From the UHGV virus genome UHGV-0177491: a stretch of DNA of 40,781 bases; one strand, 5' to 3'. Under the pieces are notes generated by a model. That model had not been told where the DNA came from. It was given only the letters and a program-made list of their open reading frames with translations, and did not search any database. Below, one piece after another: positions 1 to 40,781 of this stretch. The translations under genes were made by a program, and so were the position numbers. Every line of letters begins with the position of its first letter. Within the stretch, counting starts at the first letter, position 1. The stretch comes from a virus.

Positions 1-7140: not shown

Positions 7141-9837
7141 CTATTCCACAACATCATCTTCTATCAATTCAGCCTTATTTAGTTGTTCCTTAAGCTTATT
7201 CCATGCAGAATCCTCAGGCATCTGTACTCGCACAGAAACGAATTGATTAGCAGGAATGTCGATCGGGTCACCGTTCGAAACACCAGGTATGTCGTTACGT
7301 GCAAAAACGGGCGAGTTATCATGAGTGCGGTGAAACGTTTTCACCAACACAGATCCATCTTGGTTAACAACATAATCCAGCCAGATGAGCGGCTGCTTGT
7401 TTCGGTCCTGCGGTATTTCAAATCCACCATCAATCCCACCCCATGAAGCATCTGCATTCAGACCTACGCAACCCTCAATCAGATATTCACCCAATGCCAG
7501 CCGTGTGACGGTTACCCCATCTGATTCGCGATTTGTTTCACTACTACCGTCTGAGAAAATCTTCACAACCGGAGAGGCTTTTTTGATGAAACCACTTGAA
7601 TCGACGGTCGTGTTCAGCGACGACCATGCCTCAGCCCAGCCTGCGTTACCTGCGCGAATAGCATCGCCTGCGTAGCGGAAGAACAGTTTTGATGTTGTGG
7701 ACATGAATATCTGCAACACACGGTTTTTTGCATATCCTGACTCCCATAATGCTCCGTTACCTGTTCCTTCTGGCTGCCAGTTTGTCTTCCCACCTGCTTC
7801 TCCTATACTTACACCAGTAGACCAGTCTCCAGCAAATTCTGGAAGATTTGGTGAGTTAGGTGAGCGAATTGATACATCAACCAGACCAGGGGATCCGAGA
7901 ATCGACATGCTGCGGGAGGACACCTTAGTAAAAGAGTTGTACCCGCCGTTTTTGGAAATCCTTCCTGTATAATTATTAGCCCTGTTGGTTCCATTAACTG
8001 TAATTTCCCAGGTATCGCCGTTGATGAAGTCGATCTGCAATATGCAGTATGCTGGCAGTGTCATCTGTCCTGGCGCAGATGGCCCACCTTCAAACAGTGG
8101 CATATCCTGTTCAAGATATGTCACATATCTACCTGCATCTGTATTCCGCAAATAGTCACAAATAGCTTGTGCCGATGTAAATAGCGCAATACCATCAGCC
8201 GGGTTTACAGGGTGACGGCCAGCGTTAATCACCCTTCCGCGAGGGTTAAATAACTGTGATGCGGCATTGGATAGCGGACTCATGTCTACTGTTCCAGGTT
8301 CATTAGATGGACAGTTAGCGCGAATGATGTTTAAAGTCCTATAATTTGATCCGCCCCCATTGCCATAGCGAATAGACTGTAGAAGATACAATTCCTCAGA
8401 GCCAGAAATATCACAAGACTGCACCCCCTCATTTTCAGTGGAGTAAACACTCTTCCCTGAATAACTATCCCAGTATGTTTTGAAATCTGCAGGTGACAGC
8501 AGGTACTGACCTAATTCTGAACCAGAATGGCTGTACTCAATATAACCCTGCAACCCTGCGAAAGTATTTCCAGATCCCGCCGTGGTAGATGCACCAATAC
8601 CAGCAAATATCCGTTGAGAACCAAGAGCGACACCCTGCCGTTTTGGTTTACCGGCTCCGCGACCTCCAACATTTGCATCAACCGTAATAGTCCCCATTGG
8701 ACTATAAGATCCTTCTATAAGGCTGTTAATATCCAGTGTGTTAAAGATATTGGATACACCTGTCTCAACATCAAAAATTTTCGGCCAACCCATGTCCGCG
8801 TTTTCGTATAGCAGGGTATTACCAAAACCACTGAACTGATATCGCACTCCAAGTTTGGGTGATTCCGTGAAGTTTGTGATCTGCGTTTTATCAGCTAGCG
8901 TGCGCGGGTCTCCGATAGGGTAAATTCTGATAGTGCGGGATGGGCTGTACGGCAGTAGAATATAGCGCTGCCCTGCTTTTCTGTAAACGTGGATGCCTTC
9001 TGGTGCACCAACGTTATTCGGAAAATGAAGACGTGTTACCAATGCTCCTGTTGCCCAGTCATGCACCGTAACCCATACCGATGCGGGGTTTAGCGTCTGC
9101 CAGCCGATGTATACCATTCCATCATTGCTGTCTATGTAAATCCCCTGAAATCCCATGGTCGTATAACCATACTGACCTTTAAGATCTGCGGTAATCTCAT
9201 TGTCTATGATGCTGAATTCTAATTTCCAGTTCAGCGGCCTACGCGTACCACTGACATGTCTGGAAATATGAGACAGGTAGCTTTTAACCCCGCCTGCGAT
9301 AATGTATCTATCTTTGATCTCAGTAACAATTCCAGTTGCAACTGGAGTGCATTTATAGACGCCGCCGTTTATTCTAATAAAATTGGTTCCTGTTAGATTA
9401 TCCCCAATGGCAACGTCTTTGCTACTATTCTTAAACGTCCCATTACCTAAGTCAGTAACAAGCAATGCCCCTTCTACATATTTCAATGACTGATCAGGGT
9501 CATACTTCAGCACATTAGGAAAATAGAACTGCTTAGCACCATATGCATCATAAACAGCCATAGAATGGCCTTGCACAGTTACGAACTTGGCTATTTGCCC
9601 GTTATATACCGGGTAACCAGCAGCGTTAATGATGATTGGTTGCGAAACAGGAACGTGAGAACCGTCTTCATTCTCAACATAAACCTGAATCCGGTTTTCA
9701 GGATTTACCGGGTCAGTGTCAATTTTACCGATATAAATTCTGCCATTGGCATTTGCTTTAAACGAGCGAGCTAAAGTAAATAAGTTACTTGGTTGTGAAA
9801 CGACAACGTTGTATGATTGATTTGGCATAATAAACAT
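7141..9837 (-). CDS. Tailspike protein: P22-type head-binding domain plus unrecognised receptor-binding region
   Basis: N-terminal about 110 aa ([54 protein letters not shown]...[13 protein letters not shown]...NVLKYDPDQ) matches the P22 gp9 head-binding domain as recalled. The remaining about 780 aa are not recognised. Confidence 0.85.
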
Positions 9838-9850
9838 TCCGGAGAAAATA

Positions 9851-10354
9851 ATGAGTAAGAGACGTCACGAGGTAGTAACTCGGGAGCGCCTTATGGAGGT
9901 TCTAGTTTACAATAAAGAAACAGGAATTTTCACCTGGAAAAAGAAATTAAGCGCCAGAGGCGCTGTTGGTAAAGCTGCTGGCACAATCACTCCTTGTGGG
10001 TATAACGCAATTAGTATTGATGGCGTAAGATATTTTGCACATAGACTTGCCTGGCTGTATGTATATGGCGAATGGCCAAAACAAGAGATTGACCACATTG
10101 ATAGAAACAGAAGAAATAACGCAATCTCAAACCTTAGAGATGTTAGCAGGGTCGTAAATGCGTTAAATGTCGGACCTCGAAATAGCAATACTGGAATCAA
10201 GGGGGTAACTTTCTGTCAAGCCAGAAATCAATGGCAAGCTCAGATACATCTCTCAGGTAAAAACATAACTCTTGGGAGATTCAACACCATTGATGAGGCA
10301 GCTATAGCTTATAAGGCAGCAAACATGGTTGCTGACCATCTGTTGGGGCTGTAA
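9851..10354 (+). CDS. HNH homing-type endonuclease with AP2-like DNA-binding domain
   Basis: HNH motif region [22 protein letters not shown]-terminal [43 protein letters not shown] resembles AP2 domains of phage HNH endonucleases. Divergent from the tailspike start, about 13 bp apart. Confidence 0.8.
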
Positions 10355-10420
10355 TGTTTGTCATTTAATTTGCTCCATATACAAGGAACCGCCACGGAGT
10401 GGCTACGGTGAGTTTTTGGC

Positions 10421-10444
10421 ATAAAAAACCCAGCCGAAGCTGGG
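10421..10444 (-). terminator. Intrinsic terminator on the minus strand downstream of the arc region
   Basis: Hairpin CCCAGC-ttcg-GCTGGG followed by TTTTTTat on the minus strand. Confidence 0.45.
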
Positions 10445-10482
10445 TCGTTACGTTTGTTATGTATACCAATTCAATCATGCTG

Positions 10483-10764
10483 TCAATCGACAGGAAACGC
10501 CGTGAAATTTAGCAGGTGTTGTAGTGCCTTAACGCCTTCAGAATTGTAACGGAACGCCTCTACCTGTTTGCTGGAGTGCGACGATTTATCCAGAAAGAAC
10601 TTCCCGTACCGCTCAGTTTTGAGGTTGTTTGCGTTAGCAATGCGACCAATCTTGTTGGCTGTTACTCCAAGATTCTCTGCAACCTCCCTTGCTGAGTAGT
10701 AATGCTCTTCTATTGCCGGAAGAGGTATTCTAGCTAATGCGCCCTTCCTTCTTAAGACTGGCAA
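10483..10764 (-). pseudogene. Possible antirepressor (ant) 5' remnant downstream of arc
   Basis: 93-codon ORF with no in-frame ATG (track start is TTG overlapping arc). Sits where ant lies in P22 immI; the rest of that position is occupied by the opposite-strand HNH gene. Confidence 0.3.
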
Positions 10765-10888
10765 TTACTCTCTGATAAATCTCAGAGTTAACAGATCGAC
10801 CATTCTCTTCCGCCACCTTGCGTACCAAATCCAACACTTCTTTAGGCCACCGCAAATTGAACTGCGGCATCTTGCTCATTCCTTTCAT
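10730..10888 (-). CDS. arc: Arc repressor homolog (ribbon-helix-helix), 52 aa
   Basis: Translation MKGMSKMPQFNLRWPKEVLDLVRKVAEENGRSVNSEIYQRVIASLKKEGRIS is near-identical to P22 Arc as recalled; SD GAGGTG. Not in the ORF track (under 60 aa). Confidence 0.85.
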   Translation of the reverse strand: MKGMSKMPQFNLRWPKEVLDLVRKVAEENGRSVNSEIYQRVIASLKKEGRIS

Positions 10889-10904
10889 ATTCACCTCACA
10901 GCAC

Positions 10905-10950
10905 GGCCCACAGTGGACCTATTGAGAATATAGTAGAGTGATTCTATCAT
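10905..10950 (-). promoter_or_regulatory. immI control region: Arc operator-like and Mnt operator-like sites
   Basis: Minus-strand ATGATAGAATCACTCTACTAT (10930-10950) resembles the P22 arc operator; AGGTCCACTGTGGGCC (10905-10920) resembles the palindromic P22 mnt operator, both from memory. Confidence 0.55.
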
Positions 10951-11044
10951 GCCAGCGCACTAACTTGGAGTGATGGCATGGCAGAGATTGTTCACACACA
11001 AACACCTAAAAAGTCTAATTTGCTCTAATTTTGTGTATTAATGG

Positions 11045-11074
11045 TTGCATAAACAAATAAATTAGGAATATAAT
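11045..11074 (+). promoter_or_regulatory. Sigma70 promoter for the KilA-N/lipoprotein cassette
   Basis: TTGCAT (11045-11050), 18-nt spacer, TATAAT (11069-11074), about 30 bp upstream of the 11106 start. Divergent from the arc promoter. Confidence 0.45.
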
Positions 11075-11105
11075 TTAAGTGAGGTAATTAATTGGAGAAA
11101 AAGAT

Positions 11106-11762
11106 ATGAAAGTGCAGACTTTAGAGTTCCCATACGGTGAAGTCGAGTTCACCAGAGATGAGTATATCGATGCGTCAACACTAACCGTTCAAATGAACCG
11201 ATGGAGATTTGATAACGGTCTTCAACCAAGAAATCTTGCTCAGATACTGAAAACGGATGACTGCAAAGACTTCATGCGTGTTTGTGAAGAGGAGACTGGT
11301 ATTATTCCGTTAAAAACAACGAGAGGAAGGAATGGGAAAACGTGGCTAAGTCTCCATCTGGCGGTGTATGTCGCCGAGCAGTACAGCACTTATTTCCACT
11401 TTCTCGTCATTGATCGTTTTATCACCCAGAGACAGGTCGAGTTGCGAAACATTGGTGCGGCAAGTTTTGTGGAGCTTAACGCAGCAGTTAGTCGGATGCT
11501 TGAGCGTACAGAAGGTAGGATTGGTCATAGTGGTCATTTCATTCAGGTTGCAAAGGTGGTTAAGGAATCGATAGATATCCGTGAAGTTACCGGGTTTGAT
11601 ACCTGGGATTCTCAGGATGCAAAAACCAACCAGTTGCGCAGCGAGATACAGAAGTCTCTTGTTCAGGCTCTTGATATGGAGTTTGTCAACTCGTGGGATG
11701 AGCTGAAAGAGACGATACCGCGAGTTGTGCGTAAATGCGCTGAGAAGATTGCAAGAGCTTAA
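11106..11762 (+). CDS. KilA-N domain-like protein (218 aa)
   Basis: Segment KTTRGRNGKTWLSLHLAVYVAEQYSTYFHFLVIDRF fits the KilA-N/APSES-type pattern as recalled. Occupies the position where mnt/sieA lie in P22. Confidence 0.5.
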   Translation: MKVQTLEFPYGEVEFTRDEYIDASTLTVQMNRWRFDNGLQPRNLAQILKTDDCKDFMRVCEEETGIIPLKTTRGRNGKTWLSLHLAVYVAEQYSTYFHFLVIDRFITQRQVELRNIGAASFVELNAAVSRMLERTEGRIGHSGHFIQVAKVVKESIDIREVTGFDTWDSQDAKTNQLRSEIQKSLVQALDMEFVNSWDELKETIPRVVRKCAEKIARA

Positions 11763-11783
11763 AAAATGATGAGGGTTACCAAT

Positions 11784-12269
11784 ATGAAAAAGGCACTGTT
11801 AATTATCCCGTTTCTGCTGGTTGGATGTGCAAAAGTAAGTGACTATCAGGCAAATTGCGAACAACGCTATCAAAAGCTTAGCGATATGGCCACTTGCCTT
11901 GATGCCAGCGTGAAGAGCGACTCACGCATGGCGTCAGCACCAACACCTAAACTGTATGTCCTTGCTGCGAAGATGCTCGGGCAAGGTGTCGATGAAGGCA
12001 AGATAAGTAACGCGCAGGCAAGACTTGAGCTTCAGAATCTTTATGTTCAATTGCAAGCCCAAGAACAAGCCCAGCAAATAGCGCAAAGCCAGGCATTTCA
12101 GCAGGCTTTATTGAATTATCAGGCTTTAAACACAATGCAAGCGATCGAGCAAAAAGCCAGACAGCCTGTTATAACTCAACCTTACCCAACGCGTGTTGAC
12201 ACCTATACAAACTGCAATTCAGGGTTTGGAAATACAGTCACATGCAACAGTAGCAGTAACATCAGATAA
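11784..12269 (+). CDS. Lipoprotein (signal peptide with lipobox LLVGC), Gln-rich
   Basis: MKKALLIIPFLLVGC: type II signal peptide and lipobox. GAGGG SD upstream of ATG at 11784 (track ORF begins at 11766). No family recognised. Confidence 0.65.
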   Translation: MKKALLIIPFLLVGCAKVSDYQANCEQRYQKLSDMATCLDASVKSDSRMASAPTPKLYVLAAKMLGQGVDEGKISNAQARLELQNLYVQLQAQEQAQQIAQSQAFQQALLNYQALNTMQAIEQKARQPVITQPYPTRVDTYTNCNSGFGNTVTCNSSSNIR

Positions 12270-12289
12270 CAATCCGTTGTGGAGGATTT

Positions 12290-12367
12290 ATGAACAGAGA
12301 CATGCTGAATCTTGCGTTCTACATATTTGGCTTTTGCACGTTCCTTGTGCTTGAAAAACTATTCTGA
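12290..12367 (+). CDS. Possible 25-aa hydrophobic peptide
   Basis: GGAGG then ATG at 12290; MNRDMLNLAFYIFGFCTFLVLEKLF. Overlaps the convergent ejection-protein gene end by 9 nt. Very short, so weak. Confidence 0.2.
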   Translation: MNRDMLNLAFYIFGFCTFLVLEKLF

Positions 12368-14752
12368 CAACGCATCAGACTTGGCGCCCTGAGTAAGGGC
12401 GTTAATGGCCTTTTGCGCCTGCTGTATGGCTTTCTCAAACGCTGTTGAGCCGCGTGGGGTGTTTGCCATTCGTAGCATTGCATTTCTGAATGGCTCGCTC
12501 TCATAGGCGCGAGCGAGAAGTCCGTAGCTTACTGTTGCGCCAGTTGTCAACTGATTCATTGCCGTACCATACCAAATAATGAACGGGATGGTTTGTTGTC
12601 CTGTTGGTGTTGTTACTGCCGCTTTTGCAGCCTGCTGCGTGGATTGCAGGTAGTTTTTCAATCCTTTCAGATAAGCAGCTTCCTGCCCTTTAAATGTGAT
12701 GCCAGTCTGGTTTTGCAGGATGTTAAGCTGCCGAAGGAACTGATCAGGAGATCCACCAGATTTCTCCATCGCCTTCCCAATGATGCCATTGCGCATTTGC
12801 GCCCTGCCAACACGACCAACTGAGTTATACAGCGCCTTAATTTCAGATTTGTTCTTGCTGAATAGCATGTTATTGACAACTTCCGGCGTCAGATCGCCTT
12901 TCATGAGAACATTCTTCAGCCTGGTGTTCTTTAGTTTCGCCGCTTCGTCAGCGTAGACGGCATTGGCCTGCTGGTATTTACGGAGAGTATCGTTGCCAAG
13001 ATTCTGACCAATGGCACCATTGATATCGCCAGTCATTGCCTTGTAAACGCGCTGAATGGCGGCATCGGAACGGTTTGGTAACACTGGTCGCTCACCCTTC
13101 ACGTCCATTCTGAACTGGCTGCGCAGATCGCTTAATTGCTTCAAATCCAGATTGACCGGACCATCAGGACCAGCATTGCGAACAAGCTCATCACGATATG
13201 ACTGAAGTTTTGAAATCGTCTCGTTATCAGCGACCTTACCAAGCTTCTGCAGATTAGATATTTCTGTATCAATCTGCTGAATTGCTCGCACAGGCTGAAT
13301 GTTTACTCCAGCCATAGCATTCTGAACCTGCTCCAGTCTATTACCGGCAGCACGACGAATTCCTGATGTTTTCGCTTTAAGGCTGTCAATAACAACCGCT
13401 GGATCATACTCACCGAATTTATCAGCAAATCTCTGCACCAACTGGCTTCTCGCTTCCTGTTGCGTTGCTCTCATTCTGCTTGTGCCAGCAAGAGGGATAT
13501 TTTCTGCTGTCGTTTGCGCCATTTTTCCGACGCGGGAAGTAGGCTGTAACAGGTCTGTGGTGTGCAGGGGCACCCCTTCACGCTCTGCAAATCTGATAGC
13601 TTGCTGCGCTTCTGGTGCAATAGCACCACGAACGCCACGATAAGCAGCGCCTAATCCACGCCCGGCAGCGTTAATAGCACCGCCAGCCAGCACGCCAACG
13701 CCTAAATCGGTAGCGAGTGCTTCCGCATCATCTTTCGCACTATTTGCAGCAAGTGATCCAACTGCGTTTTCTGCTAGAAGGCGAGTTGCCCCCTGAGCAA
13801 TTCGACCAGCAAGTGTTGGTGCCTGTACCGCCACTCTCTCAACGCCAGCAGGAGTGAGGTAAGGCAATGCTTCAGCAAATACCCTTCCCTCTGTTGTTTG
13901 TGGAGTCAGCGCGCCTTGCTGAAGGCCAAAGTCCTGCTCTAATCCCTGCGTTGTTACTCGTGGCGCTGGTTGATATGTACCATCTCCAATGCCGAGTTTA
14001 CCGCCAGCCCAAGCCGCCGCGCTTGCTACAGCATCAGTGAGTTCAGCAGGTATGTTCGCTACGTTGATTCCTGCCTGTAGTAAGCCGCGCCCTGTTTCAG
14101 CAAATCCATTACCAAGGTCAGACATTATTCCGTCTTGTTGCTGAACAGGTTTCGGCGCGACAGAACTTACGGGTTGAGGTGGCTGCTGACTGGCTGCCTG
14201 CTGCTCAATCTGAGCAAATGGATTGTTTGGGTCTGACTGCACACCTGATGCAGATACTTGTTCGGATGACTGTACTTCCAGTTGTGCAAACGGGTTGTTA
14301 GGGTCTTGCTGAGGATGCACCTTTGCAGAGGTGGCGCGCTGTTCGACTGTTGAGTCTGTCACCGGGTCACCCGTCCATTGAGCAAAGCGATCATCAACGT
14401 AACCGCGGCCCTCAGGCCCCGGAGTATATTCACCACGCTTTGCCTTCATGACGTTGCCTGGACCGTCGTGATAAGCCTGAAGAGCGTCACGCCAATTACC
14501 AAACTGCTGGTACATCTTTGCCAGATAGCGCGCGCCAGCGTCAGCCTGATATTCGGGGTTTTGCATTTGCTCATCGGTATAACCCATATCACGCCATGTC
14601 CCAGGCATGACCTGAGTCAATCCTACAGCCCCGGCGGAGCTTACTGCGGCAGGGTTGTAAGAAGACTCCTTGGCACCCAGTGCAGTCATCAACCCTTCTG
14701 GCACACCGTAACGTGCGCCAGCCTGCTCTAACAAATCACGGTAATTAGCCAT
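12359..14752 (-). CDS. Ejection/internal virion protein (gp16 position) with N-terminal lytic transglycosylase domain
   Basis: N-terminus GAKESSYNPAAVSSAGAVGLTQVMPGTWRDMGYT...AGARYL is an SLT-type motif; 797 aa; last gene of the ejection-protein trio. Confidence 0.7.
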   Translation of the reverse strand: MANYRDLLEQAGARYGVPEGLMTALGAKESSYNPAAVSSAGAVGLTQVMPGTWRDMGYTDEQMQNPEYQADAGARYLAKMYQQFGNWRDALQAYHDGPGNVMKAKRGEYTPGPEGRGYVDDRFAQWTGDPVTDSTVEQRATSAKVHPQQDPNNPFAQLEVQSSEQVSASGVQSDPNNPFAQIEQQAASQQPPQPVSSVAPKPVQQQDGIMSDLGNGFAETGRGLLQAGINVANIPAELTDAVASAAAWAGGKLGIGDGTYQPAPRVTTQGLEQDFGLQQGALTPQTTEGRVFAEALPYLTPAGVERVAVQAPTLAGRIAQGATRLLAENAVGSLAANSAKDDAEALATDLGVGVLAGGAINAAGRGLGAAYRGVRGAIAPEAQQAIRFAEREGVPLHTTDLLQPTSRVGKMAQTTAENIPLAGTSRMRATQQEARSQLVQRFADKFGEYDPAVVIDSLKAKTSGIRRAAGNRLEQVQNAMAGVNIQPVRAIQQIDTEISNLQKLGKVADNETISKLQSYRDELVRNAGPDGPVNLDLKQLSDLRSQFRMDVKGERPVLPNRSDAAIQRVYKAMTGDINGAIGQNLGNDTLRKYQQANAVYADEAAKLKNTRLKNVLMKGDLTPEVVNNMLFSKNKSEIKALYNSVGRVGRAQMRNGIIGKAMEKSGGSPDQFLRQLNILQNQTGITFKGQEAAYLKGLKNYLQSTQQAAKAAVTTPTGQQTIPFIIWYGTAMNQLTTGATVSYGLLARAYESEPFRNAMLRMANTPRGSTAFEKAIQQAQKAINALTQGAKSDALSE

Positions 14753-16096
14753 TTACTGCCCCAAAGATGGAAGATATCCGTAGCGATTAATGAAGTCGAT
14801 TGACAGCTCGGGGTGCTGCTTCAGGTAATCTATAGAAGCCTGAGGCGCTTCCACTCGCTTGATACCGTTTTGCTGAACGTACTGACCAACCGCCTCATTA
14901 CGCTTCTGGTTGAGCGTGTTCAGGATGACGCCAGCGTTGCGACGAAAGGACTCCTCGCTCTGCGAGTTCTGCAGCGAACCAACAGCCTGGTCGAGCTTTT
15001 TGCCCTCGGCATCAGAAAGTGCGCCCATGCCTCGCATGGCCTGAACCGCTGTCAGGAATGCTTGGGATTTAAAGGTATCAAGTCGCGCCTGAGTGTCTGC
15101 AGCTTGTGAGCCTGGAACGTTGGGGATTGCTCCACGTAAGCCTGTAATGCTCTTAAGTGCAGGAGAATTAACGACATCGTTCAGAGTGGACATGCTGGTT
15201 GTGATGGTGTTTATGCCGTCTTTGTAGCCATCATTTAGCTCTTGCTGCTTCTGCTGCAACTTCTGGTTGTTGGCTGCTATGCGGCTCTGTATTTCCTGTC
15301 GCTTTATGTCGTTATTTTCTGATAATAGCATCCGGTCAAGGCGCTTATTTTCGTTGTTAATGCGGTTTGTTTCTGCGTCCAGATTAATGCGCTGCTGACC
15401 TAAATTCGCCTGAATATCTTGCCCGCGCATTGTGATTGCCTGATTCCGGGCGGCGGTTTGCGAGTTCAGATCCTGACCGCGCATTGTCACCTGGCGACCC
15501 TGCATTTTATCCTGTAGGTCAAAGTATTTTTCGGGGCCGAGACTGTTAATCCCCAGGTGATCGACAAATTCGCCGAACTGCTGCGGGTTCTGTTGGTACA
15601 TCTGAGCGACGTCCTGAGGATTAACGCCAACACGAGCTAACTCACCGGCGTTGTTTTGCAGCCATGATTGCATTGCTTCTGGAGAAGATGACGCAAGACG
15701 TGCGCCAGCCGCTAAGGTGCCGATAGAATTACGCTGGTCTTCATCAATGAATCCCATGCCTTTACGAACGGATTCAATCTGTTCTGGATATTGAGCAGCC
15801 AACTGACGCAAAGCACCGCGATCACCAGACGCATAAGCATTAGCGTATGCCTGCTGAAATTCTTTCTGCCGCTGAGCCTGCTTTTCCTGCTGAAACACCC
15901 CCGCAATACCTGAAAGGCCTTGCAAAGCAGTCAGCCCAACGTTATTTGCACCTGAGCGAGTCAGTTCATTGTTTTCGCGGATCAGACCAAGCGTTGCGTT
16001 AATGTCGCCTGCCTTTGGCGCATTCTCGTTTTGCGTACCGATTCCACCCAGAAAACCACCAGAATTAATACCCTGTTGCCAAGTAGCCATGATCAC
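14753..16096 (-). CDS. Ejection protein (gp20 position), 447 aa
   Basis: Position and size analogous to P22 gp20; coiled-coil and Gln-rich. Confidence 0.6.
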   Translation of the reverse strand: MIMATWQQGINSGGFLGGIGTQNENAPKAGDINATLGLIRENNELTRSGANNVGLTALQGLSGIAGVFQQEKQAQRQKEFQQAYANAYASGDRGALRQLAAQYPEQIESVRKGMGFIDEDQRNSIGTLAAGARLASSSPEAMQSWLQNNAGELARVGVNPQDVAQMYQQNPQQFGEFVDHLGINSLGPEKYFDLQDKMQGRQVTMRGQDLNSQTAARNQAITMRGQDIQANLGQQRINLDAETNRINNENKRLDRMLLSENNDIKRQEIQSRIAANNQKLQQKQQELNDGYKDGINTITTSMSTLNDVVNSPALKSITGLRGAIPNVPGSQAADTQARLDTFKSQAFLTAVQAMRGMGALSDAEGKKLDQAVGSLQNSQSEESFRRNAGVILNTLNQKRNEAVGQYVQQNGIKRVEAPQASIDYLKQHPELSIDFINRYGYLPSLGQ

Positions 16097-16099
16097 CCC

Positions 16100-16795
16100 T
16101 TAAAACAACGAGCCAAGCAGGCCAAGTCCGCCGCCAATTGCCGCACCTAATCCAGTGCCAAGTCCGGGGACAATAGAGCCAAGAGCAGCGCCAGTCATAG
16201 CCCCTGAAGCTCCGCCGCTAATTGCTGTCTGAAGACCTGATGGTTTATTGGCATTAGCAGCGGCAAGGGCCGCACTTTGCTGCGAAATCTGACTCATGTT
16301 GTTGGCATATGTCTGCCCGGCGTTTGCCTGACCTTGCAGTGCGCCAAGACCAATGTTTGCCAGGTTGTTGTAGTTGTTCATCTGACCAGATAGCCACTGC
16401 TGACCAAGCGTTGGCGCGATTGTTGCTAACTGATTACCGGTTGCAGTGGAACCTAATCCACCTGTTGCTTCCGCTGCCGCCAGACTCTGATAGCGAGCCT
16501 GATCGGCAAGGTCTTTATACTGCTGAGAGTTGTAATACTGGTTAAGCGCCTGACCTTGCCCCTGAAGAGAGGAAAGATTCTGCAATTGTGATACGTACTG
16601 CTTAGCGAGTGGCGTGAATGGAGCAAGGTTTTTCATGATCGTCTGCCACTGCTGATTTTGCATGTCTGCGGCATACTTCTGAGCTTCTGCTGCATACTTT
16701 GCGCTTTTATCAGAGCTACCACCTTTCCCGCCTTTTTCAGGGAAATAAGGTTCCTCGACGCGCAGTTTTCTGCCCAGCTTAAATGCATATAACAT
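16100..16795 (-). CDS. Ejection protein (gp7 position), 231 aa
   Basis: Position and size analogous to P22 gp7; Gly-rich hydrophobic C-terminus. Confidence 0.6.
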   Translation of the reverse strand: MLYAFKLGRKLRVEEPYFPEKGGKGGSSDKSAKYAAEAQKYAADMQNQQWQTIMKNLAPFTPLAKQYVSQLQNLSSLQGQGQALNQYYNSQQYKDLADQARYQSLAAAEATGGLGSTATGNQLATIAPTLGQQWLSGQMNNYNNLANIGLGALQGQANAGQTYANNMSQISQQSAALAAANANKPSGLQTAISGGASGAMTGAALGSIVPGLGTGLGAAIGGGLGLLGSLF

Positions 16796-16797
16796 GG

Positions 16798-17253
16798 CTA
16801 TCTCCCGTGATTCAGGAAGTCGATTAGTTCTTCGCGTGTGGCGCTGTAAAACGTCACGTCATCCACGCCTTTGAAGTATTTCTTGATGGTTCCTACACGC
16901 TTAAGGCCAATCATTGCGCAGTACATCTGCCCGTGGCGGAATTTGCGTGCAGCGAACGATGTGACGCACTGAACGGTGGTGTTAGTCAGAATGTATCGCC
17001 AGAACGCCAGCCCGATTTCCTTGCTGAAGCCACGAATCTCTGGCAGGTACATGGCGTGGCAATCGAATGTAAGCGGCTGAATCTCCTGATAGTAAACAAT
17101 GCCGCCAAACTGCCCGTGCACGTTCACCTCAAAGTAACGGCATTCAGGTTTGTAGTCATATCCATCACCGTTGTTGCTCCCGGCAATAATGTCAGGGTGA
17201 TTCCCGACTGTTTCGATCAGGTCGATGTTTCGCGTTGGTTTGAATGTAATCAT
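16798..17253 (-). CDS. gp14-like virion protein, 151 aa
   Basis: Position between the tail needle and ejection proteins, as in P22. Confidence 0.55.
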   Translation of the reverse strand: MITFKPTRNIDLIETVGNHPDIIAGSNNGDGYDYKPECRYFEVNVHGQFGGIVYYQEIQPLTFDCHAMYLPEIRGFSKEIGLAFWRYILTNTTVQCVTSFAARKFRHGQMYCAMIGLKRVGTIKKYFKGVDDVTFYSATREELIDFLNHGR

Positions 17254-17954
17254 CAGTCAATAAGCCCATGCAATCTAAGTGCTGTTTCAAGCGCAAGAAT
17301 ACGCTGCCGCGCCTCCTCCAAACCTGTAGCGAGATCCGCGACTTCGGATTGTGTGTACGTAGTGCCGACAGTGTATGACTGGTTTGCGTCGAATGAGCCA
17401 AGAAGTGGCGTACCTGTGGCCGCAGTCCATCCGGTCTGCCTTGCTCCAACAACCTGAATTCCATCAACTGAATATGATGTTTTTACATCCAGCGGTGACG
17501 CAAGAGACTGCGATTCGGTTACAGTTTTCGATACGTAATCACTCTTAATGTCAGATACATCACTTTCTACGCCATCCAGTCTTTGGTCAACAGTGACCAG
17601 ATGCGCCTGAATATCGATAACCTCGTCAAGCAAGTAATCAACATCGCTACGCAGTACGACTATCTTCCCTTCGGCGGTTGTTAACCTGACCTCAAGGAGA
17701 TTTATCGCTTTTGTGTTTGCGGTGATTCTTGCGTCGTGATCTGCCAGATCAACGTCCTGTTTATCGTTTTTCACCTGAGCATCGTAAGCGCCCCGACCAG
17801 CCTCGTTGGCCTTGCTGGCAATTGCGCCGACATCAGCCCCCTGATTAATGACATACAGCAGGTAAGACTGCGAGAAGATATTGCGTGGAAGGATTGATGT
17901 GTCGAGCCGTGTAGCCTGAATGATTACCGGCTCATTGAGATTCGAATCAGCCAT
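17253..17954 (-). CDS. Tail needle protein (P22 gp26-like), 233 aa
   Basis: Colinear with P22 gp26 as recalled: MADxxLNxPVxIQATRLD...SYLLYVI...[24 protein letters not shown]...ALRxHGLID. Confidence 0.9.
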
Positions 17955-19372
17955 TACTCAACCCTTATCTTGCAGCCTGACAGAGTTACAGGTGACTTCG
18001 TGATAACGCGCAATTTGAAGCCAATGTTTTTCCTGATGCGCCCGACTCGCTTCCACAAAACACGTTTGTCATAAACGAACGGTTCATTCTGCTCAATCAT
18101 CTGCTCACGCCCCCAGTTGATGCCGTCAGCGGTTGCAGAGATGAACAGGCGGTCAGCGTACTGAGCGACACCAGTCGATGATTCAACTTCCAGATCAAAA
18201 CATCTGCCGTTATCCGCTTTGATGAGTGGTGTAAACAACTGGTGTTCTTGCTGTAGCCCATACTGGCTGCTGGTATCGAACTGCAATTTGCCAGTAACCG
18301 ATTCCAGCTTATCGCCGCACGTTATCTGATTGCCTTCATAAATGAAGTCGATAGCGCGGTACACATCGTCATACAGGCCTGTTTTCAACACACACCATTG
18401 TGGGCCATTGGCGCTTGAAGATGCGTCGTATACGAGGACATGGCGCGGAAGATGGATAATCAGCAACTCATGAGCATCAAATCGCAGCGATTCCATCACA
18501 CCATCAGCCAGTTCATCAGCAGTGTAGGAACGAAGGATTTTCTCAATGCTCGCGCTGGCGATTGGTGATACCTGACCGGAGCCGATGATGTATACAGACG
18601 GAGCACCTGTTGCCGGATTGCTGATAAACGCATAGGAATCAGCAAACGGCGTTTTGCAGTAAGTTCCGGCAATGCCTTTCTGCACCATCAGTGATGGCTG
18701 TGCGACATACAAAGCGGCACCAACGGTGGTTGCGCCCGTCAGGGAGAAATATTCAATAGTCGATGAACCAAAGCAGACGATGAAGTCTCGCCATGTCCCG
18801 ATACCGATGATGCCGTCCGGCTGAGACTCGGCACGATATTGTGCGCTGTAACGGTCAGGATGCGATTCGTCTTCAAGGTCAGTGATAAACCATGAATCAG
18901 TGCCGTCTTTTGACCACGCATAACGCCCACGTAAGCGCGTAATGTCACGAACAGAACCTAACTCATACTGCGTGAATCCGCTGTATGTAGGCCAGTTTGA
19001 GACGGTTTTAACCGTGCCATCATAGCGATACTCGACCAGTTGACCATTAACGCCTACAGCCTGAGATGTCCGACCATGCGCCATTGATACACGACCACTT
19101 CCGGCAACATCGCCGACTTCGCTTTCGCCTTTGTAGAGTTTTCCGCCACACACGCGATAAACAGCATTCTGCGCCATGTTGTACTCGACGCCGCGAGATA
19201 CACCGTTCACATCAGAGCGTTTGGCAATGCCCGGGAATGAGCGAAGATATCCGCTGCTGTTGAGTATTTCTTTGGGTGTAGCCAACATATTCGCTGGCAG
19301 ATAGTCGATATAGTCGGCGTTTCTGAAATCTTTGCCGACACCTTTCATAAGCGGAAGTTGCTGAATCGGCAT
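17954..19372 (-). CDS. Tail hub/accessory protein (P22 gp10-like), 472 aa
   Basis: Same length as P22 gp10 and same gene order. Confidence 0.75.
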
Positions 19373-19381
19373 TTATTCACC

Positions 19382-19843
19382 TCACGTACTCGGATCATCT
19401 TTCTCGATGTAAAACCGATTCCACGTAAACGCGCTTTTTAACCCCGCCCCGCGAGGCATGTCATTTCGCCGCTCAAGTGGTGGTATTTTGGTTAAAGCGA
19501 TACAGATTGTCTGATATGCACTGTCAGCAGCGGTAAGGAGAGCGTCTGACGGCTGAATGACGTTATCCATGCACACTTGCACAGCGAGTTTCAAAGCGAC
19601 GCCATCATTTGCCCATGCTGGGATGCCTGAATCATCGTCAGGTAACGGCATGATGCCGTTTTCTGTATCAGCAAACTGATATCCAAGCTCGATACCTTTC
19701 GCCTGCCATGCTGCCATCATGTCTTCGAGGTCATTAATGGCATCTTCAATTGCCTGAGGGTCGGCATCTGTCAACGTGGCATTGGAATACAGCCCGGCTT
19801 TTCGTAAAGCCTTAAGAACGAGATCACCCTTCGTTTTTGCCAT
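19382..19843 (-). CDS. Tail adaptor/head completion protein (P22 gp4-like)
   Basis: N-terminus MAKTKGDLVLKALRKAGL resembles P22 gp4; position after coat. Confidence 0.7.
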   Translation of the reverse strand: MAKTKGDLVLKALRKAGLYSNATLTDADPQAIEDAINDLEDMMAAWQAKGIELGYQFADTENGIMPLPDDDSGIPAWANDGVALKLAVQVCMDNVIQPSDALLTAADSAYQTICIALTKIPPLERRNDMPRGAGLKSAFTWNRFYIEKDDPST

Positions 19844-20012
19844 CTTCTTCCGCCTTAGCCACTTTTTGCTTCGTTGCGGTTTCTTCAGGAGTTTTTACCC
19901 AACCTTTTTTCAGGTGAGATTTAACTTCTTCGTCATCAACAATGATGTAATCGACAGCAAACTGACCACAGGTGATCATGTTGCCAGGCTTATAGAGCAT
20001 TGTTCGTGCCAT
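19824..20012 (-). CDS. Hypothetical small protein between coat and gp4
   Basis: ATG at 20012 preceded by GGGAGAAG; track ORF extends to 20051. Confidence 0.4.
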   Translation of the reverse strand: MARTMLYKPGNMITCGQFAVDYIIVDDEEVKSHLKKGWVKTPEETATKQKVAKAEEDGKNEG

Positions 20013-20053
20013 TGTCTTCTCCCAATAAAAATGGGGCCGAAGCCCCACCAAAA

Positions 20054-21313
20054 TTACTGCCCGGCAATAACGATGCCCGTATATTCAGGAACAAGTACAG
20101 AGCAACCGTACAGAGTGGTGAAACGAGCAGTGGTTACGCCTTTGATGTGGTCGAAGGCATAAGACATGATCAGCGTAGCGCCCTGCTCGGTGGTTGCTGT
20201 CATTACCTGTGGACCCTGACCTGTCGGGAATGCCAGTTTGCCGTACATCAGCTCAACAGAACCATCAGCCCAGAACAGGTTAGCAGGTGCTGCGTTCTTG
20301 TTGAGAATGGTGATTGCTGCAGTTTCTGCCGGCTTGGCATCGACGTTTGCATATGGACGGCTCGCAACATCGGCATTTCCAACAGGGAGAATCTTTGGAG
20401 AGATTGTTACGGTGGTTCCTGCTGTGTCTACTGCCAGAACGCGGAATACCTGCGGCTGCCCGGTGGTATCTTTGGTGATCTGGTGTACGGAATTCACACC
20501 TGCGATGGTAAACGCATCGCCAACCTGCAAGCCTTTAGCAGATACCGTAATGGTCCCCTGTCGGTTATCAACAGGCATGCCATTTGAATCTTTCGCTTCA
20601 ACCTTGTGTTCAGGTTGATTTGATACTGTCAAGGTTTCAGTGCTTCCTGCCGGTAATCGACCGGAAATATCGGTCTTGTAGCTATCAAAGGAAGCAACCG
20701 GAGGGATCTGCGCTTTTTCGTATGCTGTCAGGGTTGCGCCCTGAGCGTAGGCACGGTGACCAAGCTCGCCAGCAAGGTCTTTGTAGTTGAATGGGTTCCA
20801 GAAAGAGCGACGGTTGATACCCTGAGGTACACCAATCGCCGTCATGGTGGCATCAATATCTGCCGCACCATTCCACAAGGCAAGGCCCCGTGAGCCAGCT
20901 GCTGAGTCAGGAACTGTGATCACGTTAGTAGCACGCTGCGTGACCATGGAAATCAGGTCAGAGTCAATCTGTGCAGCAAGGCGCATACCTGCGGCGCGAC
21001 CAGCTTCAGTTTTATGCTCAGGGTCACGCATTTCACGCGCATCCAGAGTGTACAGAATGTTTTTCGGCTCCTTGAACACAGAAGGAACAAGGCGCTGAAC
21101 CAGTGCTGTTGGCGTTTTGTTGGTGAGATCCAAGCCCTCCTCAATGTTCATGTGGTAATGCTGCGGACGATACAGAACATCACCTGCTCGCTGCATTGCC
21201 GTATCACCGGGACGGAATTTTTTAGCGTTACGGGAAACTACGCAGGCGGCCTCAAAGCCTTCAACGTAGTTTTCGAACATGATTTCAAGGTCTTTTGCTA
21301 ATTGGTTAGGCAT
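20054..21313 (-). CDS. Major coat protein (P22 gp5-like)
   Basis: 419 aa; shares motifs with P22 coat (GTITVSAKGLQVGDAFTIAGV, NLFWADGSV). Confidence 0.8.
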   Translation of the reverse strand: MPNQLAKDLEIMFENYVEGFEAACVVSRNAKKFRPGDTAMQRAGDVLYRPQHYHMNIEEGLDLTNKTPTALVQRLVPSVFKEPKNILYTLDAREMRDPEHKTEAGRAAGMRLAAQIDSDLISMVTQRATNVITVPDSAAGSRGLALWNGAADIDATMTAIGVPQGINRRSFWNPFNYKDLAGELGHRAYAQGATLTAYEKAQIPPVASFDSYKTDISGRLPAGSTETLTVSNQPEHKVEAKDSNGMPVDNRQGTITVSAKGLQVGDAFTIAGVNSVHQITKDTTGQPQVFRVLAVDTAGTTVTISPKILPVGNADVASRPYANVDAKPAETAAITILNKNAAPANLFWADGSVELMYGKLAFPTGQGPQVMTATTEQGATLIMSYAFDHIKGVTTARFTTLYGCSVLVPEYTGIVIAGQ

Positions 21314-21331
21314 GCTTAATGCTCCGATAGG

Positions 21332-22225
21332 TTATTTTTTTGCCTTTTTAGCGGCGAAATACGGCGTCCAGTCGCCAGTTTCCAGCGCCTTGGCTTTCAG
21401 TTTGTCGAGGTTATTGATTACTGCGCCGTTGCTCCCCTTAACTGTCGGGGTTGTGGCTGCCGTGGTTTTTGCTTTTGGCATGATTCTGGCCTTCGATTCG
21501 ATACGTTCCAGCAGACGACCAATTGCTACGGGGTTGGTAGCTTCTGCCAGTTGCTTGCGCAGTTCAGCGTTGCGACCAAGCGCCAGAACAACGATTTCCG
21601 GCTTCTCTGACTCAAACAGGATCGCGTTTTGTGTCTCGATGGGGATTTCCTCGAGTACGGCCTGCTCAGCTTCCTGATAGCCAGGAACTTTGAGAGCCTT
21701 AACACGTTGCTGATATTTGGATAATCGCTCTTGATAGGCAGCCTGAAGCTCCTGCTCCTTCTGCTTGCGAGCCATCTCCTGTTGCTGGTACTTGCCGTTA
21801 TCCTCTGCCCACTTAGCCATGCGTTGCTGGTAGATTTCTTCATCGAAACCGATGTCCTCATCATCCAGTTTTGGCATTCGCGGTGGTTGAGTGATTACTG
21901 GCTGCTGCTCGACGGGTTTCTGAGACTGACGCATCAGCTCTTTCAGCTCACGGTCTTTCTCTTTAATCGTCTTGCGCAGGTGTTTTACCAGTCCATGCTC
22001 TGCGCTATCTTCGCTGGTTGGCGAATCCAGCTTTTCGTCACCAAAGTAGAATTCCTGTTCTGATTCGTCGTCATCAGTTTCAGTAGCCTCCTCTGCATCA
22101 TTGCCTGAGGACTCACTGCCATCTTCTGTTTCGACTTTTTCAGCCAGTTCGACATCATCAGGAATCTGCTCTGACGCGTCGGTTTCGATTTCAACTTCTG
22201 GTGTGTTTTCTGCCATCTGGTCCAT
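21332..22225 (-). CDS. Scaffolding protein
   Basis: 297 aa, highly acidic N-terminus, coiled-coil body, basic C-terminus; position between portal and coat. Confidence 0.75.
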   Translation of the reverse strand: MDQMAENTPEVEIETDASEQIPDDVELAEKVETEDGSESSGNDAEEATETDDDESEQEFYFGDEKLDSPTSEDSAEHGLVKHLRKTIKEKDRELKELMRQSQKPVEQQPVITQPPRMPKLDDEDIGFDEEIYQQRMAKWAEDNGKYQQQEMARKQKEQELQAAYQERLSKYQQRVKALKVPGYQEAEQAVLEEIPIETQNAILFESEKPEIVVLALGRNAELRKQLAEATNPVAIGRLLERIESKARIMPKAKTTAATTPTVKGSNGAVINNLDKLKAKALETGDWTPYFAAKKAKK

Positions 22226-22315
22226 TTGTTACCCCTGTTTACTCGATGTTCAGCCCATCGGAAGGCAATAGGGTGCCAGGCCTCATAAAGACAGCCATTG
22301 CACGTTATGGGTTAA

Positions 22316-24514
22316 TTACTGCTGTGGTTGTTGCTGAGTTGATTTTTGCAGGATGCTGCTGATGTCCATGCGCTGCGCATGACCCTGTGCCTGACTTTTC
22401 AGGACAAGCTCTGCATCAGCACGGGCATTGTCTCCTTGCTGTTGCTGGAACTGTCCGAGCAGTTTCAGAGCCTCGCGGATATCAGATTTCTGCTGACTAT
22501 CGGCAGATGCGAGTATTTTCACAACATTTGCCGCTGCAACCTGAGCATCAGTCTGTGCCTGGAATGCTTTAACCTGAATGGCTGCCTGTTCGTTCTGCGC
22601 TTTCTGCAATTCAGCCTGACCAGCAAGAAGCTGACCTTGCGCAGCAACCATAGCCGGATCTGGCTGACTGGCCTGTTGTTGTTTCGCCTGCTCAACCATC
22701 TGCTGTTCTTCTGGCGTTCTCGGCTTGATAACTCCAGACAGAAGCAACTGATTGCGGTTGTATTCTTTAAGGTCGTCCATCCCTTCGCCGTCCATATTGT
22801 CGAGGATCATCGACGATACAAGGTCGTGTTTCGGCGTTCCTGGTGGGATAAGTGCCAGCATGGAAAGTAACGACTTAACCGTTGCATCACGGCGAGTAGC
22901 GAACGACTGACCGACATCGACAGTCACTTCATAGTTGCCCTGCGAAAGGTCATTAAGCGCGATAACCTGCCCTGTCTGACGGTCAACCACTTCACCAGTC
23001 ATCAACGCCACGTCATCGCTGCCGTCCTCATTAACGATACGCATCGGCGTATCACTGCCATAGACCTCACGCGCCATAGAAAGCCACACAACGCCAGCGC
23101 GACGCATGGATTTAGCCATGTTGTCCATGTAGATATAGGACTGCGTGTCCATCCGGTTAAAGATGCTATCAACGGTATCGGTGGCGACGTTGCTCGGCAT
23201 GTTCTCAAGCTGCGACGCACCTGTAATTTGCTGAATAGCCGTTCCGGTGTACTGCAATAGCCCGGCAAGAGCAGGAGGCATTTGTGTCGGAGGTGTATAA
23301 CTGCTGACCTGAGCCTGCGCAGTAATATCTCCGTTTTTGTTTTTCAGACTGACCATCGGCAGGAACGCCGGGCGCTTTTTGTTGCGCTCCGCCCAATGAG
23401 TGGCAAGAGGACCAGGAATCATGTCAACATCAACTACAGGAATGCCATCACCGCCAGCCTGAGTAGCGTTATCTGCAATCATGGAAACCATCAGGTTCTC
23501 AAGACGCTGTGCATCCATCGCTTTTGCTGCGTGGCCTTCGATTCGCTCCTGATTATCAACAAATGAACGACGCCCATATACCGGGATGAGAGGAATATGT
23601 TCGCCCGGAATGCGCTTCGGTTCTTCCAGCCATTCAGCGCCAGACAGAAGACCGCAATAAACGCGGCGTTTCTTCACCGTTCGCTCACCGATCAGTTCGA
23701 ATGCACCATCGGTTAGCTCGTCGACAATATCTTTGATTTGCTCTTCATCATAGATTGCCGTTTCTCCGCTAACAGGGTTGCGCCACGCCGTGAGCTTCAC
23801 CTTCTCTATGCGGGCTTCATAGTAGCGACCAACATAGATAGCATCAGGAGTTGACCAGTCATATTGAGTGCCAGTGTCATCACGAGAAAGGCTTGCAGCG
23901 ATGGAATCAGGGTATTCAGCTTCGAACGCTTCAGGCGTCATGGAGAACATTTCCATAGCCCACATAGCATCAGAGCGGTCATATTGCTTGCTGTCCTGAT
24001 CGAAGAAGACGCATGTCGCTGGGTCGTAAACAGGAAGAAGGCTGATGCGTCGCTGCTCGTTACTCGGATCCATTTCATCTTCGTAATCGGCACACATGCG
24101 GAAACAACCGAATCCGCCCGTTACAGCATCATCAAATGCGTTATCACACGCTTCACCACCGGATGTTTCCTGATAGTCAGCGCGGAATTTGCCGTTCATC
24201 TTTTCGGCTAACGCTTCCGATGCCTTGTCGTCCTTCGGCCTGAATTTAACGCTGATGCGATTCTGTCGATACTCGCCAATGATGCGATCACATTCACGGG
24301 CAATCTTATTCAGTTCAAAGCGCGGGTAATGCTCAAACCTGCCTTCATCAAATGAGTAACCAGCGTTTGTGCTGCCTTCCCACTGTGCGCCGGATACCCG
24401 GACGAAACGTTGAGCCTCAATAATCTGCTCACGCATATCCTGCGTTGCTGACCAGGCATTATCAAAGTTGCACAGCACCTTGCGATGCCAGTCAGTCATC
24501 TTTTTTTCTGCCAT
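22316..24514 (-). CDS. Portal protein (P22 gp1-like)
   Basis: 732 aa; position after large terminase; Gln-rich C-terminal coiled-coil like the P22 portal barrel. Confidence 0.85.
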   Translation of the reverse strand: MAEKKMTDWHRKVLCNFDNAWSATQDMREQIIEAQRFVRVSGAQWEGSTNAGYSFDEGRFEHYPRFELNKIARECDRIIGEYRQNRISVKFRPKDDKASEALAEKMNGKFRADYQETSGGEACDNAFDDAVTGGFGCFRMCADYEDEMDPSNEQRRISLLPVYDPATCVFFDQDSKQYDRSDAMWAMEMFSMTPEAFEAEYPDSIAASLSRDDTGTQYDWSTPDAIYVGRYYEARIEKVKLTAWRNPVSGETAIYDEEQIKDIVDELTDGAFELIGERTVKKRRVYCGLLSGAEWLEEPKRIPGEHIPLIPVYGRRSFVDNQERIEGHAAKAMDAQRLENLMVSMIADNATQAGGDGIPVVDVDMIPGPLATHWAERNKKRPAFLPMVSLKNKNGDITAQAQVSSYTPPTQMPPALAGLLQYTGTAIQQITGASQLENMPSNVATDTVDSIFNRMDTQSYIYMDNMAKSMRRAGVVWLSMAREVYGSDTPMRIVNEDGSDDVALMTGEVVDRQTGQVIALNDLSQGNYEVTVDVGQSFATRRDATVKSLLSMLALIPPGTPKHDLVSSMILDNMDGEGMDDLKEYNRNQLLLSGVIKPRTPEEQQMVEQAKQQQASQPDPAMVAAQGQLLAGQAELQKAQNEQAAIQVKAFQAQTDAQVAAANVVKILASADSQQKSDIREALKLLGQFQQQQGDNARADAELVLKSQAQGHAQRMDISSILQKSTQQQPQQ

Positions 24515-24515
24515 A

Positions 24516-25931
24516 TCAACCTACACCACAAGGAATTGAGTAACTGGAATAGTCGGGTTGCGCAGCCGACTCCGGGCAATGCATACACATCATCAGCGCA
24601 TCAGCCAGGTTAGGAGATGGAATACCGAGCTTCTGCTTCATTTCGACCTTAGTCATTAGCTCCAGCTTCCCGTTGTTATTGAATTTGCGCTGAATCTGCG
24701 TCAGTTCTGCAAACAGCTTCTCCAGCATCTTCTCGCCTATCGCTTCTTTGTCGAAACTCAGCATGTCGTCGGGGTCTGCATACTCACCGTGGACAACCGC
24801 CCGATATGTCAGATACAGCCTGTCAGCCAGTGCGTAATAGAATTGCGCTCGCTTATTGCGGAACACATCGCCAATAGTGCGAACGTTGTCACCCTGTACG
24901 ACTTCATCAGCCCATGCTCCGGCCTGATACGGCGCATCTTCATCGAATGGCGATTCGCTGCCCTTGAACATCGTGGCGGTGATTTTCTTGCCGGAGAACG
25001 CTTCCGTTGTCTGTCTGCGTAGCCCGGCACCAACACCATCACCATCCCACAGGTAGTGGTCAGCGCCGTCTTCAATCGCCAGCGAAGTAGCCCAGTCAGC
25101 ACCATCGTTGATGTCCATCAGCAGACCTTCGGCAATGCGCTTAACTACCGAACCGTGACGCGATGCATAACCTTTAGCATCTGGCCCTGTATCTGATGGG
25201 TCATGCGCAGAGACAACAGCGCCTTTCGCTTTCCATCCGAGTTTCTTGTGCGCATCGGTTGCGGCTTCAAGCCATTCACGTTTGATGATTGCCATATCAC
25301 TTGCGCTTACTGGCTCACCAAGCCAGATGTGACGATACAGTGTCGGATTTCTGCGTTTACACTCTTCCATCTCCAGACGGAGAACTTCAGGAAAGTGCGG
25401 GTTGTCGGTGTAGTTCACCGTCAGCAGGCAAATATCATCGGGAGGATTTACGACGAACCGCTGATAGGTATCGTCGAGTATGTTTTTCGGGTTGAAGCTC
25501 ACCCATATTTCAGAAAACGGCTTGCGGATGGTTGGTATCAGGATGTCCCATGATTCCTTCGTTACCGCTTCCGCTTCTTCCACCCAGCAGATATCAATGC
25601 CTTCGAGAGATTTAATCTTCGTCGGGTTGTTTTTGATGCCGTAGAACATGAATTCAGCATTCGTTCCGAGATGACGAATCATTGAACGCTGAATTTCAAA
25701 CTCAGCCGAATATCCTTCACGCTCGATGGTATCTTCAAGCAACCGGATTACCGAATCGCTGATACTGTTTTGCAGTTCACGAGCGCAGAGAATACGCACA
25801 GGCTGCCGACGCGCCGCCTCAACAAGCAGCCTCGCAATTGCCCATGACTTACCGCTACCTCGACCGCCTTTGGCGACCTTGTAGCGATGCGCCTCAATGA
25901 ACGGTTCAAAGATAGGATTAATCGTGGTCAT
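24516..25931 (-). CDS. Terminase large subunit
   Basis: Walker A KGGRGSGKSWA near the N-terminus; 471 aa; overlaps the small-terminase stop. Confidence 0.9.
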   Translation of the reverse strand: MTTINPIFEPFIEAHRYKVAKGGRGSGKSWAIARLLVEAARRQPVRILCARELQNSISDSVIRLLEDTIEREGYSAEFEIQRSMIRHLGTNAEFMFYGIKNNPTKIKSLEGIDICWVEEAEAVTKESWDILIPTIRKPFSEIWVSFNPKNILDDTYQRFVVNPPDDICLLTVNYTDNPHFPEVLRLEMEECKRRNPTLYRHIWLGEPVSASDMAIIKREWLEAATDAHKKLGWKAKGAVVSAHDPSDTGPDAKGYASRHGSVVKRIAEGLLMDINDGADWATSLAIEDGADHYLWDGDGVGAGLRRQTTEAFSGKKITATMFKGSESPFDEDAPYQAGAWADEVVQGDNVRTIGDVFRNKRAQFYYALADRLYLTYRAVVHGEYADPDDMLSFDKEAIGEKMLEKLFAELTQIQRKFNNNGKLELMTKVEMKQKLGIPSPNLADALMMCMHCPESAAQPDYSSYSIPCGVG

Positions 25932-26350
25932 TTTCCGAATAGAGTGCTCATCGGTGATGTTTCAATCTGGATTGCGCCGCCGTCTTTGCCGACAAGCTCG
26001 TTAGTTACCTTGTCGCCATACTTACGGGGATTCATTCGGGCCAGCGCCCATTTGCGTGTATCAACGCGAAGTCTTGCCTTTGCCACCTCAGCAGCATCTG
26101 GAATCGCATTGTCAGCAATTTCGAATATCTCTTCGAAAATAGAGTCGGCCCGAGTCTCTGTTGCCTTCGCGTACTTGTCGCGGAAATCCTCATGCTTTGC
26201 CAACCAGCGGAAAACAGTGGACTTATCCGGCATACCAGGACGCTTACATACTTTCAGCAAACTTTCGCCAGAAGAAAGCAACGAGCAGATATCGTCAGCC
26301 ACCTCCGGCATATAATCAGAGGGGCGACCAGCTTTTGGTTCAGTCGCCAT
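25928..26350 (-). CDS. Terminase small subunit (Sf6 gp1-like)
   Basis: 140 aa; sequence recalled as very similar to Shigella phage Sf6 small terminase. Confidence 0.8.
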   Translation of the reverse strand: MATEPKAGRPSDYMPEVADDICSLLSSGESLLKVCKRPGMPDKSTVFRWLAKHEDFRDKYAKATETRADSIFEEIFEIADNAIPDAAEVAKARLRVDTRKWALARMNPRKYGDKVTNELVGKDGGAIQIETSPMSTLFGK

Positions 26351-26373
26351 ATTTATCTCACTTAATTGTCATT

Positions 26374-26553
26374 TCAGGTTGAGGACTCTTTCGCGCCTTC
26401 AATCAGTGACTGCTTCAGCAATTCGAGTGCGCCAATCGCCTCGCATAAACTGATTTCACCATCGTAATCATGGATGACGCTTTCAAGCCGCTCGTATAGC
26501 TCTTGAGTAATTGGGAATTTCTTCTCCTTACCAAGATCAACGACGCTTGTCAT
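26374..26553 (-). CDS. Hypothetical small protein (59 aa)
   Basis: ATG at 26553, stop at 26374-26376; lies between the upstream hypotheticals and the small terminase. Not in the ORF track. Confidence 0.3.
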   Translation of the reverse strand: MTSVVDLGKEKKFPITQELYERLESVIHDYDGEISLCEAIGALELLKQSLIEGAKESST

Positions 26554-26562
26554 AGAGGGTTC

Positions 26563-26850
26563 CTATAATTTTGAATATCCAGACTCAAATACCTCAGCAG
26601 GAGAATATGATTCATATCCATCCTCATAGACAACGTAATAGCCTCCAGACATTGGTCGGTGCTTACAGATATATTCCGCGCTAACATCAAATGCTGCGTA
26701 TTTCTTATCATCCGGATGAATAATTGCCCCATAACTAGAAGAGCCAGTCTTACCAGACTTATCTGGGTTTGGCTTATGTTCTATAGAGTCAATCTTCAGG
26801 GCGCGAACTTTTTTGTGGCACTGGTATCTCGGCATTTCTTGTTCAGTCAT
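26563..26850 (-). CDS. Hypothetical protein (95 aa)
   Basis: Track ORF in the operon upstream of terminase. Confidence 0.45.
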   Translation of the reverse strand: MTEQEMPRYQCHKKVRALKIDSIEHKPNPDKSGKTGSSSYGAIIHPDDKKYAAFDVSAEYICKHRPMSGGYYVVYEDGYESYSPAEVFESGYSKL

Positions 26851-26853
26851 CTC

Positions 26854-27096
26854 TTACTCTCCGGTAGTGAACAGGTCTAGCGCTTCCTTCGATTTACGTA
26901 CCGCTTCGATAGTGCGGGTCGTGATATCTGAATTAGCGCCGCCTGACTGGAAGTGAATTTTGAATAGCTCAAGCTTCAGCTCGTCAGTGCCAATGAACTG
27001 AAATGCTTCTTCTGCGGCTGCGTTCTGGTTCATGACCAGTTTGTAAATCTCTAACTGGAATTTCTGTTCTTCAGTCATGGGAATAATCTCTGCCAT
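26854..27096 (-). CDS. Hypothetical protein (80 aa)
   Basis: Track ORF; tightly spaced with its neighbours. Confidence 0.45.
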   Translation of the reverse strand: MAEIIPMTEEQKFQLEIYKLVMNQNAAAEEAFQFIGTDELKLELFKIHFQSGGANSDITTRTIEAVRKSKEALDLFTTGE

Positions 27097-27199
27097 TGTT
27101 GGCTCCGTTTATCCGTTAAAAGGGATATCAGTTAAGTTATCCCGTGTAGGGTATAAGCCATTATCAAAGCCACTCTGTAGGGAATGGCTTTTGTAATAA

Positions 27200-27556
27200 C
27201 TACTGTTCGCTTAACTTCTGCTTCAGCAAGTAACCTTCAAGCATCCAGATTTTGTTTACAGCATTCTGCCGGGCAATCTTCCGCCCAATTTCTGCATCAA
27301 AGTTTTCCGGGCTTGCACAGGCACTCTCTCCGGTGACGGTGAAGCCATTCTTCAGCACCAGTACGCAGAAAGTCAGGAGGTCTGTAGATTTATGCGCTGT
27401 CCATGAATCGCCAACGCCCATATTGGCAGCACGAATGCCGTCATAAGCAGTAAAGAAATGCTCTTCAAGAATGATGCTTTCGATATATTGAGGCGTAACT
27501 CGCGGTGCCGTTTTGCCTTTCTCAACGATTTCTTTTTCGATTTGCTGGTCGTTCAT
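27200..27556 (-). CDS. Hypothetical protein (118 aa)
   Basis: Track ORF between Rha and the terminase-proximal small genes. Confidence 0.5.
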   Translation of the reverse strand: MNDQQIEKEIVEKGKTAPRVTPQYIESIILEEHFFTAYDGIRAANMGVGDSWTAHKSTDLLTFCVLVLKNGFTVTGESACASPENFDAEIGRKIARQNAVNKIWMLEGYLLKQKLSEQ

Positions 27557-27840
27557 AATTATGACCCTGTGGAGTGGTTGCTTGATTAAGATGTCTTTCC
27601 ATCAGTCCGCCACCACAAAGAATCTTTTTTGCCATAAGGCAGGAGGTTCATCTTTCAGTGGCTGCCAGTGTTATTTCCCCACTTACTGGCTTGGGTTGTT
27701 TCGTGGTACTGCCGTTAACTGGTGGCGCACAGATTTAGTTAAATCCGTTCTCGCCTGAACTATCTTTTACATACCCGGATTGTGGGGATGTAAATCACGG
27801 TTTCATTATCAAGCCCACCAGTAGATGGGCTTTGGAATGG

Positions 27841-28359
27841 TCACTTTGGCAGTCCGGGGATCGATATTTGCGCCTGCTGCTCAAGCCTTTCGATTCTTGC
27901 TATGAGTTGCGGTTTTTTGATCCTGCCCCAGCGGTTCAGCAAGCGTCCTGACATACTGGCAACATCCTTTTCCTTCATGAACTCCAGCATTAACTCATTG
28001 TGCTCTCTTTGGTATGAGTGAGCCAACTCCATCAGCCTGTCACGCATCCAATTAAATGCTTTGATAAACGCCTCTTTGATGGCGGCAGCTTTTTTGCCGG
28101 TAAACGACATGATGATGTACATCGCGCCGTCTTTGGAAATTTCATATTCAACATACTGATTACCCTTGTGTTCATAGGTAACCCGCGAAAAGTTGCTGGT
28201 TAGAAATTCATCCGAACAGTCTAGCTTTTCGATTTTCTGAATGATGTGGTGATGCTGCTTGTCGAAGTAAGCTGCTACCTTGCGGGAGGTTGTGATCACG
28301 CGATTACCAGAAACAACCACCATGTCCCGGAAATCGAGATTAGCCAATTGATGATTCAT
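27841..28359 (-). CDS. rha: Rha-family phage regulatory protein
   Basis: N-terminal VITTSRKVAAYFDKQHHHIIQKIEKL motif typical of Rha; position after the lysis genes as in P22. ATG at 28359 (track begins at a GTG at 28395). Confidence 0.6.
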   Translation of the reverse strand: MNHQLANLDFRDMVVVSGNRVITTSRKVAAYFDKQHHHIIQKIEKLDCSDEFLTSNFSRVTYEHKGNQYVEYEISKDGAMYIIMSFTGKKAAAIKEAFIKAFNWMRDRLMELAHSYQREHNELMLEFMKEKDVASMSGRLLNRWGRIKKPQLIARIERLEQQAQISIPGLPK

Positions 28360-28559
28360 AGCGTCTTTACCTTTTAGAAAGTGAGCCTGTCTCACAGAAA
28401 AGCCGCCCGAGAGAGGTCGCCACCTATAACGGCATTTCTCAGGCTCGCTTACTGAAAGGCTCTCGTTAATATGCGCGTGAGATGCGCTGTGAAATTCAGA
28501 TGTAAAAAAAGCCCCGCATCGCGAGGCTCATTAAATGGACTTTGTGATTTGCAAAAAAA

Positions 28560-29009
28560 TTATTTCAGGCATTGCGTCCTGATGTATTCCTGCAGGTAGT
28601 TAACCTGCGCGGTTATCCTGTCGATTCCACTTCGGAGACGGTAATAATTGAGTTCAGCATCTGCTGTAAGTCTTGGGCTTTCTCCATCGCCCATGCCGCT
28701 GGCTCCGGTCGTTGACTTTGCACAGGTGGCGGCGACTTGCAGGCGCTTACGACCAGCAGAAACATCAGCACGGAGACTTTCGATAGTCGCATTAGCATCA
28801 GCAAGCTCCTTTGTGTATCTGGCGTCAAGTTCTGCTACATCACGTTGACGCTTCTGCATGTCAGCGATTGTGGATGCGGCCTTATCGCGCTGCTCTTTGT
28901 AGGCGATGGCGTTATCACGGTAATGATTGACCGCCCACGACAGGCAGACGATGATGCAGATAACCAGAGCTGAGATAATCGCGGTTAACCTGCTCATTGC
29001 TGCCCCCAC
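28560..29009 (-). CDS. rz: Rz-like i-spanin
   Basis: 149 aa with N-terminal transmembrane segment and coiled coil; follows the endolysin; contains an embedded lipoprotein ORF. Confidence 0.8.
28613..28798 (-). CDS. rz1: Rz1-like o-spanin lipoprotein embedded in Rz
   Basis: Signal peptide with lipobox VVSAC followed by the Pro-rich segment [16 protein letters not shown], as in lambda Rz1. Confidence 0.7.
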
Positions 29010-29497
29010 AAACAGACTTCACGCTCAATCTCACGACGAGTCATCAGCCCTTTCCATTGCTTACCGCCAGCGTATGTCCAGCGCCGTAGCTGATCACATG
29101 CGCCTTTGATATCGCCCTGGTTTATTTTGCGAAGAAGAGTCGATGTTCTGAAATTACCTGCACCCACGTTGTAGACGAACGAGTAAAGAGCGCCGCGCGT
29201 TGTTTCCGGTATATCGACTTTGATGTACGGGTTAATTTGTCTGGCGACCGTGGCGAGGTCTTTATTCAGGAGGGCTTTGCATTCTGCTTCGGTATACGTT
29301 TTACCGAGCATGATGTCTTTTCCGGTGTGTCCGTGACATACGGTCCATACACCAACAATATCTTTGTATGGTATGTAGCTGACACCTTCCAGACCATCGT
29401 TACCACTCGGTCCAGTGATTAACACAGATGCTATAGCAATAGCCCCGCCACTTATCGCCGCTATTACGCTATTTCGTAGTGTCGGTGACATTGCCAT
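28994..29497 (-). CDS. SAR endolysin (T4-lysozyme-like muramidase with signal-arrest-release N-terminus)
   Basis: Weakly hydrophobic Gly/Ala-rich N-terminus [21 protein letters not shown] followed by a lysozyme-like domain with catalytic E/D/T spacing. Confidence 0.8.
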
Positions 29498-29672
29498 TCA
29501 ATCTATCCTCGCGCTCTTTGCGCTTGTAGTACCAGTTGATGCCAAATGTGCCAACAGTGCAAAGAATACCAATGATGACAGCCCAGTCATTCAGGGAGAA
29601 AACGCCACCCATCGCAGTCAGCCCTCCGAAGCTGTAACTGAACCACTCTCTGATTTTGTTAATACGGTACAT
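29469..29672 (-). CDS. Holin, probably pinholin type
   Basis: 67 aa, two transmembrane segments, charged C-terminus; immediately upstream of a SAR endolysin. Confidence 0.6.
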
Positions 29673-29974
29673 ACCCCCCCCCTCATTGAGAGGATTTGCT
29701 CTATTTAATTAGGAATAAGGTCGATTGCTGATAGAACAAATCCAGGCTACTGTGTTTAGTAATCAGATTTGTTCGTGACCGATATGCACGGGCAAAACGG
29801 CAGGAGGTTGTTAGTGCAACCTCATGCCCCCCGCGTTCACGAAGGTCATGTGTAGAAGGCCGCAGCGTAACTATCACTGATGAATTCAGGATAGCCAGTG
29901 GCTACGGCTCAGTTATGGTGCTGGTTTAAGAAGGTTAACAGCCTTCCGTAATGACCTTTATACGACTGACCCAA

Positions 29975-30057
29975 ATAAAAAAAGCCACCGTTGCAACTTA
30001 AGAGTCACTAACGGCAGCTTATGCGAATAGTGTTGCTCATTTGCTCAATGATGTCAA
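29975..30057 (-). promoter_or_regulatory. Putative late promoter with downstream intrinsic terminator (PR-prime/tR-prime analog)
   Basis: Minus-strand TTGACA at 30052-30057 just after the Q-like stop; about 50 nt downstream a hairpin followed by TTTTTTT (plus-strand A-run 29977-29983). Confidence 0.4.
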
Positions 30058-30063
30058 CACGTT

Positions 30064-30570
30064 TTATGCTACATGTTTAATTTTCTCTACACGTTTCCGG
30101 TTTTTAAACGCACTATCCAGAACCGGGTAAATCATAAACAACGAGGCATTAAGGATTTCGTCAACTTCCCGTCGACAGGTTGCGAGCGATGGTTTTTGAA
30201 TGCGCCCGCCGCCCCGGCATAACATCTTGCGAGGTCTTGCGACGCGATGATAGTAAGATGCAATGGCGTGTTTGGAAGATCCATGAGCGTAGTAGCTGAG
30301 GAGGATGCCAAAGGCTTTCTTGTCAATGTACATGACGGAATCGACGACCTGAGAAATCAACATTCCATCATCATCATTACACATTGGCCTTGTCATAACC
30401 CTTCCCGGCTCTACGCTCTCCATGAGCTTCGCTATTACGCTGCTCATGCGCTTTTCCAGACGACCTGAATAAACCCATGCGCCCCACAGTTCAAGCCATC
30501 CATTCAGCCACTCATGCTGATCTTTTGTGAGGTTTAGTTCTCTTATGCTCATTCCATATGCCTCCATCAT
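30064..30570 (-). CDS. Q-like late-gene antiterminator
   Basis: Assigned by position (last early gene, immediately upstream of the promoter/terminator pair and lysis cassette) and size. Alternative start at 30552 with a GGAGG SD. Confidence 0.5.
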   Translation of the reverse strand: MMEAYGMSIRELNLTKDQHEWLNGWLELWGAWVYSGRLEKRMSSVIAKLMESVEPGRVMTRPMCNDDDGMLISQVVDSVMYIDKKAFGILLSYYAHGSSKHAIASYYHRVARPRKMLCRGGGRIQKPSLATCRREVDEILNASLFMIYPVLDSAFKNRKRVEKIKHVA

Positions 30571-30579
30571 TTTTGAATC

Positions 30580-30741
30580 TTAAGCGATTCTTCTCAAGCG
30601 AATTACGATTCTTGCGACACCCCACCATTCAGCATCAGACAACATCTCTGATGGTTTAAATGCGTCTGGGAATTGCTGTGGAATGTATCTGGTGAATTTA
30701 GTCTCTGTCCTCACAGGTGCTTTCTTCTTTCGCTTGCTCAT
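30580..30741 (-). CDS. Hypothetical small basic protein (53 aa)
   Basis: ATG at 30741 forms an ATGA overlap with the stop of the upstream antirepressor-like gene. Not in the ORF track. Confidence 0.35.
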   Translation of the reverse strand: MSKRKKKAPVRTETKFTRYIPQQFPDAFKPSEMLSDAEWWGVARIVIRLRRIA

Positions 30742-31427
30742 ATCAACCCCTCATCAGTCAGTTTGCCGACAATCCACATCTCCCCTTCGGCGTAGAACAT
30801 CGCCTGAGAGTGTCCATTATTAGTCTCGCGCATGATGCCGTAGCCTTTGTCGATAAACCATTGCTGGAAGACGCGCCCACGCTTAACTGAACGATTGTAT
30901 ACCCCTAATTGCTCAAGCTGTTTATTCAGCCACACGGCGGATTGCCCGAACTTCTGCGCCACCTGCGACGCGTTATAAAGATTGTTGCGCTCAACGATGC
31001 GGTCGTAAACCTCGGCTTTAGGACTCATTTCCTTGTTCTCCAGTGCAAGGCGCTCTTTCTCTTCCTCTGCTACCACCAGCGCCTTGAGCGCCTCAAGATA
31101 AGTTTGGGGGACAGGAAATGCCGGTTTACTTTCTTGTTCTTCCAGCTCTTGCCAGCGATTAATTATTTTCATACGCAGAGCAGCGCTGTACCCAGCTACA
31201 AGGCAGAGAGATTCTTCCTTGTTCAACAAGTAGACTTTATCTTTGACGGCATGCCCTAAGTTATTAATTCTCTCGACAAATCCAATTTTGGATTGCTCAG
31301 AGATTCCTAACTCTGACAACATAACTCTTATATCTCTGCACACATGCCCATGCTGTTTACCTGTCAGTTCCGCAATCTCACGGCTGGACATGGTTTGCAC
31401 TTCTGCAGCGTTAATTAAACTGCTCAT
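30738..31427 (-). CDS. Antirepressor-like protein, paralog of 2541..3212
   Basis: N-terminal MSSREIAELTGKQHGHVCRDI motif; C-terminal about 95 aa nearly identical to the plus-strand paralog. ATG at 31427 with a purine-rich SD (track ORF extends to 31472). Confidence 0.7.
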   Translation of the reverse strand: MSSLINAAEVQTMSSREIAELTGKQHGHVCRDIRVMLSELGISEQSKIGFVERINNLGHAVKDKVYLLNKEESLCLVAGYSAALRMKIINRWQELEEQESKPAFPVPQTYLEALKALVVAEEEKERLALENKEMSPKAEVYDRIVERNNLYNASQVAQKFGQSAVWLNKQLEQLGVYNRSVKRGRVFQQWFIDKGYGIMRETNNGHSQAMFYAEGEMWIVGKLTDEGLI

Positions 31428-31505
31428 ACATTCCTCTCTCTTGTTGGTGTAACTGTATTTAACTTCCAACATTCATATCGTTCAAATCAGGTTCTTTATC
31501 GTCAC

Positions 31506-31534
31506 GATAAAAAGCCCCTTTCGGGGCCTTTTCT
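31506..31534. terminator. Bidirectional intrinsic terminator within the nin/Q region
   Basis: GCCCC-tttc-GGGGC flanked by an A-run and a T-run. Confidence 0.55.
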
Positions 31535-31587
31535 TACTCATCGATTTACTCATGTTGGCGAATGAAATTTAGCTATGCTTTCGAGTC

Positions 31588-31776
31588 TCATCGTCTTCCT
31601 CTCTTGCCCTGTTTGACCATCAGGACGCCGTTAACTATTACGTGACGCTCACCTTTGCTGTCTCGGTTGTACTTGAGCACTGTTCCTCTTGCACAGGAAA
31701 GCATCCTTGCCACTTCGGTCTGATTGCCTCGTGTCTGGATAAGAAGCTCTGGTATCGTTTGAATTGTGGCGTTCAT
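31588..31776 (-). CDS. ninH: NinH-like protein
   Basis: TIPELLIQTRGNQTEVARMLSCARGTVLKYNRD...VIVNGVLMV matches lambda NinH as recalled. Confidence 0.8.
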   Translation of the reverse strand: MNATIQTIPELLIQTRGNQTEVARMLSCARGTVLKYNRDSKGERHVIVNGVLMVKQGKRGRR

Positions 31777-32135
31777 ACGTTCTCCAGTTCGGTGATTTTT
31801 ATTCCAAGCCTTCCGCCTGGCACTTTCACACCACGAATTACGCGAATGTCATCGAATTGCTCGTCGTCTTCCGCAAATCCGGCGTGGACAAGGGAGTCGA
31901 GCAAACATTTCAGGATATTGTCGAGATCGCGGCGACGTGAGTCCGGAGTGTCTGCGATTATTTTGATGCGGAGTCGTGATTTGGTGAAAATATCTAACTT
32001 GAGTTGGCGGATTATTTGCTGTACATCTTTTCGGTATTTCTGGCCTTTATCGCTGATGTAGTATTGGCTTCCCCGTCTTCGCCAGTAGGTGTTCAGCGAC
32101 GGCGGATATGGAAGCACAAACTGATATTCGTTCAT
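31773..32135 (-). CDS. rusA: RusA-type Holliday junction resolvase
   Basis: 120 aa; motifs PPSLNTYWR and DTPDSRRRDLDNILKCLLDSL match RusA as recalled. Confidence 0.9.
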   Translation of the reverse strand: MNEYQFVLPYPPSLNTYWRRRGSQYYISDKGQKYRKDVQQIIRQLKLDIFTKSRLRIKIIADTPDSRRRDLDNILKCLLDSLVHAGFAEDDEQFDDIRVIRGVKVPGGRLGIKITELENV

Positions 32136-32422
32136 GACTTAATCTTCCCCTCCCTCAGCAGTATCGCCTGCGTCCTGATCACGCCTTCGAGGTGGTAAAG
32201 TCTGGCGTCTTTGTTGTCGAGATTATGGGTGCGTCGGTCGATCTCCGCGTGGCAGTCACTACAAGCCCATGCACCGATCAGGTCGTCAGGCTTCATTCCC
32301 GTTCCGCAAATTCCAGCCATCCGGTAATGTGCCAGAACTGTAGTTTCAGGATTACCATTGCATACGCCGTAAATACGTACCTGGCATTCTCTGCCGCGTG
32401 CTTCTTTGCGTAGGTTAGCCAT
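32132..32422 (-). CDS. DUF1364-family (YbcO-like) protein
   Basis: Cys/His-rich 96-aa protein immediately upstream of rusA, as in the DLP12 ybcO-rusA arrangement. Confidence 0.6.
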   Translation of the reverse strand: MANLRKEARGRECQVRIYGVCNGNPETTVLAHYRMAGICGTGMKPDDLIGAWACSDCHAEIDRRTHNLDNKDARLYHLEGVIRTQAILLREGKIKS

Positions 32423-33192
32423 TAAGCAGCCTCCCCTGTTACTTTCAGCATTCCGTTATCGAGCAGCTTTCTGGTCAGCCACTGTTGACCACGCCCGGTG
32501 ATTTTTGTGGTGAACGATATCTGTATTCCGTGATTTGTGTTGACCGCTGTTTCTTTCACTGTGAAATAGCCGCGCTCCATATATTCCTGCATTGGCACAT
32601 TGCGCCGGGAACCTGAAGCAATAAGGATTTTGTGATCACGCATCCACGCAAACAGTTTGTTTGGACCAGTACCGACAACCTTTGCAAAGTTTCCAATCAA
32701 AATTCCGCTGGCCTCGCCAACGCGATCGGCAAACTCAACTTTAGGTGCTGCGAGAGCAAGCTGCTGTTCCAACTTCACCTTCTGCTCATACTCATTAGCC
32801 CATGCTCTGGCAGCCTCTGCCGGGTTGGAGAAGTCAGGCAGTTGTAATTGCTGGCTCACTTTGTTGCGGAAATAGTTCCTCACCAACTCTCGCTGTACGC
32901 GCCACGCTGTCTCATCACGTAGTGTCTTTACCAGCATCAGATAGCCGGATTCTGTGAAAACCCTTAAGCCATTTGGTGAAATTTTCATCGACGGGTAGGC
33001 CGTCTGTTGCGTAAAATCAATAAGATACGTATCTTCTCCGTCTATAAAATATTTCGCGTTTCTCGCATAACCATCTTTGATAGTGGTTACTGGAACCCCG
33101 TGAATATCAGCAATCATTTGATACGTAACAACACGCTCACCATTAAACTCAATCGGCACGATTTCTGCGTTGGCAATAATTACGGCATTCAT
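32422..33192 (-). CDS. Antirepressor-like protein (ORF6N N-terminal domain plus Ant-like C-terminal region)
   Basis: N-terminal EFNGERVVTYQMIADIHGV...GLRVFTESGYLMLVK (ORF6N-like); central PDFSNPAEAARAWANEYEQK shared with the 2541..3212 protein. Confidence 0.65.
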   Translation of the reverse strand: MNAVIIANAEIVPIEFNGERVVTYQMIADIHGVPVTTIKDGYARNAKYFIDGEDTYLIDFTQQTAYPSMKISPNGLRVFTESGYLMLVKTLRDETAWRVQRELVRNYFRNKVSQQLQLPDFSNPAEAARAWANEYEQKVKLEQQLALAAPKVEFADRVGEASGILIGNFAKVVGTGPNKLFAWMRDHKILIASGSRRNVPMQEYMERGYFTVKETAVNTNHGIQISFTTKITGRGQQWLTRKLLDNGMLKVTGEAA

Positions 33193-33443
33193 GCAACACC
33201 TCCTTCAACGACAATACTGTCTCGCTTACCTTGTTCGCCTTCGAAGACGTAGAAATCACGCTTCCCGGTAATAACACCTAAATCATTGATTATGTTAGTG
33301 TGCTGCAATGCAGGAGGCTTGATAACGCCACGTTTCACCAATCTATCTATGGATACTTTTACATTGCTATGGCGGCTTTCTACCAGTTCGGCAATTTCGA
33401 TACTGGTCATCTTAACGGAAGAGAAACAAATTAAATTACTCAT
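33189..33443 (-). CDS. Small Rha-type N-terminal-domain protein
   Basis: MTSIEIAELVESRHSNVKVSI motif; ATGA-coupled to its neighbours. Confidence 0.45.
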   Translation of the reverse strand: MSNLICFSSVKMTSIEIAELVESRHSNVKVSIDRLVKRGVIKPPALQHTNIINDLGVITGKRDFYVFEGEQGKRDSIVVEGGVA

Positions 33444-33474
33444 TGCTATTCTCCGGTTTGCAAATTGTATTCAC

Positions 33475-33942
33475 TTAAACGCGAATGCGCACAAACTTAC
33501 AACCTAACGCCGATTTTATCTCTTCCTCGCGAATGCGATCCGCGTCCATATGCTGAGGCGCAAAATGTTGTTCCTCGTCTATTTCATAGGCGATATTGTT
33601 TACAGGATCATAGCCATCTATGCGGTATTTATCTAAAACCGGATATTGCCTTATTAATTTAACTCCTTGTAATTGTTCGATGGTGGTTAATGCTATTGTC
33701 TCAGCACATCTATTTAATGCTATTCTCTGATGCTTAAACACGTTAGCAACATCAGCATCAACAACAAAAACCTCTCGCTTAACTTTGAATCCTAGATTAT
33801 TTTCATAATATTCATATTTAATATCGTGCTTTATCCCGTTTTTTATTATGGTACGTTTCACATTGTCATGACGCTTACCCACCAACTCAGCGATTTCAAT
33901 GCTTGTCATTTTGATGGCATTGCCATTTATTAACTCATTCAT
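33475..33942 (-). CDS. Rha-type DNA-binding domain fused to a putative Vsr/DUF559-like endonuclease domain
   Basis: N-terminal MTSIEIAELVGKRHDNVKR; C-terminal AYEIDEEQHF...DADRIREEEIKSALGCKFVRIRV resembles a PD-(D/E)xK Vsr-like nuclease signature. Confidence 0.45.
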   Translation of the reverse strand: MNELINGNAIKMTSIEIAELVGKRHDNVKRTIIKNGIKHDIKYEYYENNLGFKVKREVFVVDADVANVFKHQRIALNRCAETIALTTIEQLQGVKLIRQYPVLDKYRIDGYDPVNNIAYEIDEEQHFAPQHMDADRIREEEIKSALGCKFVRIRV

Positions 33943-34105
33943 CGTCTTCTTCCTCGTACATTGAGCTATTCGGATCGCTCATCAGTTCTGCGCAGCAATC
34001 GGAGCACACGTGAACTTCCAGCACATGCAGTTTCTGACCGCAGTTAGCGCACGTTAAAGCCCGCTCGACGCTTTCTTGTTCGTAACTTCGATTTGGGTCA
34101 ATCAC
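33939..34105 (-). CDS. Small zinc-ribbon protein (NinD/NinF-like)
   Basis: About 55 aa with CANCGQK...CSDCC; GTG start overlapping the NinE stop; its stop overlaps the next ATG. Confidence 0.35.
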
Positions 34106-34284
34106 CTTGTTTTCCTCGCACGTTCTCTAAGCCACCGGATATCCCACAGGTGAGCCGTGTAGTTGAAGGTTTTTACGTCAGATTCTTTTGGGATTGGCTT
34201 GGGTTTATTTCTGGAGCGTTTCGTTGGAAGGTATTTGCAGTTTTCGCAGATTATGTCGGTGATACTTCGTCGCTGTCGTCTCAT
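34102..34284 (-). CDS. ninE: NinE-like protein
   Basis: 60 aa, [20 protein letters not shown]..., recalled as NinE-like; ATGA overlap with the NinC stop. Confidence 0.55.
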
Positions 34285-35126
34285 GCCGCATCCTCAAAAT
34301 TAAATCCAAGCTGACATGAAAATGCTTCACATGATTCAGAACACGAACCTGAATCATACTGTCGCATTGATGTCATTCTTGAGGCTAACTCATCTCTTGA
34401 TATATCACTAAACAAGGCAATCAGTGATTTAAGTGTATTATTCCCTCGATACATAACCGGTTCCTTTCCTGTTTTTATTTCTGTATCAAGGATGTTGATA
34501 AATGCATCTGCAAGTTCTGGCTCATCCATGGCTGCCAGCGCAACCTTTTGCATACTTTTTTTTATACAGAAAACACAATTACCAAGATGCTCCTGTATGC
34601 CAAGATCAAACTTCTGCCCACTCCACCAATCAAGCACATCCTGTTTTTCAAAATCGCTTATATCAGCCAGGTACCGAAAACCATTAGCCCTTTTAAGTCT
34701 GTTTGGTTCATCTGTGCGAATGCCAAGCCATGTGATGTAATTTCCTTTCCCAAACTTTTCCTGACAATATTTGGTGAATGGAACAGACTTCATTCTGTCG
34801 GTACAGAACGCACCGCCGATATATGGATGTCCGTATTTATTCAACATCCTTTTCCACGGTATAAGATCTGGACCAATATCATTGACACCTATCTCTTCAT
34901 AACTACTGGCCTTCCCCATTTCTGGATTAGGTATTACACGAAGGCAATGTAAGTCTATTTTCCAGTTACTGACGATATTTCGGATGAACTCATATGTTTT
35001 AGGGTGCTCTGCCCCTGTATCCATGAAAACGTAATGCACGTCTTCACCTGCCTGTCGCTTTTGCTCCATTAGCCAGAGCAAATATGCTGACGTCCTGCCA
35101 CCTGAGAAACTAACGACATTTATCAT
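34281..35126 (-). CDS. ninC: NinC-like protein (PAPS reductase / PP-loop family)
   Basis: [12 protein letters not shown]-loop motif near the N-terminus; position after ninB as in lambda. ATG at 35126 overlaps the NinB stop. Confidence 0.75.
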
Positions 35127-35569
35127 GCAGCCCTCCCTTTTCGTTGTGACCATTCATACTCTCGCCTGGAGTCATCACTCCACCGCACGTTGCGCTCTGA
35201 GCCGAACCAGAACATGATTTCGATAAGCTCAGTCATGCTGACCTTTCGCATTTTGCTGGTACGCACGCCAAGCATGACAACGCCACCGTCGATACCAGGA
35301 ACGCTTCGTTGCTCCAGTTTTTTGGTCTTAAGCCACAGGGCAGTGAACAGATCTTTCCAGTCCTCCGGCGCAAGTCTCTTTCCATGCCAAAGCACCTGAC
35401 GTGATACGTCCTGCAATAACGCCCACATAAGTCGGTTTTGAGGATTGCTCCGCTTTGGTTCTTTAACGTGGACTTCGTGAGGTGACTTGTCGTCGATGGG
35501 AAGTGAGAGTATTGCGTCTATGGCGTTATTTCTGATTGCTTCGTTGCGAAGCATGTATATTTGCCTCAC
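35123..35569 (-). CDS. ninB: NinB-like recombination protein
   Basis: NPQNRLMWALLQDVSRQVLWHG...WSDDSRREYEW matches lambda NinB as recalled; AAGGAGG SD 7 nt before GTG at 35569. Confidence 0.9.
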   Translation of the reverse strand: MRQIYMLRNEAIRNNAIDAILSLPIDDKSPHEVHVKEPKRSNPQNRLMWALLQDVSRQVLWHGKRLAPEDWKDLFTALWLKTKKLEQRSVPGIDGGVVMLGVRTSKMRKVSMTELIEIMFWFGSERNVRWSDDSRREYEWSQRKGRAA

Positions 35570-35700
35570 CCTTAAACCTCCTTAATCGCATTCTGACGAG
35601 ATTTTGCATCTAGACACCCGATTACATACCTGCTGTGTGTTTATCTCGCTACAGGCTCATCTAGGCGCCTTAAAATCGATTTTTGTTGTTTTGGTTGTGT

Positions 35701-35731
35701 GCAAACAAAAGGCCTGCGATTACCAGCAGGC
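35701..35731 (-). terminator. Intrinsic terminator after the primase-helicase gene
   Basis: Minus-strand hairpin GCCTGC-tggtaatc-GCAGGC followed by TTTTGTTTG. Confidence 0.5.
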
Positions 35732-35761
35732 TGTTATTAGCTCAGTGATATAGATGGTCAT

Positions 35762-38668
35762 TTAATACTCCGTCACGTTTTCCTGTCGCCACGCCTCGTC
35801 ATATTCCGATTTCGGCATATTGGCGATGTAGCTATATGGCGATCCTGATTCAAGTTGCAGGAACTGGTGCGATTGCTCGTCAAGGAACAACGAGACACCA
35901 CCTTCCCAACCTTCGCCGTTACGTTGTTTTTCAAGCATCAAAACAGATGCCGGAGATGCCAGTAGCTGTTCGTCCTTCTCTGTCATCTTTTCACCACTCT
36001 GAACTCTCTGTAACGCTCTCTCGCGAGCCTTGTTACGCCAGATGATGAAAAGGTTGTCTGTCAGGTCTGTTATCGCGCCAGAGCCTTTTACGTCCATTTT
36101 CCCGGTTGGTTTTTCTTCGCTGTCTCCTTTTCGCGAGTGAGTAACGAGAATGACGTGGGAGTTTGTTTTGTTTTTGAAGTCGCAAATCGAGTCAACAAAC
36201 GCCTTCTGCCCGTTATAGTCATCGTCACCTATGCCGCATTTCATCAGGCTGTCGATGATGAATAACTGGATGCCGTATCGGCGGCGAGCGTAGTCGAATA
36301 TTTCGATCAGCCTGTCGGCTTTCGCCGTTCCGGTCAGGCCAAACACCCAAAGTCTTTCGTCATAAAATTTAAATGCAGAGTCAATTTCCAGCACTGGCGG
36401 CATCTTGCAGCACGTCGCCTGACGGGTAAGGCGCTTAAGGAGAATACCAGGCTTCAGCTCAAGTGACGCGATGCACGTCTTCACACCCTGACGCATTGCC
36501 TCAAGTGCCATATGCCCGACAACCTCGGTGTTATGCGTCGCCACATATCCCCTGGTTACATACAGGTGGCGAGGGTGATCGACCATAATACACAAGCATT
36601 CTGCATTGCCTATTTTTTCAACATTCCTGACGAATACCCCACAGCCCTCGAATCGATGCGCAGTTAATCTGCCATTGAGTCGTGGTGAACGGATGGCATC
36701 CCTGATTTCTCTTGTCAGTCTGATTCTTGCCTCGTATGAATCCATCCCATGCCGCTTATCGCCCTTGTATGTGTATGTCACGCCAGTTTTAACTCGCGTC
36801 CGGCATGACCCGCCGAGTGAGTTAACCAGTTGAACAACCCCATTGAGCAGTTCTTCACTTGCTGAGGAAAAAACAAGCGTTCCATCCTTCTCGACATACC
36901 CATCCGTTTCAAGCAGACCACACAGCATGCCTATACGCGTTGATTTATTTGCAGAAAAAAACACACGAGGGATGAATTTGTTTTTTGCTGTGCACCCCAT
37001 TAGTCCATAACCTCGCAGGGTCTCCATGAGTGGATTTACCTGACCACGCGCCGTTGATATCAGCCAGTCCTTACCATCTCCAGAGAAGTTGTAATCAGGC
37101 AGTTCAGCCTTCATACGCTCGATCATGTATGGCTCGACGTTTGAAAACTTCACGCTCCCATTGCTAAGACTACCATCCCCGAGAAGGGAGCCGATAACCC
37201 ATGCTAATGGCTCTGAGTGGTCGCCAAAGTCACCAGTTATTTCAGGAATCCTAACGCCATTTTTGTGCCTCTTCGTTTCACTCAACCGTTTCAGCTCGAA
37301 GGTGTCTATCACGCGGCGCTTCTCGCCTTTCGTGAATCCACGACTAGTGACCTCCCATAGGTGATCGCCTGCGCAATCAACATAACGACCATCTTCAAAT
37401 GTGACTCGGTAAACATCTCTAACACCCTGCGGGAATATCCCGGTGACAGTTGACGGATTGCCGTCAACTGACGCCACCTGATCGCCAATTTTTACATCCC
37501 CGTGAGTAGTCCATTCACCATTAGCGAGCAGAATTGGTTCATCAAGTGGACAGGCTTTTCCGTGACCGTTCACACCATTGACCAGCGTCAACTCGGCCTC
37601 ACGGAACTGGAATTTATCTGCCAGAGATTCCCACGGTGGATTAAACAGATACTGCTGCTTGCCGTAGAAAGCGTTGATAGTGTCCTGGTAAAACTCTCGC
37701 GCGCTGTAGAGTTCTTCAGGATCGAAGTAGGATGCCGTGCCGATGTACTGCCAGATTTCATCCTCGGTAACACCGTTCATCAGGCATTCGTTGATGTCTT
37801 TGTACGGCAGAGTAACAAGACGGCAACGATGTTCACCGAGTCGGCTTGCGATTTCCCTTGCGGCTTCACGACCAACATCATCAACGTCCATCGAGATGAA
37901 TATTTCCTCAAACCTGTCGAGGTTGTGATACTCAAACTCAATCCACTGTTGCTTAGCGCCTTTCCCGCCACCAAACGGCACGGATAACGCCGAGATGCCG
38001 TATTGCGCATAGCTCATACAATCAATTTCGCCTTCGCAAAGTACAACCGCCCTCACGCCAGCGTCCAGAGCCTGCCATCCGAACAGACAAGGTTCGCAAT
38101 CACCTTCTGCCATAATGACTTTCTTCCCGTCCGGGCGCTCAGTGCTGATTCGCTTGACCTGCAACAACTCACCATCGCGTTTGTACGGAAGCACCAGTGC
38201 ATCAAGTTCTCGTTCTCCATCCCACACCTTGCCGCTGACAACCTCGTAGCGCTTTACGACTTCTGGCGATATGCCACGCGATTGCAGGTACTCAAGATGG
38301 GATTCTGTTCTGGTAACGTAGCGGGCGATTTTCTTGCGGTCAGGTCTGGAGAATTTCTTCTCACGTTTGGCATCGAAATGGTGATCGTCATCCTTGATTC
38401 CGAGAAATGCTTTCGCTTCCTGCATAGCCTGATGCAGGTTAATTCCACGACATGCCATCCACAAATCAAGCATGTCACCGCCGTCTCCCTCAGCGAAATC
38501 AGCCCATTTTTTCTTGCCGCTAAGGTTGACCTTAAGGCTGTTTCCCTTGTCACCGTTGACGTTACCGGCAACCCACTCATGCCCCTCTTTCTTGCCGTTT
38601 GGCAACAGGTGCGGAGCCACCCTGTCAACCTGCGCCCAAAGCAGGTCGCTGAGTTCACTTGGCCTCAT
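35762..38668 (-). CDS. Primase-helicase (Toprim primase domain plus DnaB/SF4-like helicase domain) carrying an intein
   Basis: Toprim motif VVLCEGEIDCMSY; helicase motifs GVNGHGK (Walker A), LFIIDSL, VTHSRK, KGSGAITDLTDNLFIIWR. A 341-aa insertion interrupts the Walker A. Confidence 0.85.
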   Translation of the reverse strand: MRPSELSDLLWAQVDRVAPHLLPNGKKEGHEWVAGNVNGDKGNSLKVNLSGKKKWADFAEGDGGDMLDLWMACRGINLHQAMQEAKAFLGIKDDDHHFDAKREKKFSRPDRKKIARYVTRTESHLEYLQSRGISPEVVKRYEVVSGKVWDGERELDALVLPYKRDGELLQVKRISTERPDGKKVIMAEGDCEPCLFGWQALDAGVRAVVLCEGEIDCMSYAQYGISALSVPFGGGKGAKQQWIEFEYHNLDRFEEIFISMDVDDVGREAAREIASRLGEHRCRLVTLPYKDINECLMNGVTEDEIWQYIGTASYFDPEELYSAREFYQDTINAFYGKQQYLFNPPWESLADKFQFREAELTLVNGVNGHGKACPLDEPILLANGEWTTHGDVKIGDQVASVDGNPSTVTGIFPQGVRDVYRVTFEDGRYVDCAGDHLWEVTSRGFTKGEKRRVIDTFELKRLSETKRHKNGVRIPEITGDFGDHSEPLAWVIGSLLGDGSLSNGSVKFSNVEPYMIERMKAELPDYNFSGDGKDWLISTARGQVNPLMETLRGYGLMGCTAKNKFIPRVFFSANKSTRIGMLCGLLETDGYVEKDGTLVFSSASEELLNGVVQLVNSLGGSCRTRVKTGVTYTYKGDKRHGMDSYEARIRLTREIRDAIRSPRLNGRLTAHRFEGCGVFVRNVEKIGNAECLCIMVDHPRHLYVTRGYVATHNTEVVGHMALEAMRQGVKTCIASLELKPGILLKRLTRQATCCKMPPVLEIDSAFKFYDERLWVFGLTGTAKADRLIEIFDYARRRYGIQLFIIDSLMKCGIGDDDYNGQKAFVDSICDFKNKTNSHVILVTHSRKGDSEEKPTGKMDVKGSGAITDLTDNLFIIWRNKARERALQRVQSGEKMTEKDEQLLASPASVLMLEKQRNGEGWEGGVSLFLDEQSHQFLQLESGSPYSYIANMPKSEYDEAWRQENVTEY
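36530..37552 (-). mobile_element. Intein with LAGLIDADG homing-endonuclease domain inserted in the helicase P-loop
   Basis: Insertion begins with Cys after GVNGHGKA, contains LAWVIGSLLGDGS and RIGMLCGLLETDGYV (two LAGLIDADG-type motifs), ends VATHN followed by Thr. Residues about 373-713 of the host protein. Confidence 0.7.
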
Positions 38669-38775
38669 GATTCCCTCAGATTGAGATTTTTAAACCAGAA
38701 ATCGACAAACGAAATACTTAACCAGCCGTGGTTATAACCAGCGACCAGTAGCGATTTGATTTTTGATTTCATGGT

Positions 38776-39546
38776 TCACCTGTCGAAAAACACGTAGCCA
38801 GTTTTCGATACGGTGATTGCGGATGATGGTTTGGATTGTGGTTGAATAGTTTCTGGCTTCTCGTCGTTCCAGCGTTGACCGTTCAGGTAGCTCGATGGTA
38901 ACAACCTGTCGAATCCGAACTGCTTACCACTCCTGCATGCGATGTCTTCTGCCAGCATCGTGGCAAACTCGCTTGCCGTACCCCTTGTAGTTTTACGCCA
39001 TTCCCTGAACTGTGTTCTGAATGCTGAAGCTGCGTTTTTCTTCCCGGCTTTCCGCATGCCTGCACACCAGAATATTTCCTCGAATGCCTTGTCGGTTTCT
39101 TCGTGACGGTCAGGAGTTTTTTCACACTCTGTTCGGACATGTTCGAACATAATGTTTTTAGGTTCATTGACTGGTTCAAAAGAGTGACTGGTTCTGGGTG
39201 CAGCTCCTGCACCACCCCCTAGTGAATCTCCTGCACCAGGGTGGTGAATCTCCTGCACTACCCCTAGTGAATCTCCTGCACCCCCAAGCCGAAGAATATA
39301 GATATTACTTGAGTTGCCTTTTTCACCTTTTCGGGTGACTTTTTTTAGCAAGCCAGCCTCACAAAGAGCCTCAATATGGTTAATCACGGAGCGTTTGCTA
39401 ATCTCGCACTGGTCAGCGATATGCTGATATGAAGGCCAGCATTCGCCATTGTCATTGGCGTTATCGGCAAGTTTAAGCAGAACCAGTTTTCTGAGCGGGT
39501 TTCCAACTTTGGCTCCCATTGCCTTCACCATCAGAATCATACTCAT
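38776..39546 (-). CDS. Iteron-binding replication initiator (lambda O-like)
   Basis: N-terminal wHTH-like region (KLVLLKLADNANDNGECWPSYQHIADQCEISKRSV); iteron repeats lie inside the coding sequence; position after cro and the cII remnant. Confidence 0.75.
   Translation of the reverse strand: MSMILMVKAMGAKVGNPLRKLVLLKLADNANDNGECWPSYQHIADQCEISKRSVINHIEALCEAGLLKKVTRKGEKGNSSNIYILRLGGAGDSLGVVQEIHHPGAGDSLGGGAGAAPRTSHSFEPVNEPKNIMFEHVRTECEKTPDRHEETDKAFEEIFWCAGMRKAGKKNAASAFRTQFREWRKTTRGTASEFATMLAEDIACRSGKQFGFDRLLPSSYLNGQRWNDEKPETIQPQSKPSSAITVSKTGYVFFDR
39204..39290. repeat. Intragenic iterons (about four degenerate 22-bp repeats) forming the replication origin
   Basis: Units CTCCTGCACC...GTGAATC repeated with variation inside the initiator gene; related to the perfect repeats at the window ends. 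Confidence 0.7.
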
Positions 39547-39580
39547 TTTTTCACCTCCAATTGGTTGTGTTTGTTAATGC

Positions 39581-39835
39581 TTATTTAAGCATCAGGCGAG
39601 CAAACTTCGGCTGGTTACTTCCTGGCTCCAAATTCAAAACCCCAGTCTTTTCCAGTGCTAAAATGTGACCAATTACTGTCGATCTGCTAATATCGCACTG
39701 ATAAGCGAGATCTTGATATGAAAACCAGCATTCGCCATTGTCATTGGCGTTATCGGCAAGTTTAAGCAGAATCAGTTTTCTTCGCGGGTTCCCAACCTTA
39801 GTTCTCATTGCTTTCTCAATCAGAATCATACTCAT
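39581..39835 (-). CDS. Paralog of the initiator N-terminal domain (84 aa)
   Basis: MSMILIEKAMRTKVGNPRRKLILLKLADNANDNGECWFSYQDLAYQCDISRSTV is about 70 percent identical to the first about 60 aa of the downstream initiator. Confidence 0.55.
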   Translation of the reverse strand: MSMILIEKAMRTKVGNPRRKLILLKLADNANDNGECWFSYQDLAYQCDISRSTVIGHILALEKTGVLNLEPGSNQPKFARLMLK

Positions 39836-39862
39836 TGTGTCTTCTCCTGTAATTTGTGCTTT

Positions 39863-39988
39863 CTATTCATGACAGCCAATCATCTTTGCCAGACCGCGCT
39901 GGGTAAGCGTTGACAGGTTGATGAGTAAATCAGTTTCTGCGCGATCAATTTCTCGCTGTGTTGGCTTGCTGTAACTTGCTTGTGTCAT
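39863..39988 (-). pseudogene. Truncated cII-like ORF (41 codons)
   Basis: MTQASYSKPTQREIDRAETDLLINLSTLTQRGLAKMIGCHE resembles the N-terminal part of lambda CII in pattern and position but stops before a complete HTH. Weak call. Confidence 0.3.
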
Positions 39989-40072
39989 TTGTTAATTCAC
40001 CAATAGTGAATAGTTAGTTGAAAGGTATGCGTGGAAACGCATATAGCCTTAGTTGGTCAGATATCTTGGAAC

Positions 40073-40117
40073 TCGCTTTTCAGCGACGTAGGACGAATGT
40101 CCGTTGTTACAAAGAGC
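40073..40117 (-). promoter_or_regulatory. nutR-like site (boxA plus boxB)
   Basis: Minus-strand GCTCTTTGTAACAA (boxA-like) and TCGCT-GAAAA-AGCGA hairpin (boxB-like, same loop as nutL) just downstream of the cro-like gene. Confidence 0.55.
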
Positions 40118-40128
40118 AGTCCCGCTTA

Positions 40129-40344
40129 TTAAGCGGCTTTGTGTTCCGGCGGGAACACGTCATCAAGACTTACATTTGCGCCTAACTTGTTCAGGTAAGC
40201 AACGAGAGCACGGCATGTTTTAAGATCTGGCATGCGACGACCACTTTCCCAATGACCGACAGCCGACTGTGTGCATCCAACTGCCTTAGCAAGTATTGTT
40301 TGACTGATGCTCACTGACTTTCGATATTTCTTAAGGTTGTTCAT
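40129..40344 (-). CDS. Cro-like HTH (XRE-family) regulator
   Basis: 71 aa with HTH QTILAKAVGCTQSAVGHWESG; first gene of the minus-strand early operon. Confidence 0.65.
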   Translation of the reverse strand: MNNLKKYRKSVSISQTILAKAVGCTQSAVGHWESGRRMPDLKTCRALVAYLNKLGANVSLDDVFPPEHKAA

Positions 40345-40373
40345 ATTTCCTTCCCAACATTGGTAACCACGCT

Positions 40374-40405
40374 ATTATAGTACATCTAGTGCGTTTTTAA
40401 TGCAA
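40374..40405 (-). promoter_or_regulatory. PR-like promoter for the cro-like gene
   Basis: Perfect TATAAT on the minus strand (plus 40374-40379) about 25 nt upstream of the start; the -35 is imperfect. Confidence 0.45.
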
Positions 40406-40576
40406 GCAAAAATACCACACTCCAAATCCTGGTGAACCAACCCCAAACCTCCTGAATCGCATTCTGACGCAATATTTACGCCCACACGTACATTTTAATG
40501 TCTGACAGTTGTTTATCTCTCTACAGCGCTTCCTATGGCGTTTAAACGCCATTGACGTAACTAATGGTTGCCGAGA

Positions 40577-40737
40577 CCGGCTTTCCGCATGCCTGCACAC
40601 CAGAATATTTCCTCGAATGCCTTGTCGGTTTCTTCGTGACGGTCAGGAGTTTTTTCACACTCTGTTCGGACATGTTCGAACATAATGTTTTTAGGTTCAT
40701 TGACTGGTTCAAAAGAGTGACTGGTTCTGGGTGCAGC
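40577..40737 (-). pseudogene. Duplicated internal fragment of the replication initiator gene
   Basis: About 160 bp near-identical to 39044-39203; both overlapping track ORFs (40542..40748, 40561..40770) reproduce initiator-gene translations. Confidence 0.7.
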
Positions 40738-40781
40738 TCCTGCACCACCCTGGTGAATCTCCTGCACCACCCTGGTGAATC
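40738..40781. repeat. Iteron array: two perfect 22-bp units continuing to the window end
   Basis: TCCTGCACCACCCTGGTGAATC twice, identical to units at 1-66; joined end to start the array would hold at least five perfect units. Confidence 0.85.

Follow-up and report, generated by a model that had tools for sequence, protein, structure and literature searches.

A predicted HNH/AP2 endonuclease cassette within the tailspike gene start of a P22-like phage, near a truncated KilA/Roi-like gene

Background

Proteins that combine an HNH and an AP2 domain are a recognised family of homing endonucleases (PMC10448857, which cites Magnani et al. 2004 for the description of the HNH_3/AP2 family). Functional analogues of the HNH gene studied here, whose own activity is predicted, are the 'IPA-HNH' genes of ICP1 and MobE of T4. 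In Aeromonas phage Aeh1, mobE splits nrdA without an intron or an intein. In P22-like phages the ant moron varies strongly, and decayed ant genes have been reported for HK620 and Scho1 (Villafane et al. 2008, PMC2629481).

Here we compare with these systems a locus in a viral sequence of 40,781 bp, the whole of which is called the window below. The region lies between the injection-protein genes and the tailspike gene and resembles the ant moron of P22-like phages in its mosaicism, its gene decay and the presence of arc and Pant/Pmnt.

Results

The HNH gene and the start of the tailspike gene are organised as follows.

7141..9828, minus strand: tailspike gene, 895 aa from the ATG at 9828 (ORF list, N-terminus alignment)
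9748..9828, minus strand: recoded first 27 tailspike codons, right arm of the cassette (comparison with loci without this HNH)
9829..9850, no strand: divergent spacer of 22 nt, tailspike ATG to HNH ATG (sequence reading)
9851..10354, plus strand: HNH gene, predicted free-standing HNH_3 plus AP2-like endonuclease of 167 aa (Pfam, PHROG)
about 9747-10346, no strand: mobile cassette of 600 bp, made up of the recoded tailspike 5' end, the spacer and the HNH gene (diversity boundaries)
10347..10376, minus strand: ghost tailspike start, with Shine-Dalgarno GGAG at 10376..10373, ATG at 10364..10362 and the codons for MTNITA (alignment)

A preliminary description of the window had reported an HNH/AP2 endonuclease gene on the strand opposite to its neighbours, and this gene was indeed found at 9851..10354. 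The HNH_3 match of the 167-aa protein was well over the Pfam cut-off (2e-16, 59.7 bits vs 24.8), whereas the AP2 match at residues 114-157 was under it (1.3e-5, 25.9 bits vs 33.3). The PHROG profile phrog_99, 'HNH endonuclease', matched at 5.9e-62. Like the HNH/AP2 homing enzymes, the protein has an N-terminal HNH domain, followed by a putative C-terminal AP2-like domain (with the score below cut-off), and like their genes this one is small, free-standing and preceded by its own Shine-Dalgarno sequence (GGAG, 9841-9844). The catalytic motif of 20 residues, which includes D81-H82, is intact and is invariant in 9 members of the clade. We infer homing activity for the endonuclease, as well as cleavage activity and a target site. 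The nearest annotated homing enzymes outside its clade are at most 47% identical. A sequence search of the PDB with the HNH protein gave no match, and an NCBIfam scan gave none for this protein, the 93-codon ORF described below, the full-length KilA-type protein or two neighbouring genes.

Within the clade, the HNH protein shares 94.5% aa identity with Kapi1_066 (QOC59582.1) of Escherichia phage vB_EcoP_Kapi1, which has the same position, orientation, ghost start and recoded tailspike N-terminus. The two cassettes are distinct alleles with about 5% DNA divergence and a one-codon indel, and Kapi1, unlike the window, keeps intact P22-type ant, arc and mnt genes beside its cassette. The HNH gene is under purifying selection, with a dN/dS of 0.19 against the Kapi1 copy and, for variants at 73-79% identity, a pN of 0.14-0.18 vs a pS of 0.76-0.83. 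Synonymous sites are saturated between variants, yet every variant is present at one same locus; long-term retention, possibly in a domesticated role, fits this equally well as repeated homing. The papers on Kapi1 and on P22-like genomics do not describe the HNH endonuclease, and its cassette clade in P22-like phages is well-defined and apparently undescribed.

A promoter scan revealed no convincing promoter for the HNH gene, promoter-like matches in the region being no commoner than in shuffled sequence. The sole candidate, TTGGCA-16-GAAAAT (9822-9849), ends 1 nt before the ATG. A shorter protein starting at M15, as annotated by RefSeq in Combat2C1, was rejected, since residues 6-14 (HEV[VL]TR[ED]RL) are conserved despite the saturated synonymous sites.

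The gap of 13 nt that had been given between the HNH and tailspike genes is true for the first tailspike ATG (9837), an upstream in-frame codon that adds 3 codons. From the ATG at 9828, which aligns with the start in relatives and is the one annotated in Kapi1, the gap is 22 nt. This spacer is conserved in all main-class loci, and no strong Shine-Dalgarno sequence for the tailspike was seen in it. The tailspike N-terminus is a P22-type head-binding domain that aligns with the tailspikes of Kapi1, Combat2C1 and AR_0058. Clustering of the receptor-binding bodies showed that the body in the window is absent from the other HNH-bearing loci.

For comparison, 35 related loci with this HNH (73-95% identical) were set against 80 loci without this HNH lineage, all having the same tailspike head-binding domain; 7 of the 80 carry an unrelated HNH. 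A second HNH lineage, unrelated at 36% identity, was seen in the same intergenic neighbourhood of other phages. In all 35 loci the HNH gene lies next to the tailspike start in divergent orientation, and its other side shows five neighbourhoods, including an intact ant of the P22 type, an intact gene of the KilA type, mnt only and nothing at all. In these loci the HNH gene is always linked to the tailspike start and never to ant.

The comparison of HNH-bearing and lacking loci revealed a presence/absence polymorphism at one fixed site with discrete edges (9747 and 10346), positioned within the 5' end of the tailspike ORF, among its first codons. Nucleotide diversity in 24 related loci is 0-1.1% inside 9747..10346, against 4.6-15% just left of this segment and 16-43% on its right. 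A fixed polymorphic site and a divergent flank beside the gene are shared with HNH/AP2 homing genes. In contrast to these, the cassette is not intergenic; it replaces the start and 27 codons of its neighbour and leaves a ghost start behind.

The canonical counterpart of the 27 recoded tailspike codons is MTDITANVVVSMPSQLFTMARSFKAVA. The main-class cassette consensus is unlike it in 21 of the 27 codons, 13 of these differences being synonymous. Between the HNH-positive loci and the 80 without this HNH, the tailspike mismatch is 41-55% over nt 1-60 and 22% over nt 61-90; beyond nt 90 it drops abruptly to the level within groups. A 32-mer from the recoded stretch was found in 21 contigs, all of which also have the HNH gene (21/21).

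Just beyond the HNH stop codon lies the ghost start, which matches the working start of HNH-lacking tailspikes exactly, as based on alignment to the HNH-free 980-2 and TW05614 and on a census of starts in the 80 loci without this HNH. Its ATG heads an ORF of 20 codons (10364..10302) antisense to the 3' end of the HNH gene, the stop codon of which overlaps the ghost start. In the 15 HNH-bearing loci examined for this feature, all 8 distinct variants of the ghost start directly follow the HNH stop. The ghost start was rejected as a component of the cassette itself: diversity rises sharply at 10347, and its sequence tracks the type of upstream flank.

As for mobE in nrdA of Aeh1, a free-standing endonuclease gene lies within a coding region whose gene would remain functional, translation restarting past the insert. 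Different from mobE/nrdA, only the start and five codons are lost here and these are replaced by the cassette, so a two-piece protein is unnecessary.

In 25 loci, the window included, the cassette is found with at least 18 types of tailspike body. It is present in 15 of 5426 complete E. coli genomes, with HNH genes identical to Kapi1_066; 901 E. coli genomes matched a query spanning the tailspike 5' end, the HNH gene, the remnant, arc and the Pant/Pmnt region. The HNH copy in one locus (L043) is frameshifted. No E. coli genome or phage record covered at least 80% of 9700-11100, the exact arrangement of the window.

The part of the region beyond the ghost start contains the following features.

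10399..10460, minus strand: P22-type ant terminator region, intact, stem 10446..10427 followed by a T-run (terminator scan)
10483..10764, minus strand: 93-codon ORF, judged to be a pseudogene fragment (phrog_1726, tblastn, alignments)
10730..10735, minus strand: recombination junction AGCTAG, the sequence of neither parent, which makes a new arc stop (junction alignment)
10730..10888, minus strand: arc, P22-type, 52 aa from the canonical ATG, ORF from 10894 (Pfam Arc, 3.3e-28)
10895..11028, no strand: Pant/Pmnt divergent promoter/operator and mnt stub, P22 homology until 10988 (BLAST)

As previously noted, arc is intact (52 aa, Pfam Arc 3.3e-28), though its C-terminus has been altered by the junction, ending in ...KKEGRIS* instead of the ...KKEGRIGA* of P22. 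Its nucleotide identity to P22-like arc is 91-92%, and the protein differs from P22 Arc by R16K, M42I, E43A and F45L. The junction was aligned between the window, phiKp_30, E7476, AR_0058 and P22. Searches for an exact match to the arc/fragment junction found none (22-mer in genome_contigs and viral_contigs, 24-mer in metagenome_contigs).

The immI region of the window is incomplete: arc and Pant/Pmnt are kept and mnt is a stub, while ant and the sar-encoding spacer between arc and ant are missing, as homology to P22 does not extend past the last codons of arc. The mnt stub has 16 codons (10978..11028), the remainder being replaced by foreign DNA, and promoter-like hexamers are present at 10955..10927 (minus strand) and 10922..10950 (plus strand). 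In lacking an intact mnt, ant and the sar region while keeping arc, the window is unlike a typical ant moron. The terminator region is 93.5% identical to the DNA downstream of ant in a P22-like phage and sits between the remnant and the ghost start.

The reported 93-codon ORF without an ATG after arc was found at 10764..10483. It opens at a TTG located 35 nt inside arc in a different frame, contains no in-frame ATG or GTG and has no usable ribosome-binding site, a GAGAG being only 3 nt upstream of the TTG. The differing frames also led to rejection of a translational fusion with Arc. The first 12 codons are arc DNA in another reading frame, codons 13-86 correspond to the terminal 74 codons of a KilA/Roi-like gene with 241 codons, and the last 8 codons diverge from the relatives. 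At the DNA level, nt 10729..10507 represent the 223 bp at the 3' end of this gene, which is annotated as 'anti-repressor', and identity to relatives (92-95%) stops exactly at 10729.

The family profile, phrog_1726, matched the 93-aa product at 1.1e-37 over profile positions 181-259 of 264 only, and the intact protein of locus L023 matched at its residues 164-239 (6e-46). Alignment to four full-length homologues of 241-242 aa showed that the N-terminal 163-164 codons are missing from the window. The remnant is 83-93% identical to the C-termini of full-length phrog_1726 members; its residues 13-86 are 92-93% identical to the C-termini of the JEP4_17 'KilA protein' and its homologues in phiKp_30, and 63% identical to 'antirepressor/Roi' proteins of Stx phages (phrog_1726). 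Unlike those genes, the fragment has 74 of 241 codons and no start codon. No Pfam or NCBIfam model exists for the family, and the label 'antirepressor' of these KilA/Roi-like proteins is an annotation only.

The ORF had been described as an ant-like remnant. It does derive from a gene annotated as anti-repressor, but it is unlike P22 Ant (BLASTP of the 93-aa product against P22-type Ant, E = 22) and is a C-terminal instead of an N-terminal part. Neither a Bro-N nor a P22_AR_C domain was matched in the product, whereas the Ant of Kapi1 matches both, and a tblastn search of the entire window with two Ant proteins gave nothing. Unlike the decayed ant of HK620 and Scho1, the decayed gene of the window is KilA/Roi-like and comes from an alternative moron type (as in JEP4, AR_0058 and 980-2).

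Discussion

Two events, each independent of the other, probably formed this locus within the hypervariable ant moron (immI) of a phage related to P22 (Lederbergvirus), namely insertion of the HNH cassette and truncation of the KilA/Roi-like gene. To the observed anatomy, boundaries, HNH-tailspike linkage and homologies we add an order of events, which we infer as follows. In one event the cassette would have split the original Shine-Dalgarno sequence, ATG and five further codons off the tailspike gene, leaving them as the ghost start (10376..10347). It would have brought a replacement ATG with 27 recoded codons, and the tailspike would therefore still be made. The enzyme would cut the conserved 5' end of cassette-free tailspike genes, whether these belong to a co-infecting phage or to a resident prophage. 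The cassette would be copied in when the cut tailspike gene is repaired by recombination, and the recoded flank would shield the carrier from its own enzyme. The other event would have started from an ancestor with the order tailspike, HNH and intact 241-codon KilA/Roi-like gene, which is still seen in L023. Illegitimate recombination would have fused a segment with P22-type arc and Pant/Pmnt to codon 164 of the KilA/Roi-like gene, taking away the first two thirds of that gene and everything upstream. In a third exchange mnt would have been lost and a Jerseyvirus-like gene brought in.

The preliminary description had placed the HNH gene in the slot of ant and proposed that its gain had cost the phage the ant gene or that ant had been disrupted by homing, which would include deletion of most of ant during double-strand break repair. 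The HNH gene and the truncated gene are less than 130 bp apart and the usual P22 ant is missing, which favours this explanation. Double-strand breaks made by homing enzymes can also give flanking deletions. However, the slot, from arc to the terminator (10427-10446), contains the remnant, and the HNH gene is located beyond the terminator, in the tailspike 5' end. The fragment is not P22 ant. Elsewhere the same HNH coexists with an intact ant: Kapi1, E. coli Combat2C1 and about 12 IMG/VR contigs have it in the same place with intact P22-type ant, arc and mnt, and in L005, L022, L023, L025 and L037 it lies beside an intact KilA-type gene. L023 aligns collinearly with the window over 9489-10729, and the match breaks off precisely at the arc stop codon. 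The breakpoint of the truncation (10729/10730) lies at the end of the fragment that faces away from the HNH gene, 383 bp from the cassette edge (10346/10347), and between the two lie the fragment, the intact ant terminator and the ghost tailspike start. With the cassette inside the tailspike gene and an unrelated deletion leaving the fragment, the endonuclease therefore appears not to have displaced the antirepressor; displacement of ant is not supported by these comparisons, and we regard it as extremely improbable.

Two further readings concern the function of what is left. The 93-codon ORF, whose frame is still open over its whole length and which may be expressed, might be a working small gene for a stand-alone C-terminal domain, transcribed from Pant downstream of arc. 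It has no internal stops, covers an apparently discrete domain and is located ahead of the terminator within the Pant transcript; moreover, PHROG 32874 (114 positions, function unknown) matches residues 12-84 at 9.6e-18, so short proteins with the domain of the remnant may exist. On the other hand, there is no ATG or GTG and the only TTG lies in arc, in another frame, with the GAGAG 3 nt away; the 12 leading codons are out-of-frame arc, the final 8 diverge from relatives and 164 of 241 codons are missing. The junction is absent from three large collections and thus gives no sign of a maintained lineage. A working gene is very unlikely, and we judge the ORF to be a dead gene fragment. The HNH gene, in turn, could have been kept at the tailspike locus for a phage function and not, or no longer, as a selfish homing enzyme, with a role as a weapon against competing P22-like prophages or as an antisense regulator of tailspike expression being a possibility. 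Strong purifying selection, the saturated synonymous divergence at a single locus and the unrelated HNH lineage (36% identity) in the same neighbourhood of other phages all favour retention, as does the antisense position of the gene within the late transcript needed to reach the tailspike. Read-through from the ant moron may set tailspike levels, according to work on ε34 (PMC2629481), which we count on the same side. A needed function is not suggested, however, by the rarity of the cassette (15 of 5426 E. coli genomes vs 901 matching the query). One copy, in L043, is frameshifted, and a presence/absence polymorphism with a recoded flank is a classic signature of homing. Near-identical cassettes occur in at least 17 tailspike backgrounds, and therefore point to recent horizontal spread of the cassette itself. 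We consider a retained function unlikely, somewhat less so than a working 93-codon gene.

Returning to the two-event history, the cassette could be an active homing element for the 5' end of P22-like tailspike genes, repeatedly starting gene conversion at the boundary between the receptor-binding and ant-moron modules; judged from sequence comparison, this is possible but doubtful. On its left the cassette is flanked by very diverse sequences, and simple double-crossover homing cannot alone explain every context. Later exchange in the ant moron, besides homing, is needed to explain the contexts in which the cassette is found.

Conclusions

Both the HNH cassette and the dead antirepressor fragment are of known kinds, and the latter reflects common gene decay of the sort documented before for this region. 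For annotators, the tailspike start in cassette-bearing phages differs from the canonical one. Kapi1 is a cultured phage with the cassette. If the enzyme is active, the locus would offer a tractable system for testing whether a homing endonuclease promotes the exchange of receptor-binding modules. If the proposed mechanism is true, a homing element would reside inside an ORF by means of a substitute gene start, instead of an intron or intein, and if active homing takes place, the cassette would be a driver of the shuffling of host-range modules in P22-like phages.

Gene order and families at the locus

In the direction of late transcription (- strand) the order is arc, a 93-codon ORF, a terminator, a short stretch resembling a gene start (the ghost start), an HNH gene on the opposite strand and the tailspike gene:

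10888..10730, -, arc (Pfam Arc, 3.3e-28)
10764..10483, -, 93-codon ORF, KilA/Roi-like C-terminal piece
10446..10427, -, stem of rho-independent terminator
10376..10347, -, ghost start
9851..10354, +, HNH gene (167 aa; HNH_3, phrog_99)
9828/9837..7141, -, tailspike gene, two candidate ATGs

The 167-aa protein matched HNH_3 over threshold (2e-16), AP2 under threshold (1.3e-5) and phrog_99 'HNH endonuclease' with 5.9e-62. Two tailspike ATGs face the HNH start codon, the first at a distance of 13 nt and the second at 22 nt; the second is the one that lines up with relatives and that the annotation of Escherichia phage vB_EcoP_Kapi1 (Kapi1) uses. The ORFs, families and 13-nt spacing of the preliminary description were all present as stated, and the remnant is real; the interpretation given in that description was only partly supported.

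The 93-codon ORF derives from another gene family

The 93-codon ORF contains no ATG or GTG, and its TTG start lies 35 nt within arc in another frame. It had been described as ant-like, with a possible resemblance to Ant N-termini. This resemblance was not found (BLASTP against P22-type Ant, E = 22), and a Pfam scan of the product detected no Bro-N or P22_AR_C domains. The remnant instead represents the C-terminal part of a protein from another family: its residues 11-86 align with the C-terminal end of phrog_1726 'anti-repressor' (positions 181-259 of 264, 1.1e-37). Using tblastn, the ORF was 92-93% identical to the C-terminal ends of proteins of 241-242 aa from the Lederbergviruses JEP4 ('KilA protein') and phiKp_30, and 63% identical to Stx-phage 'antirepressor/Roi' proteins. 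Alignment to four full-length homologues placed residues 13-86 at about residues 165-237, the N-terminal 164 being absent. Since no Pfam or NCBIfam model exists for the full-length KilA-type family, 'antirepressor' is an annotation label rather than an assayed function.

At the DNA level, homology to the KilA-type gene (10507-10729, 92-95%) ends at the base adjoining the arc stop codon, and codons 1-12 of the ORF are out-of-frame arc DNA. The junction reads GGAAGGGCGCATT (arc), AGCTAG, AATACC (KilA-type gene). The six bases in its middle correspond to neither parent and give arc a new stop, so that Arc ends in ...GRIS* and not in ...GRIGA*.

The HNH gene is linked to the tailspike

In Kapi1 and E. 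coli Combat2C1 the order is tailspike, HNH, intact P22-type ant, arc and mnt. E. coli AR_0058 contains tailspike, HNH, an mnt-like gene, a 73-aa gene, an intact KilA-type gene, a Rha-type gene and an Arc-like gene. In E. coli 980-2, E7476 and TW05614, which are without the HNH gene, the terminator and then the tailspike come straight after the upstream gene, which is KilA-type or ant. HNH protein scans yielded 31 further loci with genes 73-95% identical, and reference proteins were mapped onto all 35 HNH-bearing loci for context. In every one of the 35, the HNH gene adjoins and diverges from the tailspike N-terminus.

Table. Neighbours of HNH opposite the tailspike
Intact P22-type ant, arc and mnt: about 13 loci
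Intact KilA-type gene: 5 loci
mnt-like gene only: about 9 loci
Injection-protein gene directly: 2 loci
No match to reference proteins: 2 loci

The HNH gene is thus linked to the tailspike start rather than to ant. It had been proposed that the endonuclease was acquired at the expense of ant, or that homing disrupted ant. Locus L023, with tailspike, HNH and an intact KilA-type gene, is collinear with the window over 9489-10729 (89.4% over 1241 nt) and departs from it exactly at the arc junction. Truncation of the KilA-type gene was therefore a separate event, on the side of the fragment away from HNH, and the HNH gene was not the cause of the loss.

Boundaries and anatomy of the cassette

In the 24 loci with a near-identical cassette (main class), nucleotide diversity was 0-1.1% over 9747-10346, rising to 4.6-15% just left of this interval and to 16-43% on its right. 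Across 25 loci, tailspike bodies of at least 18 unrelated types were joined to this near-identical 600-bp unit. The cassette is rare: it was present in 15 of 5426 complete E. coli genomes, 901 E. coli genomes matching a query that spanned the tailspike 5' end, HNH, the remnant, arc and the Pant/Pmnt region. Among 50,697 phage records only Kapi1 had a close copy; the next-best phage homologues of HNH (at most 47% identical) carry the annotation homing endonuclease in many unrelated phages.

Alignment in tailspike orientation showed that HNH-free genomes continue from the terminator into GGAGCAAATTAA and ATG ACA GAC/AAC ATT ACA GCC AAT GTT ... (MTDITANVVVSMPSQLFTMARSFKAVANG...). The window carries the same Shine-Dalgarno (SD) sequence, ATG and five further codons at 10376..10347, directly past the HNH stop codon; beyond these its sequence is the antisense of the HNH 3' end. 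In the 15 HNH-bearing loci examined, the ghost start follows the HNH stop in all 8 distinct ghost-start variants, and its type tracks the type of the upstream flank. With its strong SD and ATG kept, the ghost start opens a 20-codon ORF antisense to the HNH 3' end (10302-10364, -), which could be translated from late or Pant transcripts.

Beyond HNH, the tailspike has a new ATG and a recoded N-terminus. The main-class consensus departs from the canonical sequence at 21 of its first 27 codons, 13 of these changes being synonymous. Mismatch between HNH-bearing loci and 80 loci without this HNH was 41-55% over tailspike nt 1-60, 22% over nt 61-90 and at within-group level thereafter. The recoded 32-mer was found in 21 IMG/VR contigs, all with HNH.

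The HNH motif was invariant in 9 clade members compared. The gene had a dN/dS of 0.19 versus Kapi1; versus the 73-79% variants, pS was 0.76-0.83 (synonymous sites saturated) and pN 0.14-0.18. Judged from these substitutions, the protein is under purifying selection and its association with the tailspike locus is old. The copy in locus L043 is frameshifted. A promoter scan of the region gave no convincing promoter for the gene.

Proposed homing

The cassette is discrete and present or absent at one site, the target region is highly conserved in empty alleles, carriers have a strongly diverged, completely linked flank, and the cassette is near-identical across diverse backgrounds. From this standard signature of a free-standing homing endonuclease we infer homing; a family of homing enzymes with HNH plus AP2 is recognised (PMC10448857, which cites Magnani et al. 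2004). The enzyme would cut the canonical tailspike 5' end, probably in the roughly 80 nt recoded in carriers, and repair would then copy the cassette into the cut genome, with crossovers resolving on either side where usable homology first occurs (tailspike nt 82 onward and the SD/ATG region). Unusually, the cassette lies inside the tailspike ORF and brings a substitute start with it, being neither intergenic nor in an intron or intein.

A second, unrelated HNH lineage (36% identical to that of the window) is situated divergently, just upstream of the canonical tailspike start, in other P22-like prophages (L009:2721-3230; also loci L051, L059, L065, L069, L080, L102 and L108). Two endonuclease lineages thus seem to have made independent use of the tailspike 5' junction as a hotspot. 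The window genome contains a second homing-type element, an intein with Hint and LAGLIDADG_3 domains in a 968-aa primase/helicase (Toprim_2 plus AAA_25; 35762-38668, -).

The ant moron and the wider genome

The ε34 genome paper calls this region the 'ant moron', counts ten types of it among sixteen genomes and reports ant genes that appear degraded in HK620 and Scho1 (PMC2629481); the window fits this description. In arc and Pant/Pmnt it is of the P22 type, at about 91% identity; mnt is a 16-codon stub and the sar-encoding arc-ant spacer is missing. In place of mnt, the P22-type Pmnt promoter is now followed by a 218-aa gene (10976-11762; phrog_6095, weak KilA-N match). At the DNA level this gene is 86-87% identical to one that virulent Jersey-like siphophages of Salmonella carry, which suggests horizontal transfer across unrelated phage groups.

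The window as a whole yielded no integrase of the Kapi1 type, nor did it show a CI-sized repressor ORF. Early-left genes reach directly to the tailspike 3' end, without integrase, excisionase or O-antigen conversion genes in between (7078-7141). This layout resembles that of the sewage phage phiKp_30 (33.7-kb), so the phage may descend from a temperate lineage without itself integrating, and an antirepressor module may have little use in this phage. Antirepressor-like genes are plentiful outside the immI region: in three intact genes the KilAC/ANT 'antirepressor' domain is fused to an N-terminal domain of Rha or ORF6N type, while a fourth gene has a weak Rha match only:

2541-3212, +, antirepressor-like gene
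30738-31472, -, antirepressor-like gene
32422-33192, -, antirepressor-like gene
33475-33942, -, antirepressor-like gene

A 221-aa early-left gene (4734-5399, +) is 60% identical to residues 15-108 (N-terminal domain) of the KilA/Roi-like protein from which the 93-codon ORF derives, and has a different C-terminus; this is domain shuffling within the window genome. The window ends (1-44 and 40738-40781) share a 44-nt direct repeat of two 22-nt units, which resemble origin iterons within a gene for a replication initiator. The N-terminus of this gene has a second, diverged copy nearby; besides the two ends, the stretches involved are 38776-39546 and about 39900-40200. An iteron array may be where the contig was closed or cut.

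Both the HNH gene and the remnant belong to kinds already known. In the accessible literature this clade of HNH genes embedded in the tailspike appears to be undescribed, and it is the more interesting by-product here.

What the first reader, a model, noticed from the sequence alone, without database searches (positions are those of the whole stretch)
12359..14752. Ejection protein carrying a lytic transglycosylase domain
The gene in the gp16 position is 797 aa and begins with an SLT-type motif (ES..N...S.AGA.GLTQVMP.T). This implies local peptidoglycan digestion during DNA delivery. The P22 prototype as I recall it does not have this domain in this protein.
Basis: partly seen in the sequence, partly recalled or inferred. 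Interest (0 to 1): 0.4.

Follow-up and report, generated by a model that had tools for sequence, protein, structure and literature searches.

The report
P22-like ejection protein with transglycosylase head
The third DNA-ejection protein of this P22-like phage carries a cell-wall-cutting (lytic transglycosylase) domain at its front end that phage P22 itself lacks; public databases already annotate this architecture, but nobody has tested it in this phage group.

Summary
ORF 12359-14752 (- strand, 797 aa) sits in the gp16 position (gp4-gp10-gp26-gp14-gp7-gp20-gp16). It has three parts:

- **SLT/GH23 domain, residues 1-127.** Pfam PF01464, E=2.8e-25. Glu29 aligns with the catalytic Glu478 of Slt70 and Glu37 of T7 gp16. 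The AlphaFold model (pLDDT 92) matches Slt70, MltC and MltE.
- **Linker, residues 128-207.** Rich in Q, P and S, with no predicted secondary structure.
- **gp16 body, residues 208-797.** 95% identical to Sf6 gp13 and 34% to P22 gp16.

P22 gp16 and Sf6 gp13 have no SLT domain.

The most likely role, inferred by analogy with T7 gp16, is local peptidoglycan cleavage after ejection into the periplasm. This would let the gp20/gp16 channel cross the wall.

It is not new. The same 797-aa protein occurs in over 1000 database sequences, named "lytic transglycosylase domain-containing protein". It is also in phages IME10, Sf101 and others, and in about 1.3% of complete E. coli genomes. A 2022 review nevertheless states that P22-like phages lack this activity.

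One side observation may be worth more. A duplicated short motif marks the N-termini of many gp16-family proteins, and the SLT domain sits differently relative to it in different phage groups.

The parts
12359..14752 (-). Complete gene for the 797-aa gp16-type ejection protein with an N-terminal SLT domain
   Evidence: ORF list. Pfam and PHROG hits. 95.4% nt identity over the full length to an unannotated ORF in phage IME10.
14372..14752 (-). SLT / GH23 family-1 lytic transglycosylase domain, residues 1-127
   Evidence: PF01464 covers residues 7-110, E=2.8e-25. phmmer to Slt70 gives E=5e-10. The AF2 model has pLDDT 91.8. Foldseek TM 0.75-0.79 to Slt70, Pseudomonas Slt and LtgA; 0.74 to MltC, 0.73 to MltE and 0.75 to the T7 gp16 core protein.
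14666..14668 (-). Codon of Glu29, the predicted catalytic acid (E-S motif)
   Evidence: Aligns with Slt70 Glu478 and T7 gp16 Glu37. Invariant in a 16-sequence alignment. Coordinates checked.
14612..14623 (-). Motif II, G-L-T-Q (residues 44-47)
   Evidence: G44 and Q47 are invariant in alignment A1. Coordinates checked.
14462..14476 (-). Motif III, A-Y-H-D-G (residues 93-97; A-Y-N-x-G in most SLT domains)
   Evidence: A93, Y94 and G97 are invariant in A1. Coordinates checked.
14132..14371 (-). Q/P/S-rich linker, residues 128-207, with no predicted secondary structure
   Evidence: Composition Q16 P11 S10 of 80 residues. No secondary structure in the AF2 model, which has low confidence. The mosaic joint with Sf6-type and Sf101-type genes lies at its C-terminal end, nt 618-676 of the gene.
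14276..14305 (-). Twin motif copy 1, DPNNPFAQLE (residues 150-159)
14204..14233 (-). Twin motif copy 2, DPNNPFAQIE (residues 174-183)
12362..14131 (-). gp16 body, residues 208-797: helical, no cysteine, no strong transmembrane segment
   Evidence: 95% identical to Sf6 gp13 residues 76-665. 34% identical to P22 gp16 residues 60-601. Homologues carry PF26808. Hydropathy and composition.
14753..16096 (-). gp20 homologue (periplasmic channel ejection protein), immediately upstream
   Evidence: PF16928, E=1.7e-74.
16100..16795 (-). gp7 homologue (outer-membrane / extracellular channel ejection protein)
   Evidence: PF25688, E=5.8e-130.
19382..19843 (-). gp4 tail adaptor homologue. P22 gp4 is the virion protein reported to hydrolyse peptidoglycan.
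   Evidence: PF11650, E=6.9e-39. The P22 gp4 role is as described in PMC5380687.
28994..29497 (-). Separate endolysin of the lysis cassette. It shows that the SLT domain is not the phage's lysis enzyme.
   Evidence: PF00959 Phage_lysozyme, E=1e-45. The adjacent Rz gene (28560-29009) matches PF03245.

Best explanation
The gene encodes the last of the three internal ejection proteins of a P22-like (Lederbergvirus-type) phage or prophage. A family-1 (Slt70-like, GH23) lytic transglycosylase domain of about 127 residues is joined by an 80-residue flexible linker to an otherwise ordinary Sf6-type gp16 body.

Proposed mechanism:
1. The protein is packaged in the head. It has no signal peptide and no cysteine.
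2. On infection it is expelled through the tail and the gp7 channel into the periplasm.
3. There the tethered SLT domain cleaves MurNAc-GlcNAc bonds non-hydrolytically, producing 1,6-anhydroMurNAc ends. This locally widens the peptidoglycan mesh.
4. The gp20 dodecameric barrel can then cross the wall and dock onto the gp16 body, which forms the cytoplasmic-membrane part of the DNA channel.

Shown here: domain identity, intact catalytic motifs, predicted fold, gene position, modular (mosaic) origin, and a substitution pattern consistent with purifying selection. Inferred: packaging, ejection, enzymatic activity and its timing. By analogy with T7 gp16, the activity is probably conditionally rather than absolutely required, since near-identical bodies work without it in Sf6.
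For: **Domain.**
- PF01464 matches at E=2.8e-25. NCBIfam lytic-transglycosylase models hit residues 3-106.
- Glu29 aligns with Slt70 Glu478 and T7 gp16 Glu37.
- E29, S30, G44, Q47, A93, Y94 and G97 are invariant among 16 homologues of 37-47% identity.
- The E-S motif is kept in the gp16-position proteins of Skarpretter, Kc259 and IME_EC2, in T7 gp16, and in representative P0288.
- The AF2 model has pLDDT 91.8. Foldseek gives TM 0.73-0.79 to Slt70, Slt, LtgA, MltC and MltE, and 0.75 to the T7 core protein 9jyy_I.

**Ejection-protein identity.** Synteny and profile hits, and body homology to P22 gp16 and Sf6 gp13.

**Topology.**
- A 2026 in-situ cryo-EM preprint (10.64898/2026.09.03.749273) places the N-terminal region of P22 gp16 against the gp20 plinth on the periplasmic face of the cytoplasmic membrane.
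- It argues that gp16 enters the periplasm as a diffusible monomer, probably before gp20, and shows the gp20 barrel crossing the peptidoglycan layer.

**Selection.** Against Sf101, IME10 and E. coli VE-T9, the SLT module shows 12-13 synonymous versus 2-3 non-synonymous codon differences.

**Not an artefact.** The same 797-aa ORF is in a cluster of 1295 member sequences and many NCBI records, and the module is in 70 of 5426 complete E. coli genomes.

**Not the lysis enzyme.** A separate lysozyme and Rz cassette lies at 28560-29497.

**Precedent.** The T7 gp16 N-terminal transglycosylase is needed for genome internalisation when peptidoglycan is highly cross-linked (review PMC8954989).
Against: - No enzymatic or virion-proteomic data exist for this protein or any Lederbergvirus homologue in the literature I could search.
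- Sf6 gp13 is 95% identical in the body and lacks the domain, yet Sf6 is fully infectious. The domain therefore cannot be essential to the channel as such.
- Motif III reads AYHDG rather than the usual AYNxG.
- The domain is short, about 127 residues.
- The phage also has a gp4 homologue, the protein credited with peptidoglycan hydrolysis in P22, so the SLT activity could be redundant.
- The full-length structure could not be modelled (pLDDT 42).
Confidence: 0.8

Rival explanations
1. The SLT domain is retained as a non-catalytic peptidoglycan-binding or anchoring module, or as a spacer. It would position gp16 at the wall without cutting it.
For: SLT-less gp16 bodies of 95% identity are functional in Sf6. 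Motif III deviates, with H95 where N is usual. No activity data were found.
Against: The catalytic Glu-Ser pair and the G-x-x-Q and A-Y-x-x-G motifs are invariant across 37-47%-identical homologues. The Glu-Ser pair and most of motifs II and III are also kept in the divergent phage alleles, apart from the weak match P0260. A binding-only module would not need Glu29. Differences from the closest alleles are mostly synonymous.
Confidence: 0.1
2. The domain acts at the end of the cycle as an auxiliary endolysin, or is expressed from the prophage. It would not act at entry.
For: PHROG families that match the domain carry labels such as 'endolysin' (phrog_669).
Against: The domain has no signal peptide or SAR sequence. 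The gene lies inside the late virion-assembly operon, and its ATG directly follows the gp20 stop codon. A complete separate cassette of lysozyme, Rz and a likely holin ORF is present. The domain is fused to a protein whose homologues are packaged and ejected.
Confidence: 0.04
3. The long ORF is an artefact: a sequencing or assembly fusion of a separate SLT gene with gp16, or a decaying prophage gene.
For: Chimeric deletion products do exist in this family: gp7-gp16, gp20-gp16 and portal-gp16 ORFs.
Against: The identical 797-aa architecture is found in isolated phages (IME10, phiKp_30), in about 70 complete E. coli chromosomes, and in a cluster of 1295 sequences. The same N-module is joined in frame to a different body in Sf101, Huey and Dewey. 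Most differences are synonymous.
Confidence: 0.01

Closest known systems
E. coli prophage proteins named 'lytic transglycosylase domain-containing protein' (797 aa); the unannotated ORF of phage IME10; the phiKp_30 'hypothetical protein'
   Same: Same length and architecture. The 797-aa E. coli proteins are 96-98% identical over the body. The IME10 ORF is 95.4% identical at nucleotide level over the full gene, and phiKp_30 is 93% identical over 92% of it. This is the same gene.
   Different: Only allelic differences. None of these proteins has been studied experimentally, as far as I could find.
Shigella phage Sf101 gp13 ('transglycosylase', 911 aa); Escherichia phages Huey, Dewey and APC_JM3.2
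   Same: The N-module, residues 1-206 (SLT plus linker plus twin motif), is more than 99% identical in protein and 97-98% in DNA.
   Different: In Sf101 the body after residue 206 is of another type. It resembles P22 gp16 at first and then diverges, and the protein is 114 aa longer. In Huey, Dewey and APC_JM3.2 the DNA match also stops at nt 618, but their bodies were not examined. So the module has recombined onto different gp16 bodies.
Sf6 gp13 (665 aa) and P22 gp16 (609 aa), the studied P22-like ejection proteins
   Same: The body is homologous: 95% identity to Sf6 gp13 and 34% to P22 gp16. The gene position is the same, and a Q/P-rich linker precedes the body.
   Different: Neither has an SLT domain, with no Pfam hit at E<=1. 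Their first 60-75 residues are unrelated short heads.
T7 gp16 (1318 aa), an internal virion protein with an N-terminal lytic transglycosylase
   Same: An N-terminal SLT domain on the last and largest ejection protein. 28% identity over 130 residues, with the catalytic Glu aligned. phrog_342 matches at E=3e-23. Structural match TM 0.75 to 9jyy_I. Presumably the same job.
   Different: The rest of the protein shows no detectable sequence similarity: the phrog_342 match is confined to profile positions 14-217 of 1235. [quoted passage not shown]
Gp16-position 'transglycosylase' proteins (977-1038 aa) of the virulent phages Skarpretter, IME_EC2 (Murrayvirus) and Kosakonia phage Kc259
   Same: Same gene order, with the 'transglycosylase' gene immediately before the tailspike gene. 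The SLT domain is 58-68% identical. The first ~75 residues of the body are similar.
   Different: The SLT domain sits between the two copies of the NxF(A/D)QF motif rather than before both. The C-terminal bodies are longer and unrelated by BLAST.
E. coli Slt70 C-terminal domain, MltC and MltE (GH23 family-1 lytic transglycosylases)
   Same: Same fold and catalytic motifs.
   Different: These are housekeeping periplasmic or lipoprotein enzymes with signal peptides and extra domains. The phage domain is a minimal version delivered by the virion.

Membership tests
SLT / GH23 family-1 lytic transglycosylase (Pfam PF01464) | Profile match above the curated threshold | tested here: met
   88.6 bits against a cut-off of 21.3, E=2.8e-25, residues 7-110.
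SLT / GH23 family-1 lytic transglycosylase (Pfam PF01464) | Catalytic Glu in the E-S motif, at the position of Slt70 Glu478 | tested here: met
   Glu29-Ser30 align with Slt70 E478-S479 and with T7 gp16 E37. Both are invariant in A1.
SLT / GH23 family-1 lytic transglycosylase (Pfam PF01464) | Motifs II (G-L-M-Q) and III (A-Y-N-x-G) | tested here: met
   GLTQ at 44-47 and AYHDG at 93-97. G44, Q47, A93, Y94 and G97 are invariant. The N-to-H change at position 95 is shared with the Skarpretter, Kc259 and IME_EC2 alleles.
SLT / GH23 family-1 lytic transglycosylase (Pfam PF01464) | Goose-lysozyme-like all-helical fold | tested here: met
   Predicted only. AF2 pLDDT 91.8. Foldseek probability 1.00 and TM 0.73-0.79 to Slt70, Slt, LtgA, MltC and MltE.
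SLT / GH23 family-1 lytic transglycosylase (Pfam PF01464) | Non-hydrolytic cleavage of peptidoglycan giving 1,6-anhydroMurNAc | not testable with these tools
   Needs a zymogram or muropeptide analysis.
P22 gp16-type ejection (DNA transfer) protein (PF26808, phrog_770) | Sequence homology to P22 gp16 / Sf6 gp13 over the body | tested here: met
   E=1e-76 and 34% identity to P22 gp16. 95% identity to Sf6 gp13. phrog_770 E=3.7e-236. Near-identical homologues carry PF26808.
P22 gp16-type ejection (DNA transfer) protein (PF26808, phrog_770) | Position as last gene of the gp14-gp7-gp20-gp16 block of the late operon | tested here: met
   The order is the same as annotated in P22, Sf6 and Sf101.
P22 gp16-type ejection (DNA transfer) protein (PF26808, phrog_770) | Packaged in the virion and ejected into the cell, forming the cytoplasmic-membrane channel | not testable with these tools
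   Known for P22 gp16. Inferred here from homology.
T7 gp16-like internal virion protein with lysin domain (phrog_342) | N-terminal lytic transglycosylase domain on the largest ejection protein | tested here: met
T7 gp16-like internal virion protein with lysin domain (phrog_342) | Homology of the remaining ~1100 residues | tested here: not met
   The phrog_342 match covers only profile positions 14-217 of 1235. BLASTP, run against only the first 301 residues of T7 gp16, aligns only the SLT domain. The protein works like T7 gp16 at its N-terminus but is not a family member by sequence.

The most novel reading that the evidence does not exclude
P22-like phages exist as natural near-isogenic pairs, with (797 aa) and without (665 aa) a transglycosylase head on a 95%-identical gp16 body. 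This contradicts the published generalisation that the activity is absent from P22-like phages.

The most novel reading not excluded has three parts:
- The SLT head is a mobile accessory that sets the host physiological range, for example infection of stationary-phase or highly cross-linked cells.
- It was grafted independently at different places relative to an ancestral twin short motif.
- That twin motif itself docks one gp16 onto two gp20 subunits, resolving the modelled 12:6 mismatch.
Probability: 0.25. Interest if true: 0.5.

Novelty: already known. Interest (0 to 1): 0.22.

Why it matters
This is a modest finding.

[quoted passage not shown] A sizeable minority of Lederbergvirus-type phages and prophages, and their virulent relatives, do carry it on gp16.
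- **It offers a clean natural experiment.** The 797-aa and 665-aa alleles have the same body, so they can test whether wall cutting is needed for the P22-type trans-envelope channel. The reported peptidoglycan hydrolase of P22 is gp4 in the tail neck, a location outside the cell wall.
- **It exposes an annotation problem.** Thousands of SLT-less gp16 proteins carry the "lytic transglycosylase domain-containing" name.

Tried and rejected
- **Full-length AlphaFold2 without an alignment.** It gave a useless model, pLDDT 42. Only its absence of secondary structure in residues 128-207 was used, and with caution.
- **PDB sequence search.** It found nothing for the gp16 body. Only SLT-domain hits were returned.
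- **Homologue search with the N-module, residues 1-208.** It returned only short or fragmentary SLT proteins, not the full-length fusions. Those sequences were useful only as an alignment for structure prediction.
- **Tandem Repeats Finder.** It found no DNA repeat in the gene. The twin motif is visible only at protein level.
- **Casjens & Thuman-Commike 2011 and Casjens & Grose 2016.** These are the papers most likely to have described gp16 types. They are not held in the library, so I cannot say whether they already noted the SLT head.
- **VSe13.** I first took its 'lytic transglycosylase domain-containing protein' as a second SLT allele. It is a 665-aa Sf6-type protein with no SLT match at E<=1, so the name is over-propagated.
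- **Internal restart at Met210 giving an SLT-less isoform.** Only a weak GGA lies upstream. I did not pursue it.
- **The 'amidase' label of phrog_6095 for the neighbouring ORF 11106-11762.** Pfam gives only a weak, sub-threshold KilA-N match. I do not treat this ORF as a second wall enzyme.
Full report
**Observation.** The window contains an ATG-initiated ORF at 12359..14752 on the minus strand, encoding 797 aa. Its ATG directly follows the TAA stop of the upstream gene, with a GGGG purine run a few bases before it. Pfam places an SLT domain (PF01464) at residues 7-110, with E=2.8e-25 and 88.6 bits against a cut-off of 21.3. NCBIfam lytic-transglycosylase models hit the same stretch.

**Context.** Reading along the minus strand, upstream of this gene lie:
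- gp4, 19382-19843, PF11650
- gp10, 17954-19372, PF11134
- the needle gp26, 17253-17954, phrog_1219
- gp14, 16798-17253, PF11039
- gp7, 16100-16795, PF25688
- gp20, 14753-16096, PF16928

This is the P22 order as annotated in P22, Sf6 and Sf101, so the ORF is in the gp16 position. The window as a whole is a mosaic Lederbergvirus-type genome. Over the first 25 kb its nearest isolated relatives are phiKp_30, Huey and Sf101, matching about 94% over roughly half of the query. A separate lysis cassette lies far away, with a PF00959 lysozyme at 28994-29497 and Rz at 28560-29009.

**Anatomy.** The protein has three parts.

- *Residues 1-127: a minimal family-1 lytic transglycosylase domain.*
  - Glu29 aligns without gaps to the catalytic Glu478 of E. 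coli Slt70 and to Glu37 of T7 gp16.
  - In an alignment with 15 homologues of 37-47% identity, E29, S30, G41, A42, G44, Q47, Y76, A93, Y94, G97 and P98 are invariant.
  - With that alignment AlphaFold2 gives a confident model, pLDDT 91.8.
  - Foldseek matches the model to Slt70, Pseudomonas Slt, LtgA, MltC and MltE at TM 0.73-0.79, and to the T7 gp16 core protein (9jyy_I) at TM 0.75.
- *Residues 128-207: a Q/P/S-rich segment without predicted secondary structure.* It contains two copies of DPNNPFAQ(L/I)E.
- *Residues 208-797: the gp16 body.*
  - It is 95% identical to Sf6 gp13 residues 76-665 and 34% identical to P22 gp16 residues 60-601 (E=1e-76).
  - It is predicted to be helical (low-confidence model), has no cysteine, and has no strong transmembrane segment. 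P22 gp16 is described in the same way.

**P22 and Sf6 lack the domain.** P22 gp16 (609 aa) and Sf6 gp13 (665 aa) give no SLT match even at E<=1. Their N-terminal 60-75 residues are unrelated short heads followed by a Q/P-rich stretch.

**Modularity.**
- Nucleotides 1-618 of the gene are 97-98% identical to Sf101, Huey, Dewey and APC_JM3.2, where the DNA match ends at that point.
- Nucleotides 676-2394 are 92-95% identical to Sf6-type genes that lack the head.
- The joint therefore falls exactly at the linker/body boundary.
- In Sf101 the same head is fused to a body that starts like P22 gp16.
- Two further gp16-family cluster representatives, P0288 and P0260, have bodies only 32-34% identical. 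They also carry N-terminal SLT domains, at E=5.5e-20 and 1.3e-5.
- The virulent phages Skarpretter, IME_EC2 and Kc259 have 977-1038-aa 'transglycosylase' proteins in the same gene position.
- The head is thus a recurrent but minority module. Among the 150 best representatives of 1076 gp16-body clusters, I found it in only three full-length clusters.

**Prevalence and prior knowledge.**
- The head occurs in 70 of 5426 complete E. coli genomes, always chromosomal.
- By comparison, 351 genomes have the Sf6-type body and 1243 have the gp7/gp14 marker.
- In the large protein collection the 797-aa form is abundant. One cluster alone has 1295 members, and NCBI names the form 'lytic transglycosylase domain-containing protein'.
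- Sf101 gp13 has been annotated 'transglycosylase' since 2014, although the Sf101 paper does not discuss it.
- The architecture is therefore already known at the annotation level.
- The searchable literature contains no study of it.
[quoted passage not shown] That statement is too general.

**Mechanism (inferred).** T7 gp16 sets the precedent. Its N-terminal transglycosylase is required for genome internalisation when peptidoglycan is highly cross-linked.

For P22, a 2026 in-situ cryo-EM preprint reports the following:
- The gp20 dodecameric barrel crosses the peptidoglycan layer.
- gp16 forms the cytoplasmic-membrane channel.
- AlphaFold3 predictions pairing the gp16 N-terminal region (residues 1-205) with the gp20 PP3 domain, the plinth on the periplasmic face of the cytoplasmic membrane, imply that the two interact.
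- gp16 enters the periplasm as a diffusible monomer, probably before gp20.

An SLT domain on an 80-residue tether at the N-terminus of such a protein is well placed to cut glycan strands before or while the gp20 barrel is threaded through the wall.

Further support and limits:
- Differences from the closest alleles are mostly synonymous, 12-13 versus 2-3 codons. This is consistent with a maintained function, although the counts are small.
- Because Sf6 works without the head, I expect the activity to be conditionally beneficial rather than essential.
- It may be partly redundant with gp4, which is credited with peptidoglycan hydrolysis in P22 and has a homologue here.

**Rivals.**
- A non-catalytic binding role is hard to reconcile with the invariant Glu-Ser pair.
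- A role in lysis is unlikely. There is no export signal, the gene sits in the virion operon, and a complete lysis cassette exists elsewhere.
- An assembly artefact is excluded by the many independent occurrences.

**Side observation.** The two DPNNPFAQxE copies belong to a wider pattern.
- Of 114 full-length gp16-family representatives, 30 have a twin 7-mer (at least 6 of 7 identical) within their first 100 residues. It usually starts at residue 2-7 and the copies are 10-27 residues apart.
- Examples are NPFDQFD, FDPDAYL, KPWEKYA, LPEGFEV, DRFGGIP and GRNLFA.
- The same test finds 1 and 0 of 114 in two body control segments, and 0 of 114 in five shuffles.
- In the window/Sf101 type both copies follow the SLT domain. 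In Skarpretter, Kc259 and IME_EC2 the SLT domain lies between them, with copies at residue 3 and at about residue 185.
- This suggests that the SLT head was grafted onto an ancestral twin-motif N-terminus at different points in different lineages.
- One untested idea is that the two copies each bind one gp20 subunit. The preprint models 12 gp20 to 6 gp16.

**Verdict.** It is already annotated widely but has not been studied experimentally in this phage group. Interest is low to moderate.

Noticed in passing
window 14204-14233 and 14276-14305 (- strand); proteins P0149, P0163, P0165, P0172, P0173 and others; L008, L009, L010: A duplicated short motif is a recurrent feature of gp16-family N-termini. 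Here it is DPNNPFAQL/IE, twice. 30 of 114 cluster representatives have such a twin, against 0-1 of 114 in body controls and 0 in shuffles. The motif sequence differs between lineages. The SLT domain lies before both copies in this window and in Sf101, but between the copies in Skarpretter, Kc259 and IME_EC2. It may be a docking motif, given the modelled 12 gp20 to 6 gp16.
   Followed up: partly
Proteins P0039, P0041, P0044 and others; L005 2722-4719 (Salmonella phage VSe13): Thousands of 665-aa Sf6-type gp16 proteins are named 'lytic transglycosylase domain-containing protein', yet they carry only PF26808. VSe13 and Sf6 gp13 have no SLT match at E<=1. The name has been propagated from the 797-aa form to SLT-less relatives.
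   Followed up: yes
L003 4001-6394 (phage IME10, NC_019501 31064-33457): All three IME10 records leave the 797-aa gp16 gene unannotated, although it is 95.4% identical to the window gene over its full length.
   Followed up: yes
window 11766-12269 (+): A 167-aa ORF with a lipoprotein-type signal (…LLVGC) and a Q-rich tail, matching phrog_6067 of unknown function. It is convergent with gp16, in the place where P22 has the superinfection-exclusion gene sieA. It is a candidate exclusion or moron lipoprotein.
   Followed up: partly
window 11106-11762 (+): A 218-aa ORF matching phrog_6095, which is labelled 'amidase' (lysis). Pfam shows only a weak, sub-threshold KilA-N match (E=0.0064). The PHROG label looks unreliable.
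   Followed up: partly
window 9851-10354 (+) and 10483-10764 (-): An HNH_3 + AP2 homing-endonuclease-like ORF lies between the tailspike and the immI-like region. Next to it is a 93-aa ORF that matches only the C-terminal 80 residues of an anti-repressor family, so it is probably a remnant.
   Followed up: no
Proteins P0265 (1043 aa) and P0147 (1386 aa): One gp16-family representative, P0265, carries a C-terminal PF18823 'InPase' domain (E=5e-56). Another, P0147, has a ~790-residue N-terminal extension with no Pfam match. Ejection proteins of this family apparently carry other cargo domains as well.
   Followed up: no
Proteins P0036, P0037, P0040 (782 aa), P0045, P0087 (767-769 aa), P0154 (748 aa): Chimeric ORFs join gp7 (PF25688), gp20 (PF16928) or portal (PF16510) N-terminal parts to a gp16 body. 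They are probably in-frame deletions in decaying prophages.
   Followed up: no
window 12359-14752 (-): The 797-aa protein contains no cysteine at all. Its most hydrophobic 19-residue window reaches only 1.36 on the Kyte-Doolittle scale. That hydropathy agrees with the description of P22 gp16 as membrane-associated without a clear transmembrane helix. The lack of cysteine would suit a protein that must unfold, pass the tail and refold in the oxidising periplasm.
   Followed up: partly
window 7141-9837 (-): An 898-aa tailspike. It has the conserved P22-type head-binding N-terminus (residues ~8-120). Its full length matches only phrog_20129, of unknown function, and its C-terminal ~180 residues resemble tail-fibre families. 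The receptor specificity is unknown.
   Followed up: no

What the first reader, a model, noticed from the sequence alone, without database searches (positions are those of the whole stretch)
26374..27556. Four small unknown genes between rha and the small terminase
ORFs of 118, 80, 95 and 59 aa sit in a known accessory hotspot of P22-like genomes between the lysis cassette and terminase. None has a recognisable domain.
Basis: inference. Interest (0 to 1): 0.35.

Follow-up and report, generated by a model that had tools for sequence, protein, structure and literature searches.

The report
Anti-defence gene cassette before the terminase
The four small genes are real, but they are not all unknown: one belongs to a family of phage "sponge" proteins that soak up bacterial alarm molecules, and another belongs to a large uncharacterised family that is repeatedly fused to four different sponge families, which makes it a testable candidate for a new counter-defence protein.

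Summary
The four minus-strand ORFs exist exactly as described (118, 80, 95 and 59 aa) between rha and an Sf6-type small terminase gene in a P22-like genome. The slot is a real mosaic hotspot: 55 gene orders in 71 related loci.

The claim that none has a recognisable domain is wrong.
- ORF118 is a Pfam PF13876 protein (E 1.7e-34). This is the Acb4 family of cyclic-dinucleotide sponges. A near-identical protein is already listed in that family's founding table.
- ORF80 is DUF2560 (P22 orf80, HK620 hkbM). It is the constant anchor of the slot, and its function is unknown.
- ORF95 has no Pfam model. It is a homologue of the OB-fold domain of the phage L decoration protein Dec, but it lacks Dec's spike and capsid-contact residues. 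Its family has about 5,000 representative clusters. Its commonest fusion partners are four immune-signal sponge families: Sequestin, Acb4, Tad2 and Acb2/Tad1. I predict an anti-defence role, possibly as a new sponge.
- ORF59 (P22 orf59c) models as a two-helix protein whose best structural matches are ribbon-helix-helix proteins.

Overall, ORF118 is already known, ORF95 is a new lead, and ORF80 and ORF59 remain functionally open.

The parts
27200..27556 (-). ORF A, 118 aa: Acb4-family (Pfam PF13876, N4 gp49 / Sf6 gp66) predicted cyclic-dinucleotide sponge
   Evidence: Pfam E 1.7e-34. PDB 9e4w SPO1 Acb4 E 0.006 over the core. A protein differing at 2 residues (A0A2S8DH85), and Sf6 gp66, are listed in Table S3 of the Acb4 paper. 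882 phage records.
26854..27096 (-). ORF B, 80 aa: DUF2560 (P22 orf80 / HK620 hkbM / Sf6 gp67). Small acidic (pI 4.7) protein, constant anchor of the hotspot, function unknown
   Evidence: Pfam PF10834 E 1.1e-43. 92 clusters, all enterobacterial. No PDB sequence relative; only a weak uL29-like stretch, E about 0.3. Not Sequestin-like.
26563..26850 (-). ORF C, 95 aa: spike-less Dec-type OB-fold domain protein (phrog_11049, related to phrog_872). Candidate anti-defence or immune-signal-binding protein
26374..26553 (-). ORF D, 59 aa: P22 orf59c / HK620 hkbN / Sf6 gp68. Acidic (pI 4.5) two-helix protein with ribbon-helix-helix-like fold
26551..26565 (-). C-D junction: amber stop of C (TAG, 26563-26565), a 9-nt spacer, and the in-frame ATG of D (26551-26553)
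   Evidence: Sequence. The codon is CAG, GAG or TGG in other prophages, giving 158-aa C-D fusion proteins.
27557..27840 (-). Conserved non-coding leader that travels with acb4 (between the rha stop and the ORF A start)
   Evidence: About 95% identical in Sf6 and Huey despite different upstream genes. MFE z -2.49. No sigma-70 or Rfam match.
27841..28395 (-). Rha-family regulator (upstream boundary of the finding)
   Evidence: PF09669 + PF10549.
25928..26350 (-). Sf6-type small terminase subunit (downstream boundary)
   Evidence: PF20901 E 1.1e-44.

Best explanation
The block is a mosaic accessory cassette in the late-operon slot between the lysis genes and the terminase genes of a P22-like phage. 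At least part of it is a counter-defence island. ORF A is an Acb4-family sponge. By homology it should assemble into a tetramer that sequesters cyclic dinucleotides made by CBASS-type host defences (3'3'-cGAMP, and in Gram-negative phages also c-di-AMP), so the effector is never triggered. ORF C is a stand-alone copy of a small OB-fold domain that is homologous to the capsid-binding domain of the phage L decoration protein Dec but lacks Dec's spike. In other phages this domain is covalently joined to Sequestin, Acb4, Tad2 or Acb2/Tad1 sponges, so I infer that it also acts on host immune signalling. The most likely mechanism is that it binds a nucleotide signal itself. ORF D is a small ribbon-helix-helix-like protein, probably a dimeric DNA binder or adaptor. 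ORF B (DUF2560) is the conserved anchor around which the variable genes are exchanged. What is shown: gene existence, family memberships, fold similarities, the fusion and neighbourhood statistics, and the mosaicism. What is inferred: ligand binding by A and C, DNA binding by D, and late-operon co-transcription.
Confidence: 0.62

Rival explanations
1. ORF C is a capsid decoration (cement) protein like phage L Dec, and the cassette serves virion stability rather than counter-defence.
Against: C ends where Dec's OB domain ends and has no spike. Dec1-98 (OB domain only) does not bind P22 virions (PMC11398494). Dec residues K30 and Y49, whose substitutions K30D and Y49E lower binding, align to E24 and D55 in C. 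The GP4 capsid reconstruction assigns cementing to a different, Ig-like protein. Near-invariant surface-type residues are shared across phages with unrelated capsids, and the fusions to sponges are not what a capsid binder predicts.
Confidence: 0.1
2. B and/or D are accessory DNA-packaging factors that work with the adjacent small terminase (for example an RHH protein that helps pac recognition).
For: D lies 23 nt upstream of terS, and the B-[C]-D-terS genes are tightly packed. An RHH-like fold suggests DNA binding. RHH proteins act as DNA-processing accessories elsewhere; TraM is among the hits.
Against: D is absent from 50 of 71 hotspots. It occurs with both unrelated TerS types: 12 of 44 Sf6-type and 9 of 27 P22-type. 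B is also found with both types. From my own knowledge, no essential P22 gene maps between gene 15/Rz and gene 3. D is acidic (pI 4.5).
Confidence: 0.1
3. Only ORF A has a counter-defence role. B, C and D are unrelated morons (for example superinfection exclusion, host takeover, or neutral hitch-hikers). The fusions of the C domain reflect a generic solubility, oligomerisation or scaffold role rather than a function in immunity.
For: Phage hotspots collect unrelated cargo. The same slot also holds Rha/KilA regulators, an HNH endonuclease and an HslV-like peptidase. 132 of the 149 C representatives carry no sponge domain. C is also fused to DUF551, PP-binding and SpoIIE domains.
Against: All four of the top fusion partners are sponge families, which a generic scaffold would not predict. 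Adjacency to Acb4 in unrelated phages is about 8 times the per-genome background.
Confidence: 0.2

Closest known systems
Acb4 (anti-CBASS 4) of Bacillus phage SPO1; Pfam PF13876, which includes N4 gp49 and Sf6 gp66
   Same: ORF A is a full-length PF13876 member with the conserved core ...LTFCVLVLKNGFTVTGESACASPENFDAEIGRKIA...W.LEGY. Contact residues F48, F62 and I66 are conserved. A near-identical protein is listed in the family table.
   Different: ORF A is longer (118 aa against 96 aa) and has an N-terminal extension. Contacts E49, Y57 and T70 are replaced, so ligand preference may differ; homologues from Gram-negative phages also bind 3'3'-c-di-AMP. It sits in the late-operon slot of a temperate P22-like phage.
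Dec, capsid decoration protein of phage L (PDB 6e3c; phrog_3018)
   Different: ORF C has no C-terminal trimeric spike, which is essential for capsid binding. The capsid-contact residues are not conserved. The C family is far larger and is fused to sponges and nucleotide enzymes.
Sequestin (PF21825), discovered through its fusions to Tad2 and Acb4
   Same: The C family shows the same kind of evidence: a short phage protein of unknown function, mostly stand-alone, recurrently fused to known sponges.
   Different: The fold is unrelated (beta-rich OB fold against a helical dimer). No ligand, oligomer or phenotype is known for C. B and D are not Sequestin-like.
Ribbon-helix-helix proteins (Arc/MetJ/CopG superfamily, including TacA, ParD and MazE antitoxins and TraM), and by analogy the Aca regulators of anti-CRISPR loci
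   Same: D has the size, the two-helix geometry, a conserved basic N-terminal segment and a G-x-x-S turn. It sits beside variable counter-defence genes and is occasionally fused to one (C-D), as some Acr-Aca fusions are.
   Different: There is no sequence-level match. The protein is acidic overall. The strand is not modelled in the monomer. No operator or promoter was identified.
Anti-signalling hotspot of N4-like phages (Acb4-Sequestin, Tad2, Tad3, Bes1/2; bioRxiv 10.64898/2026.06.04.730250)
   Same: Both are compact variable loci that collect Acb4, Tad2 and unknown small genes between conserved flanks.
   Different: This one is in a different phage group (P22-like, temperate), in a different position (late operon, between lysis and terminase genes), and has different unknown members (DUF2560, the C domain, the RHH-like D).

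Membership tests
Acb4 / PF13876 (ORF A) | Match to the Pfam PF13876 profile above the gathering score | tested here: met
   118.6 bits against a cut-off of 27, E 1.7e-34, profile positions 1-82 of 82.
Acb4 / PF13876 (ORF A) | Inclusion in the 1,331-member family set defined by the founding paper | tested here: met
   A0A2S8DH85 in Table S3 differs from ORF A at 2 of 118 residues. Sf6 gp66 (Q716B1) is also listed.
Acb4 / PF13876 (ORF A) | Conservation of the SPO1 Acb4 ligand-contact residues (K36, F48, E49, V56, Y57, F62, N63, I66, T70, K81) | tested here: inconclusive
   F48, F62 and I66 are conserved (F72, F86, I90). E49->T73, V56->C80, Y57->A81, N63->D87 and T70->I94. K36 and K81 fall outside the aligned stretch.
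Acb4 / PF13876 (ORF A) | Homotetramer that binds cyclic dinucleotides with nanomolar affinity | not testable with these tools
   Requires multimer modelling or biochemistry. All 8 homologues tested in the founding paper bound 3'3'-cGAMP.
DUF2560 / PF10834 (ORF B) | Match to the Pfam profile above the gathering score | tested here: met
   147.7 bits against 25, profile positions 1-72 of 72. All 91 significant relatives carry PF10834.
Dec-type capsid decoration protein (ORF C) | N-terminal Dec-type OB-fold domain | tested here: met
Dec-type capsid decoration protein (ORF C) | C-terminal trimerising spike (Dec residues about 99-134), essential for stable capsid binding | tested here: not met
   ORF C ends at the residue aligned to Dec position about 90. 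Dec1-98 does not bind P22 virions.
Dec-type capsid decoration protein (ORF C) | Capsid-contact residues of binding site 1 (K30, Y49) | tested here: not met
   They align to E24 and D55 in ORF C, the same kind of change as the binding-defective K30D and Y49E mutants. This depends on an alignment at 29% identity.
Immune-signal sponge, general traits of Tal et al. 2025 (ORF C) | Short phage protein of unknown function recurrently fused to known sponge families | tested here: met
   95 aa. 17 of the 149 best representatives carry PF21825, PF13876, PF11195 or PF24729. Examples were confirmed individually.
Immune-signal sponge, general traits of Tal et al. 2025 (ORF C) | Homo-oligomer with positively charged pockets at protomer interfaces; sequesters and releases an intact signal | not testable with these tools
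   Only monomer prediction is available. pI 6.4. Conserved H12, K13, K19, H64 and many Tyr are compatible but prove nothing.
Ribbon-helix-helix superfamily (ORF D) | Strand-helix-helix fold that matches solved RHH domains | tested here: inconclusive
Ribbon-helix-helix superfamily (ORF D) | Sequence match to an RHH family profile | tested here: not met
   No RHH Pfam family among 43 members at E up to 1.
Sequestin / PF21825 (ORFs B and D) | Match to PF21825 or to a Sequestin domain | tested here: not met
   No PF21825 hit at E up to 0.1. hhalign of the B family against a Sequestin domain gives probability 0.2%.
Conserved DNA-packaging accessory proteins (all four ORFs) | Constant presence with, and co-variation with, the terminase type | tested here: not met
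   A is in 18 of 71, C in 6 of 71 and D in 21 of 71 loci. D and B occur with both Sf6-type and P22-type TerS.

The most novel reading that the evidence does not exclude
The ORF C family (a Dec-type OB-fold domain, about 5,000 representative clusters, no Pfam model) is a previously unrecognised family of phage counter-defence proteins. It is either a new nucleotide-signal sponge, or a module that protects sponge-carrying phages from the host 'guard' systems (Panoptes/PanDA type) that sense sponges. The phage L decoration protein Dec would then have evolved from it by gaining a trimeric spike. On this reading, the slot between the lysis and terminase genes in P22-like phages is an anti-signalling island comparable to the one recently described in N4-like phages.
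Probability: 0.3. Interest if true: 0.8.

Novelty: new variant of a known kind. Interest (0 to 1): 0.58.

Why it matters
Sponge proteins are a major way in which phages disable CBASS, Thoeris and related signalling defences, and only about seven families were known by April 2026. One of them, Sequestin, was found purely because it is fused to other sponges. The ORF C domain meets that same criterion against four sponge families. It has no Pfam model, so it would be missed by Pfam-based fusion screens. It is also present in tractable phages: BASEL phage Bas106 carries only Rha-C-D in this slot. If it is a counter-defence protein, it adds a large new family. It also links a well-studied capsid decoration protein to an immune-evasion fold, and it marks a classic P22-like hotspot as a place to mine for further inhibitors. 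For annotation, ORF118 homologues ('Gp49 family protein' in about half of complete E. coli genomes that match part of this block) can be named Acb4-family sponges.

Tried and rejected
1. PDB sequence searches with B, C and D as single sequences and as family profiles found nothing significant. Dec appeared only at E 1.3, and uL29 for B at E about 0.3.
2. NCBIfam gave no hits for any of the four.
3. Rfam on 25500-30500 gave no hits. The sigma-70 scan found no promoter-like site on the coding strand within the block.
4. B as Sequestin was rejected. D against Arc and CopG by hhalign was rejected at sequence level. D's weak hits to PF20271 CATASP (best E 0.039) and bHLH_SAC51 are below threshold and were treated as noise.
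5. The Ralstonia phage GP4 cement protein as a solved C homologue was rejected. The cement protein is gp1 (157 aa, Ig-like), which is a different gene.
7. A combined B+D alignment on the natural B-D fusion P0209, intended for one structure job, was abandoned because MAFFT misaligned the B sequences.
8. A Pfam census of neighbours of distant C loci was abandoned because naive ORF calls in high-GC contigs were too noisy. It was replaced by the fusion census.
9. Phage L Orf118 as a homologue of ORF A found no similarity in the 52-aa fragment available.
10. The primary paper on Tad3-Tad8 is not in the library, so identity of C with one of those could not be checked by sequence.

Full report
**Observation.** The window carries four tightly packed minus-strand ORFs at the stated coordinates:
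- A: 27200-27556, 118 aa
- B: 26854-27096, 80 aa
- C: 26563-26850, 95 aa
- D: 26374-26553, 59 aa

Upstream are the holin, lysozyme, Rz and an Rha-family gene (27841-28395; PF09669 + PF10549). Downstream are an Sf6-type small terminase (25928-26350; PF20901), the large terminase and a P22-type portal. The surrounding 24 kb is a mosaic P22-like (Lederbergvirus-type) genome. Its closest relatives are phiKp_30, CUS-3, Huey and Sf101, and none covers 80% of it. The gaps are 103, 3, 9 and 23 nt, with Shine-Dalgarno-like motifs. No sigma-70-like promoter was found on the coding strand inside the block, and there was no Rfam match. By position, and by what is known of P22, the genes belong to the late operon; this is an inference. 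All four have many homologues, so they are real genes.

**The hotspot.** Sf6 has gp66-gp67-gp68, which correspond to A-B-D. HK620 has KilA-hkbL-hkbM-hkbN, which ends in B-D. P22 has orf59c, which is D. BASEL phage Bas106 has only Rha-C-D. Dewey has B-C followed by an HslV-like gene. Huey has Tad2-like, then A, then B. Phage L has Orf129-dec directly before gene 3.

I surveyed IMG/VR loci anchored on B. This gave 71 complete Rz-to-TerS intervals with 55 different gene orders.
- acb4 is in 18 of 71, Tad2-like in 3, C in 6 (always followed by D), D in 21 and Dec in 5.
- The sub-slot between B and terS is empty in 44 loci. It holds D in 14, C-D in 6, Dec in 2, Orf129-Dec in 2, D-Dec in 1 and the HslV-like gene in 2.
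- Both unrelated TerS types occur.

In complete E. coli genomes, 2,670 of 5,426 match part of the block, but only 19 carry at least 80% of it. The 'accessory hotspot' statement is therefore correct. The idea that these are conserved packaging accessories is not supported.

**ORF A is an Acb4-family sponge.** It matches Pfam PF13876 (N4 gp49 / Sf6 gp66) at 118.6 bits, E 1.7e-34, and phrog_322. It also hits the solved SPO1 Acb4 structure 9e4w at E 0.006 over the core. Chang et al. (bioRxiv 10.1101/2024.12.30.630793) define PF13876 as the Acb4 family. SPO1 Acb4 is a tetramer that sequesters four 3'3'-cGAMP molecules. All eight homologues they tested bound 3'3'-cGAMP, and those from phages of Gram-negative hosts also bound 3'3'-c-di-AMP. 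Their Table S3 lists a Shigella protein that differs from ORF A at 2 of 118 residues, and also Sf6 gp66. N4 Acb4 binds c-di-AMP at 111 nM and triggers the PanDA guard system.

Mapping the SPO1 contacts onto ORF A gives a mixed result: F48, F62 and I66 are kept, while E49->T, V56->C, Y57->A, N63->D and T70->I. Membership is therefore secure, but specificity is open. This part of the finding is already known.

**ORF B is DUF2560.** It matches PF10834 at E 1e-43. The family is narrow and enterobacterial: 92 clusters, 61-100% identical. The protein is acidic (pI 4.7). No PDB relative was found. Only a weak stretch resembling ribosomal protein uL29 appeared, at E about 0.3. It has no similarity to Sequestin. 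B is the constant gene around which the others are inserted. Its function remains unknown.

C nevertheless fails the features that make Dec a decoration protein. It has no C-terminal spike, and Dec1-98 (OB domain only) cannot bind P22 virions (PMC11398494). Dec K30 and Y49, whose substitutions K30D and Y49E lower binding (PMC6449081), align to E24 and D55 in C.

**ORF C: the link to sponges.** A full HMM search finds 4,960 representative clusters at E up to 1e-3, and 3,050 at E up to 1e-10. I scanned the 149 best representatives against Pfam. The domains found in the same polypeptide are:
- PF21825 (Sequestin), 7
- PF13876 (Acb4), 4
- PF11195 (Tad2-like), 3
- PF24729 (Acb2/Tad1 hairpin), 3
- then DUF551, 2, and single cases of other families

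So all four of the top partners are immune-signal sponge families. Individual examples were confirmed: C+Acb4 and Acb4+C, C+Tad2, C+Sequestin, and DUF4406 (nucleoside deoxyribosyltransferase-like)+C. A Vibrio phage MazG pyrophosphatase also carries the fold.

In 43 non-redundant IMG/VR loci from unrelated phages, an Acb4 gene is fused to C or lies within 355 bp of it in 6. The background is 1.7% of phage genomes (882 of 50,697), giving a binomial P of about 1e-4. A related domain (phrog_872; hhalign 93% to the C family) forms the N-terminus of the Huey Tad2-like protein in this same hotspot, and of Acb4 proteins elsewhere.

Fusion to known sponges is the argument by which Tal et al. discovered Sequestin (bioRxiv 10.1101/2025.07.12.664507). 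Their screen used Pfam families, and C has none. I found no paper in the library that describes this domain. The paper on Tad3-Tad8 is not held, and no Tad protein appeared among the listed PDB matches.

I therefore predict that C acts on host immune signalling. The most likely mechanism is binding of a nucleotide signal. An alternative is that it is a partner module for sponges. Several points count against this. C has no measured activity. Its oligomer and pocket could not be modelled. It is near-neutral (pI 6.4). Most family members are stand-alone. Some lie in head-gene or early regions with no sponge nearby.

**An unexplained detail.** The amber stop of C (TAG, 26563-26565) is followed by 9 nt and then the in-frame start of D. 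In other P22-like prophages that codon is CAG, GAG or TGG. Each is one step from TAG, and each gives a 158-aa C-D fusion protein. TAG is found at 33 of the 37 junctions counted in the fetched loci. Whether this reflects selection for a fusion, read-through or chance is open.

**Verdict.** The 'no recognisable domain' claim is wrong. ORF A is an already-catalogued Acb4-family sponge. ORF B is a DUF of unknown role. ORF D is a probable RHH-like protein. ORF C is the interesting part: a spike-less relative of the Dec OB domain whose family is preferentially fused to four sponge families, and hence a testable candidate for a new counter-defence family.

Noticed in passing
window 26551-26565 (minus strand); L010:5285-5300, L011, L014, L015: The amber stop of ORF C is in frame with the ATG of ORF D, 9 nt downstream. 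In other prophages the same codon is CAG, GAG or TGG (three different one-step changes), producing 158-aa C-D fusion proteins. TAG is found at 33 of the 37 junctions counted.
   Followed up: partly
window 27557-27840 (minus strand): A non-coding leader of about 280 nt upstream of acb4 is about 95% conserved in Sf6 and Huey although the upstream gene differs (Rha, gp65, Tad2-like). It begins with the hairpin AAGCCCAUCUACUGGUGGGCUU, and its MFE z-score is -2.49. In phages without acb4, its 3' part lies directly upstream of DUF2560. It may be a cassette boundary or a regulatory leader.
   Followed up: partly
window 28509-28529 (minus strand): An intrinsic-terminator-like hairpin with a T-run (GAGCCTCGCGATGCGGGGCTT TTTTT) lies between the end of Rz and the start of rha, inside what should be the late transcript.
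   Followed up: no
L002:997-1497 (phage Huey, same hotspot): A 166-aa protein annotated 'anti-CRISPR protein' is a fusion of a phrog_872-type domain (related to ORF C) and a Tad2-like domain (PF11195, E 1.7e-24). The neighbouring Acb4 homologue carries the same 'anti-CRISPR' label, so both labels look like annotation carry-over.
   Followed up: partly
window 26854-27096 (ORF B), residues 38-70: The DUF2560 family profile weakly resembles the helix-turn-helix hairpin of ribosomal protein uL29 (several PDB entries, E 0.28-0.45): DELKLELFKIHFQSGGANSDITTRTIEAVRKS against [29 protein letters not shown].
   Followed up: no
P0079, P0085, P0111; L068:4667-5275, L079:5947-6357: Some C-family members carry a Cys-rich insertion (for example CKGC...CGHCERC) in the variable loop between the first strands. 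This looks like an inserted zinc ribbon.
   Followed up: no
P0278 (4188 aa), P0279 (308 aa): One representative protein of 4,188 aa matches the C-terminal motif of the C profile in 28 separate stretches, and another carries two full C domains in tandem. The domain can therefore occur as repeats.
   Followed up: no
P0209 (140 aa): A single B-D fusion protein (DUF2560 joined to orf59c by a frameshift near the end of B) exists in one assembly. It may be a sequencing error or a genuine fusion.
   Followed up: no
L005:6-494 (phage Dewey); L109, L159: An HslV-family peptidase-like gene (phrog_1040, 162 aa, no Pfam hit) occupies the same sub-slot between DUF2560/C and the small terminase in Dewey and in 2 of 71 IMG/VR loci.
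   Followed up: no
L007:4001-4500 (Ralstonia phage GP4): In GP4-like phages the C homologue sits inside the head-gene module (portal, unknown gene, C-like gene, CsrA-like 'carbon storage regulator', unknown gene, major capsid protein). It is not the published cement protein.
   Followed up: partly
window 26374-26553 (ORF D family, alignment A3): 16 of 43 D-family members give sub-threshold hits (best E 0.039) to Pfam PF20271 'CATRA-associated small protein'. These were treated as noise but are recorded here.
   Followed up: no

Follow-up and report, generated by a model that had tools for sequence, protein, structure and literature searches.

A question raised by this locus is what overlapping stop and start codons, repeated from one short gene to the next, can be taken to mean for the reading frames that they join. 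The window (the whole stretch of 40,781 nucleotides analysed, from the virus UHGV-0177491) contains a series of such junctions, originally predicted to form a chain of 'ATGA' overlaps through a nin region, to support the short ORFs as real, and to suggest coupled translation. The explanation that we favour, and that we regard as very probably correct, is that positions 30064..35569 form the ordinary delayed-early segment, a canonical ninR, of a lambdoid, P22-like phage, tightly packed with overlaps of four, one and eight bases (-4, -1 and -8), whose junctions were inherited and whose neighbouring genes would be linked by termination and reinitiation. The chain itself is real and nothing new: the ATGA type has been known in lambda since 1982 and is general for lambdoid phages. 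Kröger & Hobom (1982, Gene 20:25) are cited for lambda ninR as 'a chain of interlinked genes', and published work, citing the same study, states that ATGA junctions are typical of nin throughout the lambdoid phages.

The nin chain and its junctions

The chain comprises 13 genes, every one on the minus strand (Table 1), flanked upstream by a toprim/helicase gene (38668..35762) and downstream by Q (30552..30064), a position between replication genes and Q that is expected for ninR. The signature families NinB, NinE, NinF and NinH are each found above the curated Pfam cut-off, and are accompanied by the Pfam families PAPS_reduct (NinC-like), YbcO, RusA and antiterminator Q; the original reading of the interval as a nin region linked by overlaps was correct.

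Table 1. Genes, junctions and other features in and around the nin chain, in descending coordinates
Feature	Coordinates	Strand	Basis or remark
Terminator-like hairpin upstream of NinB	35712..35731	-	In ren-NinB segment common to lambda
NinB, 148 aa, GTG start, first gene of chain	35123..35569	-	Pfam NinB, E 6e-48
NinB/NinC junction, ATGA (-4)	35126..35123	-	Direct read; same as lambda gctgcATGAtaaatg
NinC-like PAPS-reductase-family protein, 281 aa from ATGA start	34281..35126	-	Pfam PAPS_reduct, E 1.8e-8
NinC/NinE junction, ATGA (-4)	34284..34281	-	Direct read
NinE, 60 aa	34102..34284	-	Pfam NinE, E 2e-43
NinE/NinF junction, GTGA (-4, GTG start)	34105..34102	-	Direct read
NinF, 56 aa ('zinc ribbon' of the original prediction)	33935..34105	-	Pfam NinF, E 7.6e-14; phrog_672, E 5e-36
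NinF/orf155 junction, ATGAATGA (-8)	33942..33935	-	Direct read
orf155, Roi/Rha-like N-terminus fused to DUF559-like nuclease domain	33475..33942	-	Weak Pfam matches: Rha, DUF559, MTES_1575
orf84, Roi N-terminal domain as separate ORF, 31-nt gap upstream	33189..33443	-	Alignment to HK97 Roi
orf84/orf256 junction, ATGA (-4)	33192..33189	-	Direct read; AAGGAGGT upstream
orf256, antirepressor-like, ORF6N domain and KilAC domain of Roi	32422..33192	-	Pfam ANT, E 6e-33; ORF6N, E 8e-11
orf256/YbcO junction, TAATG (-1)	32424..32420	-	Direct read; same in HK97 and CUS-3
YbcO/DUF1364 (NinX-type) putative nuclease, 96 aa	32132..32422	-	Pfam YbcO, E 2e-43
YbcO/RusA junction, ATGA (-4)	32135..32132	-	Direct read
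RusA Holliday-junction resolvase, 120 aa	31773..32135	-	Pfam RusA, E 4e-16
RusA/NinH junction, ATGA (-4)	31776..31773	-	Direct read
NinH, 62 aa	31588..31776	-	Pfam Phage_NinH, E 2e-24
Q relic, lambda/HK97-type, ATGA at NinH stop, 13 codons (MRLESIAKFHSPT, then stop)	31550..31591	-	Direct read
GC-rich hairpin in NinH-Ant gap, T-runs in both orientations	31514..31527		Predicted on plus strand
Ant-type antirepressor, 229 aa from ATG with Shine-Dalgarno sequence	30738..31427	-	Pfam Rha, E 4e-15; ANT, E 4e-10
Ant/orf53 junction, ATGA (-4)	30741..30738	-	Direct read
orf53, small basic protein, 53 aa	30580..30741	-	phrog_17117, E 4.5e-11
Antiterminator Q, 162 aa from seventh codon of listed ORF, end of chain	30064..30552	-	Pfam Phage_antitermQ, E 1.5e-23

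From NinB to Q, nine of the 12 junctions overlap: seven by four bases (six ATGA and one GTGA), one by a single base (TAATG) and one by eight (ATGAATGA), so that the numerous ATGA junctions characteristic of lambdoid ninR are present here as well. The five junctions named in the original prediction all overlap, on the minus strand, but the 'ATGA' label holds for NinB/NinC, NinC/NinE and Ant/orf53 and not for NinE/NinF, which reads GTGA, nor for NinF/orf155, where the two genes do overlap but the start and stop codons have no base in common. Four further overlaps in the same interval (30580-35569) had been omitted (orf84/orf256, orf256/YbcO, YbcO/RusA and RusA/NinH), and the chain, rather than being unbroken, is interrupted by gaps of 31 nt before orf84, 160 nt before Ant and 27 nt before Q (9 nt if the first ATG is taken as the Q start).

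The NinB/NinC overlap requires that NinC start at the tenth codon of its listed ORF (MINVV...), and this start at 35126 is adopted because lambda has the identical junction, because the alignment to phrog_33262 (E 4e-112) begins at residue 1, and because the gene that PGAP annotates in E. coli S51 as NinC-like (PAPS reductase family) likewise encodes 281 aa. NinB is preceded by AAGGAGG, 6 nt upstream of its GTG. The listed ORF of Ant begins 15 codons earlier (31472) than the 229-aa form given by gene callers, while the Q start matches that of CUS-3 Q (MSIRELNLTK), has GGAGG 8 nt upstream and agrees with other annotations of 162 aa. The value of the start codons fixed in this way (NinC 35126, NinF GTG, Ant 31427 and Q 30552) is mainly for annotation.

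The overlap pattern in nin exceeds chance. When both strands of 30000..35800 were scored for ORFs of at least 45 aa, eight four-base (A/G)TGA overlaps were found on the minus strand (seven real junctions and one spurious) and none on the plus strand, against a mean of 0.29 and a maximum of 3 in 500 dinucleotide-preserving shuffles. Within the window, -4 junctions account for 7 of 12 in nin versus 6 of 41 elsewhere (Fisher p = 0.005, on a hand-curated ORF map in which non-nin genes were not individually checked).

Interruptions, insertions and a gene relic

All three gaps sit at insertion or recombination scars, where modules are present that HK97, CUS-3 or sibling contigs lack. One of these modules, orf155, is missing in L007 and L009 and is an insertion relative to sibling contigs; it belongs to a family with 516 relatives, and a sequence search against solved structures (PDB) gave no match. 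The notion that orf155 arose in a single fusion event accompanied by a 66-bp target duplication was rejected, as the two copies have diverged and its Rha-N plus DUF559-like architecture represents a widespread family. An origin by recombination inside homologous N-terminal segments fits the sequences better. Immediately downstream, as judged from alignment with HK97 Roi (which also matches the C-terminal half of orf256), roi is split into orf84 and orf256, with orf84 as its detached N-terminal domain; a gene call for orf84 is present in 8 of 10 related contigs, among those listed.

The name 'nin' comes from transcription terminators whose deletion gives N-independence. Here, terminator-like hairpins are predicted at 35731..35712, in a segment (35707..35761) that shares 94.6% identity with lambda locus 1968..2023, and at 31514..31527, within the 160-nt gap before Ant, where the minus strand reads GCCCCGAAAGGGGC and then TTTTTAT. 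Homology to lambda and HK97 stops close by, at 31555, inside a Q relic whose start retains both ATGA and a Shine-Dalgarno sequence with no functional gene downstream. For annotation, this relic is a caution that ATGA combined with a good Shine-Dalgarno sequence is insufficient as evidence of a gene; it also counts against ATGA as a sign of coupling.

The argument that the overlaps support the short ORFs as real therefore reaches a sound conclusion by a route that is not proof. On grounds of homology, the ORFs can be taken as real: NinE, NinF and NinH through their Pfam families, and orf53 through phrog_17117 and a homologue in Seuratvirus. That homologue (P0003, the counterpart of CAjan gp57, to which it is ~95% identical) shares 44% identity with orf53 over its full length and, in those virulent phages, does not overlap its upstream gene. 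The Ant/orf53 junction is retained in L006, despite a different N-terminal domain of the upstream Ant. An exhaustive HMMER search for orf53 relatives returned one true relative together with lysine-rich low-complexity matches; tblastn against the phage collection found no homologue, and a word-indexed search yielded the self-match only. It is conceivable, although we consider it very unlikely, that the hairpin, Ant and orf53 make up a compact regulatory unit, with orf53 as a previously uncharacterised factor that would work with or modulate Ant, or the Q-dependent activation of late genes.

Coupled translation and competing explanations

Coupled translation at the nin overlaps is plausible. 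The predicted Shine-Dalgarno duplex is -5.9 to -13.0 kcal/mol at every overlapped start, against a background mean of -2.5, and only 6% of the other ATG or GTG codons in the region reach -6 kcal/mol. These are features shared with known coupled pairs (Huber et al. 2019, PMC6728339; PMC12548453): the genes are co-directional, they overlap by -4, -1 or -8, and at all overlapped starts the Shine-Dalgarno motif lies inside the upstream gene. The same spacings (-4, -1 and -8) are those enriched in prokaryotes (review PMC12548453), and lambda NinH is co-expressed with other ninR genes (PMC7166090). Coupling itself was measured for gene pairs from outside nin (PMC6728339).

In the mechanism that we consider most likely, a ribosome ending an upstream gene would stay on the mRNA and re-initiate at the adjacent start, aided by the Shine-Dalgarno sequence that the final codons of that gene contain; the resulting coupling would keep ribosomes on a long transcript that has to extend as far as Q. 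The lambdoid gene pool is the source of the junctions, which have changed very little, and the chain is interrupted only at modules that are extra relative to the comparison sequences (orf155, and the hairpin with Ant and orf53). Ribosomes could also initiate independently, as there is a separate Shine-Dalgarno sequence for each overlapped start. Calculated energies for opening the start regions (1.7-10.6 kcal/mol) display no consistent occlusion or pattern that would force dependence on upstream translation, as in the 'RNA unfolding' model of coupling. The nin proteins are not known to form stoichiometric complexes, the usual rationale for coupling, and this counts against it.

A -4 overlap is easy to evolve, because the start codon provides three of its four bases. 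The overlaps might accordingly be a by-product of compaction, the genes being translated independently with no coupling. The Shine-Dalgarno sequences at all overlapped starts would suit such an origin, as would the tight packing of the window's late-gene block (0-3 nt gaps and -1 overlaps), where -4 is less frequent, and a review ascribes the abundance of -4 to its ease of evolution (PMC12548453). We nonetheless find it unlikely, because -4 junctions are about four times as frequent in nin as elsewhere in the window, because reporter assays showed strict coupling for 13 of 14 natural overlapping pairs from other sources, none of them from nin (Huber et al. 2019, PMC6728339), and because the junctions are kept nearly base for base among lambda, HK97 and CUS-3, also where the flanking genes differ. 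A different emphasis, less likely than not to be right, treats anti-polarity as the main selected function, with coupling as its means: ribosomes covering ~5 kb of dispensable genes without a break would stop Rho from ending the transcript short of the essential Q. Q is indeed the last gene of the unit, and Cheng and colleagues are said to have described, in 1995, Rho-dependent terminators in lambda nin. The lambda nin genes are moreover dispensable, and blocks placed in them have polar effects on Q (PMC10695390); this last source can also be turned against the idea, as lambda N-type antitermination already suppresses Rho on the transcript and could render protection by translation redundant.

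Conservation of the junctions could, finally, reflect recombination rather than translation, if the junctions (a Shine-Dalgarno sequence plus GCNGC-ATGA, and similar) persisted mainly as homologous 'linkers' for the exchange of modules. Homology with HK97, CUS-3 and lambda breaks off only a few bases from junctions at 34289, where the NinE start is at 34284, and at 33940, by the end of NinF; non-homologous upstream genes (NinB, the HK97 methyltransferase and lambda NinC) share the ending ...GCTGC-ATGA, and 'boundary sequences' are annotated next to Q in the CUS-3 record. Several other breakpoints are intragenic, however (31555 in the Q relic, and within the N-terminal domain of roi), and an exchange function would account for the conservation of the junctions and not for the origin of their -4 geometry, leaving this explanation somewhat doubtful.

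Relationship to lambda, HK97, HK022 and CUS-3

In the collections searched, no phage and no E. coli genome carries the whole region in one piece (best coverage 42% and 57%), and because no single annotated twin covers it, the comparison was made module by module. In sequence, the junctions hardly differ from those of HK97, CUS-3 and lambda, where the same overlap pattern is annotated. As in this window, lambda ninR lies between the replication genes and Q, contains the NinB, NinC, NinE, NinF and NinH families, and is joined by ATGA or GTGA junctions (7 of 11 from O to Q are -4), that of NinB/NinC being identical. NinE is ~95-97% identical at the DNA level to its counterparts in lambda, HK97 and CUS-3, and the NinE/NinF junction, identical in HK97, differs in lambda at four positions only, further upstream, with a GTG start in both phages. 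In contrast, NinD, NinG (Rap) and NinI of lambda are absent from the window, which instead has YbcO/NinX, RusA, Roi-derived ORFs, an extra Ant and orf53 module, and another type of Q.

A close resemblance is also seen to HK97, HK022 and CUS-3 (HK620-like), with ~95% DNA identity over NinE-NinF and again from the C-terminal half of roi through YbcO, RusA and NinH; Q belongs to the CUS-3 type (84% DNA identity). Junction strings match those of HK97 and CUS-3 exactly or to within one or two bases, among them the -1 TAATG and the -8 ATGAATGA, which in both phages joins NinF to roi. In HK97 and CUS-3 there is an overlap at each of the 11 junctions between P and Q, whereas the present chain has its three gaps, associated with the insertion of orf155, the splitting of roi into orf84 and orf256, and the insertion of the hairpin, Ant and orf53 between NinH and Q.

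Gene order and junctions

All genes from 30064 to 38668 lie on the minus strand, and their identities make the part between 30064 and 35569 a lambdoid nin region; by ORF size, the sole criterion, the structural genes elsewhere look P22-like. The 968-aa toprim/helicase (AAA_25) replication protein encoded upstream carries an intein-like insert between its primase and helicase parts (Pfam Hint at residues 379-424, LAGLIDADG homing-endonuclease at 576-631).

Genes and spacers in transcription order, with the junction to the next gene
Feature	Coordinates	Strand	Family source	Junction with next gene
Toprim/helicase gene with intein	38668..35762	-		192-nt spacer
Terminator-like hairpin in that spacer	35731..35712	-		
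NinB	35569..35123	-	Pfam/PHROGs	ATGA, 4 nt
NinC-like PAPS-reductase-family gene	35126..34281	-	Pfam/PHROGs	ATGA, 4 nt
NinE	34284..34102	-	Pfam/PHROGs	GTGA (GTG start), 4 nt
NinF	34105..33935	-	Pfam/PHROGs	ATGAATGA, 8 nt
orf155	33942..33475	-	Pfam/PHROGs	+31
orf84	33443..33189	-		ATGA, 4 nt
orf256, antirepressor-like, ORF6N + KilAC	33192..32422	-	Pfam/PHROGs	TAATG, 1 nt
YbcO/DUF1364	32422..32132	-	Pfam/PHROGs	ATGA, 4 nt
RusA	32135..31773	-	Pfam/PHROGs	ATGA, 4 nt
NinH	31776..31588	-	Pfam/PHROGs	+160
GC hairpin in NinH/Ant gap	31514..31527			
Ant-type antirepressor	31427..30738	-	Pfam/PHROGs	ATGA, 4 nt
orf53	30741..30580	-	PHROGs	+27 (+9 from first ATG)
Antiterminator Q	30552..30064	-	Pfam/PHROGs	

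Every nin junction was read straight from the sequence. Between NinB and Q, neighbouring genes overlap at 9 of 12 junctions (by exactly 4 nt at seven of these), the exceptions being orf155/orf84, NinH/Ant and orf53/Q. The five junctions for which the original prediction had claimed overlapping stop and start codons do all overlap, but NinE/NinF, listed as ATGA, is GTGA, and the start and stop codons at NinF/orf155 have no base in common; orf84/orf256, orf256/YbcO, YbcO/RusA and RusA/NinH were absent from its list. The NinB/NinC overlap requires that NinC begin with codon 10 of its longest ORF, a choice backed by an identical string in lambda (gctgcATGAtaaatg), by a PHROG alignment beginning at residue 1 and by the PGAP 281-aa call in E. 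coli S51. The longest Q ORF likewise begins six codons too early: the real start, its seventh codon (ATG at 30552), matches CUS-3 (MSIRELNLTK), is preceded at 8 nt by GGAGG and fits the 162-aa gene calls. A two-codon mini-ORF (ATGGAATGA; 30552..30570, minus strand) overlaps this start in ATGA fashion.

When each strand of 30000..35800 was searched for ORFs of at least 45 aa whose stop overlaps an ATG or GTG opening at least 45 codons, the minus strand gave eight cases (seven true junctions and one spurious pair within orf256) and the plus strand none, while 500 dinucleotide-preserving shuffles averaged 0.29 cases, with 3 at most. Junctions of -4 make up 7/12 in nin versus 6/41 elsewhere in the window (Fisher p = 0.005, on a hand-curated ORF map whose non-nin genes were not checked singly).

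Short genes and breaks in the chain

The further claim, that the overlaps support the short ORFs as real, was right about the ORFs but not about the argument. NinE, NinF and NinH belong to curated Pfam families, and lambda NinH has been characterised as a DNA-binding protein of Fis-like type, co-expressed with the other ninR genes (PMC7166090). The product of orf53 has no match in Pfam or NCBIfam; it matches phrog_17117 (E 4.5e-11), and when 1.8 billion representatives were searched exhaustively with HMMER, one genuine relative emerged, a 56-aa protein (P0003) that is 44% identical end to end. P0003 corresponds, at about 95% identity, to gp57 in Seuratvirus phages, CAjan among them. There gp57 follows a dUTPase gene across a 7-nt gap without overlap, and it is this protein-level conservation in an unrelated context that argues for coding. 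Exactly the orf53 protein was found on 18 contigs; in one of them (L006) the N-domain of the upstream Ant differs, yet the ATGA junction persists. The ATGA itself is no argument, because the one at the NinH stop has a good SD yet opens only 13 codons (MRLESIAKFHSPT*; 31550..31591, minus strand), the 5' remnant of a lambda/HK97-type Q. Homology to lambda/HK97 ends at 31555, followed by the hairpin, Ant, orf53 and a functional Q that, unlike the remnant, is of CUS-3 type. Cargo seems to be inserted preferentially between NinH and Q, where L006 has four additional genes.

Each of the three gaps coincides with a recombination scar. Two related metagenomic contigs (L007 and L009) lack orf155 and have the 84-aa ORF directly after NinF with the same ATGAATGA overlap; in the window, orf84 has a diverged new 5' end after the 31-nt spacer. 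orf155 opens with 32 codons from the start of HK97 roi, joined to a weak DUF559/MTES_1575-like (PD-(D/E)xK-like) nuclease domain. This architecture is widespread, with 516 relatives, and the nuclease module also recurs behind Bro-N or AntA N-domains, which suggests a modular, possibly mobile endonuclease family, now annotated ‘Rha family regulator’. Together, orf84 and orf256 (32422..33443) represent HK97 roi interrupted by an ORF6N-domain cassette: the roi N-domain is kept as the 84-aa ORF, and in orf256 the KilAC C-domain is fused to a different N-domain, ORF6N. The cassette supplies its own AAGGAGGT and ATG, thereby creating the ATGA at orf84/orf256.

Coupling and other readings of the overlaps

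Each overlapped start has its own SD within the upstream gene (anti-SD duplex -5.9 to -13.0 kcal/mol), against a mean of -2.5 for the region's remaining 218 ATG/GTG codons, only 6% of which reach -6. This pattern fits SD-assisted termination-reinitiation and also allows independent initiation; computed opening energies around the starts gave no consistent occlusion. Reporter assays elsewhere found strict coupling in 13/14 natural overlapping pairs (PMC6728339), and -4, -1 and -8 are the three spacings enriched in prokaryotes (PMC12548453). On the strength of the SDs, the reporter analogy and these spacings, coupled translation would be the most likely behaviour of the nin genes, a reading that is probable though well short of certain. 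A plausible benefit of coupling is that ribosomes would keep covering a long stretch of dispensable genes and let transcription proceed as far as Q. Rho-dependent terminators were reportedly described in lambda nin by Cheng et al. in 1995. In lambda the nin genes are not essential, and blocks in this region have polar effects on Q (PMC10695390).

A role as recombination linkers is also possible for the conserved junction strings, since breakpoints relative to the reference phages lie only a few bases away from junctions and a GCTGC-ATGA ending is common to non-homologous genes; coupling, its anti-polarity benefit and a linker role are mutually compatible. Four unrelated upstream genes end alike (GCTGCATGA, 35123..35131; GCGGCATGA, 34281..34289; GTTGCATGA, 33189..33197; GCTGCTTAA, 32422..32430), their proteins closing in ...AA* or ...VA*. 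HK97 NinB and methyltransferase, and lambda NinB, NinC and NinG, have the same type of ending, and lambda NinI ends ...GGCGCATGA (protein ...GA*); the shared endings look like a junction ‘linker’.

Relatives of the region

Downstream of Q lies a lysis cassette (28994..29672, minus strand) with a 67-aa class II holin (Pfam Phage_holin_2_3, a match seen in sibling contigs), a 167-aa lysozyme whose hydrophobic N-terminus looks like the signal-anchor-release type, and an Rz-like spanin; the lysozyme/Rz junction, outside nin, is also ATGA (28994..28997, minus strand). A contig with the same orf53-Q-lysis module (L013, 2552..3386) continues into a TrkH gene, and this phage type therefore also exists as a prophage, integrated in the chromosome of a bacterium.

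The nin region itself is a mosaic: no single phage or E. coli record was found to hold it whole (best coverage 42% and 57%), and its modules share 92-97% identity with HK97, HK022, CUS-3, HK620 and many prophages. The spacer before NinB here is shared with the ren-NinB segment of lambda. Annotated coordinates give the same chain in HK97, CUS-3 and lambda, with overlaps at 11/11 P-to-Q junctions in each of the first two and -4 at 7/11 O-to-Q junctions in lambda. In a side-by-side comparison, their junction strings are almost the same as those of the window (among them NinE/NinF, ...gcgaggaaaacaagGTGAttgacc; NinF/next, ...gaggaagaagacgATGaaTGAgttaat; and roi/YbcO, ...ggggaggctgctTAATGgctaac). 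Overlapping junctions in nin are already described, and the present case is an ordinary feature, correctly read.

Follow-up and report, generated by a model that had tools for sequence, protein, structure and literature searches.

The replication origin of phage lambda lies within gene O and is composed of iterons, an AT-rich region and a palindrome; O iterons are also annotated in VT2-Sakai. In mosaic lambdoid genomes, conserved junction sequences are said to mark module boundaries, as set out in the modular view of Susskind and Botstein and in later comparisons of HK97 and HK620. T4-type phages carry mobile regulatory cassettes known as ‘promoter-early stem-loops’ (PeSLs), and auxiliary iteron arrays are a feature of plasmid replicons, with incA of P1 and incC of F as examples. 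Klebsiella phage phiKp_30 (LC768498.2), on which we found nothing in the literature searched, is P22-like, has cro and PL back to back and lacks a repressor.

Here we describe a closed P22-like lambdoid genome of 40,781 nt, written in reverse (hereafter the window, meaning the whole stretch analysed), in which the parts are of known kinds, namely a lambda-type origin, a mosaic junction sequence and a repressor-less derivative of a temperate phage, while their combination with an origin fragment in the immunity region, together with an undescribed cassette, is unusual. As in ori-lambda, the initiator gene of the window has tandem 22-23-bp dyad repeats at its middle, with an AT-richer stretch and then a dyad after them, and a patch in the immunity region duplicates exactly that set; unlike ori-lambda, the duplicate, a putative origin, stands outside any initiator gene, between PL and PR, with more units that are perfectly homogenised. 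The layout recalls P1 incA and F incC in that ~1.5 kb separate a second iteron array from that of the origin, an interval that contains the initiator promoter and the 5′ half of the initiator gene, but it occurs in a phage genome predicted to be lytic rather than in a plasmid, and any control role here would be putative.

A P22-like genome with a patch in place of cI

On the minus strand, the genes run in the order Cro, cII stump, 84-residue initiator fragment, initiator, primase-helicase, tR2-like terminator, cassette and ninB (Table 1). Neither an ORF nor a tblastn match for a cI repressor was found in the window, and a scan of seven ORFs, located from 4734 up to the tailspike gene (7141-9837) or within 9851-12269, matched no integrase family. 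Because the repressor has been lost, cII is reduced to a 41-codon stump and no integrase is detectable, the gene content predicts an obligately lytic phage. The usual int site of P22-like phages adjoins the tailspike gene, and in the window an HNH endonuclease (9851-10354) lies beside that gene.

Table 1. Features of the window discussed in the text.
Feature	Coordinates	Strand	Evidence and remarks
B iteron array, part 2	1-77	-	TRF, 3.5 copies, 100%; perfect 22-bp units TCCTGCACCACCCTGGTGAATC
U, orphan segment (77 nt)	79-155	.	Perfect dyad TTTCACCA-CTTT-TGGTGAAA at 113-132, resembling the iteron core
OL operators and PL (retained)	156-246	+	PL TTGACT-17-TACTAT at 218-246; promoter scan and VT2-Sakai homology
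N-type antiterminator	437-709	+	N-like protein; covered by VT2-Sakai homology
cIII thermometer	1847-1905	+	Rfam scan
ninB	35123-35569	-	Pfam NinB, 6e-48
Motif copy A	35574-35598	-	Exact pattern match, A at the variable position; hairpin 3′ arm and Shine-Dalgarno, just 5′ of ninB
Cassette copy A (~120 nt)	35574-35693	-	nhmmer 35693-35556, E = 1.7e-28; between tR2-like terminator and ninB
tR2-like intrinsic terminator	35702-35731	-	After primase-helicase gene; terminator scan: GCCTGCTGGTAATCGCAGGC then CTTTTGTTTG
Primase-helicase gene	35762-38668	-	Toprim and AAA_25 domains
Empty site (cassette absent)	38665-38680	-	Small ORF overlaps primase-helicase start; relatives have a ~130-nt cassette here
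Initiator, 256 residues	38776-39546	-	HTH_36 and DnaD_N; homologs annotated replication protein O
Resident origin	39044-39282	-	Inside initiator gene; iterons 39204-39282 (TRF) and R 39044-39217
Initiator-paralog N-terminal fragment, 84 residues	39581-39835	-	Second initiator allele
cII stump, 41 codons	39863-39988	-	VT2-Sakai homology ends at 39861
Cro	40129-40344	-	Covered by VT2-Sakai homology
OR2 (part), OR1 and PR (retained)	40345-40415	-	TTGCAT 40405-40400, 17-nt spacer, TACTAT 40382-40377; hexamers read from sequence
Junction segment, cassette B to retained OR2/OR1	40416-40444	-	VT2-Sakai homology stops at 40415; iteron-like half-site CCTGGTGAA at 40428-40436
Motif copy B	40445-40469	-	Exact pattern match, C at the variable position; orphan Shine-Dalgarno region
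Cassette copy B (~130 nt)	40445-40576	-	nhmmer 40577-40438, E = 3.9e-30; initiator-to-primase-helicase type
R′, origin-core copy	40577-40750	-	100% identical to 39044-39217; AT-richer stretch and TGTTCGAACA dyad
B iteron array, part 1	40730-40781	-	TRF period 22; contig L131 crosses the window ends

Homology to VT2-Sakai brackets the replaced segment on both sides. On the left, window 705 to 156 corresponds to VT2-Sakai 9435-9984 at 90.6% identity and takes in N, nutL, PL and OL1-3; on the right, window 40415 to 39861 corresponds to 12160-12710 at 86.7% and takes in part of OR2, OR1, PR, cro, nutR and the 5′ part of cII. Between these boundaries (window 156 = Sakai 9984; window 40415 = Sakai 12160), a ~520-nt patch (40416-40781 plus 1-155) sits where VT2-Sakai has 9985-12159, a segment that holds two small genes (H0092 and H0093), cI, PRM, OR3 and part of OR2. 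In phiKp_30, by comparison, PRM and the first ~20 cI codons are kept and the rest is gone, whereas in the lineage of the window the position of cI is occupied by foreign DNA of a replication module. The phiKp_30 remnant (L002, 1030-1143) consists of PRM and ~20 Sakai-type cI codons (MKMYELARSRMKELGITQEK) and then jumps to OL/PL, an independent simple deletion of cI.

Several further features of the window were noted. The 84-residue initiator fragment shares 81% DNA identity with the phiKp_30 initiator down to 39633 and continues into unrelated sequence; together with the truncation of cII, it constitutes two further recombination joints within the same 1.5 kb. The primase-helicase gene contains a likely intein with a LAGLIDADG homing endonuclease at 36533-37555 (minus strand), where Pfam Hint and LAGLIDADG domains lie between Toprim and AAA_25, and the gene of IMG/VR contig L113 lacks exactly the counterpart of 36533-37555 (1,023 nt, or 341 codons). 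ORFs 2104-2544 (plus) and 32422-33192 (minus) share the stretch …NGERVVT(F/Y)Q…HGVP(L/V)TTI(R/K)D…YFIDGEDTY(V/L)IDF…LRVFTESGYLMLVK…RDETA, and their counterparts in near-identical contigs carry ORF6N or ORF6N plus ANT domains. In addition, 2928-3208 matches the nin-region side of contig L131 (281 nt, 91%).

Composition, provenance and variation of the patch

Read in lambda orientation, the patch comprises U (77 nt), an iteron array (the B array), R′ (174 nt), cassette B and a 29-nt junction that leads into OR2. The initiator fragment and iterons that the original prediction had placed beside the second motif copy are real, and take the form of a 174-nt exact copy and a perfect 22-bp array. At least three tandem dyad repeats and an adjacent AT-richer stretch are present, as in a lambda-type origin, although the AT enrichment after the array is modest (60-67% over ~60 nt vs 37-43% in the iterons). 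The resident origin lies inside the initiator coding sequence; the B copy does not, being located in noncoding DNA between PL and PR where the called ORFs differ between contigs. The dyad motif CACYA-N3-5-TRGTG occurs within the 40.8 kb only in the two iteron arrays and in U, and the 9-mer half-site of the junction segment is found elsewhere in the window only inside the iteron arrays. The junction segment might conceivably be a diverged 5′ end of the primase-helicase gene (12 of 18 positions match by eye, over a stretch too short to be decisive), but the same segment holds this 9-mer identical to the iteron. No homolog of U was detected in IMG/VR by exact 20-mer scans, and scans of metagenomes and GTDB genomes, like BLAST against phages and E. 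coli genomes, returned only the same phage or chance matches; the 21-mer across the junction of the O fragment and the cassette is absent from IMG/VR.

The patch is colinear with the replication module of a prophage of E. coli FDAARGOS_943 (NZ_CP065615.1), which has an intact cI and rexA. Relative to this prophage, iterons and core are 92% identical, 364 nt are then missing, and the cassette follows at 80%; the gap takes out the 3′ third of the initiator gene together with a small ORF. In phiKp_30 and in five IMG/VR contigs these pieces occur in the same colinear arrangement, and in all of these genomes, as in the prophage, the cassette lies between the initiator and primase-helicase genes. 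Since cassette B is of this initiator-to-primase variant, the deletion spares the primase-helicase gene and removes only the initiator 3′ third and the small ORF. The colinear mapping with its single gap bears out the proposal that the interval between PL and PR derives from an internally deleted copy of a replication module. R′ is 100% identical to the resident R, whereas cassette B reaches no more than 75-81% identity with any of the donor-type cassettes sampled (80% to the E. coli prophage; 74.8-80.2% to the phiKp_30 and IMG/VR copies). For this reason, no sampled genome can be a one-step donor, and we invoke gene conversion: the identity of R′ would reflect conversion with the resident origin, or else an unsampled donor.

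The arrangement recurs in independent assemblies. A 20-mer from U retrieved a metagenome contig (ERZ1034973) that is 99.6% identical and crosses the window ends, and a look-up with the 84-residue initiator fragment retrieved 11 contigs from at least eight ENA assemblies, including genomes of 40,877 and 40,813 nt. In five other metagenome assemblies a contig runs from the B array through R′ and cassette B to PR and cro, and three of these five contigs extend into U; the distance from R′ to cro is constant (381-382 nt). Their B arrays have 4.5-5.5 units, compared to ~3.5 in the resident origin, of two types (CACCA-GGG-TGGTG and CACTA-GGGG-TAGTG) that are both perfect dyads. Over 7.8 kb, the window and the ERZ1034973 contig show 40 differences, 16 of them in the array; divergence between contigs outside the array is ~0.1%, and one contig has a 1-nt deletion in R′.

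Between near-identical genomes the B array (1-77 and 40730-40781; L140-L144) is hypervariable in unit number and type, and each array is mostly homogeneous with its dyads kept, a pattern expected from concerted evolution. Substitutions relative to ERZ1034973 were also observed at 40388 and 40393 (PR spacer/OR1) and in a Cro codon (40265-40266, S to G), which is locally high against ~0.1%. Short ENA megahit contigs (L145-L147; 1532 and 1652 nt) cover the 1,533-nt segment between the exact origin-core copies; they fit an assembly-graph cycle, and at this place genomes of the lineage may have been broken up or wrongly closed.

The intercistronic cassette

Exact matches to the 25-nt pattern CGTCAGAATGCGATT(A/C)AGGAGGTTT occur twice in the 40,781 bases, both on the minus strand and identical at 24 of 25 positions, and none were found in 100 dinucleotide-preserving shuffles. 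The motif does recur upstream of ninB and between PL and PR, as originally predicted, with the second copy a few bases away from the 40448-40476 first given for it. A second exact block, TGTTTATCTC(G/T)CTACAG, lies at equal offset in both copies (35638-35654 and 40510-40526), and the two cassettes align over ~125 nt at 72% identity with a score of 38, where shuffled sequences reached at most 11. Searched with a profile of related copies, the window gave matches only at these two places (nhmmer, E = 4e-30 for B and 2e-28 for A). The caveat that the shared sequence might be limited to a generic ribosome-binding site, or be a chance match, is ruled out by the ~125-nt homology, which includes the second block, and by the empty shuffles. 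Copy B also lies at a recombination joint, as had been proposed. Downstream of it comes nothing but a short ORF reaching into PR; this ORF had been noted as one of 23 codons, but its coding sequence is not conserved and ORF lengths vary between contigs.

The 25-nt motif, a short hairpin and a strong Shine-Dalgarno sequence, forms the 3′ end of an intercistronic cassette of ~125 nt, which in lambdoid phages is found where gene modules meet in the rightward early operon. The cassette contains three conserved blocks: AATCGMTTTTAAG or AATGGCGTTTAAAC (block 1), CTGTRGNGAGRTAAAC (block 2) and GCGTCAGAATGCGWTTNAGGAGG (block 3). The cassette is previously undescribed and absent from Rfam: the motif was not found in print in the literature searched, a scan of the window at the gathering thresholds of Rfam 15 matched only the cIII thermometer, and permissive scans of both cassettes gave nothing relevant. 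It exists in three types. Type 1 opens the nin region in 169 records of Stx-type phages, where the next ORF is unrelated to ninB (as in 933W, where it is L0092, and in P27) and where two different upstream flanks were found for the 933W-type cassette. Type 2 follows tR2 and precedes ninB in the window and in phiKp_30, which has a block 97% identical to copy A; the tR2-like terminator itself shares ~90% identity with the sequence that follows ren in lambda-type phages. Type 3 lies between a small post-initiator ORF and the primase-helicase gene in phiKp_30, five IMG/VR contigs and E. coli prophages. At the corresponding place the window has an empty site: its positions 38675 and 38668 correspond to phiKp_30 33091 and 32959, which gives an insert of ~130 nt in phiKp_30, and the contrast is repeated in IMG/VR contigs L046, L074, L089, L113 and L125.

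Contig L031 (IMGVR_UViG_2565956608_000010) carries a recombinant cassette: the 5′ part after tR2 is of the ninB-leader type, the 933W type supplies the 3′ motif and the gene downstream, and the crossover lies in the motif. Because two types are joined within it in this way, the cassette acts as a site of crossover. With unrelated genes flanking it in different phages and at least this one crossover inside it, the ~125-nt conserved block thus behaves like the junction sequences of lambdoid mosaics; it differs from them in being long, in having three conserved sub-blocks, in occupying at least three positions in one operon and in having one copy stranded in the immunity region. PeSLs are likewise short, repeated intergenic stem-loop cassettes near gene starts that are tied to gene shuffling, but the cassette has no sigma-70-like promoter on its strand (promoter scans of 35400-35900 and 40100-40781 found none), occurs in another phage group and is present in far fewer copies per genome.

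Other functional assignments were considered. The nutL and nutR sites of the window consist of GCTCTTT followed by GCTGAAAAGC hairpins, and boxA (CGCTCTTTA-like) and a boxB with a GAAAA-type loop occur together in no cassette type, which excludes a nut site. An intrinsic terminator in block 1 is excluded as well, as the palindromes ATGGCGTTTAAACGCCAT and AAATCGATTT, read from the sequence, are not followed by a T-run. As for a leader peptide, the upstream ATG of the 933W type and that of copy A are in different frames, the frame ‘ATG CGN TTN AGG AGG’ has no Shine-Dalgarno sequence of its own, and the ORFs after copy B differ in length between contigs. No global RNA consensus structure was obtained (RNAalifold gave only -1.47 kcal/mol and 3 pairs). 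Immediately 5′ of the Shine-Dalgarno sequence, a local hairpin of 8 bp shows 85% pairing and a single compensatory pair, a result equalled by 23 of 500 shuffles; one cassette type does not have it. Our tentative guess is that, in its normal position, the cassette may serve as a leader for translation initiation, in which a small hairpin stands ahead of a strong Shine-Dalgarno sequence, and that, being conserved, it would double as a recombination joint.

Origin and possible role of the patch

We consider the patch likely to be a recombination scar in a repressor-less, probably lytic-only lineage, and not a new kind of element. Illegitimate or unequal recombination would have brought a portion of another replication module alongside OR, and deletions would then have removed cI and most of that second module. 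What remained would be the iterons, the origin core, the 364-nt deletion and the cassette variant that normally precedes the primase-helicase gene, with the origin core afterwards kept identical to the resident one, probably by gene conversion. Copy B would now drive nothing, its Shine-Dalgarno sequence facing the short unconserved ORF that runs into PR. The homologies, the breakpoints, the missing cI and the recurrence in independent assemblies are shown, while the loss of function of copy B, the succession of steps, the conversion and the lytic habit are inferred. Some features sit less easily with this reading: the sampled genomes include no one-step donor, U has no homolog in the databases searched, and the patch retains exactly the parts needed by a lambda-type origin; this retention, the longer arrays and kept dyad symmetry could reflect selection for function.

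The ectopic iterons and origin core may instead form an active second origin, or a locus where initiator binding exerts control by titration or handcuffing, with the resident origin 1.5 kb away, placed as they are between the divergent early promoters; we regard this as unlikely, although several observations point towards it. Apart from iterons, AT-richer stretch and dyad, the patch holds nothing else of the initiator gene, and iteron-like sites flank it (the dyad at 113-132 and the half-site at 40428-40436) and are found nowhere else in the 40.8 kb. All five B arrays are longer than the resident one, with both unit types dyad-symmetric, and the patch persists in a lineage sampled in at least eight assemblies. 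Moreover, phiKp_30 lost cI by a plain internal deletion, so that an insertion is not needed for the loss of cI. However, the divergence of ~0.1% outside the array makes the conservation of R′ and cassette B uninformative on selection, R′ has suffered a 1-nt deletion in one contig, and noncoding tandem repeats expand and homogenise without selection. That a repressor-less P22-like lineage keeps a complete second origin cassette in place of cI, as an extra origin or as a control locus that would couple replication-protein levels to PL/PR activity, is in our judgement rather improbable.

The original prediction had taken copy B for a copy of the ninB leader, in which case the deleted module would once have run from the origin through primase-helicase to ninB. 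The near-identity of the two motifs and the homology of the elements over ~125 nt speak for this derivation, but cassette B aligns better with the initiator-to-primase cassettes (81% and 77% identity, scores of 75 and 65) than with copy A, has in common with them the ATGGCGTTTAAACGCCAT palindrome and a few nucleotides of the flanking sequence upstream, and does not have the tR2-like terminator in front of it as copy A does. The motif on its own does not discriminate, because the ninB leader of phiKp_30 also carries the C variant. We therefore consider descent from the phage's own ninB leader very unlikely.

It is similarly hard to maintain that the cassette is a small mobile element with independent insertions between PL and PR, ahead of ninB and, in relatives, ahead of the primase-helicase gene. 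Such an element would account for the three different genomic positions and for the clean presence or absence at the initiator/primase junction between modules that are 97-98% identical. Copy B, however, adjoins initiator sequence with the order and orientation found in relatives, down to a few bases of upstream flank; no terminal repeats or target duplications were seen, and the genome has two copies, with few types overall. An assembly artefact of the 174-nt exact repeat and the iteron arrays is scarcely credible except as regards the exact unit count: the window does start and end inside an array, the repeat is longer than typical k-mers and some assemblies yield only the 1532- or 1652-nt contigs bounded by it, but repeat collapse cannot make the unique junctions U-array, R′-cassette B and cassette B-OR2, which independent contigs from different assemblers and samples cross in the same order, differing only in the number and type of array units.

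On the most likely reading, that of a recombination scar, this genome is a well-documented and unsurprising example of temperate lambdoid phages turning lytic, in which short conserved intergenic blocks are seen serving as joints in mosaic genomes. It should help annotation and the assessment of P22-like isolates that are put forward for therapy as ‘lytic’. Should the ectopic hypervariable iteron array be active, its position between PL and PR would be unusual for an origin or iteron control element, and a second origin cassette in place of cI, if true, would mean an immunity region rebuilt from replication parts.

Follow-up and report, generated by a model that had tools for sequence, protein, structure and literature searches.

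The DNA analysed here (hereafter the window) is the 40,781-nucleotide virus genome UHGV-0177491, which is P22-like (Lederbergvirus-like). An open reading frame on its minus strand, at positions 35762..38668, encodes a 968-aa precursor of 109.2 kDa; all features described below lie on this strand. The flanking genes encode an O-like HTH/DnaD_N protein, NinB and a PAPS-reductase-like protein, and the product is the 'P' replication protein of a lambdoid early-right operon. Public records label the gene variously as 'hypothetical', 'toprim domain-containing' or 'replication protein P'. A Pfam match to Toprim_2 covers aa 209-296 of the precursor, while a 626-aa intein-free homologue matches AAA_25 and DnaB_C and aligns with T7 gp4 (5ikn/6n7i) over aa 191-539 with an E value of about 3e-23; Twinkle is also aligned by the host protein. 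Judged by these matches, the product is a T7 gp4-like bifunctional enzyme, a Toprim primase fused to a RecA-fold DnaB-like helicase with the Walker A motif GxxxxGK[ST]. Scanning against Rfam gave no match in the ORF-free stretch that lies downstream of the primase-helicase gene.

The Walker A motif of this helicase is split by an in-frame insertion. Eleven alleles were compared in detail, five lacking the insertion and six bearing it. The insertion-free alleles are 98.8-99.3% identical in DNA, read GVNGHGK/TEVVGH (the slash marks the insertion site), a canonical Walker A motif, and are shorter by 1026 bp, or 342 codons, so that the gene measures 1881 nt without the element and 2907 nt with it. 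An in-frame insertion that is missing from near-identical alleles and falls inside Walker A has the character of an intein. Because the insertion-free alleles are 342 codons shorter and read as they do, we place the element at Ala372-Asn713 (36530..37555; 342 aa, 38.0 kDa). An earlier note, made from the window sequence alone, had described a 341-aa insertion following GVNGHGKA (aa 365-372) and starting at Cys373, which corresponds exactly to Cys373-Asn713 (36530..37552); this is one codon short, the difference in length being 1026 rather than 1023 bp. The same note had hesitated between Ala372 and Cys373 for the N-terminal junction, and of these Ala372 holds as intein residue 1, with Cys373 becoming residue 2. 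Similarly, it had proposed that excision would join GHGKA to TEVVGH, whereas the insertion-free alleles indicate that excision restores GHGKT and not GHGKAT. Its description of the other end, His-Asn (712-713) followed by Thr714, agrees with our assignment.

The N-extein (37556..38668, aa 1-371) thus ends in the first part of Walker A, GVNGHGK (37556..37576), and the C-extein (35765..36529, aa 714-968) begins with Thr+1 (36527..36529). The alignment places the insertion after the P-loop Lys and before the next residue, Ser/Thr, with the 'nghgkTe' of the homologue matching GSGMGKS of T7 gp4. Thr714 is therefore the Walker A Thr of GxxxxGKT and, as predicted from sequence, also the splice nucleophile. 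The sequence around the insertion site in the intein-less mEp043/Sf101 allele is GGTGTGAACGGTCACGGAAAAACGGAGGTTGTCGGGCATATGG. The codon for Thr+1 is ACC in all six intein-bearing copies and ACG in the alleles without the intein.

The element has the layout of an intein, a HINT splicing domain interrupted by a LAGLIDADG endonuclease domain, and its residues carry the signature of class 3, which is defined by a WCT triplet and by an internal block F Cys that serves as first nucleophile (PMC5050341, PMC2807308). The top sequence matches in the PDB are to class 3 inteins, 6rix/6riy at E 5e-10 and 6bs8 at E 1e-7; PI-SceI is matched as well, and the Pfam family Hom_end_hint is matched with E 2e-5 at 25.2 bits, which is under its gathering score of 32.1 bits. 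Blocks A, B, F and G, with His65, His341-Asn342 and Thr+1, were all located by alignment to 6bs8, 6rix and Catera gp206. Block A (37550..37555) starts with a non-nucleophilic Ala1 and with Cys2, which is not a splice-junction residue; since the first intein residue is Ala372, this is not a standard Cys1 intein. Block B contains His65-Leu66-Trp67 (37355..37363), where His65 is B:10 and Trp67, the 'W' of WCT, is B:12, and these align one to one with His65 and Trp67 of Msm DnaBi1 (6bs8; residue roles from PMC6195587), with Catera gp206 aligning likewise. Cys322, at position 4 of block F (36590..36592), is the 'C' of the triplet and the predicted initiating nucleophile, and its column holds the catalytic Cys118 of Msm DnaBi1 and the block F Cys of Catera gp206. 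Block G (36530..36538) supplies Thr340 (G:5, the 'T' of WCT), His341 and the C-terminal cyclising Asn342. In sum Trp67/Cys322/Thr340 align to Trp67/Cys118/Thr137 of DnaBi1, and the triplet occupies the matching columns of further inteins, namely Catera gp206, a sister DnaB intein and a PhoH intein. Ala at position 1, the full triplet and Thr714 at +1 are as in class 3. Class 1 is not matched, position 1 being Ala and block B reading AGDH without the Thr at B:7 of class 1 inteins; DnaBi1 has Asp at this position, where the window intein has Ala. A class 2 (KlbA-type) reading, with Ala1 but no WCT triplet and with direct attack of the +1 residue on the N-terminal junction, was also considered and is ruled out by the triplet, which class 2 lacks by definition (PMC2807308). 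As a separate observation, Cys is an unusual residue to find at position 2; the sister inteins of this GK/T site begin AMAL... and AQPL..., without Cys there. Cys2 may contribute to splicing.

Both LAGLIDADG-type motifs of the earlier note were recovered within the endonuclease domain. Motif 1, LAWVIGSLLGDGS (37169..37207; aa 488-500, intein 117-129), contains ...SLLGDGS with the acidic Asp127, and motif 2, RIGMLCGLLETDGYV (36893..36937; aa 578-592, intein 207-221), contains ...GLLETDGYV with the acidic Asp218. In each, the acidic residue is followed by Gly, and two such motifs in one chain are typical of single-chain LAGLIDADG endonucleases. The motifs are conserved as WVIGALLGDGS and GLLETDGWVEK, respectively, in the sister intein, which is 49.6% identical. 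Pfam LAGLIDADG_3 is matched at intein 207-260 (E 3.5e-9, 37.2 bits against a cut-off of 22.5 bits), and the sequence alignment with PI-SceI spans intein 173-249. Together with the Hom_end_hint and PDB matches, this puts the signal far beyond chance. An AlphaFold2 model of the intein (pLDDT 81.5) gave PI-SceI 1ef0 as its top fold match (TM 0.73, E 1.4e-16). The alignment beneath this model is a shallow one of six sequences, because a homologous-protein search with the intein alone returned 5 matches, too few for a conservation survey. The modelled fold resembles the PI-SceI, Prp8, DnaB and gp41-1 inteins, suggesting a HINT domain, and its matches to PI-SceI, PI-PfuI, I-DmoI and I-Tsp061I, with I-DmoI matching the endonuclease core, suggest the duplicated alpha-beta-beta-alpha-beta-beta-alpha core of the endonuclease family. 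The insertion-free alleles, the sequence matches to inteins and PI-SceI, the predicted fold and the T7 gp4 alignment all support the proposal of the earlier note that Walker A is split by an intein with a LAGLIDADG homing endonuclease.

Taken as a whole, the locus is very probably explained by a class 3 intein in Walker A that splices from Cys322 and spreads by LAGLIDADG homing. The mechanism is modelled on class 3 inteins that have been characterised, namely MP-Be DnaB, Catera gp206 and Msm DnaBi1, which are only 25-30% identical to this element in the splicing domain. In the 109-kDa precursor the P-loop would be split, and for this reason ATP should not be bound properly. The block F Cys322 would then attack the Lys371-Ala372 peptide bond and take the N-extein as a thioester branch, which would be passed to Thr+1 (Thr714) by transesterification. 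Cyclisation of Asn342 would free the 38-kDa intein, and an O-to-N acyl shift would yield a 71-kDa helicase with an intact GVNGHGKT loop. If Ala1 is the first intein residue, the spliced junction would read LVNGVNGHGKTEVVGH. For its part, the LAGLIDADG domain is predicted to cut intein-less alleles across ...GGTCACGGAAAA/ACGGAGGTTGTCGGG..., and when two phages co-infect a cell, or a lysogen is superinfected, the cut allele would acquire the intein through repair templated by an intein-bearing copy. Homing of this kind would explain why the intein is present so patchily among near-identical helicase alleles.

The earlier note had regarded inteins in such phage replication genes as uncommon, which does not hold for this one: 9 of the 39 phage records that carry the gene have the intein, as do 79 of 296 complete E. 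coli genomes carrying it, where the ORF is intact, and it has been reported in phage 24B. Propagated phages with the intein include 24B, Min27 and phiKp_30. In every E. coli match listed the gene is entered as one toprim-domain protein, and the four E. coli chromosome records inspected each hold the full-length ORF intact and with no pseudogene flag. The six intein copies fall into two sequence variants, 97.7% identical to each other; the window intein belongs to the phiKp_30 or Shigella-type variant and has 4 nt differences from phiKp_30. Against the 24B variant, the first 15 intein codons form a divergent patch, and the sister DnaB intein, examined as a donor of this patch, showed 60-63% nucleotide identity to both variants, so that no donor was identified. 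Over the remaining codons (16-342) dN/dS relative to the 24B copy is 0.18, as under purifying selection. The intein was found in at least three extein haplotypes, several of them common to intein-less alleles, and the extein nearest to that of the window is in fact an intein-less allele, with 15 differences as compared to 19-23 for intein-bearing alleles. Third-position GC content (GC3) differs between the intein, at 0.474, and the two exteins, each at 0.580.

These patterns bear on whether the endonuclease still drives the spread of the element. An intein that splices although its endonuclease no longer cuts could have been kept by vertical descent together with general recombination of lambdoid replication modules, and for this the limited diversity of the six copies (two variants, 97.7% identical) is suggestive, as is the ACC codon at Thr+1 in every intein-bearing allele, as opposed to ACG elsewhere, which fits one ancestral invasion. 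We nevertheless consider this unlikely, since both LAGLIDADG motifs keep their acidic residues (G-D-G and T-D-G), a sister intein of only 49.6% identity has kept the endonuclease core, dN/dS is low across codons 16-342, and the predicted fold is that of a complete PI-SceI-like two-domain protein. The occurrence of the intein in several extein haplotypes shared with intein-less alleles points the same way, although such haplotype mixing could also have arisen without endonuclease-driven homing, by the usual recombination between lambdoid phages. Site-specific cleavage and homing have indirect support in the patchy distribution, the several extein haplotypes and the purifying selection.

A decaying or splicing-dead intein, leaving the helicase inactive and the phage dependent on host DnaB/DnaG or a helper for its replication, appears quite improbable. 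There are precedents for decay: prophages of Shigella flexneri hold truncated copies of the intein (P0001 along with several cluster members that are partial), PMC2807308 mentions partial ShP-Sfv-2a primase inteins, a frameshift splits the gene in the Min27 record, and Arthrobacter has an inactive, class-3-like pseudogene of an intein (PMC3196547). However, the Arthrobacter pseudogene is without the block F Cys that the window intein retains, and the window copy is a single unbroken 968-aa ORF with every catalytic residue in place. The low dN/dS and the intact full-length ORF in all four inspected E. coli chromosome records, as well as in the infective phages 24B and phiKp_30, likewise speak against decay. 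Given the low dN/dS, the intact ORF in 79 of 296 E. coli genomes and the presence in propagated phages, the intein is probably active.

A standard class 1 intein starting from Cys373, in which the first thioester would form on Cys373 and the helicase would retain Ala372 to give GHGKATEVV, is less credible still. Cys373 does adjoin the junction and is encoded in both intein variants, by TGT or TGC, and a WCT intein can begin with Cys, as Catera gp206 does after ...KSLA. Against class 1, the Ala is missing from all five intein-less alleles and the length gap is 342 codons; GKAT would shift the Mg-coordinating Walker A Thr, which aligns with GKS of T7 gp4; the sister inteins at the same GK/T site lack the Cys; and the WCT triplet is complete. 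Tori and Perler are said to have found in 2011 that WCT inteins starting with Ser or Cys still use the block F Cys. Three WCT inteins do start with one of these residues (PMC2807308). Finally, no point was found in favour of an ordinary accessory helicase domain, a reading that we discount almost entirely and that the earlier note had set as the alternative to its own, because alleles 98.8-99.3% identical in DNA lack the segment precisely and have Walker A intact, and because inteins and homing endonucleases are matched by its sequence as well as by its fold.

The class 3 intein favoured here is already known. The same intein was reported in 2012 in replication protein P of vB_EcoP_24B (Smith et al. 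2012, BMC Genomics 13:311; PMC3430580), with limits at residues 372-702 and no splicing class assigned, and Shigella prophage primases are represented in InBase by partial entries; the main text of PMC2807308 mentions partial primase inteins of ShP-Sfv-2a. Phage 24B, like Min27, Stx2a_F403/F451 and phiXuzhou21-Stx2a, shares with the window the 968-aa gene, the insertion site and the intein; the 24B and window copies are 97.7% identical in intein nucleotides and 98.8% identical in extein nucleotides, 7 of 342 intein amino acids differ, and the 24B copy resides in an Stx phage, as opposed to the P22-like genome of the window. Class 3 inteins at the P-loop GK/T of phage helicases are a described group, so this is no new kind of element, and the present analysis adds a one-residue boundary correction and the class 3 assignment, nothing more. 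For annotation, the gene encodes an intein-containing primase-helicase precursor with a mature product of 626 aa and intein limits at Ala372-Asn713.

Among the relatives, Msm DnaBi1 (PDB 6bs8, PMC6195587) and Mch DnaB1 (PDB 6rix, PMC7664689) also split the P-loop of a replicative helicase at the point where Lys is followed by Ser/Thr, and share Ala1, His65, Trp67, the block F Cys, Thr-His-Asn and a hydroxyl +1 residue that serves the ATPase. They differ in being mini-inteins without an endonuclease, in cellular DnaB rather than a phage gp4-like primase-helicase, and in having Ser instead of Thr at +1, and they are only about 25-30% identical to the window intein over the splicing blocks. The prototype MP-Be DnaB (PMC2807308) and Catera gp206 are class 3 inteins of mycobacteriophages with LAGLIDADG domains; like the window intein they are phage-borne, about 330-340 aa long and endonuclease-containing, with WCT and THN/T. 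Catera gp206 is 29.3% identical to the window intein over 98% of its length; the first residue is Cys1 in Catera gp206 and Pro1 in MP-Be DnaB, as opposed to Ala1 here, and host proteins and host phyla differ. A tblastn search with the window intein, aimed at the MP-Be DnaB intein, gave no match in positions 30000-52250 of the Bethlehem record, where the annotated DnaB-like gp62 is just 273 aa long and the intein in gp52 is a different one, and for this reason Catera gp206 and the solved DnaB inteins served as the class 3 references. The sister intein interrupts the DnaB helicase that 49 Stx2a-converting phages encode (for example Stx2_PV12-16, LC616041) and shares, with 49.6% identity over the full length, Ala1, HLW, CLCIMV, THN/T and the GK/T site (GMGK/A...HN/TEL). 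Its host is a true DnaB-family helicase (Pfam DnaB and DnaB_C, E 4e-71), unlike the Toprim/gp4-like host in the window, and it has Met rather than Cys at position 2. PI-SceI, the VMA1 intein, resembles the window intein in its two LAGLIDADG motifs in one chain and, according to the model, in its two-domain fold, but it is class 1 (Cys1, Cys+1), has an extra DNA-recognition region and shows about 15% sequence identity. The window element is thus a compact, apparently intact class 3 intein that keeps its endonuclease in a genetically tractable E. coli/Shigella phage, and related phages carry natural intein-less alleles and the 50%-identical sister intein in DnaB. This combination makes a convenient system for class 3 splicing, for homing between co-infecting lambdoid phages and for possible post-translational control of Stx-phage replication.

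Such control might be sensitive to redox state. We regard it as highly doubtful that the intein is a conditional switch on phage replication and not simply a selfish element. Oxidative stress also triggers Stx prophage induction. Were the switch real, helicase maturation, and hence DNA replication of the phage or Stx prophage, would be delayed under oxidative stress. In Msm DnaBi1 a disulfide between Cys48 and Cys118 gives a non-splicing precursor (PMC6195587). Oxidants could trap the present precursor in a similar disulfide-bonded, non-splicing state because the first nucleophile is an internal Cys322 and other cysteines are available, namely Cys320 two residues away, Cys2 at the N-terminal junction and Cys61 in block B.

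The primase-helicase is encoded by a single long ORF of 968 aa (35762..38668, minus strand). The gene for an O-like HTH/DnaD_N protein precedes it, and those for NinB and a PAPS-reductase-like product follow. This locus is a lambdoid early-right replication module, and outside it the window is similar to P22-like phages (Lederbergvirus) from E. coli and Shigella. A 626-aa homologue without the insertion, in which Pfam recognizes Toprim_2, AAA_25 and DnaB_C, aligns to Twinkle and, over aa 191-539, to the T7 gp4 primase-helicase (5ikn/6n7i, E about 3e-23). In the T7 alignment its 'vnghgkTe' pairs with the P-loop GSGMGKS, so that the insertion separates the invariant Lys from the Ser/Thr that coordinates Mg. 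This is the 'classic' P-loop intein site (PMC5050341), and DnaBi1, the class 3 intein of M. smegmatis (Msm) DnaB, occupies the same position (PMC6195587).

The landmarks reported in the earlier note were all located in the ORF: GVNGHGKA at aa 365-372, two LAGLIDADG-type strings at aa 488-500 and 578-592, and a terminal His712-Asn713 followed by Thr714. That note proposed a 341-aa insertion from Cys373, and window positions 36530..37552 indeed translate to exactly Cys373-Asn713; it left the junction open between Ala372 and Cys373. When the gene was compared with phage genomes by megablast, 39 records were recovered, of which nine contained the full 2907 nt while the other 30 matched in two pieces (65% of the query; gene of 1881 nt). 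We compared five insertion-free alleles, from mEp043, Sf101, E. coli 47-1826 and E. coli CS5L (98.6-99.2% identical to the window exteins) and from epsilon34 (87%). All five read GVNGHGK/TEVVGH, the slash marking the insertion point, and alleles with the insertion are 1026 nt (342 codons) longer than those without; the element is therefore Ala372-Asn713, at 36530..37555. By this sequence comparison residue 1 of the predicted intein is settled as Ala372 and residue 2 as Cys373, so the original extent was one codon short. Likewise, excision was expected to join GHGKA to TEVVGH, whereas the insertion-free alleles lack the Ala, and removal of Ala372-Asn713 restores a canonical Walker A, GVNGHGKT.

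The proposal of a LAGLIDADG intein splitting the helicase Walker A is supported by these alleles and also by Pfam and solved-intein matches. LAGLIDADG_3 scored 37.2 bits (E 3.5e-9; cut-off 22.5 bits), with weaker Hom_end_hint and Hom_end matches under their cut-offs, and NCBIfam models of DnaB, RecA, RNR and Tes proteins with inteins were matched within their intein segments. Judged from these profiles, the LAGLIDADG and intein signal is not a chance resemblance. In a search of solved-structure sequences PI-SceI matched the endonuclease part. The acidic residues of both motifs (Asp127 and Asp218, counting Ala372 as residue 1) are kept, and the LAGLIDADG core is also conserved in a 50%-identical sister intein from DnaB of Stx2a phages.

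The top solved-structure matches were class 3 inteins, namely M. chimaera DnaB1 (6rix/6riy, E 5e-10 and 2e-9) and Msm DnaBi1 (6bs8, E 1e-7). In the structure-database sequence alignment, His65, Trp67, Cys322 (second Cys of CLCIMVD) and Thr340-His341-Asn342 of the window intein, in the same numbering, correspond to His65, Trp67, the catalytic Cys118 and Thr137-His138-Asn139 of DnaBi1, whose roles have been described (PMC6195587). In our own alignment the HLW, C-I and THN/T columns are common to mycobacteriophage Catera gp206, the sister intein and an intein in a PhoH-like protein. Class 3 inteins lack a nucleophile at position 1, carry a Trp-Cys-Thr triplet (WCT) at B:12, F:4 and G:5, and have Ser/Thr at +1 (PMC2807308; PMC5050341), and all three features are present here. 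Class 1, which needs a position-1 nucleophile together with TxxH in block B, does not describe this intein; class 2 shares Ala1 and is rejected by the presence of WCT. The evidence thus supports the original observation of an intein, corrected by one codon, and refines it to a putative class 3 intein. The 342-aa element was modelled with AlphaFold2 from a six-sequence alignment (mean pLDDT 81.5, pTM 0.76), and the model resembled PI-SceI (TM 0.73, E 1.4e-16) as well as I-DmoI-type endonucleases and mini-inteins, among them 6bs8 and 6rix.

By reference to characterised class 3 inteins, splicing would start from a precursor with a split P-loop (predicted mass 109.2 kDa). Cys322 would attack the Lys371-Ala372 bond to form a block F thioester branch, transesterification would move the N-extein to Thr714, Asn342 cyclisation would free the intein (38.0 kDa), and an acyl shift would yield the helicase with GVNGHGKT (71.2 kDa). 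By analogy with Msm DnaBi1, splicing might also respond to redox state and thereby act as a switch on phage replication, but current evidence makes this reading unlikely.

Several findings suggest that the intein is active and mobile. No interruption of the ORF is seen in the window, phiKp_30, 24B (an infective laboratory phage; PMC3430580) or any E. coli chromosome inspected, each of which is annotated by RefSeq with one intact gene. The window and 24B inteins differ by 15 synonymous and 9 non-synonymous changes (dN/dS 0.18). Among complete E. coli genomes 296 have the gene and 79 of these have the intein; the identical 968-aa protein is present in public collections, and the 90% cluster to which it belongs groups 1494 proteins of E. 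coli, Shigella and Salmonella. Six intein-bearing alleles comprise at least three extein haplotypes, and the extein nearest to the window's belongs to an intein-free allele (15 differences, versus 19-23 for intein-bearing alleles). GC3 is 0.474 in the intein and 0.580 in both exteins. Distribution, haplotypes, dN/dS and GC3 are consistent with homing, in which the LAGLIDADG domain would cut the insertion point of intein-free alleles and the intein-bearing copy would serve as repair template, although ordinary recombination among lambdoid phages may account for the same facts. The Thr+1 codon is ACC in 6/6 intein-bearing and ACG in 5/5 intein-free alleles, which agrees with one initial invasion and later spread.

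InBase presumably lists full-length primase inteins from Shigella and Min27. Partial Shigella prophage primase inteins lacking the N-terminal nucleophile are InBase entries, such inteins occurring in helicase-type proteins, mostly at the P-loop (Tori et al. 2010, PMC2807308), and in 2012 the same intein was reported in replication protein P of Stx phage 24B, with limits given as residues 372-702 and with an orthologue noted in a Shigella flexneri prophage and Min27 (Smith et al., PMC3430580); the window intein was thus already known. The present analysis contributes the precise boundary, a class 3 assignment made explicitly for each residue, the frequencies and the existence of the sister intein in Stx-phage DnaB.

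The sister intein (GMGK/AMAL...VTHN/TEL) has 339 aa, 49.6% identity to the window intein and the GK/T site of a true DnaB-family helicase, and carries Ala1, HLW, CLCIMV and THN/T. It occurs, with no annotation at its position, in 49 Stx2a-converting phage records, for example at about 2501..3517 within locus 1832..4291 of Stx2_PV12-16 (LC616041.1). The PhoH-like intein (GTGK/AQPL...THN/T) is a related Ala1/WCT-type LAGLIDADG intein at the P-loop of a metagenomic 595-aa PhoH-like ATPase (PF02562). Together with the window intein, these point to one lineage at GK/T of at least three P-loop NTPase families.

Within the gene, window/phiKp_30-type and Stx-phage-type inteins differ at 24 nucleotides, of which 13-14 lie at 37511..37558 (minus strand; Lys371 codon and intein codons 1-15), a density of 13/45 nt in the 5′ patch against 11/981 nt elsewhere, with three amino-acid changes (D5N, N12D, E14T). 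The patch looks like a small recombination tract at the N-terminal junction; the sister intein, 60-63% identical there, was rejected as donor. In Min27 (EU311208.1, locus 1501..4409) two additional bases, absent from 24B and the window, split the gene into two annotated CDSs ('P' and 'ORF31 putative DNA primase'), through either a sequencing error or a genuine frameshift. Upstream, adjacent minus-strand ORFs at 39581..39835 and 38776..39546 each contain HTH_36, and the shorter product (84 aa) appears to be a small paralogue of the N-terminal part of the O-like/DnaD_N replication initiator (256 aa). The 192 bp that separate the helicase stop codon from ninB (35570..35761) have a GC-rich inverted repeat (gcctgc...gcaggc), no internal ORF of at least 50 aa and no match in an Rfam scan; Min27, 24B and epsilon34 have a 270-nt conserved hypothetical ORF at this position, sometimes plus ninA. 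In the E. coli 47-1826 prophage (NZ_CP184839.1, locus 1..218) a free-standing HNH endonuclease gene directly follows the intein-free allele in ninB's place, so that this replication module also harbours a selfish nuclease of a second type.

What the first reader, a model, noticed from the sequence alone, without database searches (positions are those of the whole stretch)
39581..39988. Tandem duplication of the initiator N-terminal domain adjacent to a truncated cII
An 84-aa ORF about 70 percent identical to the initiator N-terminal DNA-binding region lies directly upstream of the full initiator gene and directly downstream of a 41-codon cII-like remnant. The duplication may have removed the 3' part of cII. 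A free-standing iteron-binding domain could act as a replication or copy-number modulator.
Basis: partly seen in the sequence, partly recalled or inferred. Interest (0 to 1): 0.5.

Follow-up and report, generated by a model that had tools for sequence, protein, structure and literature searches.

The report
Orphaned initiator DNA-binding domain remnant
A small gene in front of this phage's replication-initiator gene is a leftover copy of an initiator's DNA-binding domain, of a different origin-recognition type, sitting beside a broken lysogeny gene (cII); it is a recombination scar in a P22-like phage that has lost its lysogeny genes, and most likely not a new regulator.

Summary
On the minus strand, a 41-codon cII stub (39988-39863) is followed by an 84-codon ORF (39835-39581). 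That ORF is 70% identical over 67 residues to the N-terminal winged-helix of the next gene, a 256-aa O-like initiator (39546-38776). The same arrangement occurs on 11 independent metagenome contigs, so it is not an assembly artefact.

It is not a simple tandem duplication. Codons 2-49 resemble the resident initiator. Codons 51-70 (recognition helix) and the ribosome-binding site resemble a different allele, carried by the closest relative phiKp_30 and by Stx phages such as Min27. That allele uses different iterons (GGGGCAGGAGCTGCCC, against GTGCAGGAGATTCAC here), and none occur in this genome.

The ORF and its leader (311 nt) replace the cII 3' part and a small ORF (331 nt) found in normal relatives. 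The cII stop codon is created by the junction. Lineage-specific changes are 19 non-synonymous to 4 synonymous, which looks neutral. No orthologue or donor allele was found in any collection searched.

The phage also lacks cI and integrase. Best reading: an orphaned, drifting domain left by a replication-module exchange in an ex-temperate lytic phage. A trans-acting role is not excluded. Interest is low to moderate.

The parts
39863..39988 (-). cII remnant: codons 1-41 of a ~99-codon cII, plus a TAG stop created by the rearrangement junction.
   Evidence: Pfam Phage_CII positions 1-37/91, E=1.8e-11. 34/41 identical to residues 1-41 of prophage cII in L027. About 90-92% nt identity to the cII 5' part and cro-cII spacer of Min27 and L026-L028, ending at 39861.
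39862..39866 (-). Junction J1. Identity to cII ends after ...TGTCATGAAT (39865). The next bases are unrelated to cII and begin the leader of the 84-codon ORF.
   Evidence: In-register comparison with L027 cII. BLAST alignments to cII end at 39861.
39836..39861 (-). Leader of the 84-codon ORF. It has an SD, GGAG, 8 nt before the ATG. This GGAGAAG form and spacing match the Min27/phiKp_30/L027 initiator leader.
   Evidence: BLAST homology to initiator leaders extends to 39847.
39581..39835 (-). orf84: a free-standing, complete winged-helix (HTH_36) domain homologous to the N-terminal origin-binding domain of O-like initiators.
   Evidence: HTH_36 E=1.7e-10. PHROGs replication-initiation families, first ~70 positions only. 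AF2 pLDDT 85, topology H-H-b-H-H-b-b.
39689..39835 (-). orf84 codons 1-49: the portion resembling the resident initiator. About 83-95% nt identity in codons 1-37, falling to 78% in codons 38-49; 14 of 18 decisive informative sites are resident-type. It is probably homogenised by gene conversion.
   Evidence: Variant protein P0002, from other contigs, has residues 42, 43, 45 and 48 changed to exactly the resident initiator's residues.
39626..39688 (-). orf84 codons 50-70 (recognition helix and first wing strand). They are derived from a Min27/phiKp_30-type ('M-type') allele: 78% nt identity to M-type against 49% to the resident initiator.
   Evidence: 21 of 25 decisive informative sites are M-type, Fisher p=1e-4.
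39581..39625 (-). orf84 tail (codons 71-84 plus stop). It contains junction J2, which cannot be placed more exactly than about 39590-39630. With an in-frame 12-nt gap it aligns weakly to the M-type wing. It aligns about equally well to the generic initiator leader.
   Evidence: AF2 predicts residues 77-81 as the second wing strand.
39547..39580 (-). Leader of the resident initiator gene, with a strong SD (GGAGGTG).
38776..39546 (-). Resident full-length initiator ('O_W', 256 aa): N-terminal HTH_36 winged helix, in-gene iterons and a C-terminal domain.
   Evidence: 90% nt identity over its whole length to the prophage initiator genes in L026-L028.
39198..39281 (-). Origin iterons inside the resident initiator gene: 3 x GTGCAGGAGATTCAC plus 1 x GTGCAGGAGCTGCAC ('W-type').
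   Evidence: The same iteron type co-occurs with the same recognition-helix motif in 8 IMG/VR loci.
40577..40781 (-). Context, first half of a second origin copy. It holds 174 nt that are 100% identical to 39044-39217, followed by W-type iterons. It lies between PR and PL, where cI should be.
   Evidence: It is contiguous across the window ends in contigs L003-L005.
1..78 (-). Context, second half of the second origin copy: the remaining W-type iterons. The array totals 5 W-type plus 1 hybrid iteron, and one iteron spans the window end/start.
   Evidence: Iteron number varies among contigs.

Best explanation
orf84 is the orphaned N-terminal origin-binding (winged-helix, HTH_36) domain of a different initiator allele. 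It was left behind when the replication region of a P22-like (Lederbergvirus) phage was rebuilt by recombination.

In this initiator family the N-terminal domain and the iterons just downstream, inside the same gene, co-vary as an origin-specificity cassette. The recognition-helix part and ribosome-binding site of orf84 are of the 'M-type'. That type is carried by phiKp_30 and by Stx/Eru5 phages such as Min27, and its iterons are GGGGCAGGAGCTGCCC. The working initiator next door is 'W-type', with iterons GTGCAGGAGATTCAC.

Inferred history:
1. An illegitimate junction just after the winged helix (J2) placed a complete W-type initiator, with its own leader and iterons, behind the old N-domain.
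2. A second junction (J1) removed cII codons 42-99 and the small ORF that normally precedes the initiator.
3. The 5' two-thirds of the remnant has since been partly homogenised with the resident gene by gene conversion.

The remnant is probably still transcribed from PR and translated. However, it has no cognate iterons and no helicase-recruiting C-terminal domain, and it accumulates replacements at a neutral-like rate. It is therefore most likely a drifting, functionless or nearly functionless relic.

The broken cII fits the rest of the genome, which has no cI and no integrase. This is an ex-temperate lineage that now appears obligately lytic.

What is shown: the anatomy, the chimerism, the iteron/helix co-variation, the absence of M-type iterons, the substitution pattern, and the loss of the lysogeny genes. 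What is inferred: the order and mechanism of events, expression, and lack of function.
For: - Chimerism. Informative sites switch from resident-type (14:4, codons 2-49) to M-type (4:21, codons 51-70), p=1e-4. Identity in codons 50-70 is 78% to M-type and 49% to the resident gene. The SD and spacing are M-type.
- Specificity cassette. phiKp_30 and Min27 have the helix SRSTVKSHIRALE with GGGGCAGGAGCTGCCC iterons. The window initiator and 8 IMG/VR loci have the helix motif S(K/R)RS(V/A)(M/I)(N/I)HI with GTGCAGGAGATTCAC iterons. orf84 has SRSTVIGHILALE.
- No M-type iteron occurs in the 40.8-kb genome. The only near matches, at 2 mismatches, are the hybrid GTGCAGGAGCTGCAC repeats that end each W-type array.
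- Replacement geometry. Normal relatives have cI-cro-cII(99 aa)-orf47-O. Window homology to them breaks at 39865/39864 and resumes at 39549.
- Relaxed constraint. Lineage-specific changes are 19 N: 4 S for orf84, against 4:10 and 6:15 for two full-length W-type alleles, Fisher p=1.2e-4. Replacements fall at 8 positions that are invariant in the other five aligned N-domains, from E. coli to Vibrio phages, and at 7 of those 8 across the ten alleles. Two basic residues of the M-type recognition helix are lost (K55I, R59L).
- No orthologues or donor allele were found. The searches covered 1.8 billion protein representatives, where the best hit is 71% identical and nearly all hits are 200-300-aa initiators. 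They also covered 5,426 E. coli genomes, with a best of 81.9% nt, and the GTDB genomes, IMG/VR and JGI metagenomes.
- Ongoing gene conversion between the copies is shown by variant P0002.
- Lysogeny-module decay. No cI or integrase by tblastn, and none by Pfam among the ORFs scanned. The sister phage phiKp_30 lost cI and the cII 5' part by different deletions.
Against: - The ORF is intact and keeps a good SD. AF2 predicts a complete, confidently folded winged helix that ends 3 residues after the last strand. That is what a functional stand-alone domain would look like.
- However, about 39% of neutral histories with 23 substitutions would also keep the ORF open.
- By a stricter criterion (states unique among 10 alleles), the changes are 15 N: 0 S. 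Taken at face value this hints at positive selection, but the criterion is biased by saturation at synonymous sites.
- The M-like part is still 22% diverged from any sampled M-type allele, so the true donor is unsampled.
- J2 cannot be placed exactly, and the order of events is inferred.
- The lineage is nearly clonal, with no SNPs in orf84 among 10 contigs, so population data cannot test selection.
- Expression was not measured.
Confidence: 0.6

Rival explanations
1. Plain in-situ tandem duplication. About 289 nt, comprising the leader and N-domain of the resident initiator, were duplicated by one unequal crossover. The upstream copy then simply diverged.
For: Direct repeat with 289-nt spacing that includes the leader. 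The 5' part of orf84 is most similar to the resident gene, at 83-95% in codons 1-37.
Against: - Codons 50-70 are only 49% identical to the resident gene but 78% identical to a different, widespread allele. Random divergence would not converge on that allele.
- The SD is of the other allele's type.
- The resident gene itself is 90% identical along its full length to the prophage genes in L026-L028, so it has not diverged fast.
- There are two novel junctions and no net gain in length.
- A variant remains possible but needs more events: duplication in an M-type ancestor, followed by replacement of the downstream copy's specificity cassette.
Confidence: 0.1
2. Functional free-standing origin-binding protein. 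Orf84 is made from the PR transcript and binds iterons without recruiting the helicase/primase. It would act in one of two ways: damping the phage's own initiation (two W-type origin copies are present), or blocking M-type origins of competing phages and resident prophages.
For: - Intact ORF, native SD, and no terminator between cro and the initiator on the coding strand.
- A complete predicted winged helix.
- M-type initiator genes matching at about 81% nt were found in 126 of 5,426 complete E. coli genomes, so targets would exist.
- The phage carries four Rha/ANT antirepressor-like genes that could induce resident prophages.
- The strict unique-state count is 15 N: 0 S.
- Precedent: extra lambda ori iterons in trans silence lambda replication (PMC3349717). 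From memory, the isolated N-terminal fragment of lambda O binds ori.
Against: - Substitution pattern is neutral-like against the nearest alleles, 19:4.
- Two basic residues are lost in the recognition helix, and family-invariant positions are replaced.
- No cognate iterons in the genome.
- No conserved orthologues anywhere.
- Known only from one nearly clonal lineage.
Confidence: 0.2
3. Assembly chimera. Reads from two related phages with different initiator alleles were joined at the conserved core of the N-domain.
For: The window's ends lie in an iteron array. Several short contigs break at the 174-nt exact repeat, so repeats do disturb assembly in this region.
Against: The identical cII'-orf84-initiator arrangement was recovered in 11 contigs from about 10 samples with MEGAHIT-style, SPAdes-style and other contig names. 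Coverage reaches about 300x, and identity is 99.2-100%. Both junctions lie in unique sequence, not in the repeat core.
Confidence: 0.02

Closest known systems
Lambdoid O-like replication initiators of the HTH_36 type (PF13730; PHROGs 'replication initiation O-like'). An example is the HTH protein of the Eru5 replication unit of Stx phages (Stx2a_F403, Min27, 24B), paired with a primase/helicase.
   Same: The orf84 fold and sequence match the N-terminal winged helix of this family. Its recognition-helix part is closest to the Eru5/Min27 allele. PMC8951638 lists Stx2a_F403 as the Eru5 representative and states that the Eru5 HTH protein exhibits the HTH_36 motif.
   Different: orf84 stops after the winged helix. 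It has no in-gene iterons, no linker and no C-terminal domain, and it does not show the family's purifying selection.
Phage lambda cII (PF05269)
   Same: The first 41 residues are clearly cII, in the canonical position after cro.
   Different: Only 41 of about 99 codons remain. The stop codon is made by a rearrangement junction. From general knowledge of lambda cII, the rest of the HTH and the oligomerisation region are missing, so it cannot be a working activator.
Gene remnants at module boundaries of mosaic lambdoid/P22-like phages
   Same: Sharp homology breaks at or near gene or domain borders. A different allele in the nearest relative. Leftover partial genes.
   Different: Here the leftover is a precise, still-open, foldable domain lying in tandem with its functional homologue. 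It is also partly homogenised with that homologue by gene conversion.
Virulent derivatives of temperate phages (cI-deleted or lysogeny-defective), for example the sister phage Klebsiella phage phiKp_30 (LC768498.2)
   Same: No cI, no integrase and a damaged cII. The P22-like structural and early genes are otherwise intact.
   Different: phiKp_30 lost cI and cII by different deletions and has a single M-type initiator. The window phage carries a second origin copy where cI was.
Trans-acting inhibition by parts of the lambda replication region (the 'inhibition phenotype' from oop plus ori iterons; PMC3349717)
   Same: Extra copies of origin parts, iterons or an origin-binding domain, could in principle interfere with initiation.
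   Different: That system needs oop RNA and iterons on a plasmid. Nothing comparable was tested here, and orf84 lacks cognate iterons in this genome.

Membership tests
O-like HTH_36 replication initiator | N-terminal winged-helix domain matching PF13730 / PHROG replication-initiation families | tested here: met
   HTH_36 E=1.7e-10. phrog_4617 E=1.7e-26, positions 1-71 of 223. AF2 winged helix, pLDDT 85.
O-like HTH_36 replication initiator | Cognate iteron array immediately downstream, inside the same gene | tested here: not met
   orf84 ends at 39581 and is followed by the leader of the next gene. No M-type iterons occur anywhere in the window. W-type iterons lie only in the resident gene and in the second origin copy.
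O-like HTH_36 replication initiator | C-terminal domain of about 150 aa, presumed to recruit the helicase/primase | tested here: not met
   84 aa in total. Homologues are 200-300 aa and match only over their first ~70 residues.
O-like HTH_36 replication initiator | Purifying selection on the N-domain | tested here: not met
   Lineage-specific changes are 19 N: 4 S, against 4:10 and 6:15 in full-length alleles, p=1.2e-4.
Phage cII transcriptional activator | Full-length protein of about 91-99 aa matching PF05269 end to end | tested here: not met
   Only profile positions 1-37 of 91 are present. 41 of 99 codons remain compared with L027. The stop codon is created at junction J1.
Simple tandem duplication | The two copies are each other's closest relatives along their whole length, with a single novel junction | tested here: not met
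   The 3' third is closer to the Min27/phiKp_30 allele (78% against 49%). There are two novel junctions and no net length gain.
Conserved stand-alone small HTH_36 regulator | Orthologues of similar length in other, diverged genomes | tested here: not met
   Only one 90%-identity cluster, with 2 members. Short hits among the representatives look like frameshifted or truncated initiators. Scans for the protein and for its recognition helix found only the same lineage.
Iteron-binding replication modulator (dominant-negative initiator fragment) | Binds origin iterons and alters initiation | not testable with these tools
   This needs EMSA or footprinting and genetics. The sequence shows only a foldable winged helix with an altered recognition helix.

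The most novel reading that the evidence does not exclude
Orf84 is an expressed, trans-acting 'origin blocker'. It would be a stand-alone initiator DNA-binding domain kept by a lytic ex-temperate phage. It would occupy the iterons of M-type (Eru5-like) prophages or co-infecting phages and stop them replicating. Alternatively, together with the extra iteron array that replaced cI, it would tune the phage's own initiation.
Probability: 0.08. Interest if true: 0.6.

Novelty: new member of a known kind. Interest (0 to 1): 0.25.

Why it matters
Mostly as a well-resolved example rather than a discovery.

- It shows at nucleotide resolution how origin specificity is swapped as a unit in lambdoid/P22-like phages. 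The unit is the initiator N-domain together with its in-gene iterons.
- It shows that such a swap can leave a foldable orphan domain, which then undergoes gene conversion with its functional neighbour.
- It documents a temperate-type phage lineage recovered from about ten metagenome samples that has shed cI, integrase and most of cII. This matters for annotation, because such phages are easily mis-scored as temperate, and for judging phage-therapy candidates.

If the orphan domain did act in trans on origins, it would be a simple, testable inter-phage competition device. The present evidence does not favour that.

Tried and rejected
- Looked for a donor allele or orthologues of orf84. Sources searched: the INPHARED phages by DNA and by tblastn, complete E. 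coli genomes, the 5.8-billion-protein word-index search, and HMMER against 1.8 billion representatives. Also searched: peptide-pattern scans of GTDB genomes and IMG/VR, and a degenerate-DNA scan for its recognition helix in JGI metagenomes, GTDB genomes and IMG/VR. Nothing was closer than about 81% nt or 71% aa, apart from the same lineage.
- Tried to fetch the contigs carrying variant P0002, to map the gene-conversion tract.
- Population-genetic test of selection. The 10 contigs carry no SNPs in cII' or orf84, so the test is uninformative.
- Rfam scan of 38000-40781 at E<=1, looking for an oop-like or other RNA. No hits.
- Promoter/terminator scan. Nothing above the shuffled background, and no terminator on the coding strand between cro and the initiator.
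- PADLOC scan. Only marginal winged-helix noise.
- Tried to place junction J2 exactly. The orf84 tail aligns about equally weakly to the M-type wing and to the generic initiator leader, so this stays unresolved.
- Considered that orf84 and the second origin copy might be the two halves of one former gene. Rejected, because the second origin is W-type and 100% identical over 174 nt to the resident gene.
- The other 256-aa/84-aa ORF pair, at 32422-33443, is a coincidence of lengths. The 256-aa protein there is ORF6N/ANT.
- A MAFFT alignment of orf84 with full-length homologues scattered its tail across distant columns. It was not used for structure prediction.
Full report
**1. What is there**

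All genes of this region are on the minus strand. In transcription order they are:
- a cro-like HTH gene, 40344-40129 (71 aa; HTH_3);
- a 41-codon ORF, 39988-39863;
- an 84-codon ORF, 39835-39581 ('orf84');
- a 256-aa initiator, 39546-38776 ('O_W');
- a 968-aa Toprim/AAA primase-helicase, 38668-35762, which carries Hint and LAGLIDADG domains.

The 41-aa product matches Pfam Phage_CII positions 1-37 of 91 (E=1.8e-11). It is 34/41 identical to the start of a 99-aa prophage cII.

orf84 matches HTH_36 (E=1.7e-10). It is 47/67 identical to the N-terminus of O_W (E=3e-31). The repeat finder reports a 200-nt direct repeat, 80% identical with 289-nt spacing, that includes 26 nt upstream of each ATG.

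**2. It is not an artefact**

The exact 84-aa protein is encoded on 11 metagenome contigs from about ten samples, and always in the order cro / 84 aa / 256 aa / 968 aa. These contigs are 99.2-100% identical to the window, and the differences lie mainly in iteron copy number. Three of them (L003-L005) run continuously across the window's end-to-start junction. The window is therefore a circularly permuted whole genome, cut inside an iteron array.

**3. What normal relatives look like**

Three sets of relatives have the canonical layout cI-cro-cII(about 99 aa)-small ORF-initiator-primase/helicase:
- Escherichia phage vB_EcoP-720R6;
- Min27;
- three E. coli prophage contigs, L026-L028.

Against L027, the window is 92% identical from the cro-cII spacer to cII codon 41 (window 40120-39861). 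It is 90% identical again from 3 nt before the initiator ATG through the whole initiator (39549-38600). In between, 311 nt of the window (orf84 and its leader) stand in place of 331 nt of L027 (the cII 3' part and orf47).

Identity to cII ends at 39865/39864, and the TAG stop of the stub is created by the junction itself (J1). So cII is broken rather than naturally short, and orf84 is not a conserved unrelated gene.

**4. orf84 is a chimera, not a copy of its neighbour**

In a protein alignment orf84 is 57-62% identical to every family member tested, including Vibrio phage initiators. It is not specially close to its neighbour.

At sites where O_W and the Min27/phiKp_30 allele ('M-type') differ, orf84 switches type:
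- nt 5-146 (codons 2-49): 14 sites follow O_W and 4 follow M-type;
- nt 151-209 (codons 51-70): 4 sites follow O_W and 21 follow M-type.

The switch is significant (Fisher p=1e-4). Codons 50-70 are 78% identical to M-type and 49% identical to O_W. The ribosome-binding site, GGAGAAG placed 8 nt before the ATG, is also of the M-type/L027 form.

A variant of orf84 found on other contigs (P0002) differs only at residues 42, 43, 45 and 48. Each is changed to exactly the O_W residue. That is the signature of gene conversion between the tandem copies. It explains why the 5' two-thirds look like the neighbour.

**5. The two alleles have different origin specificities**

In this family the iterons lie inside the initiator gene, just after the winged helix.
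- phiKp_30 and Min27 (M-type helix SRSTVKSHIRALE) have GGGGCAGGAGCTGCCC repeats.
- O_W (helix SKRSVINHIEALC) has 3 x GTGCAGGAGATTCAC plus one GTGCAGGAGCTGCAC.
- Eight IMG/VR loci retrieved by the W-type iteron pattern all encode the helix motif S(K/R)RS(V/A)(M/I)(N/I)HI.

orf84 carries SRSTVIGHILALE. This is M-like, but two basic residues are replaced. No M-type iteron exists anywhere in the window. The only near matches, at 2 mismatches, are the hybrid repeats that end each W-type array. orf84 is thus an origin-binding domain without an origin.

**6. Is it a complete domain?**

AlphaFold2, run on a two-sequence alignment, gives mean pLDDT 85 and pTM 0.75. The topology is H-H-b-H-H-b-b, a complete winged helix that ends three residues before the stop. 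Only the wing loop is of lower confidence. Foldseek against the PDB returns generic winged-helix regulators and the N-domains of staphylococcal plasmid initiators. PHROGs matches cover only the first ~70 positions of replication-initiation families that are 196-298 positions long.

The downstream junction (J2) lies somewhere in 39590-39630. The orf84 tail aligns about equally weakly to the M-type wing, with an in-frame 12-nt gap, and to the generic initiator leader.

**7. Is it under selection?**

Against its four nearest alleles, orf84 has 19 non-synonymous and 4 synonymous lineage-specific changes. Random mutation would give 22-28% synonymous, so the count fits neutrality (P of 4 or fewer = 0.19-0.41). 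The full-length W-type alleles show 4:10 and 6:15, and the contrast is significant (Fisher p=1.2e-4).

In the six-sequence alignment, eight replacements fall at positions invariant in the other five N-domains, from E. coli to Vibrio phages: M6I, L18R, V22I, P38F, H42D, D45Y, E48D and L66V. Across the ten alleles, seven of the eight stay invariant; D45 does not (L017 has E).

Pairwise Nei-Gojobori dN/dS values:

| Comparison | Codons | dN/dS |
|---|---|---|
| orf84 vs M-type | 50-70 | 1.25 |
| orf84 vs O_W | 1-49 | 0.39 |
| O_W vs M-type | 1-49 | 0.14 |

An open 84-codon frame is not surprising under neutrality, because about 39% of histories with 23 changes avoid a stop.

One caveat remains. 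If only states unique among ten alleles are counted, the tally is 15 N: 0 S. This could hint at adaptive change, but the criterion is biased because synonymous sites are saturated among the comparison alleles.

**8. No orthologue or donor was found**

- Phage records: best 81% nt and 69% aa.
- 5,426 complete E. coli genomes: best 81.9% nt.
- HMMER against 1.84 billion representatives: best 71% identity. Nearly all hits are 200-300-aa initiators matched over residues 1-70, and the few short hits have junk tails typical of frameshifts.
- Pattern scans of GTDB genomes, IMG/VR and JGI metagenomes, for the protein or for its recognition helix, found only the same lineage.

**9. Genomic context: an ex-temperate, lytic P22-like phage**

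The closest sequenced genome is Klebsiella phage phiKp_30, a Lederbergvirus from sewage, with 74% coverage at 95% identity.

- The window encodes N, a cIII-like peptide and a Kil-like peptide, so parts of the early-left operon remain. It also has a Rad52-type recombinase, SSB, a P22-type tailspike and structural genes.
- It has no integrase, and it has no cI of the three types tested. No ORF is large enough to be an unaccounted integrase.
- Between PL (about 215-250, upstream of the N gene at 365-709) and PR (about 40360-40400) there is no cI. In its place is a second origin copy. This copy has five W-type iterons plus one hybrid, followed by 174 nt that are 100% identical to 39044-39217. A ~125-nt repeated intergenic element follows it.
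- phiKp_30 has only about 166 nt between its PR- and PL-homologous segments, a 20-codon cI stub, and only the last ~20 codons of cII. It also has a single M-type initiator.

Related genomes have therefore lost cI and damaged cII by different deletions. The cII stub here fits decay of an unused lysogeny module.

**10. Most likely history and mechanism**

An ancestor carried an M-like initiator. Recombination with a W-type replication module produced two junctions:
- an illegitimate junction just after the winged helix (J2), so that a complete W-type gene with its own leader, N-domain and iterons follows the old N-domain;
- a junction (J1) that removed cII codons 42-99 and the small upstream ORF.

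Whether these were one complex event or two events cannot be told. The conserved core, which is 100% identical over about 50 nt, then allowed gene conversion of the remnant's 5' part.

No terminator-like site lies on the coding strand between cro and the initiator, and the SD is intact. orf84 is therefore probably co-transcribed from PR and translated. This is inference. With no cognate iterons, no C-terminal domain and neutral-like evolution, the best-supported reading is a drifting relic.

**11. Rivals**

- *Plain in-situ duplication plus divergence.* It cannot explain the M-type 3' third or SD, nor the two junctions (confidence about 0.1).
- *A functional stand-alone origin-binding protein.* It would be a self-damper or a blocker of M-type origins in competitors. 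It remains possible because the fold and the expression signals are intact, and M-type initiator genes are present in a minority of E. coli genomes (126 of 5,426). The Hayes et al. 'inhibition phenotype' shows that parts of a replication region can act in trans (PMC3349717). However, nothing in the sequence positively supports this (about 0.2).
- *Assembly chimera.* Excluded in practice by the independent contigs (about 0.02).

**12. Comparison with known systems, and novelty**

The initiator family is the HTH_36 O-like type. PMC8951638 lists Stx2a_F403 as the representative of the Stx-phage replication type 'Eru5', and reports the HTH_36 motif in the Eru5 HTH protein. orf84 meets only the first defining feature of that family, the N-terminal winged helix. 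It fails the others: in-gene iterons, a C-terminal domain and purifying selection. It should therefore be called a remnant of such a gene, not a member.

The stub is a cII fragment, not a cII. The overall phenomenon is ordinary for lambdoid phages: a partial gene left at a mosaic joint, in a virulent derivative of a temperate phage. This instance is unusually clean and adds gene conversion between the relic and its functional neighbour.

Rating: new member of a known kind; interest 0.25.

Noticed in passing
window 40577-40781 and 1-78 (minus strand; the feature spans the window end/start): A second copy of the replication origin lies between PL and PR, exactly where cI should be. It has 5 W-type iterons plus 1 hybrid iteron, then 174 nt that are 100% identical to 39044-39217 inside the initiator gene. 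Iteron number and spacer sequence vary among contigs, and some spacers are converted to the form found in the resident gene. Its function is unknown; possibilities are an initiator sink, a second origin or a scar.
   Followed up: partly
window 40438-40576; also 35567-35681; L001 (phiKp_30) 32971-33095: A ~125-nt repeated intergenic element, 70-76% identical between copies. It has conserved blocks CTGTAGCGAGATAAAC and CGTCAGAATGCGATTCAGGAGG and ends in an SD-like motif. It precedes ninB in the window and the primase/helicase gene in phiKp_30, and it flanks the second origin copy. It may be a module-boundary or leader sequence.
   Followed up: partly
window 35762-38668 (minus strand): The 968-aa primase/helicase carries an intein-like insert (Hom_end_hint at residues 379-424, LAGLIDADG_3 at 579-631) between the Toprim and AAA parts. 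A homologue in a related contig, L024, is 626 aa and shows no LAGLIDADG or Hint hit. phiKp_30 has the same 968-aa form.
   Followed up: no
whole window; L001 (phiKp_30) 539-605 and 978-1144: The window has no integrase and no cI, although cIII-like, Kil-like and N genes remain. The sister phage phiKp_30 also lacks cI, keeping a 20-codon stub, and retains only the last ~20 codons of cII. The lysogeny module was therefore lost through different deletions in related lytic Lederbergviruses.
   Followed up: partly
window 2541-3212 (+), 27841-28395 (-), 30738-31472 (-), 32422-33192 (-): Four Rha/ANT/ORF6N antirepressor-like genes sit in one 40.8-kb genome that has no repressor of its own.
   Followed up: no
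window 9851-10354 (+): An HNH_3 plus AP2 homing-endonuclease-like gene lies next to the tailspike gene. A similar HNH_3/AP2 gene sits beside the primase in the related contig L024.
   Followed up: no
window 40388, 40393 (PR region) and 40265-40266 (cro): These are the only recurrent SNPs in the 38600-700 stretch compared, apart from one at 38678 in the initiator-primase spacer that is shared by L004 and L006. Two lie in the putative PR promoter and a 2-nt change lies in cro, and they are shared by L004, L006, L009 and L010.
   Followed up: no
window 39323-39338 (+ strand, antisense to the initiator gene): A terminator-like hairpin with a T-run (TCACCTTTTCGGGTGA CTTTTTTTAG) lies antisense to the wing-coding part of the initiator. 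It may mark an oop-like antisense transcript. There is no Rfam hit.
   Followed up: no
protein P0002 (2 other contigs; not retrievable): A variant of orf84 has residues 42, 43, 45 and 48 identical to the resident initiator. This is direct evidence of gene conversion between the tandem homologues.
   Followed up: partly
PHROGs hit of window 38776-39546: The C-terminal 170 residues of the initiator form their own PHROG of 'unknown function' (phrog_33384, E=1.4e-107). A likely reason is that initiator genes of this family are often split at the iterons in deposited annotations, as in the phiKp_30 record.
   Followed up: no

Follow-up and report, generated by a model that had tools for sequence, protein, structure and literature searches.

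Loss of lysogeny in phages of temperate descent is already well known, both from laboratory vir and clear mutants and from natural cases, phiKp_30 among them. Lambda cI deletions, lambda vir and P22 c2/vir mutants have a temperate backbone in which repressor function has been lost, and are lytic, and mycobacteriophage D29, relative to L5, has likewise kept a temperate backbone, lost repressor function and become obligately lytic. phiKp_30 (LC768498.2) is a Klebsiella phage, a Lederbergvirus isolated from sewage, in which a simple internal deletion has left only about 20 N-terminal codons of cI. UAB_Phi20, a virulent P22-like phage, retains c2 and int (PMC4837284). Immunity regions of the 933W/VT2-Sakai type, for example that of the E. 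coli prophage L004 (NZ_CM128543.1), have the order cII-cro-OR and OL/PL-nutL-N, and carry a LexA-family cI of 169-231 aa together with a 98-aa cII.

The other described system of relevance is the lambdoid replication origin, which lies within the O gene and, in lambda (ITN1-4) as in the six-iteron origins of Stx phages, consists of phased repeats of about 22 bp followed by an unwinding stretch. Lambda ori is composed of four iterons and a 38-bp A+T-rich segment (PMC3349717); three iterons are enough, and negative supercoiling is needed for unwinding (PMC7466680). Transcriptional activation of lambda ori is thought to work via DNA topology (PMC3985674), and ectopic copies of lambda ori inhibit replication when present in trans (PMC4488673, PMC3349717). 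No description of origin DNA, or of an ori copy, in an immunity region or repressor slot was found in the literature, and a copy between PL and PR, as described here, is an unusual placement.

The window (the whole stretch of DNA that was analysed, 40,781 nt) is a P22-like lambdoid genome in reverse orientation, as judged from ORF layout, Pfam matches and synteny. Its main landmarks are as follows.

146-7078, plus strand: early-left operon, from PL and N
7141-9837, minus strand: tailspike gene
30064-30570, minus strand: Q, intact

The minus strand also carries P22-type ejection and head genes, a Sf6-type terminase, lysis genes and the nin region. Virion proteins matched in Pfam include P22_gp7 (E=6e-130), Inj_translocase, an SLT-domain gp16-like protein, Head_binding on the tailspike and Sf6_terminase; virion and ejection genes of this kind, with a P22 head-binding tailspike, identify a Lederbergvirus-type podovirus. 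The early region is lambdoid, with divergent PL and PR and their operators, cro, N with nutL and nutR, O-P, nin and Q. Sf6 is collinear with the window at 85-95% nucleotide identity across many blocks, and among phage, plasmid and complete E. coli genome records the best covers just a fraction of the window.

The preliminary description read the window as circular, and this reading was confirmed. The start and end of the window both lie inside one perfect 22-bp tandem repeat, and the 40781/1 junction is spanned, from N through to cro, by contigs L007 (MEGAHIT k119, 40,877 bp), L008 (SPAdes, 18,159 bp) and L013 (SPAdes, 16,685 bp), so that the junction has independent support. L007 shows no mismatches with the circularised window over 12.2 kb; the two differ only by a single 22-bp unit and by 1 nt within a run of A. 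A circle of 40758 bp is predicted twice, from a MEGAHIT length of 40877 less k=119 and from a SPAdes length of 40813 less k=55 (k=55 being assumed), and this size equals the 40781 nt of the window less 22 (one unit) and less 1 nt. Once joined, the two ends of the window read as a single collinear stretch of an O gene, passing from the end of the N-domain through the iterons to the middle. Because of the spanning contigs, the agreeing circle lengths and this collinear O segment, the window is the whole of a circularly permuted genome of about 40.76-40.78 kb, and the possibility raised at the outset, that it is an excerpt of a longer molecule, has failed. Uncertainty about the circle is limited to the number of perfect units, 4 or 5.

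Early promoters, operators and antitermination functions are present on both sides of the join.

218-246, plus strand: PL, TTGACT-17-TACTAT, with the -35 at 218-223 and the -10 at 241-246 (promoter scan)
40405-40377, minus strand: PR, -35 TTGCAT at 40405-40400, 17 nt, -10 TACTAT at 40382-40377 (read from the sequence)
146-250, plus strand: OL/PL region kept from a 933W-type immunity region, 95% identity to prophage L004
40345-40412, minus strand: OR/PR (alignment with L004, VT2-Sakai and phiKp_30)
293-338, plus strand: nutL, with boxA GCTCTTTAA at 293-301 and boxB-like GGCTGAAAAGCC at 325-338 (read from the sequence)
40070-40119, minus strand: nutR, boxA-like and boxB-like CGCTGAAAAGCG (read from the sequence)
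437-709, plus strand: N antiterminator (Pfam N_peptide, E=3e-32)
40129-40344, minus strand: cro, 71 aa (Pfam HTH_3, E=2e-12)

PR was missed by the promoter scan because its -35 is weak. Through the circular join PR and PL are about 594 bp apart, which agrees with the roughly 600 bp first estimated. nutL is conserved with VT2-Sakai and L004, and nutR is kept in all variants compared. The order of these elements is that of 933W/VT2-Sakai-type regions, with 87-95% nucleotide identity, but the window has neither their cI nor their full cII. The window operators are a distinct allele relative to the 933W type, and the nearest complete E. coli genomes reach only about 83-90% identity to the window. 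Cro is 82% identical in amino acid sequence to L004 Cro; its relatives in GTDB genomes are all distant (<=48% identity), and a temperate parent with the same operators was not found. A reading in terms of vir-type operator mutations was dropped, since mutation and a different immunity allele are not separable here and GTGC-like half-site variants also occur in VT2-Sakai.

The two ends of the replaced segment can be placed by alignment with L004, in which the same cII-cro-OR and OL/PL-nutL-N flanks surround a 231-aa LexA-family cI. Homology stops at window position 40412, about 15 bp before the L004 cI start codon and inside the OR3-equivalent, half of which is deleted in the alignment with L004, VT2-Sakai and phiKp_30. 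It restarts at position 146, in the T-tract of the cI terminator, 52 bp past the L004 cI stop codon. The intervening 514 bp (40413-40781 and 1-145) stand in place of 761 bp of cI and terminator, so that from one joint to the other these have given way to about 0.5 kb of non-coding DNA made up of replication-module pieces.

The source of this DNA is best seen beside the resident replication genes.

38776-39546, minus strand: resident O initiator gene, with the resident ori (four cores, 39197-39282) inside
39581-39835, minus strand: O', an 84-aa ORF with only the winged-helix N-domain, a further O allele (Pfam HTH_36, E=1.7e-10)
35762-38668, minus strand: P-type primase/helicase, 968 aa, with an intein (Toprim_2, AAA_25, Hom_end_hint, LAGLIDADG_3)

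O' sits between the cII remnant and O, matches the PHROG replication initiators over positions 1-71 and has 80% nucleotide identity to the N-terminus of resident O, from which its recognition helix differs. Read in the PR direction, the insert has the order 145-79, 78-40730, 40750-40577, 40576-40450, 40449-40438 and about 25 bp, followed by OR.

79-145, minus strand: 67-bp piece from the N-terminal-domain end of a different O allele, the right end of the insert
1-78, minus strand: right part of the ectopic iteron array, three perfect 22-bp units and a partial unit
40730-40781, minus strand: left part of the array, a degenerate core and perfect units, continuing into 1-78
40577-40750, minus strand: 174-bp exact copy (100% identity) of resident O/ori 39044-39217
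40450-40576, minus strand: 127-bp element, between O and P in phiKp_30, 76% identity to LC768498.2 32971-33095
40438-40476, minus strand: Shine-Dalgarno leader resembling the ninB leader (35567-35605), 39 nt, 82% identity
40413-40437: left joint, a stretch of about 25 bp that separates the leader from OR, L004 homology ending at 40412

The 67-bp piece is equivalent in position to resident 39283-39350, the O codons just before the iterons, and is strongly diverged from it; its sequence and joint are the same in L007, L008 and L013. The degenerate core in the left part of the array is shared with the resident ori, and the 174-bp copy holds the first iteron, a relatively A+T-rich stretch, a small palindrome and the O linker, with a hairpin at 40663-40682. 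An initiator-gene fragment had been noticed in this interval and is indeed present, its length being 174 bp (40577-40750) and not the 160 bp originally given. For the 127-bp element, LC768498.2 is the sole match among 50,697 phage records; the element contains a perfect 18-bp palindrome (40535-40552), and no significant RNA fold (z=-0.8) or convincing promoter was found in it. Its end is the ninB-like leader, first described as a 28-bp copy; the likeness holds, and the extent is corrected to 39 nt at 82% identity. An Rfam reading of the insert as a structured RNA was set aside, as it yielded just a sub-threshold CsrB match caused by repeated CAGGAG. The mechanical ORF over the insert differs by assembly (139, 76 or 83 aa, or none), and the insert is therefore non-coding. 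The proposal that O' and 79-145 are two halves of one lost O gene was also rejected, since the pieces overlap in an O alignment yet differ. In a search for the parent allele of either, the protein search gave the identical protein only and tblastn gave nothing above 69% identity.

By analogy with lambda ori, the iterons and the adjacent segment suggest that the insert covers all the contents of a minimal lambdoid origin. The perfect 22-bp unit TCCTGCACCACCCTGGTGAATC occupies 40738-40781 and 1-66, with a partial unit to 78, and perfect units appeared by chance in 0 of 100 shuffles. There are five perfect ectopic units if the window ends join directly and four in another assembly, so that the array described earlier stands, while its count of at least five is better given as 4-5. 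The 17-bp O-binding core GGTGCAGGAGATTCACC occurs six times in the ectopic array (one copy spanning the join), four times in the resident ori and nowhere else. The six cores at 22-bp spacing, from 40730 to 75, supply the three to four or more phased initiator-binding iterons expected of an origin. The lambda A+T-rich segment is roughly 80% A+T, which is more than the 60-67% found right after the last ectopic iteron, against 52% genome-wide. The 130 bp past the last iteron are 100% identical in the ectopic and resident ori, and the A+T-rich segment is recognised here only by this sameness with the resident origin. The 4-6 iterons of the window are within the natural range of lambdoid origins (PMC3349717, PMC7466680). 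Unlike a lambdoid ori embedded in O coding sequence, the window copy is non-coding and outside the O frame, with no conserved frame crossing the array, lies between PL and PR and is made of homogenised perfect units. It is likely, from the match between cores, that O binds the ectopic array; firing as an origin at a meaningful rate is conceivable, if somewhat doubtful.

The lysogeny functions of the genome have decayed at several further places.

39863-39988, minus strand: remnant of cII, fused to the O' leader and stopping after 41 codons (matches Pfam Phage_CII over profile positions 1-37 of 91)
7079-7140: 62-bp spacer between the early-left operon end and the tailspike end, with hairpin GGTGGCGTAATGCCACC only
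10483-10894, minus strand: decayed immI, with arc intact (10730-10894) and the C-terminal 76 aa of the antirepressor (ant)
1860-1985, plus strand: cIII, 41 aa, intact, 77% identity to Sf6 cIII

No repressor, integrase or excisionase was recovered when P22 C2, Int and Xis, Sf6 Int and its xis-like gene, and two 933W-type cI proteins were used as tblastn queries against the circularised window (best E=0.15); the same run readily recovered arc (90% identity to P22 Arc), cIII, kil, cro and the cII stump. Pfam searches of about 40 ORFs found no Peptidase_S24, integrase, resolvase or recombinase, Cro being the sole HTH_3 protein, and every open frame of at least 30 aa in the PL-PR interval was without a repressor- or integrase-type match. 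The profile check suggested at the outset, for CI/C2 and for recombinases, thus came back empty over both ORFs and interval frames, and no cI/C2-type repressor (HTH and S24) was detected between PL and PR. Integrase, excisionase and attP were likewise not detected. At the position of the 62-bp spacer P22-like phages carry attP-int-xis, and Sf6 has oac, int, attP and xis; the int region is missing relative to Sf6, and the remaining synteny is collinear. The joint of the int deletion is not definable, as 6731-7600 is covered by no close relative. No tRNA genes or tRNA-like att target were found in the window, and Pfam scans detected no homolog of partition or integration genes there.

cII, which is 98 aa in full-length relatives, retains 41 of about 98 codons and is not functional; Pfam and translation agree on the truncation that had been reported. 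Decay of immI is an addition to the earlier list of losses. The truncated ant matches phrog_1726 at positions 181-259 of 264, and an mnt-specific homolog was not detected, P22 Mnt aligning to the arc ORF only (44% identity). By contrast with these losses, cIII, arc, N/nut and Q are intact, as had been noted, and kil is too; a Lambda_CIII Pfam match was obtained on the identical cIII gene of L007. The several independent hits (cI, cII and ant, with int/xis and mnt undetected) fit a lineage that gave up lysogeny some time ago. Lysogeny has very probably been lost in this phage. The initial reading of a temperate P22-like phage without its lysogeny module is therefore supported, neither a repressor or integrase homolog nor a longer parent molecule having been found.

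The distribution of this layout was followed through exact matches to the Cro and O' proteins, which occur in 7 and 11 contigs, respectively, of public assemblies from about 10 samples. The cro-O'-O layout is shared by about 10 metagenome samples, with cI in none; O' is identical in all 11 contigs, and contigs from three of the samples cover the PL-PR interval from end to end. From cro to O, four contigs are 99.8-100% identical. L013 is diverged from the window by about 0.5% (0.35-0.8%), has indels in the nin region and has the same two outer joints. Occurrence in about 10 samples and in the diverged L013 shows that the layout is inherited and no one-off event. The array itself varies, with four perfect units in L007, four mixed units in L008 and five units in L013, three of which match resident iterons, and there are at least four cores in every spanning assembly. 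In L013 the identity between insert and resident ori extends to 238 bp, which indicates gene conversion, and the variation as a whole points to slippage together with gene conversion between the two ori copies. The differing composition may fit weak constraint, or short-read assembly noise over the 174-bp repeat. Outside the array, the remaining 384 bp of the insert showed no changes, a result that is not significant, and as the sampled variants are 99.1-100% identical, conservation says little on selection. Exact-match scans of IMG/VR for both insert joints gave 0 matches, as did a scan of 185,579 species-representative bacterial genomes (GTDB) for the joint between O-fragment and 127-bp element; in JGI metagenomes the latter joint gave one further record, of the ERZ1034973 contig. 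The junction layout was absent from the complete E. coli genomes, PLSDB plasmids and phage records searched.

Among described phages, phiKp_30 comes closest. It too is P22-like, with cro, OR and OL-PL of the 933W type and no cI; its 968-aa P is the same as that of the window, its O is related, and the 127-bp element is found between these two genes. It differs in having a plain internal cI deletion with no ori insert, and in an O with other iterons, of the GGGCAGCTCCTGCCCC type; its loss of cI is independent of that in the window. Compared with laboratory vir and clear mutants and with D29, the window represents a natural phage from about 10 metagenome samples in which the loss is multi-hit and the repressor slot is filled by origin DNA. 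Fragments of lambda ori on plasmids, known for an 'inhibition phenotype' and as origin decoys, are similar in that extra arrays compete for O (PMC3349717, PMC4488673), but they act in trans, in multicopy and to the detriment of the phage, whereas the window array lies in cis, and its phage is abundant in metagenomes.

Taken together, the genome is very probably that of an ex-temperate P22-like lambdoid podovirus, now obligately lytic, in which the insert in the cI slot is a tolerated scar that still binds O. During infection PL and PR would fire without a phage repressor, Cro would later damp both through the retained operators, and N and Q would drive the lytic cascade to completion, so that the phage would be unable to enter or keep the lysogenic state. 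Expressed from the PR operon, O would bind both the ectopic array and the resident ori, since the ectopic core equals the second resident iteron over its first 16 of 17 bp, and two O-somes would form on each genome. The ectopic ori copy is situated 140-330 bp behind two divergent promoters, and divergent transcription from PL and PR would supercoil its DNA negatively, as the unwinding of lambda ori requires; from this position behind two strong divergent promoters, a competent second origin is plausible. Because ectopic lambda ori copies in trans inhibit replication, the second array could instead be a cost. Historically, an O-P segment would have been captured when cI was lost, tolerated afterwards and kept similar to the resident ori through gene conversion. 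The insert is most likely a recombination scar and is probably not needed by the phage, because phiKp_30 manages with a plain cI deletion. That a replication element has functionally replaced cI, either as an active second origin or as a new early control circuit with O', is unlikely.

Two other readings would leave lysogeny, or something close to it, in place. If the window were an artefact or an excerpt, the true molecule would have two iteron arrays with cI (and int) between them, or these genes would lie in its flanks, a concern that arises because the window begins and ends in the same perfect tandem repeat, because contigs L009 and L024 also end there, and because a 174-bp exact repeat is longer than common k-mer sizes. 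The spanning contigs, from MEGAHIT and SPAdes alike, nevertheless cross the array with the same outer joints, and the joined ends and matching circle lengths described above point the same way. Moreover, the int slot lies inside the window and is empty, and the MEGAHIT contig carries header flag 3, which we take to mark a stand-alone loop; the artefact is accordingly given next to no credence. The phage might alternatively still be temperate or persistent, through an unrecognised repressor or a Cro-autoregulated, plasmid-like carrier state as in lambda dv. Arc, cIII and several Rha/ANT/ORF6N regulators are present in the window, and a small or novel repressor could escape homology searches. 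Against this, the genome has no S24 repressor, second HTH_3 protein, partition or integration genes, N and Q would still drive lysis, the diagnostic joint occurs in 0 of 185,579 species-representative bacterial genomes, and the interval is not found in PLSDB or complete E. coli genomes. Persistence of this kind is considered very improbable.

The remaining readings accept the loss of lysogeny and differ from a tolerated scar in assigning the insert a function. As a selected second origin, it would fire efficiently from the PL-PR spacer, and would speed up theta replication or free replication from PR read-through. Its full complement of ori elements, its O sites, which are more numerous and better than the resident ones, its location behind the divergent promoters, the retention of at least four cores in each spanning assembly despite array turnover and of the layout in the variant diverged by about 0.5%, and the topology-based activation described for lambda ori (PMC3985674, PMC7466680) all suit such a role. 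Yet phiKp_30 lacks cI without having acquired an ori insert, the layout is in no other phage record searched, the clade is too young for conservation to be informative, and the array is hypervariable; selection for a second origin is on the unlikely side. An array acting as an initiator sink or regulator would titrate O or bind O', and might set the timing of the theta-to-sigma switch in replication, weaken PL/PR or hinder co-infecting phages with the same O type. Iteron-bearing fragments of lambda ori do block theta replication in trans, for which titration or handcuffing has been proposed (PMC3349717, PMC4488673), and O', reduced to a DNA-binding domain, is kept as an intact and invariant ORF in the PR operon. 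The lambda effect, however, needed oop transcription and a multicopy plasmid, and the recognition helix of O' is unlike that of O, its production and binding being presumed; a sink is judged improbable. A tolerated scar that still binds O thus remains the preferred reading.

A clean and multiply sampled natural transition from temperate to lytic life, by way of several independent losses and truncations, bears on the origins of virulent phages and is relevant to therapy, where the safety of 'temperate-looking' phages has to be judged. If the ectopic ori fires, it would offer a natural test of whether lambdoid origins are activated by the supercoiling that transcription causes; if a scar and nothing more, it illustrates the reshuffling of replication-module DNA at mosaic boundaries. 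Functional replacement of cI by a replication element would make the insert part of an adaptive route from temperate to professionally lytic, and interest would rise were the ectopic origin or the O' protein functional.

Several smaller observations concern the genes around these regions. A 218-aa ORF of repressor size (11106-11762) is not a repressor, as it matches phrog_6095 ('amidase') and, weakly, KilA-N. An HNH endonuclease gene adjoins the immI remnant. In the replication module, the C-terminal half of resident O matches phi24B O, and P is of the same length as phi24B P.

Between the cII stump on one side and the resident O gene on the other lies O', a truncated second O gene that is identical in 11 contigs. 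This gene and the primase/helicase gene have the following positions:

39581-39835, minus strand: O', an intact ORF of 84 aa that has a Shine-Dalgarno sequence of its own
35762-38668, minus strand: primase/helicase of 968 aa, with Toprim and AAA_25 helicase domains

Of an O-type initiator, the O' product comprises the winged-helix DNA-binding domain and nothing else. The gene shares 80% nucleotide identity with the N-terminal part of resident O and differs in the recognition helix. O' could function as an initiator antagonist or regulator. The P proteins of phi24B and phiKp_30 are equal in length to the 968-aa primase/helicase, which also contains an intein (Hint at ~aa 379-424, LAGLIDADG at ~aa 579-631).

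The ectopic iteron array (40730-40781 plus 1-78, minus strand; 5525-5604 in the junction-spanning contig L007) gave a sub-threshold match to the Rfam CsrB family (23.7 bits, where the gathering score is 71; E=6e-4). This match arises because CAGGAG recurs every 22 nt, and the motif is also present in resident O mRNA; the resemblance to CsrB is probably a coincidence of iteron sequence. Within the 127-bp O-P intergenic element, common only to the window and phiKp_30, is a perfect 18-bp palindrome, ATGGCGTTTAAACGCCAT (40535-40552), which occurs once in the genome and is possibly a protein-binding site. The cI deletion in phiKp_30 is independent of the loss of cI in the window, with ~20 N-terminal codons remaining. 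Both ends of the phiKp_30 GenBank record (LC768498.2) fall within the phage's own O-gene iterons, which is an assembly break at the repeat. These features of the record, the cI deletion among them, are located at 12080-12200 of locus L001 and at 1-85 and 1027-1090 of locus L002.

Antirepressor-like genes of the Rha, ANT(KilAC) and ORF6N types form an unusually large set of at least seven, and might aid growth of a repressor-less phage on lysogens making a matching repressor. They are found at:

2104-3212
4734-5399
27841-28395
30738-31472
32422-33942

Two further features lie between arc and the tailspike gene, and two genes occupy the position of P22 mnt/sieA:

9851-10354, plus strand: HNH/AP2 homing-endonuclease-like gene, adjoining the truncated antirepressor remnant
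10483-10764, minus strand: truncated antirepressor (ant) remnant
11106-12269, plus strand: two genes at the mnt/sieA position

The homing-endonuclease-like gene may have caused the truncation of ant. The first gene at the mnt/sieA position encodes a phrog_6095 member (annotated 'amidase') with a weak KilA-N match, and the second a phrog_6067 member of unknown function, 167 aa long, whose N-terminus is hydrophobic and contains Cys.

In the variant contig L013, the Cro recognition helix carries a Ser-to-Gly change, CTQSAV to CTQGAV (L013 1297-1400; window equivalent ~40255), and there are two SNPs in the PR spacer/operator (~1260-1290; window equivalent 40385-40395), a pattern in which co-variation of Cro and its operator is possible. 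Two stretches of the window, ~33410-33844 and ~27718-28349, both in the area of Rha-like genes (33475-33942 and 27841-28395), lie between the aligned blocks in L013; these alignment gaps suggest that members of the lineage differ by indels or mosaicism.
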